Virus record (IMG/VR): IMGVR_UViG_2529292716_000011
Source: a virus
Lineage: Duplodnaviria > Heunggongvirae > Uroviricota > Caudoviricetes
DNA length: 48,128 nt
Reading direction: 5' to 3' (one strand)
Of the stretch, positions 1 through 48,128 are shown piece after piece. The position numbers and the translations under genes were made by a program. The first letter of the stretch is position 1, and each line of letters starts with the position of its first letter. The notes beneath the pieces were generated by a model, which saw nothing but the letters and a program-made list of their open reading frames with translations, did not search any database and was not told where the DNA came from.

Positions 1-336
1 ATGGCAGAATCATTTGCAACAGGTTCCGATCATCAGGTTGTAAACGAGCTCAACGGGGAAAGACTGAGAGAACCTAACGAAGTTTTTAAACGTTTAGGTC
101 GAGCAATAAGATATAATTTTCAAGTGGACGATGCAAAATTTAGACGCGACAATGTAAAAGAAATAATTTCTAATTTATTCGCTAACAAAGTTGACGTTGA
201 CCATCCTGAAAATAAATACAAAGACTTTAAGGATCTCGAAGATAACGTTGAAAAAAGACTTCAAAATCGCCAGGCGAAATATCAAAATGAAATTAATCAA
301 CTATCTGCGCCAGGTGTTAATTTTGATGATATTTAA
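1..336 (+). CDS. hypothetical protein, C-terminal fragment cut by window start; position upstream of mlaA suggests the yfdF-like neighbour
   Basis: ORF open from base 1, convergent with mlaA, followed by a hairpin terminator; no family recognised from the translation. Confidence 0.4.
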   Translation: MAESFATGSDHQVVNELNGERLREPNEVFKRLGRAIRYNFQVDDAKFRRDNVKEIISNLFANKVDVDHPENKYKDFKDLEDNVEKRLQNRQAKYQNEINQLSAPGVNFDDI

Positions 337-478
337 AATTATTTTTCCAGTTTTTTGATTTTTCAACGCCTGAATATCGGAAATAGTCAGTGACGAACAT
401 CAGTATTTTTACATCATTACGTCCGGGTCATTGTCGGTTTATCTCCTTTTACTTGTGGTAATTGAGGGATAACAACAA

Positions 479-506
479 AAAAGGTGAGTTTTGCGACTCA
501 CCTTTT
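479..506. terminator. bidirectional rho-independent terminator between convergent ORFs
   Basis: ggtgagt / actcacc stem (483-489 with 496-502) flanked by an A-run upstream and a T-run downstream. Confidence 0.6.
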
Positions 507-517
507 TTATTTGTTTC

Positions 518-1273
518 TTATTCAGAATCAATATCTTTTAAATCATCCTGAATCGCTTGTGCGTTCGGATTTTCCTGCGGTTTGAGTTCGCCGCCATTAG
601 CGATGAAATCATGACGCTGGAAGTACGCTTCGCGCACCATAATATAAGGATCGGACGACTGACGCAGCAGACCATCGGAATCCAGCAGCTGAGCGCGGGT
701 TTCGATCCCTTCAAGCGTCCATTTACCCACAGACATCGGCCAGGTCAGCCAGGAAAGAACCGGGTAAAGACCATCCGCCATATCACCACCGTCATCACGC
801 AGCGTGAAGCTACCGTAGAACGGTAACTGAACGTAAGGCCCATAACCCACGCCATAATGACCAAGCGTACTACCGAAGCGGTGAGGTTCAGTCCGTTGCA
901 GTTTCGGGTTCGCCATCCCTGCAACATCAATAAAGCCGCCCATCCCCAAAATGGTGTTCAGGAAAAAGCGGGTAAAGTGGACCATCCCCTGATAAGGGTC
1001 GCCCTGCAAGAAGTAGTTAACCATCACCGCAGGTTCTTCAAGGTTGCCAGTAAAGTTGCTCAAACCATTACGCGCCGGTTGCGGAACATAATCACGCCAG
1101 GCGACAGCGACCGGTCGAACAATATACGGGTCTAATACGTTGAAGTTGAAGTTGTACATGGTGCGGTTGAACCCTTCTAACGGGTCAGAACGCCCTTGCT
1201 GATCTGTACCGGAACTCGCACACCCCACCAGAAGCGTAGTTCCCAGAGCAAGCGCCGACAGGCGAAGCTTCAT
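518..1273 (-). CDS. mlaA: MlaA/VacJ outer-membrane lipoprotein
   Basis: 251 aa; N-terminal lipoprotein signal with LVGC lipobox; translation recognised as MlaA. Confidence 0.9.
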   Translation of the reverse strand: MKLRLSALALGTTLLVGCASSGTDQQGRSDPLEGFNRTMYNFNFNVLDPYIVRPVAVAWRDYVPQPARNGLSNFTGNLEEPAVMVNYFLQGDPYQGMVHFTRFFLNTILGMGGFIDVAGMANPKLQRTEPHRFGSTLGHYGVGYGPYVQLPFYGSFTLRDDGGDMADGLYPVLSWLTWPMSVGKWTLEGIETRAQLLDSDGLLRQSSDPYIMVREAYFQRHDFIANGGELKPQENPNAQAIQDDLKDIDSE

Positions 1274-1566
1274 AAATGTCTCCCTGTTTTTTTATGGCTT
1301 ATGCAGTTTGCCATCCATGACGGAACGATACCGTATCCGCCTGTTTAGGTGTGGGCGATTGTAACAGCACGTCAACTGATGTCCAGACGCCCTGATTTGC
1401 TGATTTGATCATAGCCTGGTAATCGCCGCCCTGTAGGCTACTTGATTCTATAGAAACAGAAAAAGGCAAACGCAGCCTTTTCTACATTTTCAGAGTAACT
1501 CCCGCCAGTTGCGAGCAAAAAAGCCGCTACGCTTTAGCTATACGTGCTAATTCAAGAGAAGAGACC

Positions 1567-2499
1567 ATGGACAACGACAAAATTGATCAACACAGCGACG
1601 AAATTGAAGTTGAGAGCGAAGAAAAAGAGCGCGGCAAAAAAATAGAAATAGATGAAGACCGACTCCCCTCCCGGGCGATGGCAATTCATGAGCATATCCG
1701 CCAGGATGGTGAAAAAGAGCTGGAACGCGACGCAATGGCGCTACTGTGGTCAGCCATTGCGGCGGGTCTGTCGATGGGCGCTTCGTTACTGGCAAAAGGG
1801 ATATTTCATGTCGAACTGGAAGGTGTGCCGGGCAGCTTCTTACTGGAGAATCTCGGTTATACCTTTGGTTTTATTATCGTCATAATGGCCCGCCAGCAAT
1901 TATTTACCGAAAACACCGTGACTGCGGTACTACCCGTCATGCAAAAACCGACAATGAGCAACGTTGGCTTACTTATGCGGTTATGGGGAGTCGTGCTGCT
2001 GGGTAATATTCTCGGGACTGGTATTGCTGCGTGGGCATTTGAATATATGCCTATCTTCAATGAAGAAACTCGCGATGCATTTGTCAAAATCGGCATGGAT
2101 GTGATGAAGAACACCCCCAGCGAGATGTTTGCCAACGCGATCATTTCCGGCTGGCTGATCGCCACTATGGTATGGATGTTTCCTGCAGCAGGTGCGGCAA
2201 AGATTGTGGTGATTATATTGATGACCTGGCTTATTGCCCTAGGTGACACCACCCATATCGTGGTCGGTTCTGTTGAAATCCTCTATCTGGTGTTTAACGG
2301 TACGCTGCACTGGAGCGATTTCATCTGGCCCTTCGCACTACCTACTTTAGCGGGGAACATCTGCGGCGGCACCTTTATCTTCGCGTTAATGAGTCATGCA
2401 CAGATTCGTAACGACATGAGCAACAAGCGTAAAGCAGAAGCACGCCAAAAAGCAGAACGTGCGGAAAACATTAAGAAAAATGATAAAAACCCGGCATAA
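1567..2499 (+). CDS. yfdC: formate/nitrite transporter family inner-membrane protein YfdC
   Basis: 310 aa multi-pass membrane protein; recognised as YfdC; lies between mlaA and argW as in E. coli K-12. Confidence 0.85.
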   Translation: MDNDKIDQHSDEIEVESEEKERGKKIEIDEDRLPSRAMAIHEHIRQDGEKELERDAMALLWSAIAAGLSMGASLLAKGIFHVELEGVPGSFLLENLGYTFGFIIVIMARQQLFTENTVTAVLPVMQKPTMSNVGLLMRLWGVVLLGNILGTGIAAWAFEYMPIFNEETRDAFVKIGMDVMKNTPSEMFANAIISGWLIATMVWMFPAAGAAKIVVIILMTWLIALGDTTHIVVGSVEILYLVFNGTLHWSDFIWPFALPTLAGNICGGTFIFALMSHAQIRNDMSNKRKAEARQKAERAENIKKNDKNPA

Positions 2500-2574
2500 A
2501 TGGCGAGGGTTTAAGCAATCGAGCGGCAGCGTACTTACCCCGCACTCCATTAGCGGGTATACTCATGCCGCATT

Positions 2575-2649
2575 GTCCTCTTAGTTAAATGGATATAACG
2601 AGCCCCTCCTAAGGGCTAATTGCAGGTTCGATTCCTGCAGGGGACACCA
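2575..2649 (+). tRNA. argW: tRNA-Arg (anticodon CCU)
   Basis: 75 nt; 7-bp acceptor stem GTCCTCT with AGGGGAC; anticodon stem agccc/gggct with loop ctCCTaa; 3' CCA encoded. Confidence 0.92.
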
Positions 2650-2810
2650 TTTATCAGTTCGCTCCCATCCGTACCAGTCCGCAAAATCCCCTGAATATCA
2701 AGCCTTCCGTATATTCACGGTTCGTCATGGTTCGCGTCAGATCGTTGACAGCCGCACTCCATGACGGGTAAAAAGTGGATAAAATAATTTTACCCACCGG
2801 ATTTTTACCC

Positions 2811-3968
2811 ATGCTCACCGTTAAGCAGATTGAAGCAGCAAAGCCGAAAGAAAAACCATACCGCCTTCTCGATGGTAATGGCCTGTACCTTTATGTTCCT
2901 GTATCCGGGAAAAAGGTATGGCAGCTTCGCTACAAGATTGACGGTAAGGAGAAAATCCTGACCGTCGGAAAATATCCGCTTATGACTTTGCAGGAAGCAA
3001 GGGATAAGGCATGGACTGCGAGGAAAGACATCTCGGTTGGCATCGTTCCGGTAAAGGCGAAAAAGGCTTCGTCTAACAACAATTCATTTAGTGCGATTTA
3101 CAAGGAATGGTACGAGCACAAGAAGCAAATCTGGTCAGTAGGCTATGCAACTGAACTTGCCAAAATGTTTGATGACGACATTTTACCCATCATCGGCGGT
3201 CTTGAGATTCAGGATATTGAGCCGATGCAACTGCTGGAAGTAATCCGCAGATTTGAAGATCGCGGTGCAATGGAGCGAGCCAACAAAGCCCGCAGAAGAT
3301 GCGGCGAGGTTTTTCGTTACGCTATTGTCACCGGAAGGGCTAAATATAACCCGGCACCTGACCTTGCAGACGCCATGAAAGGATACCGCAAGAAGAACTT
3401 CCCGTTCCTTCCAGCAGACCAGATGCCTGCATTCAACAAAGCACTGGCAACATTTTCAGGAAGTATCGTATCGCTCATTGCGACCAAAGTTTTACGCTAC
3501 ACAGCCCTAAGAACAAAAGAGCTTCGTTCCATGCTATGGAAGAACGTCGATTTTGAAAACAGGATTATCACCATCGACGCCAGTGTGATGAAGGGACGCA
3601 AAATTCATGTGGTCCCGATGTCAGACCAGGTGGTTGAACTTCTCACTACGCTAAGCTCAATCACCAAACCAGTCTCAGAGTTTGTTTTTGCCGGGCGCAA
3701 CGATAAGAAGAAGCCAATCTGCGAGAACGCGGTATTGCTTGTGATCAAACAAATCGGCTATGAAGGTCTGGAAAGCGGTCACGGATTCAGGCATGAATTC
3801 AGCACGATTATGAACGAGCACGAATGGCCTGCTGACGCTATTGAAGTGCAGCTGGCACATGCCAACGGCGGATCTGTGCGCGGTATTTACAACCATGCTC
3901 AGTATCTCGATAAGCGCAGAGAAATGATGCAGTGGTGGGCGGATTGGCTTGATGAAAAAGTGGAGTAA
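2811..3968 (+). CDS. intS: P4-type tyrosine integrase (IntS-like)
   Basis: Integrase translation immediately downstream of the tRNA 3' end; start chosen at ATG 2811 (MLTVKQIEAAK, 385 aa); the ORF track's upstream start 2775 gives 397 aa. Confidence 0.85.
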   Translation: MLTVKQIEAAKPKEKPYRLLDGNGLYLYVPVSGKKVWQLRYKIDGKEKILTVGKYPLMTLQEARDKAWTARKDISVGIVPVKAKKASSNNNSFSAIYKEWYEHKKQIWSVGYATELAKMFDDDILPIIGGLEIQDIEPMQLLEVIRRFEDRGAMERANKARRRCGEVFRYAIVTGRAKYNPAPDLADAMKGYRKKNFPFLPADQMPAFNKALATFSGSIVSLIATKVLRYTALRTKELRSMLWKNVDFENRIITIDASVMKGRKIHVVPMSDQVVELLTTLSSITKPVSEFVFAGRNDKKKPICENAVLLVIKQIGYEGLESGHGFRHEFSTIMNEHEWPADAIEVQLAHANGGSVRGIYNHAQYLDKRREMMQWWADWLDEKVE

Positions 3969-4114
3969 TCCGGACCGTACTTCTTTATCCAGGCATAAAG
4001 GCTGTGGGTAGTGATATCGAGACGTGTTGCAACGCTGGCAACAGAATAACCGCGATCAACAACCTGTTTGACTGCTTCAGTTTTAAACTCTTCGGGATAA
4101 CGCTTACCGCTCAT
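3969..4114 (-). pseudogene. IS3-family transposase OrfA, N-terminal fragment (truncated)
   Basis: HTH-type OrfA start (ATG at 4112-4114); similarity ends at KKYGPD, after which the frame reads the antisense of the intS 3' end. Confidence 0.6.
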
Positions 4115-4177
4115 GGGCACCTCTCTTTAAGCCATCTTAAATGACTCTGAGGTGTCTGTTAAACCCGTGGCGATTCA

Positions 4178-4630
4178 AAACTGCGTGTTACGTTCGCCCT
4201 GGACTGTTGCGATCGTGAAGCCATAGACTGGGCCGCAAGCACGGGAGGTTACGATAAAGCGACAGTGCAGGATGTCATGTTAGGAGCGATAGAAAAACGC
4301 TTTGGCGATAAAGTACCGGAACAGTCCATCCAGTGGCTGACAGATAACGGTTCAGCGTATAGAGCGCATGAAACACGGCAGTTCGCCAGAGAGTTGAATC
4401 TGGAGCCCTGCACAACGGCAATCAGCAGTCCTCAGAGTAATGGAATGGCAGAAAGGTTCGTGAAAACGATGAAGGAAGACTACATCGCGTTCATGCCGAA
4501 ACCGAATGTAAGAACGGCATTGCATAATCTTGCAGTGGCGATCGAACATTACAATGAAAACCATCCGCACAGTGCGCTGGGTTATCGCTCTCCGCGAGAA
4601 TATCGACGTCAGCGGGTAACGTTAACTTAA
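4178..4630 (+). pseudogene. IS2-group transposase OrfB, C-terminal fragment (no start codon)
   Basis: In-frame similarity to IS2 InsD begins near 4178 ([14 protein letters not shown]) upstream of the first Met at 4265; DDE-domain C-terminus present. Confidence 0.65.
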
Positions 4631-4671
4631 GATACACCCCCTGTCTGGAAATAAGGGGGCAAGAACAATGA

Positions 4672-5414
4672 TCAGATTCCCTGGTGAGTAAGAATTTTAC
4701 TTTCTGAACTCCTCTGAGAGTATTGACTTGGAGAAACACCAAAATAACGTCTAAATACATAAGTAAAGTATGAGACACTGGCATAACCACAGACCTTAGC
4801 TACTTTACTAATAGGATAACAACGAGTGCTGAGTAAATATTCAGCCATTTGCATCCTCTCATCAAGTATGATCTTACTGAATGATACCCCCTCTTCTTTC
4901 AATTTCATCTTTAGTAAACTTTCGCTGAGATATAATCTTGATGATATATCCTTAAGACGCCATGGTGCAGATAAATCCGTATGAATAATCGTTTTAACTT
5001 TAGCCCTGTGCTTTTCAAACATCCAAACAGAAATACTCCAAATTGTTTTTCAGAAGAAAATGCAGAGAGACATGTAAAAGCAATAGACTCATCAAAAATT
5101 TCTATGTATTCAGCACAGTGATTAGCCCAACTAATTAATCCTTTAATTAAACTGAAGTCAGCAAAGTTTATTTTTAAATAAGATAGATATTCCCTACAAT
5201 CAGAAATATCCCTTAAGTTATTAGCTTTCAAATAGCGACTAATAAACTCAGCGCCAAAATCCGCCACTATCACTCTTTCAGGATATGTCAGGAAAAAATC
5301 TCTAGAGCTAGAGTCGACAAGTACAGATGAACCTCTCTCCAGAAACACACTCTCTTTTCCGAAATAAACATCAAAGGACTCCAAAATCAATATAACTGAA
5401 CATGTAGTTGCCAT
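4672..5414 (-). pseudogene. AraC/XylS-family regulator (AppY/YdeO/GadX-like), frameshifted
   Basis: N-terminal ORF 4911-5423 and C-terminal HTH ORF 4672-5022 overlap in different frames; C-terminus matches the AraC HTH signature (WRLKDISSRLYLSESLLKMKLKEEG...CGYASVSYF); AT-rich. Confidence 0.6.
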
Positions 5415-5444
5415 ATCATCCACCCAATTGGTAATGACTCCAAC

Positions 5445-5948
5445 TTATTGATAGTGTTTTATGTTCAGATAATGCCCGATGACTTTGTCATGCAGCTCCA
5501 CCGATTTTGAGAACGACAGCGACTTCCGTCCCAGCCGTGCCAGGTGCTGCCTCAGATTCAGGTTATGCCGCTCAATTCGCTGCGTATATCGCTTGCTGAT
5601 TACGTGCAGCTTTCCCTTCAGGCGGGATTCATACAGCGGCCAGCCATCCGTCATCCATATCACCACGTCAAAGGGTGACAGCAGGCTCATAAGACGCCCC
5701 AGCGTCGCCATAGTGCGTTCACCGAATACGTGCGCAACAACCGTCTTCCGGAGACTGTCATACGCGTAAAACAGCCAGCGCTGGCGCGATTTAGCCCCGA
5801 CATAGCCCCACTGTTCGTCCATTTCCGCGCAGACGATGACGTCACTGCCCGGCTGTATGCGCGAGGTTACCGACTGCGGCCTGAGTTTTTTAAGTGACGT
5901 AAAATCGTGTTGAGGCCAACGCCCATAATGCGTGCAGTTGCCCGGCAT
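5445..5948 (-). CDS. insB: IS1 InsB frame (expressed as InsAB' by -1 frameshift)
   Basis: 167-aa ORF; A6C slippery motif present upstream. Confidence 0.9.
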
Positions 5949-6142
5949 CCAACGCCATTCATGGCCATATCAATGATTTTCTGGTGCGTACCGGGTTGAG
6001 AAGCGGTGTAAGTGAACTGCAGTTGCCATGTTTTACGGCAGTGAGAGCAGAGATAGCGCTGATGTCCGGCAGTGCTTTTGCCGTTACGCACCACCCCGTC
6101 AGTAGCTGAACAGGAGGGACAGCTGATAGAAACAGAAGCCAC
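5867..6142 (-). CDS. insA: IS1 InsA
   Basis: 91 aa, [16 protein letters not shown]...; zinc-finger/HTH protein of IS1. Confidence 0.92.
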
Positions 6143-6946
6143 TGGAGCACCTCAAAAACACCATCATACACTAAATCAGTAAGTTGGCAGCATCACCAGC
6201 CTTCTTGAGGCTACCACCTGTTTTCAGGTGTCATTCAGACGTGATTTGCCCCAGATTGGGAAAGCACGCTTTTTTCTCAGCTATCGTCCTCTTATTTTGC
6301 CGTTACATTTCTTTTTGCATTCTAATGATTAATTTACAATAATAATATCGGTAATTATTGAGTAATAATAAATTAATTATTGCAAATGTAATTTAATTCC
6401 ATCTTCGCGTTATATTCCAATCTTTAATCTCCGCATGGAACAAGTTGCATGCGTGACTATATTAAGACGACTTATAACCACCAAAACATTTGCTTTGCAA
6501 GCAAAAACAGTGACCATTGACTCTAAGAAAATTCCGATCTATTGTTAGGGTCATCAAAGTTACTTAACAGTATTCCGAAATGAAAATACAAAGCAAGCTA
6601 ATTGTCTTATTAAACATTATTATTGCATTTATATTATTTGAGCTTTTAGCTCAAAAATTTGGTTTGAGTACATTATTTTAAAGCAAGATAAACAATATCG
6701 GGCACTCTAGTTTTTATAATTAACAATTAAACGTCCATAAAATGTTATTTACTTTTCTTCGCTATTGTCATATCTTAATATAGTGGCTTACGCCACTCTA
6801 CTTTCATCACATTTTGTACGTTTATGTACTCGCCATGAAGCTCTTTCATGGCGATTTTTTATTCTTAATCCAAGAACATACTCCCTACCTATAGCAAAAT
6901 CACTTTTTTAACAAAAGAATAACGTATTTAGGTAATCATTACGAAT

Positions 6947-7528
6947 TTACCCTATAGGTGCTACTGGCCATTCAATATCCGGTGCAGTTGATGTATCAAC
7001 ACGGTTCAGCAACACCCGATACTTTTTCCAAGCTTCCAGCAACAAGGTTTCTTTCTCCGTTGCGATCTCCAGATCCACAGCATCCTGAAGCGGCGCTATA
7101 TGCTCACTGGCTACCTGCATCAGGCTGTTTTTTGTTTCTTCCGCCTCCCGGATCCGGAACAGTTTTTCTGCTTCCGTATCCTTCACCCAGGCTGTGCCGT
7201 TCCACTTCTGAAACTCCCCTTCCGGGGATAACCAGGTGACATTTTCCGGTAATGAGCCGAGTTCAGAAATAAATAACGCGTCGCCGGAAGCCACGTCATA
7301 AACCGTTTTACCCCGATGATCTTCAACGAGATGCCACGATGACTCATCACTGTTGAAAACAGCCACGAAACCAGCCGGAATATCTGGCGGTGCAATATCG
7401 GTACTGTTTGCAGGCAGACCTGTATGAGGCGGAATATATGCGTCACCTTCACCAATAAATTCATTAGTTCCGGCCAGCAGGTTATAAATTTTTATGGTCC
7501 GTGCTTGTTCACTCATTCTGAATGCCAT
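6947..7528 (-). CDS. tfa: tail fiber assembly protein Tfa
   Basis: 193 aa; lambda Tfa-like translation; start overlaps the stf stop. Confidence 0.85.
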
Positions 7529-10500
7529 TATGCGAGCCTCACAATATAGTTAAATGCGATGTTTTTGACGGTGTTTTCCGCGTTACCAGCAGCGTTAACG
7601 GTGATGGTGTGTCCATGTGAACCAATCGCAACAGAGTGCGTATGAGCACCAATACCGACAGTATGCGCGTGTGCACCCGCAGATGCTGCTGTGCCGGACA
7701 GTGAGTGTGTATGGTTTCCTTCTGAAGATGATTTACCTACCCATTGGGAGGTGCCACTGGTTAATGAGCCACTGATACCAACCTGATTAGTCCCGCTAAC
7801 TTGAGTACTCCCTGCCGGAAACATTCCAGTAGGTTGACTCCCGCTATTCGTTCTGGGCCCAGTCTGACTATGTTGGTGGGCCCCAGCTGAACTTGTAGAG
7901 CCGCTCAGACTGTGCGTATGCGCCCCGGTGTTATTCGTGGATTTAGTGCCGTAATCAAACGACGATGTGGTTTTCGTCCCCAAATCCGTACTGGATGCGC
8001 TGGCGCTGTGGGTGTGCGATTTAATGCCATCCTGTTCCTGAGACAATACGGCACGACCACTGGCGGGCTTGCCCTTAATCGTCCAGCCACGCATATCAGG
8101 GATCACGCCTGACGGATAAGCGGCTGCAAGTTTCGGGTAAGCAGATTTGTCAAAAGTCTGCCCCTGCATCAGGGCATAACCAGACGGAACGGTATCTGAT
8201 GGCCACGGGATTGGTGCACCGACTGGATAAAACTCTGCAGGAGGATGAGCCGAGGTGTAAAGCTGCGCCCACGGCGACCAGTTTGCGTCGGTCGTATCCC
8301 GTCGTGAACGAATAAATGCCGGAGCATGAGCACCGCTTGTACCACTCCAGCCGATGAGTAACTCACCTTCGCCAACGGCTGTCATCCCTTTCAGGTGAAT
8401 GATATTTCCATACGCTGTTGGATATCCGTTGTTATACACCTCGTATAACTCAAGACCTGCTGCCCCCTGCGTATTGTCTGTCAGCGCGGCTACCCGACCT
8501 TTTGAAGCCAGATTAACTGATGATACTGCTGTTCCACCTGACGGTAGCGCCCCGATCTCTGATGCCGTTGGCTTATTTCTGGAGTTATAGTCCCTTCGCC
8601 AGCCAGGTGAATAATCTGTTCCGTGATTAATATAGGTAAACTGGGCGTTGGTTGTTCCGCCACCGCTGGATGTGGTCGGAGTGGTAATGCGGATCGTCAT
8701 CGCTGACTTTATCCCCATTACTTCAATGACAGCTCCGGCGAGATGAATATTACCGCAGCCAGTATCAGTAATGATTTTATTATTGCCATAAGACCAGGAA
8801 CCCTTGCACATCCAGTATGGATGGTTAAATGCTCCCTGAGAATCCAGCCACTCGATAAACTGTGCAGTCGTCCAGTTTCCTGTTGTTGTGCTTACTGACC
8901 CACCGAAGGCACGGCAGGCACCAATATTTTTCGTAAAGGTGTCTTTGCCAGGGATATCCGCACCGTTCTGATCTTTCTGCAGACGTTTCTCAGCATTGTC
9001 ATTGGCTGCTTTTACTGCCTTTGGCGTTGCCGCCAGCGTTTCAGACGTGCTGTTGGTCGCGCTGCTTAGCTGGATTATCCCTTTCTGTGCTGTCGTTGCA
9101 TCCTGTGCGGTGTATTTCCCGTTAGCCAGGTCATACGCGGCCTTAACGGCTTTTGGTGTTGCCGCCAGTGACTCGGAAGTGCTGTTAGTCGCACTACTGA
9201 GCTGTACTATCCCCTTTTTCGTCGTGCTCGCATCCTCAAGCGCCACGGCGGATGCAATATCCTCTGCCCGTTTTGCCGCTGTCTCAGCGCGCGTTGCTGC
9301 AGATTCCGCCGTACTTTTGCTCTGAGCTGCTGCCGTCGCACTACCAGCAGCCTCTGTCGCCTTCGTGGATGCCGTCGTGGCGCTGCCCTTCGCTGCTGAC
9401 GCCTGTCTGGTCGCCTCATCTTTTGAAGCAGACGCCGATGATGCCGATGACGCCGCCGAACTGGCGGACGATGCGGCAGCCGTTTTTGAGGATTCTGCAC
9501 GGGTTTCCGACGCTTTCGCGTTCGTTTCGGATGTCTTCGCTGCGGAAGCTGACCTCGCTGCTGCCGTGGCCTGCTCAGTGGCTTCGCCAGCCTTCGTTGT
9601 GGCTGTTGAAGCGGATGATGCGGCGCTTTCTGCCGATTTTCCGGCGGCGGTGGCACTGGCTGAGGCCTGCCCGGCACTTGTTGACGCGGCGCTGGCAGAC
9701 GACGCAGCCGCTGTTTTTGAGCCTGCCGCAGCTGAGGCACTCTGTCCCGCTGCCGTTTCAGAAGACCTGGCGTTCGTCTCGGACGTTTTGGCCGCCTTCG
9801 CAGAATTTGCAGCCGCCGTCGCCGAGGAAGCTGCGCTACTGGCGCTTGATGATGCGTTCGTTTCTGATGATTTTGCCGCCTCTTTTGAAGCCGACGCATC
9901 CCGGGCTGAGGTGGCAGCTTCTGACGCTTTCGTGGTCGCGGTGGATGCAGAAGTGGCTGCTGATTGTTGTGACGCTGCCGCATTCGTTTCTAACGTTTTC
10001 GCCGCACCGGCACTGGTAGCCGCCGCGCTTTTTGAGGACTCTGCAGCGGCAGCACTTTTTGAGGCTTCAGTGGCCTTTGTTGATGCCGTTCCTGCGCTGG
10101 AAGACGCTGACTGAGCCGACGAAGCGGCCTGTCCGGCTGACGTGCTGGCTGCACGTGCTGAATCTGCAGCATCAGTCGCATGGGTTGCCGCCTCACGGGC
10201 TGATGTGCTGGCATCGCTGGCTGATTTCTTCGCGGCTGCCGTGTTCTGTGCCACCGCGGACGCGTTACGCGCCACCTCTTCCACCATCAGCTCAAAACGG
10301 CGCAGTGCCTCCGGACGGGCATCATCCTCCGTCATGGCACCGAGAAAATCATTCAGCGTACCGGGTCGGGAATCTTCATACACGGTGATGGTCCCGGCAT
10401 GTGACGGCGGGAATCCTTCCACCAACAGAATAACGCTGTACTGACCGTACTCAACGTCCATGCTGTAACGCCCGGCTTCATCCGGATTTTCTGAGGCCAG

Positions 10501-10617
10501 CGTGTTCACCACCACCGTGGTGCTGTTACGTTTTGCTTTCAGCTGGATTGTGCAGTTCTGTACCGGTTTTCCTGTGCCGTCTTTCAGTACACCTGAAATC
10601 TTTACTGCCATATTCAC
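7528..10617 (-). CDS. stf: side tail fiber protein Stf with expanded Ala/Ser/Thr-rich repeat shaft
   Basis: 1029 aa; lambda Stf-like N-terminus, long low-complexity repeat core, His/Gly-rich C-terminal receptor domain (HTHS, HAHT motifs). Confidence 0.8.
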
Positions 10618-10662
10618 CCCACAAAAAAGCCCGCCTGAACCGGCGGGCTGTCATAACACTGT

Positions 10663-11192
10663 GTTACCTGGCTAATCAGAATTTATAACCGACACCCACG
10701 ATGAAACCGTCAGTGCGCCAGAGACGTGTTGCTGTGGCGACCGTCATCACTTCCGGTCAGCACATCGTGCGTTTTCCCCTTATTGTCAGTTACGCGGATA
10801 TAATCCCCGGAAAAAGTCGACACACGGCTGTAAGCCACACCCGCCATCGCATACGCGCTGAACCATTCATTCACGCGCACAGACGGCCCCGCCATCACGC
10901 TGAACCAGCGGTTACGCACGGAATCTTCATGCCAGCGGGTATCGCTGTAACGGGTCAGCTGGCGATTCTTGTCTCCTGCATAGCTGAATGACGTCACCAG
11001 CCCCAGCGTATCCGTAAACTCATAACGGTATTTCACGTTAATCCCGTTCAGATCATCACTGCCGGGAACGTTGGTCCGGGCATGAAGATACCCCGCGCTC
11101 AGCGTGGACTGATGTTCAGACGCCCATGCAGGCGCACCGGATACGGCCAGGCAAATGGCTGCGGACAAAATGGCTGCACAAACTTTACGCAT
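10663..11192 (-). pseudogene. lom: lom outer-membrane protein gene, disrupted by an internal deletion/frameshift
   Basis: 160-aa ORF matches the lambda Lom N-terminus up to ...HSNTSLA then stops; the Lom C-terminus (WRTDGFIVGVGYKF) is encoded just downstream in another frame. Confidence 0.7.
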
Positions 11193-11262
11193 AATTACCT
11201 CTCGCTTTTCTGCAATAAAAAAGGCGTCATTCCTGACGCCATTTATTGGGGTTATAAATATT

Positions 11263-14200
11263 TCAACGAATACTGATGCCGGAAGCCGCTTTTTTGGTCA
11301 CAATCACCGTACAGTCGGTGATATTGCCTGCCCCCTGATTGCCTTTCTGGAAAATCTTAAACTCCAGAGTGACGCTACCACCACCACTAGGCATATCAAT
11401 AACTGCACTGTAACTACCGGGAATGGCACCTTTAGTTTCTCTGGATGCGATTAATACGCCGTTTTTGCGAACTTCAAAACCATAACCCGTGTATCGCGTG
11501 CCTCCTGGGTTATTTCCGCTCCCCGGATCGTCATACGCTATACCGTTAAAAATAATGGGCGGAATAATAATCTGGCGGTCAAAGTTATGATCATCGCTTA
11601 TGGTGACTGTAACCGTCCCGTTTGGTGTTTCCGTGTTACCCCACGTACCAGCCTGTTTCGGAAATGATTTGGATACAGCTTTAACGAAGTCACCTCTGAC
11701 CTGAGTCGCCTCCAGCATGCCCTTAATCGTACAGTTTTCATTTACCGTGACATTGTTGAGCGTCCCGGCGTTCGCATTCACACTGCCACTGATATCCGCA
11801 TTTTTAGCGGTCAGCTTTCCGTCCGGAGTCAGGGAAAATGCCGATGGATTTCCACCGCTGGTAATGGTGGGGGCCGTCAGGCGTTTCAGGAACACGTCGT
11901 TCATGAATATCTGATCGCCCTGACCAACAAACATCGGTTTTGTGTTGCCATTCGCAGGATTAACCATCGCAATCCTGTCCGCCGCCAGCAGCACCTGACT
12001 CTGCATGCCGTCAGGGGTGTTCTCAATACCGGCACCAATACCCGCGATATAAAGGCGTCCGTCCTGCATCTGCTGCAGCTTCACAGCCCACATGCTGTTC
12101 AGGTTATTATTTGTATCAACCTGAACCTTCTGTATCTGCTGAATTGCCGCACTCTGGTCTTCCAGTTTCTTATTGACGGTCTGCGTGATTTCATTGCTGA
12201 CATCCGTAATGGACGTCCTGATTTCAGCCAGGTCAGGCGCAAGCTGACCGTTATCAATCTGCGTCCACAGCTCCTGAGCCAGATGGGTTTTCCCTATCTC
12301 GCCTTTGAAAAAATCCAGATAACCGGATGCATCATCACTCGGCTGACCAACAGCCTCCACGAATGCCGATTTGCCAACGGTGTTCACACTGCGGATATAA
12401 AAGTAATAATCATGGCCCGGTTTGATATTGATACTGGCGGCTATCCAGTACAGCGCCGTGCCAAGATAGCGTGCTGTGGTTTCAACCTGCCTGATATCCG
12501 CAATCCGCTTTTCCGAGAACCAGAACTCAAACTGTACCGTCGGATCATAAACCGCAAGATGCGGCGTGGCGGTTATCTGAAAATAGCCCGGCGTCAGCTC
12601 AATCCGCGACAGCGCTGCCGGTGCGGCAATCCGGAACGATACCGACGCCGGATCGCCCTGCTGCCCCCACGCATTTACTGCCCGGACTGTCAGCCTGTAG
12701 TTCCCCAGCGCCAGTTGTGTGAAGCGGTAAGTGGTTTCCGTCGTCCGGGCCGTGCTGACCAGCCGCTCACTGCCGTCATCCGCTGTTACGGTCAGACGGA
12801 GCAGGAAGCTCACGCCCTTCACCACCTTCGGCGTGTCCCAGCGCGCCAGCACCTGATATTCCCCGCTGTCTGCGGTGACTTCGGCAGTCAGGTGCTGCAC
12901 CGCTGGCGGCGTGACACCATTCACCGTGCCGCTCTGGTCGCCGTCAAAGTGCGCCCCGTTATCCACGATGGCTTCTTTTTCCGGCACATGCTGCACGGCG
13001 GTGATGGCATACGTGCCGTCGTCGTTCTCACGGATACTCACGCAGCGGAACAATCGCTGGTGCAGCGTCGGCAGCTTCAGCCCCCACACGCTGTATTCAG
13101 CAACACCGTCAGGAACACGGCTCACTTTTACCTTCACGCCGTCGGTGACGGACTGGACCTCCACGCTGACCGGATTCCCCTGCCCGTCAACCAGGCTTAT
13201 CAGCGTGGTGCCGGAGGATGGCAGCGTGATTTCACGGTCGAGCGTCAGCGTCCGGGTCTGGCTGTTCACCGCCAGCACGCGCCCGCCGGTGCGGATACCG
13301 GCATAGTCATCATCGCAGATTTCAATGACATCGCCCGGTACATGACGAAGCCCTTCAGCACCCACGCTGAAATCCACGGTCTGCGTCTCCAGCAGTTCCG
13401 TTTTAATCAGCCACAGCCCGGCGCGGTGTGCCTGCCCCCGGCTGGTACAGCCAAAGGCATCCATCTTCGTGACGTTACGACCGTAACGGACAATGGCCTG
13501 CGTATCCTCCACAAGCTCTGTCGCCGTCTCCCAGCCGTTATCCGGGTCAATCCAGTTCACCTCAACGGCATTATGGCGGTCTTTCAGGGCGCTGAAACTG
13601 TAGCGGAACGGCGCGCCATCATCCGGCATCACCACATTACTGCGGTTATAGGCCCACACCTTATCCGACTGTCGGTCCTGCACGAACGTCAGCGTCTGCC
13701 CGTTCCATACCGGCATACAGCGCATCGCCGAGCAGAAATCACTGAGCACATCCCACGCCTTGCGCTGTGTGGTCAGCCAGGCATTACAGGTGATGCGCGG
13801 CTCCGTGCTGCCAAAGCCGTCCGGCACCGACTGGTCACAGTACTGGCCGATGACATACAGCGCCCATTTATCCACATCTGCCGCACCAAGACGTTTCCCC
13901 ATGCCATAGCGCGGATGGGTCAGCATATCCCACAGACACCAGGCCATGTTGTTGCTGTATGCCGGTTTTAACGTTCCGTCCCAGATACCGCTGTATTGCC
14001 GCGTCTGCGGATTATAGTTCGACGGCACCTGCAGAATGCGCCCGCGAAGATGATAATTACGGCTCACCTGCTGGCTGCCGAACTGCTCCGAATCCACCTG
14101 TACGCCGACCAGTGCCGTGTTCGGGTAGCACTGTTTCACATCGATGATTTCGGTGTATGACGACCAGAGCGTTTTGTTCTGCAGCTGGTCTGTGGTGCTG

Positions 14201-14760
14201 TCCGGCGTCATTCTGCGCATCCGGATATTAAACGGGCGCGGCGGCAGGTTATCCACCACCACCGAGGCCAGATACTGCGAGGTGGTTTTGCCCTTAATGG
14301 TGATGTCTTTTTCCGTCACCCAGCCACCGTTACGCTGTATCTGAACCAGCAGGCGAACTTCAGACGGATTCCTGTCTCCCTTTGAGGTGGTTTCCACCAG
14401 TGCCTGTACACCGAAGGTAAAACGCAGTCGGTCAATGTTTGCCGACGTGATGGTCCGGGTGATCGGCGTGTCATATTTCACTTCCGTACCCAGCACCGTC
14501 TCGGAGCCGGAGGATTCAAATCCCTCCGGCGGTGACTGCTCCTGCTCACCTGCCCGGAACACCACCGTGACGCCGGAGATGTTGGTATTCCCCTCACTGT
14601 CCAGCACCGGCGTACTGTTCAGCAGCACGCTTTTTAATCCATCCACCGGACCTTCAACCGGCCCTTCGCTGATGGCATCGATCACACTCAGCAGCTGCGT
14701 GGACTTCAGGTTGTCCTTCGCTTCGCGCGGGGTATGCCCCTTACTGCTGCCTTTACCCAT
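11263..14760 (-). CDS. J: host specificity / central tail fiber protein J
   Basis: 1165 aa; lambda J-like throughout, with fibronectin-like repeats and a C-terminal receptor-binding region. Confidence 0.92.
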
Positions 14761-14820
14761 TCGTCATGCTCCATAAACGATAAAACCGCCCGGAGGCGAT
14801 TTCACATAAAACATTTTGCA

Positions 14821-15492
14821 TCAGCGACCAATCACCACAACCTGACCACCGTCCCCTTCGTCTGCCGTGCTGATCTCCTGAGATACCACACGTGACCCCA
14901 CGCGCATTTCACCATACAGAACAGGCATAACATTGCCCTGGGCAACCATGTTATCCAGTGAGGAGAAATAGGTGTTCTGCTTACCGTTATCCGTTGTCTG
15001 TGTGCGGGGAGTTCTGGCTTTCGGTGCCAGCATCTGAGCCACACCGCCGAGCACCATACTGGCACCGAGAGAAAACAGAATGCCGGTCATACCACCGGCA
15101 CCAATGGCAGCCCCCCATGCTGCAAGGGTGGCTCCGGCGGTAAAGAATGATCCGGCAATGGCGGCTGCTCCCAGGACAATCTGGAATACACCACCTGACT
15201 TGGCCCCGGCGACTCTGGGAACAATATGAATCACAGCGCCGTCAGGCAGAGCCTCATGTAACTGTGCCGTTAATCCGGACGTGCTAACATCCTGCCCGGC
15301 AATACGCACCTGATACCAGCCGTCGCTCAGCTTCTGACGAAACGCAGGGAGCTGTGTGGCCATCGCCCGGATGGCTTCGGCACCCGTTTTCACACGAAGG
15401 TCGATGCGGCGGCCAAATCGTTGCAAATCCCCGTAAAGGCAGATGCGTGCCATGCCCGGTGACGCCAGAGGGAGTGTGTGCGTCGCTGCCAT
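14821..15492 (-). CDS. I: tail assembly protein I
   Basis: 223 aa; lambda gpI-like. Confidence 0.92.
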   Translation of the reverse strand: MAATHTLPLASPGMARICLYGDLQRFGRRIDLRVKTGAEAIRAMATQLPAFRQKLSDGWYQVRIAGQDVSTSGLTAQLHEALPDGAVIHIVPRVAGAKSGGVFQIVLGAAAIAGSFFTAGATLAAWGAAIGAGGMTGILFSLGASMVLGGVAQMLAPKARTPRTQTTDNGKQNTYFSSLDNMVAQGNVMPVLYGEMRVGSRVVSQEISTADEGDGGQVVVIGR

Positions 15493-16133
15493 TTGTCGGT
15501 ATACCTCTCTCGTTTGCTCAGTTGTTCAGGAATATGGTGCAGCAGCTCGCCGTCACCACAGTAAATGGCGGCATGATTCGGCACCGATGAACCAAAACAG
15601 CACAGCAGCACATCGCCCGGCTGCGCCGCTGACAACGGCACCTGATACAGCCCTGTGGCCTCCAGATTATCCAGATAGAGATTCTGACCGTGACGCCACC
15701 AGTCATCCTCACGATGAAAATCCGGCATCTCAATCCCCGCCAGATGGTAAGCATCCCGGAACAGCGTGTAACAGTCCGTCACCCCGTGCTCAAAGCGCCG
15801 CCCGGTAAGATGTGGCACACAGCGGAACTTGTGAATCGCCCCCCGGCAGACCAGCCACCACGGCAAATCACTCTGCACCTGCAGCCGCCGGTCGGCCTCA
15901 CTCAGCCAGGGCAGACCACCGGGGTGGCTGTGGACCAGTGCCACAATCTCACCCTGCATCTCTGCCTGCAGCCAGTCTTCCGGCGACATACGGAAATACG
16001 CCTCCGGCTCACCGGAGATATTCACGCAGGGGAAATATCTTTCCCCCTCCGGCGTTCTTACCACGAAGCCGCACGACTCCGCTGGAGCACATCGCCGGGC
16101 GTGCGCCAGAATCGCTGATTCTGTCTCTGTCAT
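15390..16133 (-). CDS. K: tail assembly protein K (JAB/MPN plus NlpC/P60 domains); lambda-annotated start corresponds to 15989
   Basis: ORF open for 247 codons from just after the L stop; lambda K is annotated as 199 aa from the internal Met; overlaps I by about 100 nt as in lambda. Confidence 0.85.
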   Translation of the reverse strand: MTETESAILAHARRCAPAESCGFVVRTPEGERYFPCVNISGEPEAYFRMSPEDWLQAEMQGEIVALVHSHPGGLPWLSEADRRLQVQSDLPWWLVCRGAIHKFRCVPHLTGRRFEHGVTDCYTLFRDAYHLAGIEMPDFHREDDWWRHGQNLYLDNLEATGLYQVPLSAAQPGDVLLCCFGSSVPNHAAIYCGDGELLHHIPEQLSKRERYTDKWQRRTHSLWRHRAWHASAFTGICNDLAAASTFV

Positions 16134-16138
16134 GGGAT

Positions 16139-16837
16139 TTACTGCGAAAGTTTGTTAATGGAAAGGAAGCCGCCAAAGTTGCCGACGTTATTGCGAAACT
16201 TACAGCCACTCAGGCATTTGCTGCATTTATCCTTCGTGATGTCGGACGTTGGCTGGTCATATTCATCCGCGACCGCCGGACCGTGATAACCGCACTCATC
16301 GCCGCGATAGGTCCAGGTGCAGGTGTTGGCCAGCATGATACGTCCCGGAAAAACAGCGCCATCTGTTTCCGTCGGCGTGGACAGTACAAAAGAGGCACTC
16401 ACCGCGCTCAGTTCGCTGCACTGCTCAATGCGCCAGCGGCTGATCACCTCCTGCTCCGGATCGGCGTCACTGTTTCCGTTGACGAAGTTCACCGCATCCA
16501 GAAAACGGGCGTAAACCTTACGCCGGACCACCGTTCCGCCGACCAGACTCTGTAGATCTTCCGCCATCCCGGTGACCATACCGTACAGGTTAGAAACCAT
16601 CAGCGTGGGGCGCGTACTGGTGCCTTTGCCATTCAGTTCAAAACCACTCCCCTGAATGGGATACGGCTGATACTGTCGCCCCTGCCAGGTGACCGGCTCA
16701 CCTTTTTCGTTCTGCTCATTACAGAAAAAATAACGTTCTCCACCGACCTCTGTCAGATCGATTTCCCAGAGCACCACGCTGGCCGACTGCTCCGCACGGG
16801 TGCATTCATTCAGTGTTTCCTGCCGGATATCCTGCAT
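16139..16837 (-). CDS. L: minor tail protein L
   Basis: 232 aa; lambda gpL-like with C-terminal Cys cluster. Confidence 0.92.
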   Translation of the reverse strand: MQDIRQETLNECTRAEQSASVVLWEIDLTEVGGERYFFCNEQNEKGEPVTWQGRQYQPYPIQGSGFELNGKGTSTRPTLMVSNLYGMVTGMAEDLQSLVGGTVVRRKVYARFLDAVNFVNGNSDADPEQEVISRWRIEQCSELSAVSASFVLSTPTETDGAVFPGRIMLANTCTWTYRGDECGYHGPAVADEYDQPTSDITKDKCSKCLSGCKFRNNVGNFGGFLSINKLSQ

Positions 16838-17166
16838 CAGTTCACCACCTGTTCAAACTCTGCGCTGAACTCAACACGCAGCATACTGACCCGCGACGAC
16901 CATTTTGCGCAGGTCACCTTTATCTGCCGCCACTCATAAGGCGGCGTCCACAGAAAGGCTTTCCAGCCCCCGTGCTCTTCCAGAAACGACTCCAGTACCA
17001 TGGCCTCCTCACGGGGGACAGAAAGCGTCACGCTGTACGTTTTCAGGTTGGCATTCAGCCCGGCAGGCGCTCGCTGGGAATAGCCATCACCAAAGCGCAC
17101 CTTTCTTACAGAAGGGGCCGAAGCCACATCCATACCGGGTTTCACTTTCCAGCGGAAGGTTTTCAT
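16837..17166 (-). CDS. M: minor tail protein M
   Basis: 109 aa; lambda gpM-like. Confidence 0.92.
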   Translation of the reverse strand: MKTFRWKVKPGMDVASAPSVRKVRFGDGYSQRAPAGLNANLKTYSVTLSVPREEAMVLESFLEEHGGWKAFLWTPPYEWRQIKVTCAKWSSRVSMLRVEFSAEFEQVVN

Positions 17167-19724
17167 CGTCCACCTCCGGAGAACAGGCCACCATCACGCA
17201 TCTGTGTCTGAATTTCATCACGGGCACCCTTGCGGGCCATGTCATACACGGCCTTCATCATCTGTGGACCTGGCAGACCATTCGTACCGTCGTTCTGAAT
17301 CACCACGTGATTGTTCTGATTAAAATTAATGCCTTCAGCCCGCCGCATCTGCGCCGGACTTCCGGCACCGCCCACATAACCACCTTCCGCATAGCCGCGC
17401 ATCAGCCGGTAGAGATTCCCCACGCCAATCCGGCTGGTTGCCTCCTTCGTGAAGACAAATTCACCACGGTGAACAATCCCCGCTGGCTCATATTTGCCGC
17501 CGGTTCCCGTAAATCCCCCGGTTGCAAAATGGAATTTCACCGCAGCGGCCTGAATGGCTGTACCACCTGACGCGGATGCGCCGCCACCAACAGCCCCGCC
17601 AATGGCGCTGCCGATACTCCCGACAATCCCCACCATTGCCTGCTTAAGCAGAATTTCTGTCATCATGGACAGCACGGAGCGGGTGAAGCTGCGCCAGTTC
17701 TGTTCACTGCCGGTCAGCATCGCCGCCATATTCTGTGCAATACCATCAAAGGTCTGCGTGGCTGCACTTTTAACCTGTGACATACTGTCCGTGGCGCTCT
17801 CTTCCCACTCACTCCAGCCGGACTTCAGGCCTGCCATCCAGCTCCCGCGAAGCTGGTCTTCAGCCGCCCAGGTCTTTTTCTGCTCTGACATGACGTTATT
17901 CAGCGCCAGAGGATTATCGCCATACTGTTCCTTCAGGCGCTGTTCCGTGGCTTCCCGCGCTGCCTGCCGGTCAGTCAGCCCCCGGTTTTTCGCATCAATG
18001 GCTGCCCGTTTTGCCCGTTGCTGCTGTGCGAATTTATCCGCCTGCTGCGCCAGCGCATTCAGGTGCTCCTGATACGTAACCTTGTCACCAAGTGCAGCCA
18101 GCTGGCGTTTGTACTCCAGCGTCTCGTCTTTATGCGCCAGCAGGGATTTCTCCTGTGCGGACAGCTGGCGACGTTGTGCCGCCTCCTCCAGTACCGCGAA
18201 CTGACTTTCTGCCTTCCACAAATCCCGGCGCTGCTGGCTGATTTTCTCATTCGCTCCGGCATGCTTCTCCAGCGTCCGGAGTTCTGCCTGAAGCGTCAGC
18301 AGGGCCGCATGAGCACTGTCTTCCTGACGATCGCCCGCATACACCTTCACGCCGGACTGTTTCGGCTTTTTCAGCGTCGCTTCATAATCCTTTTTCGCCG
18401 CCGCCATCAGCGTGTTGTAATCTGCCTGCAGGATTTTTCCGTCTTTCAGTGCCTTGTTCAGTTCTTCCTGACGGGCGGTATATTTCTCCAGCGGCGTCTG
18501 CAGCCGTTCGTAAGCCTTCTGCGCCTCTTCGGTATATTTCAGCCGTGACGCTTCGGTATCGCTCTGCTGCTGCGCATTTTTGTCCTGTTGACGCTGTTGA
18601 TCTACCCTCTTTTGGGCTGCATCCCGCTCCAGGCGTTTTTTTTCACGATCATCCCAGTAACGCGCCCGTGCTTCATCGTTAACGAAATAATCATCCTTGC
18701 GCAGATTCCAGATGTCGTCTGCTTTCTTAAACGCAGCCTCTGCCTTAATCAGCATCTCCTGCGCGGTATCAGGACGACCAATATCCAGCACCGCATCCCA
18801 CATGGATTTGAATGCACGTGCAGTCCTGTCTGCCCAGGTCTCCAGCGTGCCCATGTTCTCTTTCAGGCGGCGGGTCTGGTCATCAAACCCTTTCGTTGCG
18901 GCCTCGTTCGCCGCCTGCAATGCCCCGGCTTCATCGCCGGAACGCTGCAACTGAGCAACATACGCAATCTGCTCCGCCGTCACGTTATGGAACTGGCGTG
19001 CCATCGCCGTCAGCCCCGACGTCGGGTCTGTGGTCAGCTTCCCGAAGGCTTCAGCGACCTTGTCCACCTCCACGCCGGATGCATAGGAGAAACGCGCCAC
19101 ACTCTGGCTGATGGACGCAATCTGAGCCTCACCGCTTACCCCCGCCTTAACCAGTGCGCTGAGTGACTCGCTGGTCTGGTTAAACGTCAGCCCTGCCGCC
19201 TGCCCGGCTCTGGACAGGACCAGCATACGATCTGCCGTCAGTCCCGCCTGATTACCGGAAAGGACCAGCGTTTTGTTGAAATCGGACAGGGTTGAGTTGC
19301 CCTGATACCAGGCATACGCCAGCGCACCGGTCGCCACCGCCAGCGAGGTGGCCCCCACCATCGGCAGGGTGATCGCGCCGGCAAGCCCCCTGAACATGGG
19401 GATCATCCCGCCGAAGGAGTCCTTAACCTGACCACCCTGTTGCAGCAGGATCAGCCAGGGATTCTGCCCCCCTGCAAGCTGCGTGGCCACGTCGGTGAAC
19501 TGTGCAGGCAGCATACGCATGGCGGCTTTATACTGCCCGACGGAAATCCCCGCTTTCTGTGCAGCCAGCGCCTGTCGGCTCAGCGACTGTTCAACGACTG
19601 CCGCTGTTTTTTTCGCATCACTTTCCGTACCGGAAAAATGACGCCTGACTCTGGCCATCTGCTCGTCAAATCTGGCCGCATCCAGACTCAAATCAACGAC
19701 CAGATCGCCTACCGGTTCAGCCAT
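17163..19724 (-). CDS. H: tail tape measure protein H
   Basis: 853 aa; lambda gpH-like. Confidence 0.92.
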   Translation of the reverse strand: MAEPVGDLVVDLSLDAARFDEQMARVRRHFSGTESDAKKTAAVVEQSLSRQALAAQKAGISVGQYKAAMRMLPAQFTDVATQLAGGQNPWLILLQQGGQVKDSFGGMIPMFRGLAGAITLPMVGATSLAVATGALAYAWYQGNSTLSDFNKTLVLSGNQAGLTADRMLVLSRAGQAAGLTFNQTSESLSALVKAGVSGEAQIASISQSVARFSYASGVEVDKVAEAFGKLTTDPTSGLTAMARQFHNVTAEQIAYVAQLQRSGDEAGALQAANEAATKGFDDQTRRLKENMGTLETWADRTARAFKSMWDAVLDIGRPDTAQEMLIKAEAAFKKADDIWNLRKDDYFVNDEARARYWDDREKKRLERDAAQKRVDQQRQQDKNAQQQSDTEASRLKYTEEAQKAYERLQTPLEKYTARQEELNKALKDGKILQADYNTLMAAAKKDYEATLKKPKQSGVKVYAGDRQEDSAHAALLTLQAELRTLEKHAGANEKISQQRRDLWKAESQFAVLEEAAQRRQLSAQEKSLLAHKDETLEYKRQLAALGDKVTYQEHLNALAQQADKFAQQQRAKRAAIDAKNRGLTDRQAAREATEQRLKEQYGDNPLALNNVMSEQKKTWAAEDQLRGSWMAGLKSGWSEWEESATDSMSQVKSAATQTFDGIAQNMAAMLTGSEQNWRSFTRSVLSMMTEILLKQAMVGIVGSIGSAIGGAVGGGASASGGTAIQAAAVKFHFATGGFTGTGGKYEPAGIVHRGEFVFTKEATSRIGVGNLYRLMRGYAEGGYVGGAGSPAQMRRAEGINFNQNNHVVIQNDGTNGLPGPQMMKAVYDMARKGARDEIQTQMRDGGLFSGGGR

Positions 19725-20151
19725 ACCGGACTCCTCCTGCGATCCCTTCTGATACTGTCATCAGCATTACGTCATCCTCCGTCATGTCCGCCACATCCGG
19801 GGAAGCGGGGATAACTTCATTCCCGTCCGGGCCAAAGCGGACACCTCCGGCAAGCCCTGCCGCTTTCTGCATCAGCACATCATCTTCAGGCTCTTCGTCA
19901 GCCTCGCGCCGGTTCAGCAGACTGAAATCCAGCGGATGCATCTCCGGATCGCTGAAAAACAGGCTGAGCACGGTGTACGTCAGCCCGGAAAAGTGCATAT
20001 CCAGCAGAACATCATGAAAATAATGGGTACTGTAAAAGCGGTGCCAGTCGGCATACTCCGTGGATGACATCCCGGCAAGCATGGCGCGCCAGTCGGGTCG
20101 CCCCATCTCACGCGCCAGTTTCAGGGCAAAACTCAGCTCACCGTCGAACAC
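19717..20151 (-). CDS. T: tail assembly protein T frame (expressed as G-T fusion)
   Basis: 144 aa; reached from G by -1 frameshift at GGGAAAG. Confidence 0.88.
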   Translation of the reverse strand: MFDGELSFALKLAREMGRPDWRAMLAGMSSTEYADWHRFYSTHYFHDVLLDMHFSGLTYTVLSLFFSDPEMHPLDFSLLNRREADEEPEDDVLMQKAAGLAGGVRFGPDGNEVIPASPDVADMTEDDVMLMTVSEGIAGGVRYG

Positions 20152-20555
20152 TTTCCCGCAGAAACAGGCTCTGCAGGCCCGGCGTCCTCTGCCTGTTCAG
20201 GAGCATCATTCACCACAAACTCATACATACCGGACAGCCGGTACACCACGTTTTCAGCATGAGAAATTGCCTCTGTGGGCCAGGTGGTAAGCACTTCCTG
20301 CTCAATCTGTTTAACGGCTTCATTCATGGACGGCATCTGCGTCTTCTTCGGATGGTTATGCCACAGGGACATCGCAACCACAAAAGCGCCGGTTCTGATG
20401 GCGTCTTCCACAGTAAACTTCCGGTTGCTGTCTGACTCCGCCTGTTCTGCCTGCCGTTTCATCAGGTCGAGATGCTCAATACGCTGCAGGGCTGACAGTT
20501 CAGAAAGCGTGACGGTCACACCGTTATGTTCAAATGATTCGGTTTTCAGGAACAT
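20133..20555 (-). CDS. G: tail assembly chaperone G
   Basis: 140 aa; lambda gpG-like; ends AGKCSTVS just past the slippery site. Confidence 0.9.
   Translation of the reverse strand: MFLKTESFEHNGVTVTLSELSALQRIEHLDLMKRQAEQAESDSNRKFTVEDAIRTGAFVVAMSLWHNHPKKTQMPSMNEAVKQIEQEVLTTWPTEAISHAENVVYRLSGMYEFVVNDAPEQAEDAGPAEPVSAGKCSTVS
20141..20147 (-). other. programmed -1 ribosomal frameshift slippery heptamer GGGAAAG (G to G-T fusion)
   Basis: ctttccc on the plus strand; shifting -1 here joins the G frame to the T ORF (GKVFDGELSFALKLA...). Confidence 0.85.
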
Positions 20556-20570
20556 CGCTGACTCTCCGGA

Positions 20571-21311
20571 TTAACTGGCGGTGACGTTGATTTCTGCAAC
20601 CGCAGCAAACTCACCATTACCAGATACGACCGGAATGTTGACCTTGCCTGCAGCAACACCTTTCACGGTGATGGTCATACCACTGACCGACACGGTGGCT
20701 TTTGTTTTATCCGCAGACACCGCACGGAAGCTCTTGTCGGTTGCGCCATCCGGCTGGAATGCCACGGTCAGCGTGGTGCTCTGCCCTTTCACTACGGAAG
20801 CACTGGCGGGTGTCACCGTCATGCCGGTCGTCGCCGTCACCGTGCTGCGATCTTCTGCCATCGACGGACGTCCCACATTGGTGACCTTCACCGTGCGGGT
20901 AATCACCTCCTTCGCCGTCACCGCCTTACCGATACTGCTGACCCAGCCACGGAACACATCGACCGTGCCGTTCGGGAAGCGGATTTTATAGGCACGGGTA
21001 TCACCTTCATTAAACCACGCCAGCAGCGCCTGCTGCCCCTGCTCTCCGGGCATCCACGCCAGCGTGAAGCTGGTATCTCCGGCAGATTTCTGCCCCTGCC
21101 CGGTCGCAGTCCAGTCTGCATCTTCATCATCGAGATAGCTGTCGTCATAGGACTCAGCGGTCAGTTCGCCGGGCGTCAGGTCTTTAACTTTTGCCAGACG
21201 CGACCAGTCAACGTCTGAAAGCGGGTTCGCATAAGGGTCACCGCTCCCCTTATAAACCCACAGGGTGGTCCCGGCACCTTTCACCGGCATTGTAGGATTT
21301 GGTACAGGCAT
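20571..21311 (-). CDS. V: major tail protein V with C-terminal Ig-like domain
   Basis: Start taken at [12 protein letters not shown] (246 aa), 7 nt after the U stop as in lambda. Confidence 0.92.
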
Positions 21312-21318
21312 AGCGTCC

Positions 21319-21714
21319 TCACATTTCATAGATAATGACATAAGTCAGATCGGCTGAACTCCACAGGCCCGCATCATCGTCGCGCCGGTAGTCATAGCCG
21401 CTGGCCACCATACTGGTGATCAAATCTGACAGTGCCGGGATATCGCTCATCACCGGATAAATCCGGGACTCCATCCACGAATCCAGCTCTGAATCCGGCA
21501 CCTGAGCAGGCAGGAAAACTTCAATATGCAGCTCCGCCTGCCAGGTATCGCTGTCCAGCTCTTCGCCCGTGTATTCAGCGCCGGTGAGATAAACGGCAAT
21601 TGCCGGAAAATCTTCCTCATCAAAAACAGCGGGGCGACCATCAAAAAGCGTCGCCCCGGTGTCATGCTTCTCCAGTGCATCCAGTACGGCTGCACGGAGT
21701 TCAGTATGTTTCAT
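21319..21714 (-). CDS. U: tail terminator protein U
   Basis: 131 aa; lambda gpU-like. Confidence 0.92.
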
Positions 21715-22289
21715 CGCTTTATTACCATTCTCAGTTGATGCTGCAGCGCATAGCCCAGCTCTTTCGGAAGACGTTCACGCCGTATCCGTTCAATATTCTG
21801 TTTAAACGCCGTGGTCAGCGGCACCGCCATCGGGATTTTCACCACATCAATGGGGTAACGGTTTTTCCCGGCCACACGCTGCATAACATGCCACCGGCCG
21901 TTTTTCAGTTGCTGAATAAACGCGCCGGGAATACGACGGTTACCCACCACAAGCACGCTGCCGCCACCTTTCAGGGATGAACGCTGCCCCTTTTTATGAC
22001 GCCTGCGGCGGGACAGGACAACCCGCGCATTACCCAGCTTGATTACGGGCAAATCCCCCCGGTTAACTTTGATTCTGGCCTGCGGATTTTTGACCGTGGC
22101 CCTTTTCAGCCTGGCCCTTTCCTTTACCAGTTTCCGGCGTACCTTTGTCTCACGGGCAACCTGTGACGCAGACTGCGATATCGCGGATGAAGCAACGCGG
22201 TTAATGGCCATTGCGGCGGCACCGGGCACCGCCGTTTTGCTGATACGGCTGAGGTTTTCAACGGCCTGCTCAAGACCTTTTATGGCCAT
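21711..22289 (-). CDS. Z: minor tail protein Z
   Basis: 192 aa; lambda gpZ-like. Confidence 0.92.
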   Translation of the reverse strand: MAIKGLEQAVENLSRISKTAVPGAAAMAINRVASSAISQSASQVARETKVRRKLVKERARLKRATVKNPQARIKVNRGDLPVIKLGNARVVLSRRRRHKKGQRSSLKGGGSVLVVGNRRIPGAFIQQLKNGRWHVMQRVAGKNRYPIDVVKIPMAVPLTTAFKQNIERIRRERLPKELGYALQHQLRMVIKR

Positions 22290-22300
22290 ACATCCCCCTT

Positions 22301-22654
22301 TCAGCGGCGACGGTTAACGGCAGGCGGTACGCCCCGTCCAAGCCAGAGATGACAACTTCCGCCATCATCCGGCGAAACCCGATCTACCCAGAAATTTTCC
22401 TCACCGATGGTCAGCGTGTCTCCACGCCGCAGCTGCCGCACCTCATCAGTCCGGACAAACAGGGACGGGCTGGAGCCTTCAACGCGCACGCCCTGTCCGG
22501 CATAGCTGATATTTTCAGGGTCATCAAAAACACCACGTATCACCGCACCTGACTGCTCACCGGATGTCATGGTGGCTGACGTTCCCATGTACCCGCGTAT
22601 CGTTTCATCGGCGCGGGCAATGGCAGCATCGAACAGGTTATCGAAATCAGCCAC
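22301..22654 (-). CDS. FII: head-tail joining protein FII
   Basis: 117 aa; lambda gpFII-like. Confidence 0.92.
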   Translation of the reverse strand: MADFDNLFDAAIARADETIRGYMGTSATMTSGEQSGAVIRGVFDDPENISYAGQGVRVEGSSPSLFVRTDEVRQLRRGDTLTIGEENFWVDRVSPDDGGSCHLWLGRGVPPAVNRRR

Positions 22655-22665
22655 AGCGCCTCCCG

Positions 22666-23064
22666 TTATTGCATTCTGGCCAGGCCGCGCTCTGTCATTT
22701 CGGCTGCCACACCGGCAGAGACACGAAACGCCGTTCCCGGCAGCACAAATGCCACAGGTTTATCCCGCGTGGCGTGAAGTGCATCAGTATGCAGCGTCAC
22801 CAGTGCCACGACCGTGACCAGTTCAGCCGTATCCTGAATCACGGTATCCGGCTGCGCTGATACCACCTCATTTTCATGCCCGGTCAGCACATTTTCCCGG
22901 CTGAGAGGGGTGTCCTGACCGGCAGTTTCATCCGTGTCATCAAGCTCTTCTTCCAGCTCTGCCACACGAAGCGCCAGTTCTTCTTTCGTTCCCGTCAAAC
23001 TGACATCGCGGTTCAATTGCTCACCCAGCTCCTGAAGACGGGCAATCAGTTCATCTTTCGTCAT
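22666..23064 (-). CDS. FI: DNA packaging protein FI
   Basis: Start at MTKDELIARL (132 aa); spacing to E matches lambda. Confidence 0.9.
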   Translation of the reverse strand: MTKDELIARLQELGEQLNRDVSLTGTKEELALRVAELEEELDDTDETAGQDTPLSRENVLTGHENEVVSAQPDTVIQDTAELVTVVALVTLHTDALHATRDKPVAFVLPGTAFRVSAGVAAEMTERGLARMQ

Positions 23065-23105
23065 GAACTCCTCCACAGAGAGAAAATGGCCCCGAAGGGC
23101 CATGA

Positions 23106-24131
23106 TTACGCCAGTTGAACGGACACGAACTCATCAGGATCAGCCAGCAGCATCAGCGGTGCTGACTGAATCATGGTGAACTCACGCGCCGGATCGCCGG
23201 TGGTCACCCAGTTTTTCGGGTAACGGGCAGAAGCGTTAATGCCTTCGCGCTGTGCGTCCGCATCCTGAATGCAGCCATAGGTGCGCAGACCGCGAGCCTG
23301 AGTGTTCCCCAGCACCATCGTGTTGTCCGGCAGGAAGTTCTTTTTGACGCCGTTTTCCACGTACTGTCCGGAATACACGACGATGGCCACATCGCCATAC
23401 ATTCCCTTATAGGACACCGCTTTGCCCAGGTCTTTTACCGCTGTCTCCAGCTCGGAATGAGAGCCGCGACGGGTATCCAGCTTCTCCTTGACGGCTTTGA
23501 AGGAACGGAACAGCGCCCAGCCTTTCGGGTCAAACACGATGATATTCACCACACCGCTGGCGTTCAGCGCGTAGGCTTCGATATCGTCGGTCGGGTCATA
23601 CGTGGACTTGTCACGCTTGCTCCACTCCGTGACGCCGGACTGTGTGATGTTGTTCGCCGCACTGCGGCCCATATCCACCTCAACCGGATCGAAGGCTTCA
23701 CCGGTCATGGTGTATTTGCCCTTGAGCACGGCAGAAACTGCCTGCATCTCTTCGACCTGAGCAATGGCCAGCTCTTCGTCACGCATGTTCTGCATGATGA
23801 TGCGACGGCGGCGGTAAGCCGGGTCCGCCAGATTCTGCGGATCTTCATCCGGCAGGCGACGCAGGGTCATCTGCGGATTCACCTCATGCTTGGGTTTGAC
23901 ATATCCCGGCGTAAATTCAGAGGTGGAGCCGCCACGGGAACGGATAACCTCACCGGAAACAATCGGCGAAACGTACAGCGCCATGTTTACCAGTCCCGGA
24001 ATTTGTGAGAGATAGACTTTCTCCGTAGTGAAGGGATAGCTCTCACGGAAAAAGAGACGCAGAAACAGCGGATCAAACTTAAATTTCTGCTCATTTGCCG
24101 CCAGCAGCTGGGCGGTTGTGTACATCGACAT
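23106..24131 (-). CDS. E: major capsid protein E
   Basis: Start at MSMYTTAQLL (341 aa); lambda gpE-like. Confidence 0.93.
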   Translation of the reverse strand: MSMYTTAQLLAANEQKFKFDPLFLRLFFRESYPFTTEKVYLSQIPGLVNMALYVSPIVSGEVIRSRGGSTSEFTPGYVKPKHEVNPQMTLRRLPDEDPQNLADPAYRRRRIIMQNMRDEELAIAQVEEMQAVSAVLKGKYTMTGEAFDPVEVDMGRSAANNITQSGVTEWSKRDKSTYDPTDDIEAYALNASGVVNIIVFDPKGWALFRSFKAVKEKLDTRRGSHSELETAVKDLGKAVSYKGMYGDVAIVVYSGQYVENGVKKNFLPDNTMVLGNTQARGLRTYGCIQDADAQREGINASARYPKNWVTTGDPAREFTMIQSAPLMLLADPDEFVSVQLA

Positions 24132-24186
24132 AAAAAAATCCCGTAAAAAAAGCCACACAGGCGGCCTTTAGTGATGAAGGGTAAAG

Positions 24187-24519
24187 TTAAACGATGCTGA
24201 TTGCCGTTCCGGCAAACACGGTCCGTTTTTTCGTCTCGTCGCTGGCAGCCTCCGGCCAGAGCACATCCTCATAACGGAACGTGCCGGACTTGTAGAACGT
24301 CAGTGTGGTGCTGGTCTGGTCAGCAGCAACCGCAAGAATGCCAACGGCAGCACCGTCGGTGGTGCCATCCCACGCAACCAGCTTACGGGTGGAGGTGTCC
24401 AGCATCAGCGGGGTCATTGCAGGCGCTTTCGCACTCAATCCGCCGGGCGCGGTTGCGGTATGAGCCGGGTCACTATTGCCCAGCGGCTGGTAATGGGTAA
24501 AGGTTTCTTTGCTCGTCAT
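24187..24519 (-). CDS. D: head decoration protein D
   Basis: Start at [11 protein letters not shown] (110 aa); lambda gpD-like. Confidence 0.92.
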
Positions 24520-24528
24520 AAACATCCC

Positions 24529-25134
24529 TTACACTGGTGTGTTCAGCAAATCGTTAACGGCATCAGATGCCGGGTTACCTGCAGCCAGCGGTGCCGGTGC
24601 CCCCTGCATCAGACGATCCAGCGCAGTGTCACTGCGCGTCTGTGCACTCTGTGGTGCTGCGGCCAGAATACGGCGGGCCGTTTCCACGGTCATACCGGGG
24701 GTTTCGGCCAGCACGCGTGCCTGTTCTTCGCGTCCGTGAGCCTCCTCACAGTTGAGGATCCCCATAATGCGACTGTTTTCTGCCGCAACCGCTGCGGTGA
24801 TCTGCGCGTTCACGTCCGGCTGCGCCGCGCTGGCGTTCTCGCCCTCCGTCGCTTGCACCACGCCAGTAACGTCAGCCTGCGAAGCAGTGGCTGAAACAGT
24901 TGTTGATTGAGTCTCTTTGGTCATTCGCCCTCCTGAGAGACGGGATTTACGTGCATCCAGTGCATCACGCATGACGGTGATCGCATCGGTACTGTTAACA
25001 AGTTCATCAGCCAGTCCGGCATCAATGGCCTCCTGACCGCTGTACACTGCAGCCTCGGTATCCAGCACAGCCTGCACGGACAGGCCGGTATATGCCGACA
25101 CCTTCTGTGCAAACATCCGGCGGGTTGCATCCAT
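24529..25134 (-). CDS. Nu3: scaffolding protein Nu3 (in-frame internal start within C)
   Basis: In-frame ATG at 25132-25134 (MDATRRMFAQ...) sharing the C stop, at the position expected from the lambda map. Confidence 0.6.
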   Translation of the reverse strand: MDATRRMFAQKVSAYTGLSVQAVLDTEAAVYSGQEAIDAGLADELVNSTDAITVMRDALDARKSRLSGGRMTKETQSTTVSATASQADVTGVVQATEGENASAAQPDVNAQITAAVAAENSRIMGILNCEEAHGREEQARVLAETPGMTVETARRILAAAPQSAQTRSDTALDRLMQGAPAPLAAGNPASDAVNDLLNTPV

Positions 25135-25828
25135 CCGGGACTGCAATGTTTCCCGGACATCATCCGGTAGATGGCTGTAGGGGTTGCCATCCACCTTATG
25201 GCTGCCGCTGTAAATCAGCGTGATTTCCACGCCCTGTTTCTCCAGTGCAGCGCCGTAATTACTGTGAGCCATCATGACGCCGATGGAGCCTGTCCGGGCG
25301 GTCTGCGTGACCAGACGCCGGGAGGCGGCACTGGCAAGCAGCTGACCTGCGCTGCAGTTCATGTCATTGGCCAGCGCCCATACCGGCTTTATGTCACGCA
25401 CACGGGCGATGATGTCAGCGCAGTCAAATGCTCCCGCCACCATTCCGCCCGGTGTGTCCATATCGAGCAGAATGCCGTCCACCATCGGGTCGCTGGCAGC
25501 CTGTTGCAGACGGGCGATAATGCCGTTGTAACCGGTCATCCCCGAGTACGGCTGCAGCGCCCGCGTCCGGCTGACCAGCGTGCCGGACACCGGCAGCACG
25601 GCGATGCCGTTCATTACCTGATAACTGCGGGCCTGTCGTGGTCCGTCATCATCACCGGATAACGCCAGCGCCGCGGGTGCCTCTCCGGCAGTCAGGCTGT
25701 CGCCGGATACTGCATCCGTCAGGCAGCTGATCCCAAGCTGGCCTGCAAGCGCACAAAAGAAAACCCGCGCATAGGCGGGTTCAAGCATCAGCGGCTCATT
25801 AAAAGCCATGCTGGCAATATGCGGGAGA

Positions 25829-25848
<20 letters not shown>
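24529..25848 (-). CDS. C: head maturation protease / minor capsid protein C
   Basis: 439 aa from a GTG start (MTAELRNLPHIAS); overlaps the B 3' end by 20 nt. Confidence 0.9.
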
Positions 25849-29529
<3,681 letters not shown>

Positions 29530-29555
<26 letters not shown>

Positions 29556-30075
29556 TCAGCAACCCCGGTATCAGTTCATCCAGCGCGGCTGCTTTGTTCA
29601 TGGCTTTGATGATATCCCGTTTCAGGAAATCAACATGTCGGTTTTCCAGTTCCGGAAAACGCCGCTGCACCGACAGGGGGATCCCGTCGAGAATACTGGC
29701 AATTTCACCTGCGATCCGCGACAGCACGAAAGTACAGAATGCGGTTTCCACCACTTCAGCGGAGTCTCTGGCATTTTTCAGCTCCTGTGCGTCGGCCTGC
29801 GCACGCGTAAGTCGATGGCGTTCGTACTCAATAGTCCCTGGCTGGAGATCTGTCTCGCTGGCCTGCCGCAGTTCTTCAACTTCCCGGCGCAGCTTTTCGT
29901 TCTCAATTTCAGCATCCCTTTCGGCATACCATCTTATAACGGCGGCAGAGTCATAAAGCACCTCATTACCCTTGCCACCGCCTCGCAGAACGGGCATTCC
30001 CTGTTCCTGCCAGTTCTGAATGGTACGGATACTCGCACCGAAAATGTCAGCCAGCTGCTTTTTGTTGACTTCCAT
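29530..30075 (-). CDS. Nu1: terminase small subunit Nu1
   Basis: 181 aa; lambda gpNu1-like with winged-HTH N-terminus. Confidence 0.93.
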
Positions 30076-30280
30076 TGTTCATTCCACGGACAAAAACAGA
30101 GAAAGGAAACGACAGAGGCCAAAAAAGCCCGTTTTCAGCACCTGTCGTTTCCTTTCTTTTCAGGGGGTGTTTTAAATAAAAACATTAGGTTACGGCGAAG
30201 AAGAACGGAAACGCCTTAAACCGGAAAATTGTCATAAATAGCGAAAACCCGCGCGCCTTCCGCCCCGTAACCTGTCGGAT
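30076..30280. other. cos region (cosB and cosN; cohesive-end 12-mer at 30254-30265)
   Basis: Flanks match the lambda ends (cgcgggttttcgctatttatga... and ...gatccgacaggttacg); the 12-mer reads gggcggaaggcg on the phage top strand instead of gggcggcgacct. Confidence 0.75.
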
Positions 30281-30301
30281 CGCCGGAAAGGACCCGCAAA
30301 A

Positions 30302-30316
30302 TGATAATAATTATCA
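30302..30316. promoter_or_regulatory. perfect 7-1-7 inverted repeat TGATAAT-A-ATTATCA (Fur-box-like)
   Basis: Exact palindrome about 150 bp upstream of the ylcI-like start, in AT-rich DNA between cos and the first plus-strand gene. Confidence 0.35.
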
Positions 30317-30464
30317 TCTACATGTCACAACGTGCATCTACGCCATCAAACCACGTCAAATAATCAATTATGACGCAGGTATCGTATTAATTGATCTGCA
30401 TCAACTTAACGTAAAAACAACTTCAGACAATACAAATCAGCGACACTGAATACAGGGCAACCTC

Positions 30465-30698
30465 ATGTCAACGAAGAACAGAACCCGCAGAACAACAACC
30501 CGCAACATCCGCTTTCCTAACCAAATGATTGAACAAATTAACATCGCTCTTGTTCAAAAAGGGTCCGGGAATTTCTCAGCCTGGGTCATTGAAGCCTGCC
30601 GCCGGAGACTGTGCTCAGAAAAAAGAGTTTCGCCTGAAGCAAACAAAGAAAAGAGTGACATTACTGAATTGCTCAGAAAACAGGTTAGACCAGATTGA
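30465..30698 (+). CDS. small basic protein, YlcI-like (DUF3950-type)
   Basis: 77 aa; Arg/Thr-rich N-terminus; resembles the DLP12 YlcI family from memory. Confidence 0.55.
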   Translation: MSTKNRTRRTTTRNIRFPNQMIEQINIALVQKGSGNFSAWVIEACRRRLCSEKRVSPEANKEKSDITELLRKQVRPD

Positions 30699-30755
30699 AG
30701 CAATTTAGATAATCGTGCAGACTACGCCCCCTCATATCACATGGAAGGTACTACA

Positions 30756-31166
30756 ATGGCTCAGGTTGCCATTTTTAAACAAATATTCGATAAAGTGCGA
30801 AATAATTTAAACTATCACTGGTTTTATTCTGAACTAAAACGTCACAATGTCTCACATTACATTTACTATTTAGCCACAGAGAATATTCATCTTGTTCTTG
30901 AAAACGATAATACGGTTTTAATAAAAGGACAGGGTAAGGTTGTAAATGTAAGATTTTCAAAAAATAAATGCCTTATAGAAGCCACCTTAAAAGGATTCAA
31001 ATCAGGAGAGTTATCATTTTACGAATACAGGAAAAATCTTGCTACAGCAGGGGTTTTCAGATGGATTACAAATATCCACGAAAACAAAAGGTATTACTAT
31101 ACCTTTGATAATTCATTACTCTTTACTGAGAACATACAGAACACTACACAAATATTTCCGCACTAA
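30756..31166 (+). CDS. ybcV: DUF1398 family protein, YbcV-like
   Basis: Start at [12 protein letters not shown] (136 aa; ORF track start 30741); translation resembles DLP12 YbcV. Confidence 0.7.
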
Positions 31167-31345
31167 ATCATAACGTCCGGTTTCTTCCGTGCCAGAACCG
31201 GACTCGCTGGCATGATGAAATATGTGTACCCGGTAACCCCGGTGTGCATCGTTTTTGATTATTCCCGCACACTCGCGCAGAAGGAGTTCCCCGTCGGGCT
31301 ACGGTCTCTGTTAATACGGGAATACGGCGACGATTGGATTTGCCC

Positions 31346-32251
31346 CTATATTTCCAGACATCTGTTATCACTTAACCCATTACAAGCCCGCTGCCGCAGA
31401 TATTCCCGTGGCGAGCGATAACCCAGCGCACTATGCGGATGCCATTCGTTATAATGCTCGAACGCCTCTGCAAGGTTCTTTGCTGCCGTTAACCCGTCTG
31501 GTTTGGGCATGATACTGATGTAGTCACGCTTTATCGTTTTCACGAAGCTCTCTGCTATTCCGTTACTCTCCGGACTCCGCACCGCCGTGTTCTTCGGTTC
31601 AAGTCCCAACATCCGGGCGAACTGGCGTGTTTCATTAGCCCGGTAGCATGAACCATTATCCGTCAGCCACTCCACTGGAGACGACGGAAGATCGTTGCCG
31701 AAGCGGCGTTCCACCGCTCCCAGCATGACGTCCTGTACTGTTTCACTGTTGAAGCCGCCGGTAGTCACCGCCCAGTGCAGTGCCTCACGATCACAGCAGT
31801 CCAGCGCGAACGTGACACGCAGTCTCTCTCCGTTATCACAGCAGAACTCGAACCCGTCAGAGCACCATCGCTGATTGCTTTCTTTCACGGCCACTCTGCC
31901 TGTATGTGCCCGTTTCGATGGCGGTACAGCAGGTTTTCGCTCAAGCAACAGCGCATTCTGGCGCATGATCCGGTAAACACGTTTGGCATTGATCGCAGGC
32001 ATACCATCAAGTTCTGCCTGTCTGCGAAGCAGCGCCCATACCCGACGATAACCATACGTGGGCAGCTCTCCGATAACATGGTGTATACGGAGAAGCACAT
32101 CCGTATCATCAGTGTGACGACTGCGGCGGCCATCCATCCAGTCATCGGTTCGTCTGAGAATGACGTGCAACTGCGCACGCGACACCCGGAGACAACGGCT
32201 GACTAAGCTTACTCCCCATCCCCGGGCAATAAGGGCGCGTGCGCTATCCAC
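31346..32251 (-). CDS. insD: IS2 transposase InsD
   Basis: 301 aa; DDE transposase. Confidence 0.92.
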
Positions 32252-32574
32252 TTTTTTGCCCGTCCATATTCAACGGCTTCTTTGAGGAGTTCATTTTCCA
32301 TCGTTTTCTTGCCGAGCAGGCGCTGGAGTTCTTTAATCTGCTTCATGGCGGCAGCAAGTTCAGAGGCAGGAACAACCTGTTCTCCGGCGGCCACAGCAGT
32401 AAGACTTCCTTCCTGGTATTGCTTACGCCAGAGAAATAACTGGCTGGCTGCTACACCATGTTGCCGGGCAACGAGGGAGACCGTCATCCCCGGTTCAAAG
32501 CTCTGCTGAACAATTGCGATCTTTTCCTGTGTGGTACGCCGTCTGCGTTTCTCCGGCCCTAAGACATCAATCAT
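32209..32574 (-). CDS. insC: IS2 InsC
   Basis: Start at [13 protein letters not shown] (121 aa). Confidence 0.9.
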
Positions 32575-33090
32575 CTGTACTCCAATGACTAGTCTAAAAA
32601 CTAGTATTAAGACTATCACTTATTTAAGTGATACTGGTTGTCTGGAGATTCAGGGGGCCAGTCTAACGATACAGCGCATGATGTGTCAGGCTTGAATACC
32701 TTTATCCTTTAAAAGGGATATCAGTTAAGTTATCCCGTGTAGGGTATAAGCCATTATCAAAGCCACTCTGTAGGGAATGGCTTTTGTGATGGCATCACTT
32801 ACTCTTTACGCTGCTATCCCACTCATCCCGGAATTTTGATGGGTTATTGAAACCTTCTGCTGACATAACAACTCCTTCAATGTTTGGCTGAAATTGGGAT
32901 GTCTTTCCATCAGTCCGCCACCACAAAGAATCTTTTTTGCCATAAGGCAGGAGGTTCATCTTTCAGTGGCTGCCGGTGTTATTTCCCCACTTACTGGCTT
33001 GGGTTGTTTCGTGGTACTGCCGTTAACTGGTGGCCCAGAATAAATTCCGGTTTCATTATCAAGCCCACCCGTAAATGGGCTTTGTAATGG

Positions 33091-33348
33091 CTACTTCGCT
33101 TTTGCTTCCGCTCGCTTACGCCGGCGCTCTTCTTTCCTCTCGGCTTTTGCCATGTCCATGAATGCCTGCATGATCGAGTTCCGCATCATGTAGCTAACAA
33201 AGTGATGATTGACACAGCCGTTGAGGCGCAGCTGCTCGCCAAACTCATCCACCGAGGCCAATGCTTCCATCATGCCCTTCTCGCCTTTCATGAACTCTGA
33301 GAAGTCGCGCCCCGCTCTGGAGGCGCATTCAATAACATGATCACTCAT
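33091..33348 (-). CDS. hypothetical protein (85 aa) translationally coupled to the KilA-N gene
   Basis: Start overlaps the upstream stop (ATGA); charged Lys/Arg/Glu-rich C-terminus; no family recognised. Confidence 0.5.
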   Translation of the reverse strand: MSDHVIECASRAGRDFSEFMKGEKGMMEALASVDEFGEQLRLNGCVNHHFVSYMMRNSIMQAFMDMAKAERKEERRRKRAEAKAK

Positions 33349-33842
33349 CCCGGAAGCCCGGGGATCGTAATCTGCAGCTGGTTAGCCAGGGAGTTAATCT
33401 CAGCGACCAACACTGGCTTCGTATAGCGCCATGCTGCCAGCCCTTGTCCGCAGAAGCTCGCCATATCTTTCTTCTGGTCAAATTCATGACATTTCATGTT
33501 GAGCTGCGCACTTAAGCTGTTGCGATGCTGAAGTTCTCCGGTGAAGTAGTCATCGAGGACTTTATAGGCCGCGTACTTGAACCCGGGGTTTAACCAAGCC
33601 GCATAATCGTAAGCAACAAACTTCCCGCCATATGTTCCACCGTGTACACCGCGCTCAGTAAAAACCACAGATTCGTGGTTTTTCTCCAGCTCGGCTAAGA
33701 ACTCTTTGGTCTGCTTGTTTCGCAGGTAGTGGTAAGGCGATTCAGATTCACTTTTACCACTGGCTTTCCACATATCAGTGAGGCAGATCATGCCATCTTC
33801 ACCGATACGAATTGGTTGATTGAAGAGGGTTAATGATTTCAT
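33345..33842 (-). CDS. KilA-N domain protein
   Basis: 165 aa; N-terminal motif (ICLTDMWKASGK...YHYLRNKQTKEFLAEL) typical of KilA-N/Bro-N. Confidence 0.65.
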   Translation of the reverse strand: MKSLTLFNQPIRIGEDGMICLTDMWKASGKSESESPYHYLRNKQTKEFLAELEKNHESVVFTERGVHGGTYGGKFVAYDYAAWLNPGFKYAAYKVLDDYFTGELQHRNSLSAQLNMKCHEFDQKKDMASFCGQGLAAWRYTKPVLVAEINSLANQLQITIPGLPG

Positions 33843-34043
33843 AGCGTGTACCTACTCTTTGAAATGAACCTTTGCCGCACAGGAAACCAGCCCACCGAGG
33901 CTCGCCAGCACTAACTGGTATCCTCAAAGGCCCATTCCAAAGGGGCAGGTTCGGTGTAAAAAACATGCGTTGCGGTACGCATTTATTGCAAAAAGCCCCG
34001 CATCGCGAGGCTCATTAAATGGACTTTGTGATTTGCAAAAAAA

Positions 34044-34502
34044 TTATTTCAGGCATTGCGTCCTGATGTATTCCTGCAGGTAGTTAACCTGCGCGGTTAT
34101 CTTGTCGATTCCACTTCGGAGACGGTAATAATTGAGTTCAGCATCTGCTGTAAGTCCTGGGCTTTCTCCATCGCCCATGCCGCTGGCTCCGGTCGTTGAC
34201 TTTGCACAGGTGGCGGCGACTTGCAGGCGCTTACGCCCAGCAGAAACATCAGCACGGAGACTTTCGATAGTCGCGTTAGCATCAGCAAGCTCCTTTATGT
34301 ATCTTGCGTCGAGTTCTGCTACATCACGTTGACGCTTCCGCATGTCAGCGATGGTGGCGTTCGCCTTCTCCAGTTCACTGGCCTTGTTATCGCGCTGCTC
34401 TTTGTAGGCGATTGCGTTATCACGGTAATGATTAACAGCCAATGACAGGCAGACGATGATGCAGATAACCAGAGCGGAGATAATCGCGGTTACTCTGCTC
34501 AT
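34044..34502 (-). CDS. Rz: i-spanin Rz
   Basis: Start at [17 protein letters not shown] (ORF track start 34514); start overlaps the R stop. Confidence 0.88.
34097..34288 (-). CDS. Rz1: o-spanin Rz1 (lipoprotein embedded in Rz in another frame)
   Basis: 63 aa; signal with lipobox LGVSAC; proline-rich mature region. Confidence 0.8.
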
Positions 34503-34996
34503 TGTTTCCCCCACAAACAGACTTCACGCTCAATCTCACGGCGAGTCATCAGTCCTTTCCATTGATTACCGCCAGCGTATGTCCAGCGCCGTAGCTGATC
34601 ACATGCGCCTTTAATATCACCCTGGTTTATTTTGCGAAGAAGCGTCGATGTTCTGAAATTGCCAGCACCCACGTTGTAGACGAACGAGTAAAGAGCGCAG
34701 CGCGTTGTTTCCGGTATATCGACTTTGATGTACGGGTTAATTTGTCTGGCGACAGTGGCAAGGTCTTTATTCAGGAGGGCTTTGCACTCTGCTTCGGTAT
34801 ACGTTTTACCGGGAATGATGTCTTTTCCTGTATGCCCGTAACATACAGTCCATACACCAACTATGTCTTTGTAAGGATTATGTCTCACACCTTCCAGACC
34901 ATCGTTACCACCTGGGCCAGTGATTAACACAGATGCTATAGCAATAGCCCCGCCACCAATAGCAGCAGCAACAGCTTTTCGTAATGATGGAGGCAT
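34499..34996 (-). CDS. R: SAR endolysin (phage-21-type lysozyme R)
   Basis: 165 aa; N-terminal signal-anchor-release segment ([19 protein letters not shown]) followed by a T4-lysozyme-like domain. Confidence 0.9.
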
Positions 34997-35211
34997 TATC
35001 CACCTCTCGCAGCCTTGCGCTTATCTTCTTTAATCTTGAAATAAAGGTTTGTCAGGTACGTCAGCAGGCCAAATACCAGGCTACCCAGCACTCCAATTGC
35101 CGCCCACTGTGAGGGCGTGACTTTATCTAGCAGCTGTAAAAACCAGTACCCGGCACTACCTGCTGAGGTGCCATAGGCGACACCCGTTGTTAACTTATCC
35201 ATGGATTTCAT
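34996..35211 (-). CDS. S: pinholin S (phage-21 S-like)
   Basis: 71 aa; two TM segments and a charged C-terminus. Confidence 0.9.
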
Positions 35212-35401
35212 AACCCCACCTCGCAGACAAAGCGGGTGTAAATTGAGGGAATACTACGAAACGTAACAGACTCGGAGTCAGTGAATAACTCAGGTATTGG
35301 GTTATCAGCTAATATCGAGACTCAAAAAATGGAAAAACCCGCTCGACGGCGGGTTTAAGCTGTGTGACGAAGTAACCACTCTTAACAGCATAACCAATTT
35401 T

Positions 35402-36168
35402 GGTGATGCTGCCAACTTACTGATTTAGTGTATGATGGTGTTTTTGAGGTGCTCCAGTGGCTTCTGTTTCTATCAGCTGTCCCTCCTGTTCAGCTACTGA
35501 CGGGGTGGTGCGTAACGGCAAAAGCACTGCCGGACATCAGCGCTATCTCTGCTCTCACTGCCGTAAAACATGGCAACTGCAGTTCACTTACACCGCTTCT
35601 CAACCCGGTACGCACCAGAAAATCATTGATATGGCCATGAATGGCGTTGGATGCCGGGCAACAGCGCGCATTATGGGCGTTGGCCTCAACACGATTTTAC
35701 GTCACTTAAAAACTCAGGCCGCAGTCGGTAACCTCGCGCATACAGCCGGGCAGTGACGTCATCGTCTGCGCGGAAATGGACGAACAGTGGGGCTATGTCG
35801 GGGCTAAATCGCGCCAGCGCTGGCTGTTTTACGCGTATGACAGTCTCCGGAAGACGGTTGTTGCGCACGTATTCGGTGAACGCACTATGGCGACGCTGGG
35901 GCGTCTTATGAGCCTGCTGTCACCCTTTGACGTGGTGATATGGATGACGGATGGCTGGCCGCTGTATGAATCCCGCCTGAAGGGAAAGCTGCACGTAATC
36001 AGCAAGCGATATACGCAGCGAATTGAGCGGCATAACCTGAATCTGAGGCAGCACCTGGCACGGCTGGGACGGAAGTCGCTGTCGTTCTCAAAATCGGTGG
36101 AGCTGCATGACAAAGTCATCGGGCATTATCTGAACATAAAACACTATCAATAAGTTGGAGTCATTACC
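35402..36168 (+). mobile_element. IS1 copy 2 (767 bp) with 8-bp target duplication CCAATTTT; one A missing from the frameshift A-run
   Basis: Terminal repeats present; CCAATTTT at 35394-35401 and 36169-36176; slippery run is A5C where copies 1, 3 and 4 have A6C, so insA reads on to 99 aa. Confidence 0.93.
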
Positions 36169-36558
36169 CCAATTTTTTACGTACGTAAACCACTAAATGA
36201 TATTTGCGAGAATGCTACCGAGTATTGAAAACACCACTACAAATACATAAGCAAATCCCAACAAATAACCAACAAATAATTTCCAGTGTTATTTTTAGCC
36301 GGTTTAAATTGAACCTTCAAATTATAGAGCACTTATAAATAACAGCCGTTAATATAAATTGGCTAATAGATTTATTTTTATTCAGTCAAGAGCCATGAAT
36401 AGGATTCGATAGAAAAAAGTTCAGATAAAAATAGAGATCTACTTCACAAATCAAACGAGAAACCAAAACTTACATCTTGAAATAATCACATTGATTAGAT
36501 GAATATTTATCGCGCAATGACATCATTTTTTAATAATAGTTCAAAAAAAGGGCTCACG

Positions 36559-37641
36559 ATGAAAAAATTAACAGTGGCAATTTCTGCTGTAGCTGCATCA
36601 GTACTGATGGCGATGTCTGCTCAGGCAGCTGAAATTTATAATAAAGACAGTAACAAGCTGGATCTGTACGGGAAAGTTAATGCTAAGCACTACTTCTCCT
36701 CTAATGATGCAGATGATGGTGATACTACTTATGCCCGTCTTGGCTTCAAAGGTGAAACCCAAATCAACGATCAACTGACTGGTTTCGGTCAGTGGGAATA
36801 TGAATTCAAAGGCAACCGCGCTGAATCTCAAGGTTCCTCCAAAGATAAAACCCGTCTTGCCTTCGCTGGCCTGAAATTCGGTGACTACGGCTCCATCGAT
36901 TACGGCCGTAACTACGGTGTAGCATACGACATCGGTGCGTGGACTGACGTCCTGCCAGAATTCGGTGGTGACACTTGGACTCAAACAGATGTGTTCATGA
37001 CTGGTCGCACCACTGGTGTTGCAACTTATCGTAACAACGACTTCTTTGGTCTGGTTGATGGTCTGAACTTTGCTGCTCAGTATCAGGGTAAAAATGACCG
37101 CACTGACGTAACTGAAGCTAATGGTGATGGTTTCGGTTTCTCCACTACTTATGAGTATGAAGGATTCGGTGTAGGTGCAACCTATGCTAAATCTGACCGC
37201 ACTAATAATCAGGTTATCTACGGTAACAACAGCCTGAATGCATCTGGTCAAAATGCTGAAGTATGGGCAGCTGGTCTGAAATATGATGCGAACAACATCT
37301 ATCTGGCTACCACCTATTCTGAAACCCAGAACATGACTGTTTTTGGTAATAACCATATTGCCAACAAAGCACAAAACTTCGAAGTAGTTGCACAATATCA
37401 GTTCGACTTCGGTCTGCGTCCGTCCGTTGCTTACCTGCAATCTAAAGGAAAAGACTTGGGTGCGTGGGGTGATCAGGACCTGGTTGAATATATTGATGTA
37501 GGTGCAACCTATTACTTCAACAAAAATATGTCCACTTTTGTTGATTACAAAATCAACCTGATTGATAAGAGCGATTTCACGAAAGCATCTGGCGTTGCTA
37601 CCGATGATATCGTTGCTGTAGGTATGGTTTACCAGTTCTAA
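36559..37641 (+). CDS. nmpC: outer-membrane general porin (NmpC/OmpD-like), intact
   Basis: Start at [23 protein letters not shown]; porin translation with C-terminal aromatic residue; sits between Q and the lysis cassette on the opposite strand as in DLP12. Confidence 0.85.
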
Positions 37642-37771
37642 TTTGATTACTAAAAGATATGTTGCGGGAGGCTTTGCCTCCCCAACATATAAGTGGCTCC
37701 CTCAAGCCACTTCCTTTAGGAGCACAACCTTGCTTCTAACTATATAAACCTTCTGTTATATATTACCCTTT

Positions 37772-37803
37772 ATTTTTGGGGGCGTTGCAACGCCCCATTT
37801 TTA
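37772..37803. terminator. bidirectional rho-independent terminator between porin and Q
   Basis: Perfect palindrome ggggcgttgcaacgcccc flanked by T-runs on both sides. Confidence 0.7.
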
Positions 37804-37829
37804 ATAATTTTTAGTAAACAATTGGCATA

Positions 37830-38228
37830 TTAATTAGAGTTATTAACAACGATATCCATCTCTAACCGGATATCTAATGCCATTAACATCCCTTCAATTA
37901 TGCCCTCAGCCTTCTGTAACCTTTTCCCGATATAACCATCAGAGCAGCAATGCTTACCTGCCAGTGACATGAATGTCATACCGACTACATAATAATCTAC
38001 TAATAAATCGTGCAAATCGCTGTTGTTCTTTTTCAGACGGGCCATGCACCCGCAAATAATCATCGCGTCATCGTCACAACATTGCGGGCGAGATTTTACT
38101 TTTGAAGTAATTAATCCCTTAAAACCGGCGGCAATGGACGACCAGGTCACATCTTCATGATTATTAGCCGCCCACGCTCCCCAACGCTCAAGAACCATCT
38201 GAATATCACGCATCAACTTACTCCACAA
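37830..38228 (-). CDS. Q: late-gene antiterminator Q (phage-82/DLP12 QuuD type)
   Basis: Cys-rich zinc-binding translation ([16 protein letters not shown]); true start may be the internal MRDIQMV. Confidence 0.85.
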
Positions 38229-38435
38229 AAATCAGACCAGAACGCCAATTACAAGCAAAAATCAACAAAACAGTATTAGTTGATTGTTATCTCTGACTTC
38301 ATACTCCTGCTCCTGTCAGGGTTTTGGCGTAATTCTTCAGTATTCGGTAATCGGTCAAAACAGAACCGGGGAAACGATATAAGCGCAGATGCCCCCAGCG
38401 GTGGCGAAGAAGTTCTGCCATATAAAACTCAAACA

Positions 38436-38798
38436 TCATTCATTCCCCATTTCGGTGATGGTCAGTTCCAGCCTCCCACCTTTGGTAACAGGCATCTTCA
38501 CAACGCGGTAATCAACGACCTGAGCATCATCCAGCCAGAAACCTGCTTTGGTGAGTGCGTCAAAAGCGGCTTTTTGCAGATTATCCAGGTCACGGCGACG
38601 GCGATCCGGCATGTGGCACTCAATACGGATTTTCACTGGCATAGCCAGGCCGATATCCAGCATTGCGTTTTTAATGATTCGGGTGACGTTATCGCGGTAT
38701 GCCTGCCCTTCTGCGCTGATGTGTGTGCGCCCGCGATTATGGCGGTAATAGCGGTTATTGCTCGGAGGCCAGGGTAATGTGATGCTGTAGGTATTCAC
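38436..38798 (-). CDS. rusA: Holliday junction resolvase RusA
   Basis: 120 aa; RusA-like. Confidence 0.9.
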
Positions 38799-39085
38799 GC
38801 CTTAATAACCCCCTCTTTCAGCCAGATAACCTGCGTTCTCGCCATACCTTCCAGCGCGCATTCTTTTGCATACTCAGCATCGACAAAATATGTGCGGCGG
38901 TCGATTTCGTCGTGACAGGCAGAACATGCAATGGTGGCAATCAGGTCTGGCGGTTTGATACCGGTACCGCACAATCCAGCCAGCCGGATATGTGCCAGTA
39001 CTGACGTTTCAGGATTGCCATTACATACGCCAGGGATTCTTACCTGGCATTCCCGACCACGCGCTGCTTTTCTCAAATCAGCCAT
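38795..39085 (-). CDS. ybcO: DUF1364 protein (YbcO-like putative nuclease)
   Basis: Cys-rich translation; start taken at [10 protein letters not shown] after an AGGAGG RBS (ORF track start 39124). Confidence 0.75.
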
Positions 39086-39248
39086 GATTCCTCCTTGCTG
39101 CCAGTCGCAACCATTTTTTATCAACCAGGCTAGCGGTATATCCGAGCAGTGTTGGTATTTCGGATGGCTTCAGCTCAGGCTTACGCTTACGACGATTTGA
39201 TACTCTGTAGATGTGCCCGTTCATGACACGAATAAGCGGTGTAGCCAT
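39078..39248 (-). CDS. ninE: NinE-like small protein
   Basis: 56-codon ORF below the ORF-track threshold, translated by hand ([56 protein letters not shown]); overlaps the ninB stop (TAATG) and the ybcO start. Confidence 0.6.
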   Translation of the reverse strand: MATPLIRVMNGHIYRVSNRRKRKPELKPSEIPTLLGYTASLVDKKWLRLAARRNHG

Positions 39249-39703
39249 TACGCCTCCTGCTTATCGCGCAGCTGCTGGTATTCACAGCTCTGCGGAATTG
39301 TCAGGTGGCAGCCGATATTCATCGCCCAGGCTTCGACTTTGCACAGGAAGATGTACATCTCGCCGGTTTCCAGCTCTGACGTATGGCGGAGGGATTGGAC
39401 GGTGGTGACCTCGCCGGACACGACATCTACACGGTCTTTGCTTTCGTAGCCGAGATAGGTGTGCTTCATCGCGTCTTTGACCCACTCAGGCGTAGCGAAG
39501 GTCTTGCCGCGGGCGATGAGATATTCGCTGATCTCCGTGTACCACATGTGGCTGAGCGCGTTCTGCGACAGGCTGCGCTTCTCGCGCCACGGCTTAACCT
39601 GCAGGCGTAAGCATTGCCCGGCATCCAGCAATGGCTGAATCTGCTGGCCGATGGCCGCGAAGTTACCGCGATGGAGTTTGATGCCGTCTACTGGCAGAGT
39701 CAT
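39248..39703 (-). CDS. ninB: NinB/YbcN-family recombination protein
   Basis: 151 aa; NinB-like motif RSLSQNALSHMW. Confidence 0.8.
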   Translation of the reverse strand: MTLPVDGIKLHRGNFAAIGQQIQPLLDAGQCLRLQVKPWREKRSLSQNALSHMWYTEISEYLIARGKTFATPEWVKDAMKHTYLGYESKDRVDVVSGEVTTVQSLRHTSELETGEMYIFLCKVEAWAMNIGCHLTIPQSCEYQQLRDKQEA

Positions 39704-39967
39704 ACGGCCTCCCTAACGGAAACCGCAGAATGCAGAAAATCGCAGGTGCATTTCTGCATCTGTGACAAGGTGATGAGTTCAGATTGTGGTCGCATTTAAG
39801 TCCCCTTAAATGCGCAGAAGTCACCGGAGTTGTTCAGGCTCCGATGAGAGGATTATGGCGGATTGATTACGATAAATCAAAACTATCTTGAAGCCAAAAC
39901 AGTGATCTTCGCTTTAAAAACCTTGTATACTTTCACCTAATCACAGCCAGAACTATGGATCTAACCA

Positions 39968-40345
39968 ATGACCAACAAAGAAAACAAAGATAAATATATT
40001 AACAAGTTCAAGAAAGAGCTTTCAAAATATATACAACCAACTGCTGGAGTGGACATTCAATTATTTAACTCTAAGGATGGTGGTGGTGTAATTAAAGCCA
40101 CTTTGAATAGAAGTGGAAAAAGAAAATCATCTATTGCTGGTAATTTTACTAAATTAGGTGAGGCAATTACCTCGAGTGGGCAGAGGGTTTTTGGTGGTGA
40201 TCTATCAAATGTGAATTTTTACGGAACAAATACGATTTTTGATGGAGATACAATATTTTTAATTAAATCACCTGATTCAGAGGAGTGGTCATCACAAAAA
40301 GCTTCCAAAGACGTAGAGGGCATCGTATTTGGAGGGAAAAAATGA
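39968..40345 (+). CDS. hypothetical soluble protein (125 aa), AT-rich
   Basis: Lys-rich; no signal peptide or TM; no family recognised; opposite strand to the nin genes. Confidence 0.55.
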   Translation: MTNKENKDKYINKFKKELSKYIQPTAGVDIQLFNSKDGGGVIKATLNRSGKRKSSIAGNFTKLGEAITSSGQRVFGGDLSNVNFYGTNTIFDGDTIFLIKSPDSEEWSSQKASKDVEGIVFGGKK

Positions 40346-40427
40346 TTAACATTACTACTAAGGATGCACTCAAGTCAGTGGTGAAGTAAGAGATCTAGTA
40401 ATTCTTCTTGAAACTGATGGAAAAACG

Positions 40428-40769
40428 GTGTCTGATTATTTGCAGCCAATCCCTCCCAAAAAAGATACACACTGGAGCATGATTTTCATTCCGGTAGCAA
40501 TTTATATACTACTTAATCTTGTATACATTATTGCTCACCCATTATTTCCTGAAAAATATCTAAAAACATCAACATCTATATTTCTATTCATTTCCTTCAT
40601 ATTAAGTGCAATAGTAGCATATTTTGTTTTCCATAAGCATAAATCTGCCACTCTATCCATATGCAGCTTAGTGTTCTTAGTGTTAATTGTAGGTGCTAAC
40701 GTAGGGTTTATCAGTTACAGCGACCTAACACAAAAAGCGACGCAAAAATTAGATAGTTTGTCTAAATAA
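40428..40769 (+). CDS. hypothetical small membrane protein (about 3 TM), AT-rich
   Basis: ORF begins at GTG 40428; a better start is ATG 40479 preceded by GGAG; three hydrophobic helices. Confidence 0.5.
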   Translation: MSDYLQPIPPKKDTHWSMIFIPVAIYILLNLVYIIAHPLFPEKYLKTSTSIFLFISFILSAIVAYFVFHKHKSATLSICSLVFLVLIVGANVGFISYSDLTQKATQKLDSLSK

Positions 40770-41208
40770 TTATGTTGCCATGCGAAGTATGCATGGCTGC
40801 ATGTCTGCCTTCCATTTAAAATGGGCTAAGACCTATAACCCTAAATATTATTCTTTATTATCTTCTTTACCACTTCGGTGATGCTGCCAACTTACTGATT
40901 TAGTGTATGATGGTGTTTTTGAGGTGCTCCAGTGGCTTCTGTTTCTATCAGCTGTCCCTCCTGTTCAGCTACTGACGGGGTGGTGCGTAACGGCAAAAGC
41001 ACTGCCGGACATCAGCGCTATCTCTGCTCTCACTGCCGTAAAACATGGCAACTGCAGTTCACTTACACCGCTTCTCAACCCGGTACGCACCAGAAAATCA
41101 TTGATATTGTCAGCGCCAGTGATATAAGACGGTAATTCGCCATTTGGATTGTCCGCTCCACCCAACATGTTGTTTCCTTAAGGTTCTCACACCAGAAAGG
41201 ACATCAAC

Positions 41209-43178
<1,970 letters not shown>

Positions 43179-43259
43179 CGAAAGTATTTAGCGGGCATGA
43201 AAATGGCAAATAACGGTCAAACATCGTGGCGTTGACAATATGGCCATGAATGGCGTTGG

Positions 43260-43763
43260 ATGCCGGGCAACTGCACGCATTATGGGCGTTGGCCTCAACA
43301 CGATTTTACGTCACTTAAAAAACTCAGGCCGCAGTCGGTAACCTCGCGCATACAGCCGGGCAGTGACGTCATCGTCTGCGCGGAAATGGACGAACAGTGG
43401 GGCTATGTCGGGGCTAAATCGCGCCAGCGCTGGCTGTTTTACGCGTATGACAGTCTCCGGAAGACGGTTGTTGCGCACGTATTCGGTGAACGCACTATGG
43501 CGACGCTGGGGCGTCTTATGAGCCTGCTGTCACCCTTTGACGTGGTGATATGGATGACGGATGGCTGGCCGCTGTATGAATCCCGCCTGAAGGGAAAGCT
43601 GCACGTAATCAGCAAGCGATATACGCAGCGAATTGAGCGGCATAACCTGAATCTGAGGCAGCACCTGACACGGCTGGGACGGAAGTCGCTGTCGTTCTCA
43701 AAATCGGTGGAGCTGCATGACAAAGTCATCGGGCATTATCTGAACATAAAACACTATCAATAA
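43260..43763 (+). CDS. insB: IS1 InsB frame of interrupted copy 3
   Basis: 167 aa, one substitution relative to copy 1. Confidence 0.85.
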
Positions 43764-43911
43764 GTTGGAGTCATTACCCGCTTGCAGTAACGGCGAAAGG
43801 GGCAATGACAGCGCTGCCATGTCGACAAGAACTGGAATAGTGAGAAGTAAACGGCGAAGTCGCTCTTATCTCTAAATAGGACGTGAATTTTTTAACGACA
43901 GGTAGGTAATT

Positions 43912-45159
43912 ATGGCACTGAATATTCCATTCAGAAATGCGTACTATCGTTTTGCATCCAGTTACTCATTTCTCTTTTTTATTTCCTGGTCGCTGTGGTG
44001 GTCGTTATACGCTATTTGGCTGAAAGGACATCTAGGGTTGACAGGGACGGAATTAGGTACACTTTATTCGGTCAACCAGTTTACCAGCATTCTATTTATG
44101 ATGTTCTACGGCATCGTTCAGGATAAACTCGGTCTGAAGAAACCGCTCATCTGGTGTATGAGTTTCATCCTGGTCTTGACCGGACCGTTTATGATTTACG
44201 TTTATGAACCGTTACTGCAAAGCAATTTTTCTGTAGGTCTAATTCTGGGAGCGCTCTTTTTTGGCCTGGGGTATCTGGCGGGATGCGGTTTGCTTGACAG
44301 CTTCACCGAAAAAATGGCGCGAAATTTTCATTTCGAATATGGAACAGCGCGCGCCTGGGGATCTTTTGGCTATGCTATTGGCGCGTTCTTTGCCGGCATA
44401 TTTTTTAGTATCAGTCCCCATATCAACTTCTGGTTGGTCTCGCTATTTGGCGCTGTATTTATGATGATCAACATGTGTTTTAAAGATAAGGATCACCAGT
44501 GCGTAGCGGCGGATGCGGGAGGGGTAAAAAAAGAGGATTTTATCGCAGTTTTCAAGGATCGAAACTTCTGGGTTTTCGTCATATTTATTGTGGGGACGTG
44601 GTCTTTCTATAACATTTTTGATCAACAACTTTTTCCTGTCTTTTATGCAGGTTTATTCGAATCACACGATGTAGGAACGCGCCTGTATGGTTATCTCAAC
44701 TCATTCCAGGTGGTACTCGAAGCGCTATGCATGGCGATTATTCCTTTCTTTGTGAATCGGGTAGGGCCAAAAAATGCATTACTTATCGGTGTTGTGATTA
44801 TGGCGTTGCGTATCCTTTCCTGCGCGCTGTTCGTTAACCCCTGGATTATTTCATTAGTGAAGCTGTTACATGCCATTGAGGTTCCACTTTGTGTCATATC
44901 CGTCTTCAAATACAGCGTGGCAAATTTTGATAAGCGCCTGTCGTCGACGATCTTTCTGATTGGTTTTCAAATTGCCAGTTCGCTTGGGATTGTGCTGCTT
45001 TCAACGCCGACTGGGATACTCTTTGACCACGCAGGCTACCAGACAGTTTTCTTCGCAATTTCGGGTATTGTCTGCCTAATGTTGCTATTTGGCATTTTCT
45101 TCCTGAGTAAAAAACGCGAGCAAATAGTTATGGAAACGCCTGTACCTTCAGCAATATAG
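43912..45159 (+). CDS. cscB: sucrose:proton symporter CscB (oligosaccharide/H+ symporter, LacY family)
   Basis: 415 aa, 12-TM MFS permease; translation recognised as CscB from memory; no cscK/cscA/cscR nearby. Confidence 0.8.
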   Translation: MALNIPFRNAYYRFASSYSFLFFISWSLWWSLYAIWLKGHLGLTGTELGTLYSVNQFTSILFMMFYGIVQDKLGLKKPLIWCMSFILVLTGPFMIYVYEPLLQSNFSVGLILGALFFGLGYLAGCGLLDSFTEKMARNFHFEYGTARAWGSFGYAIGAFFAGIFFSISPHINFWLVSLFGAVFMMINMCFKDKDHQCVAADAGGVKKEDFIAVFKDRNFWVFVIFIVGTWSFYNIFDQQLFPVFYAGLFESHDVGTRLYGYLNSFQVVLEALCMAIIPFFVNRVGPKNALLIGVVIMALRILSCALFVNPWIISLVKLLHAIEVPLCVISVFKYSVANFDKRLSSTIFLIGFQIASSLGIVLLSTPTGILFDHAGYQTVFFAISGIVCLMLLFGIFFLSKKREQIVMETPVPSAI

Positions 45160-45514
45160 ACGTAAACTTTTCCGGTTGTTGTCGATATCTCCCTATCCCT
45201 CAACCGGAAAATAATAATACTAAAGTGCTTAGCCCGGCTAATAATCACCTAATCCAAACGCCTCATTCATGTTCTGGTACAGTCGCTCAAATGTACTTCA
45301 GATGCGCGGTTCGCTGATTTCCAGGACATTGTCGTCATTCAGCGACCTGTCCCGTGTATCACGGTCCTGCGAATTCATCAAGGAATGCATTGCGGAGTGA
45401 AGTATCGAGTCACGCCATATTTCGCTATCAGGATTCTGTGTGATGGTTACATCGCCCGGCCCAGGGCTGTTTAGTCATCAGCGCTTTCTGACAGTGCTGA
45501 GATTTCAACCTGTT

Positions 45515-45650
45515 GCAGTAAAAATGAGTAGATATAAGGCAAGTGTGCTGCCAAACCCATCTTTTACGGGGTGCAACCTGTTGCAGTAAAAATGAGTAGA
45601 TATAAGGCAAGTGTGCTGCCAAACCCATCTTTTACGGGGTGAAGGTAGAT
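45515..45650. repeat. perfect tandem duplication, 2 x 68 bp
   Basis: 45515-45582 and 45583-45650 are identical (caacctgttgcagtaaaaatgagtag...ttttacggggtg). Confidence 0.95.
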
Positions 45651-45667
45651 TTCGTTTGAAGGGTATC

Positions 45668-45682
45668 TGGTGTCCCCTGCAG
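45668..45682 (-). other. att-like core: inverted 15-nt copy of the argW 3' end
   Basis: tggtgtcccctgcag is the reverse complement of the last 15 nt of the tRNA (ctgcaggggacacca, through CCA); similarity stops at the tRNA terminus. Confidence 0.6.
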
Positions 45683-45755
45683 ACATCTACTTGAGGCGGC
45701 AGGGGATTGATTGGAATGCTGTTTTTTAGATTTGAAAAATATTTTACCCGCTATT

Positions 45756-45956
45756 TTACCCATTGGCGCGGCTTAAGAGCTTATTTTTGAATTCACAATG
45801 GTCACGATATAACCATCTTGCTCGTCCGTGGATAACTTTGGCTTTAGGCAGGTCGCCGGACTTAATCCGGTCATAGATGAAGGTCTTACCGAAGCCAGTA
45901 TCAGCCATGATGAATTTCAAATCAACCAGTGAATCAGGTTGTAGTTCGTGTTGCAT
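45756..45956 (-). CDS. torI: AlpA/TorI-family excisionase-like DNA-binding protein
   Basis: 66 aa; winged-helix AlpA signature; length, N-terminus and position at the far end of an argW island fit the KplE1 RDF TorI (identity from memory). Confidence 0.6.
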   Translation of the reverse strand: MQHELQPDSLVDLKFIMADTGFGKTFIYDRIKSGDLPKAKVIHGRARWLYRDHCEFKNKLLSRANG

Positions 45957-46078
45957 GAGTGCTATCTCCGAATATGGAATCGAACCTGCAAATCAGGCAA
46001 TAAAAAGCCGCATTGATGCAGCAATGGTAGGTCTGGATATCTTGAGAAATGAACAGGCCTCATCGAGTGTGAGGCGGG

Positions 46079-46423
46079 TTAGTCCTTGCGTAGCTCGCTG
46101 ATTCTTCTGTAAGTCTCTGGTGCTTTGTTCCCGTACGTCTTCATTTCAGACTTCAACAGAGCAACGAGTGAATCCCATTCGTTGAGGATTCCTTTGAATG
46201 CCGGAACGCGCTTTGCAACCTTGTCGAATGAATCTCTGATTTCTGGAATCTGCTCAACAAGTGCAACGCATCGCCGAAAGTCTGCTGCGTCATGGGGAGC
46301 GCCGAAGTGATGACCATAGATATTCTTTTTCAGGCCACATGCGATTGAGGCAAGAGTTGCGCTACTGATGCCGACATCGCCAGTTGATTGCCATTTCAAA
46401 ACCTTCATAGCCAAATCTGACAT
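46079..46423 (-). CDS. hypothetical protein (114 aa)
   Basis: No family recognised. Confidence 0.5.
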   Translation of the reverse strand: MSDLAMKVLKWQSTGDVGISSATLASIACGLKKNIYGHHFGAPHDAADFRRCVALVEQIPEIRDSFDKVAKRVPAFKGILNEWDSLVALLKSEMKTYGNKAPETYRRISELRKD

Positions 46424-46739
46424 TTCTTGTCTCCATAAAACAAAACTCGCCGTAGCGAGCTCAGATAAAAGAAATCCCCGTCAGTGCGAGGATGCTGTTC
46501 ATTGCTGCTATACACTTTTTTGCTCTCAACGTAAGCGGTAGCCCATTCTGTTGGGTTGGTCAGTTGCTTTTAGGAAATGCTCTTTACCCCTTAAACGTCG
46601 GCTGAAAGAGCTAAAATCCATGCAAAAAATTTACGCAATTTTGTGTATTATTGTGCAGTAAGTAATGAGCTATTTTCTGTGCAAAAAATGGATGATAAAT
46701 TTGTCCGGGGCAGGAAAAATTTTATGGGCGCTAAACATG

Positions 46740-47267
46740 AAAAAAGATTCGTATCCTTATTTGATTTGCATGACAGTTTCAGGGCTGATCTTTATTTTCC
46801 TTTTCTTCTGGTGGCGGGCAGATATCTACAGGGTCACGTTTCTTAATCAGAGTATATCCCACTATTACATTCTGTTTAGCATGGGAATAGCTTTTCTGTT
46901 ATCTCTGTTTTGGGTTAAGAAGGGGATAGTAAAACAAAGCGGCTGGAAGAGTCTGTCAGCATACCTTAAGGTTTATGCAGGGATATGCATATTTTCTGGA
47001 TTTTTTCTGATTATACCCCTTACAACACTAACTTATTTTTTGCCTGGAGAGACATCGTCTTATGTTGCACCGTATCGGTATACTTCCGGTAGTTCAAAAA
47101 GTTGTTCTGGAGCTGAGGTGGATGACCCCGATCTACATGAGAATATTCGCATTTGCTATCCGTATGGCAATTATGAGTACGATAATATTATCTATGTTGA
47201 AAAGAAAATTAATACATTAGGTGCGGTAGTGACATATGCACAGACCGCGCGTGATGATACTGAATGA
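46740..47267 (+). CDS. hypothetical membrane protein with Cys-containing C-terminal domain, AT-rich
   Basis: Likely start at MKKDSYPYLICMTVSGL (ORF track start 46665); 3-4 TM segments, then a soluble tail. Confidence 0.45.
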   Translation, partial: KKDSYPYLICMTVSGLIFIFLFFWWRADIYRVTFLNQSISHYYILFSMGIAFLLSLFWVKKGIVKQSGWKSLSAYLKVYAGICIFSGFFLIIPLTTLTYFLPGETSSYVAPYRYTSGSSKSCSGAEVDDPDLHENIRICYPYGNYEYDNIIYVEKKINTLGAVVTYAQTARDDTE

Positions 47268-47415
47268 GATAGTATATAGCGGGCAAGTTTTAGTTAATTT
47301 ATCGAGGTAATATAATTTACCTCGACTCGTTTATTCTGGTATGAATATTTCGCTTTACGATCGATTTTTATCTGATGATATCATGCGGTTTTCATATACT
47401 GACTTACTGTCTTTT

Positions 47416-48128
47416 GGTAATGACTCCAACTTATTGATAGTGTTTTATGTTCAGATAATGCCCGATGACTTTGTCATGCAGCTCCACCGATTTTGAGAAC
47501 GACAGCGACTTCCGTCCCAGCCGTGCCAGGTGCTGCCTCAGATTCAGGTTATGCCGCTCAATTCGCTGCGTATATCGCTTGCTGATTACGTGCAGCTTTC
47601 CCTTCAGGCGGGATTCATACAGCGGCCAGCCATCCGTCATCCATATCACCACGTCAAAGGGTGACAGCAGGCTCATAAGACGCCCCAGCGTCGCCATAGT
47701 GCGTTCACCGAATACGTGCGCAACAACCGTCTTCCGGAGACTGTCATACGCGTAAAACAGCCAGCGCTGGCGCGATTTAGCCCCGACATAGCCCCACTGT
47801 TCGTCCATTTCCGCGCAGACGATGACGTCACTGCCCGGCTGTATGCGCGAGGTTACCGACTGCGGCCTGAGTTTTTTAAGTGACGTAAAATCGTGTTGAG
47901 GCCAACGCCCATAATGCGTGCTGTTGCCCGGCATCCAACGCCATTCATGGCCATATCAATGATTTTCTGGTGCGTACCGGGTTGAGAAGCGGTGTAAGTG
48001 AACTGCAGTTGCCATGTTTTACGGCAGTGAGAGCAGAGATAGCGCTGATGTCCGGCAGTGCTTTTGCCGTTACGCACCACCCCGTCAGTAGCTGAACAGG
48101 AGGGACAGCTGATAGAAACAGAAGCCAC
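47416..48128 (-). mobile_element. IS1 copy 4, cut by the window end
   Basis: End ggtaatgactcc at 47416; insB 47431-47934 and insA 47853-48128 intact; A6C motif intact. Confidence 0.93.

Follow-up and report, generated by a model that had tools for sequence, protein, structure and literature searches.

The inverted 15-nt copy of the argW 3′ end that lies at positions 45668-45682 of the 48,128-nt stretch of DNA analysed here (the window) is the ordinary attR core of the KplE1/CPS-53-HK620-Sf6 argW module, and its non-direct orientation is secondary, having been caused by an inversion bracketed by IS1 elements. The locus is very probably the attR of a decayed lambdoid argW prophage in a Shigella sonnei-type chromosome, flipped by an IS1-mediated inversion of 3,637 bp. 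An earlier note on this DNA had proposed both that 45668-45682 is the far-end att core of an argW island and that the segment carrying it has been inverted; the former is borne out by collinearity with K-12, the limit of homology to phage attP sites and the flank of empty sites, and the latter by comparison with CEA224S and a split 9-bp target duplication.

The attR core and its recombination module

A pattern search located exactly two copies of CTGCAGGGGACACCA in the 48,128-nt window, one at 2635-2649 on the plus strand and the other as its reverse complement at 45668-45682, and no further copy was found in the window with up to two mismatches allowed, a setting at which shuffled sequence gave a mean of 0.11 matches. 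The first copy constitutes the final 15 nt of argW, a tRNA-Arg(CCU) gene at 2575-2649 (plus strand) which is the only tRNA gene detected in the window by ARAGORN and is identical to the K-12 gene, and it represents the attL core (16 nt if T2650 is counted). It had been claimed that the argW end recurs exactly as a reverse complement, that the match stops precisely at the tRNA terminus (CCA) and that a match of this length is unlikely by chance; all three points hold, the calculated expectation of a further exact copy, with both strands counted, being approximately 1e-4 (2 x 48,128 / 4^15). Short repeats do occur, and about 0.5 exact 16-nt inverted matches are expected over all pairs of positions in 48 kb; the probability that the 15-mer is a meaningless chance match is nevertheless negligible, given the low expectation for CTGCAGGGGACACCA itself, its termination at the CCA end, its placement relative to torI, which is that of K-12, and its coincidence with the exact limit of homology to both phage and bacterial reference sequences. 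A chance match was ruled out by the K-12 alignment, the phage attP matches and the flanks of empty sites, each of which is described below.

The gene that adjoins the inverted core is torI (45756-45956, minus strand), which reads toward the core and encodes a recombination directionality factor, or excisionase. It is a real open reading frame of 66 aa, the product of which is identical to K-12 TorI at 66 of 66 residues and gives a full-length match to the solved TorI structure, PDB 1Z4H (E=6.6e-43); TorI is also an inhibitor of TorR. The earlier description of this gene as AlpA/TorI-type stands with regard to TorI, while the AlpA part (Pfam Phage_AlpA) was dropped, as no Pfam family was matched at E<=0.001; there was likewise no NCBIfam family. 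The 66-aa frame was correctly placed beside the core, yet the distance of 88 bp given for it is measured to the distal edge of the core; from the torI stop codon to the core there are 73 nt.

The same spacing of 73 nt separates torI from pawZ in K-12, where the annotation of MG1655 places torI next to a 15-nt argW pseudogene of that name at the right end of the cryptic prophage CPS-53/KplE1. From approximately 46005 down to 45668, the minus strand of the window follows the K-12 torI-pawZ region collinearly, free of gaps and with a few substitutions (DNA identity of about 97% over the stretch that begins upstream of torI and reaches the core); past the final base of the core, the counterpart of pawZ, the similarity is lost. 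As in K-12, the partner attL is located at argW together with intS, which in the window (2811-3968, plus strand) encodes an intact KplE1/CPS-53-type tyrosine integrase of 385 aa carrying the Pfam domains Arm-DNA-bind_3, Phage_int_M and Phage_integrase, with three differences from K-12 IntS and no internal stops, while the attL region differs from that of K-12 at 6 positions in 241 aligned bases. The two sites are not alike in all respects: the K-12 core repeats the argW end directly, is flanked by dsdC and has a matching T as its 16th base, whereas in the window it is inverted, lies beside csc genes and has a G at that position; moreover, KplE1 comprises 10 kb in K-12, and the prophage of the window is a 40-kb lambdoid remnant. 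The KplE1 core has been published as a 16-nt duplicate, CTGCAGGGGACACCAT (PMC2951348), and 15 of these 16 bases are matched by the core at 45668-45682 (minus strand). In csc+ strains the native flanking base is G, which accounts for the G in place of T at the 16th position; every csc+ relative examined had G there. The recombination module consisting of attL, attR, intS and torI has been described by the Ansaldi laboratory as common to HK620, Sf6, CUS-3 and many argW prophages (PMC2951348, PMC3509656).

Comparison with phages and with unoccupied chromosomes placed the boundary at the same base from both directions. Nineteen phage records, among them HK620, Sf6, HK633 and Kapi1, match from upstream of torI only as far as query position 343, which corresponds to window position 45668, and a 16-nt attP core is annotated in the HK620 record at the place corresponding to this end of the match. 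In HK620, Sf6, HK633 and Kapi1 the order is torI/hkaC, attP core, int, and identity to the window amounts to 96-97% from torI through the P arm to the final base of the core; these are P22-like podoviruses with a contiguous attP, whereas the window holds a lambda-like siphovirus-type prophage with its attachment sites split into attL and attR. The P (phage) arm of attR, between the core and torI (45683-45755, minus strand), contains tandem GGGTAAAAT motifs that are conserved in the K-12 alignment and which, from their recurrence in attL and attR, are candidate integrase arm-type sites. On the bacterial side, the segment at 45160-45667 is 99% identical to DNA that directly adjoins a complete argW at empty sites of csc+ E. 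coli, and so represents the native argW flank (the B′ side of attB) of csc+ strains; these empty attB sites were obtained from a look-up of CscB, which returned E. coli contexts only. As phage homology and native bacterial flank both meet at 45668-45682, this is a true phage/chromosome junction, i.e. attR. The window thereby holds a core matching the argW end, torI reading toward it, phage similarity that ends at it and a partner attL with intS; it departs from the usual module in that the attL and attR cores are inverted, these being direct repeats in K-12 and CEA224S.

An exact 16-nt copy of the argW T-arm, TTGCAGGTTCGATTCC, is present at 45976-45991 (minus strand; argW 2620-2635, plus strand), 19 nt upstream of the torI start codon and in the orientation of the attR core, such that the last 30 nt of argW appear as two pieces around a 293-bp stretch containing torI. 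This copy is conserved in K-12 CPS-53, CEA224S and HK620, where it overlaps a feature annotated as a phage integration promoter / cII site, and it may derive from an older, longer block of identity that was split by torI, or from captured attL DNA. An Rfam scan of 45100-46500 returned nothing at E<=1, and a sigma-70 scan found no promoter-like site.

An IS1-bracketed inversion of the attR segment

The arrangement from which the window departs is found in E. coli CEA224S (NZ_CP166080.1), where the same prophage is bounded by two plus-strand cores that form direct repeats 48.4 kb apart. The gene order in this chromosome is yfdC, argW (plus strand), intS (plus strand), a full lambdoid prophage, the 200-aa and 114-aa genes, torI (plus strand) and the core (plus strand), beyond which lie cscB, cscK, cscA, cscR, dsdX′, dsdA and emrY. 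Alignment with blastn, using as query the window extended with its S. sonnei continuation, established that window positions 1396-38884 are collinear with CEA224S, that 43779-47415 is inverted at approximately 99.5% identity, and that collinearity resumes from 48184 of the extended window onward, the inverted and the following block sharing CEA224S bases 51486-51494, which are the 9-bp duplication discussed below. CEA224S thus carries torI-att-csc in the orientation opposite to that of the window. Both CEA224S and E. coli JNEC-KY177 resemble the window in the order from argW-intS through the tail, head, lysis and Q genes and in a torI-attR-cscB junction that is approximately 99.5% identical, while unlike the window they have direct cores, an intact cscK, no IS1 at these positions, a 68-bp unit present once and an intact early region (cI, N, O, P, exo/bet/gam).

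The inverted segment (43779-47415; 3,637 bp) extends exactly from IS1-3 (plus strand, ending at 43778) to IS1-4 (minus strand, starting at 47416), and comprises the 3′ end of cscK, cscB, attR, torI and two phage genes. The permease gene cscB (43912-45159, plus strand; Pfam LacY_symp, E=2.6e-193, in agreement with the annotation of relatives) forms the chromosomal side of attR, and the two phage genes adjoining torI (114 aa, minus strand, and 200 aa, plus strand; 46079-47267, the latter at 46665-47267) are the last phage genes retained there; neither product has a Pfam or NCBIfam family, and both genes adjoin torI likewise in CEA224S. That IS1-3 and IS1-4 bracket the cscB, repeat, att and torI segment exactly and in inverted orientation had been noted previously and is correct, with the amendment that IS1-3 is itself interrupted. 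As delimited by its terminal repeats and by join analysis, IS1-3 occupies 40877-43778 (plus strand) and contains an IS21-family element of 2130 bp at 41108-43237, with istA at 41209-42381 and istB at 42378-43178 (Pfam rve/Mu-transpos_C_2 and IstB_IS21), which is flanked by a 4-bp duplication of IS1 positions 228-231. The rate of re-inversion should consequently drop, as this insertion leaves only 231 bp and 541 bp of uninterrupted homology between IS1-3 and IS1-4. The terminal repeat of IS1-4 is located at 47416, and the element (47416-48128, minus strand) is cut by the end of the window; judging from the full copy in S. sonnei relatives it would extend to 48183.

A 9-bp IS1 target, CGCTTGCAG, is present at the inner flank of IS1-3 (43779-43787, plus strand), within cscK, of which just the last 62 nt (43779-43840, plus strand) are found here, cut off from the remainder of the gene; the match to the CEA224S locus begins at its position 6001, inside cscK (5148-6062). 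In the intact cscK of CEA224S these 9 bp are single-copy and contiguous with the sequences on either side, GTTGCGGAG-CGCTTGCAG-TAACGGCG. As the window ends inside IS1-4, the outer flank of this element was read from near-identical S. sonnei chromosomes (1 mismatch in an overlap of 828 nt), three of which carry CTGCAAGCG, the reverse complement of CGCTTGCAG, directly outside IS1-4, the matching junction string being present in all eight complete chromosomes; the S. sonnei chromosomes have the other part of cscK past IS1-4, on the opposite strand. Paired inverted target duplications have been described as the signature of IS-mediated inversion, and replicative transposition as a property of IS1-family elements (PMC4471558). 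The locus accordingly displays inverted IS1 copies at the exact ends of the segment and a 9-bp target divided between an inner copy and an outer one, the latter taken from relatives. As in the IS26-type and IS1-family inversions described previously (PMC4471558), an inverted IS pair brackets a segment with the target duplication inside and its reverse complement outside, while the present case differs from other IS-mediated inversions in that the inverted DNA contains a prophage att site, turning attL and attR from direct into inverted repeats. A duplication split in this way is what would be expected if IS1 had inserted into cscK and an inversion had parted the two sides of the insertion.

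Prophage decay and the proposed order of events

Between intS and IS1-3 the window contains the body of a defective lambdoid prophage (3969-40876), with open reading frames for tail, head, terminase, lysis, porin, Q and nin functions and a truncated P, collinear with the argW prophage of CEA224S. The entire immunity, replication and recombination region is missing (window 38885-40876), P being truncated at IS1-3. In JNEC-KY177, the closest relative, both of the sequences that adjoin the IS1 pair on its phage side are present, facing each other over a distance of 9,254 bp; the corresponding interval of CEA224S contains O, cII, cro, cI, N, gam/bet/exo and other genes next to them. On the phage side, the flanks of IS1-3 and IS1-4 (at 40876 and 47415), TACCACTTC and the reverse complement of CTGTCTTTT, do not form a second duplication, and because these flanks lack a matching duplication at least one added event, a deletion, must be assumed.

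Two other IS1 copies reside in the prophage body. IS1-1 (5430-6197, minus strand), as defined by its ends, is flanked by CACCCAATT and AGCCTTCTT and lacks a target duplication, a sign that a further deletion next to IS1 may have taken place shortly downstream of intS. IS1-2 (35402-36168, plus strand), similarly defined, is bordered by an 8-bp duplication, CCAATTTT, as in a simple insertion, and is 767 bp long owing to a 1-nt deletion. There is also a 285-nt inverted repeat of 74% identity (4332-4616 and 31387-31671), the left arm of which overlaps a 117-121-aa rve_3 transposase remnant next to intS while the right arm is situated in a 301-aa open reading frame (31346-32251); the two arms are probably diverged copies or remnants of IS3-family elements within the prophage.

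What the site is, that its segment has been inverted, that an IS1 target was duplicated and that phage genes were deleted are all demonstrated, and from these findings we infer an order of events. The ancestral locus would have read yfdC-argW(attL)-intS-prophage-torI-attR-cscB-cscK-cscA-cscR-dsdA, with cores in direct orientation. An IS1 copy in the early region of the prophage would then have given rise to an adjacent deletion of some 9 kb of early genes, after which the 9-bp target in cscK would have been hit and the 3,637-bp segment inverted, either by an independent IS1 insertion in cscK followed by homologous recombination between the inverted IS1 copies, or in one step by intramolecular replicative transposition, the two routes leaving identical junctions. 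The IS21-family element would have entered IS1-3 later. IS1-3 and IS1-4 differ at 2 of 768 positions, and since they do so a recent one-step duplication of IS1 is not directly supported; pairwise comparison of all the IS1 copies gave 1-4 differences.

Distribution of the arrangement and alternative explanations

A look-up of the exact 200-aa protein returned complete S. sonnei chromosomes, including those of Ss046 (CP000038.1) and CP022672.1, in which the local gene order is that of the window, and eight complete S. sonnei chromosomes share all four junction strings. Neither IS1 junction of the inverted segment was found in 5,426 complete E. coli genomes, where only the unique 300 nt matched, and the exact junction pattern had no match in GTDB representative genomes. 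In an index of the 200-aa protein, 2,925 of 3,350 blocks were on contigs of 2-5 kb, and a lineage-wide arrangement fits, as the protein occurs mostly on contigs of this size. Two observations that would have told against the inversion were looked for: no directly oriented core bounding the island is present in the window or in approximately 9 kb beyond it in relatives, and no genome was found with the inverted arrangement without flanking IS1.

Past the end of the window the S. sonnei chromosomes contain the rest of IS1-4, the 5′ part of cscK (minus strand) with an IS3-family element, an IS4 element, cscA, cscR, a dsdX fragment, dsdA and emrY. In the eight chromosomes the csc locus is broken at three places, with cscA and cscR intact, in agreement with a study of Shigella (PMC11251922) in which S. 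sonnei csc loci interrupted by IS1, IS3-family and IS4 elements were reported. The bacterial flank between cscB and the core contains a perfect tandem duplication of 68 bp (45506-45641), which creates a spurious 66-aa open reading frame at 45428-45628. The unit occurs twice only in the window and in S. sonnei CP022672.1, which thus has this rare duplication too; it is present once in the seven other S. sonnei chromosomes, CEA224S and the empty attB sites. In csc+ E. coli the argW core is occupied by CP4-like islands (CbeA/RadC/antirestriction), a resolvase-bearing element or other torI prophages, or is empty, and as unrelated elements and empty sites share this core, argW-csc represents a multi-element integration hotspot.

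The only serious alternative to a genuine inversion is mis-orientation of the segment by the assembler. A segment between inverted repeats can be placed in either orientation during assembly, and reference-guided finishing could propagate one of the two. In that case IS1 would simply have inserted into cscK, leaving the 9-bp duplication and attR both in direct orientation, and such an un-inverted isomer would indeed be perfectly regular, with the direct duplication around IS1-4 and IS1-3 at the deletion junction; furthermore, draft assemblies break exactly at both IS1 junctions, leaving contigs of 3.5 kb (two examples). We nevertheless regard an artefact as very unlikely, as the eight complete chromosomes were deposited independently and show the four junctions of the window, while none shows the junction strings of the un-inverted isomer.

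The earlier note's other option was a separate event. Under this reading the core and torI would be what is left of a second, independently integrated argW-type element, or a transposed piece of DNA, rather than the far end of the prophage that starts at 2649. The unrelated islands at the same core in other csc+ E. coli would be in keeping with such an origin, as would the unmatched phage-side flanks of the IS1 pair. However, the segment with torI and the 114-aa and 200-aa genes is the natural right end of the collinear prophage in CEA224S and JNEC-KY177, the bacterial DNA adjoining the core is the flank native to argW, with cscB, and the rest of cscK lies past IS1-4 with the complementary 9-bp duplication, a combination that nothing simpler than inversion in place explains in full. 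A separate event is rendered unnecessary by the collinear relatives and the complementary cscK halves, and we consider it highly improbable. Inversion of the prophage's own attR between IS1-3 and IS1-4 is accordingly the reading adopted here.

Consequences for the prophage and for Shigella sonnei

Strand exchange by lambda-family integrases between inverted cores inverts, and does not excise, the intervening DNA. The attL and attR of the window are now inverted repeats with an identical 15-bp core, 43 kb apart, and given this orientation we infer that excision of the prophage by IntS and TorI is ruled out, so that these proteins could at most invert the 43 kb. A module in which intS, torI, the attL region and the P arm of attR all appear intact by sequence would therefore no longer be able to release the prophage. 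It is conceivable, though rather unlikely, that the site acts as a site-specific switch, in which IntS and TorI flip the 43-kb prophage remnant between two states. Were this so, the flipped state would join argW to the native csc flank and create a torI-core-intS arrangement equivalent to an in-chromosome attP, with predicted junctions argW-core-GATACCCTTC...cscB and torI-core-TTTATCAGTTCG...intS; TorI expression would invert rather than cure the prophage, and S. sonnei would permanently keep torI (the TorR inhibitor), the porin and other accessory genes. No flipped 43-kb state was encountered in the S. sonnei assemblies examined, because the two gene orders hold throughout, all contigs with this IntS variant reading yfdC-argW-intS and all S. 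sonnei loci having cscB beside torI.

Inversions mediated by IS elements are common in Shigella. TorI, IntS and the att site with its core are already well characterised, and the inversion is a new instance of a known process; a literature search found no paper describing this particular inversion. Its significance lies mainly in annotation, since the argW attR core (pawZ/torI) has been studied extensively and its rearrangement by IS1 is routine. For programs that predict prophage boundaries, it implies that a missing direct repeat may reflect a local inversion. For S. sonnei, it extends the picture of csc break-up, with cscB and the 3′ end of cscK on the strand opposite to the rest of the locus, and it provides a clean example of an IS-mediated inversion that grounds a prophage by making its att sites inverted repeats, with integrase and excisionase left intact.
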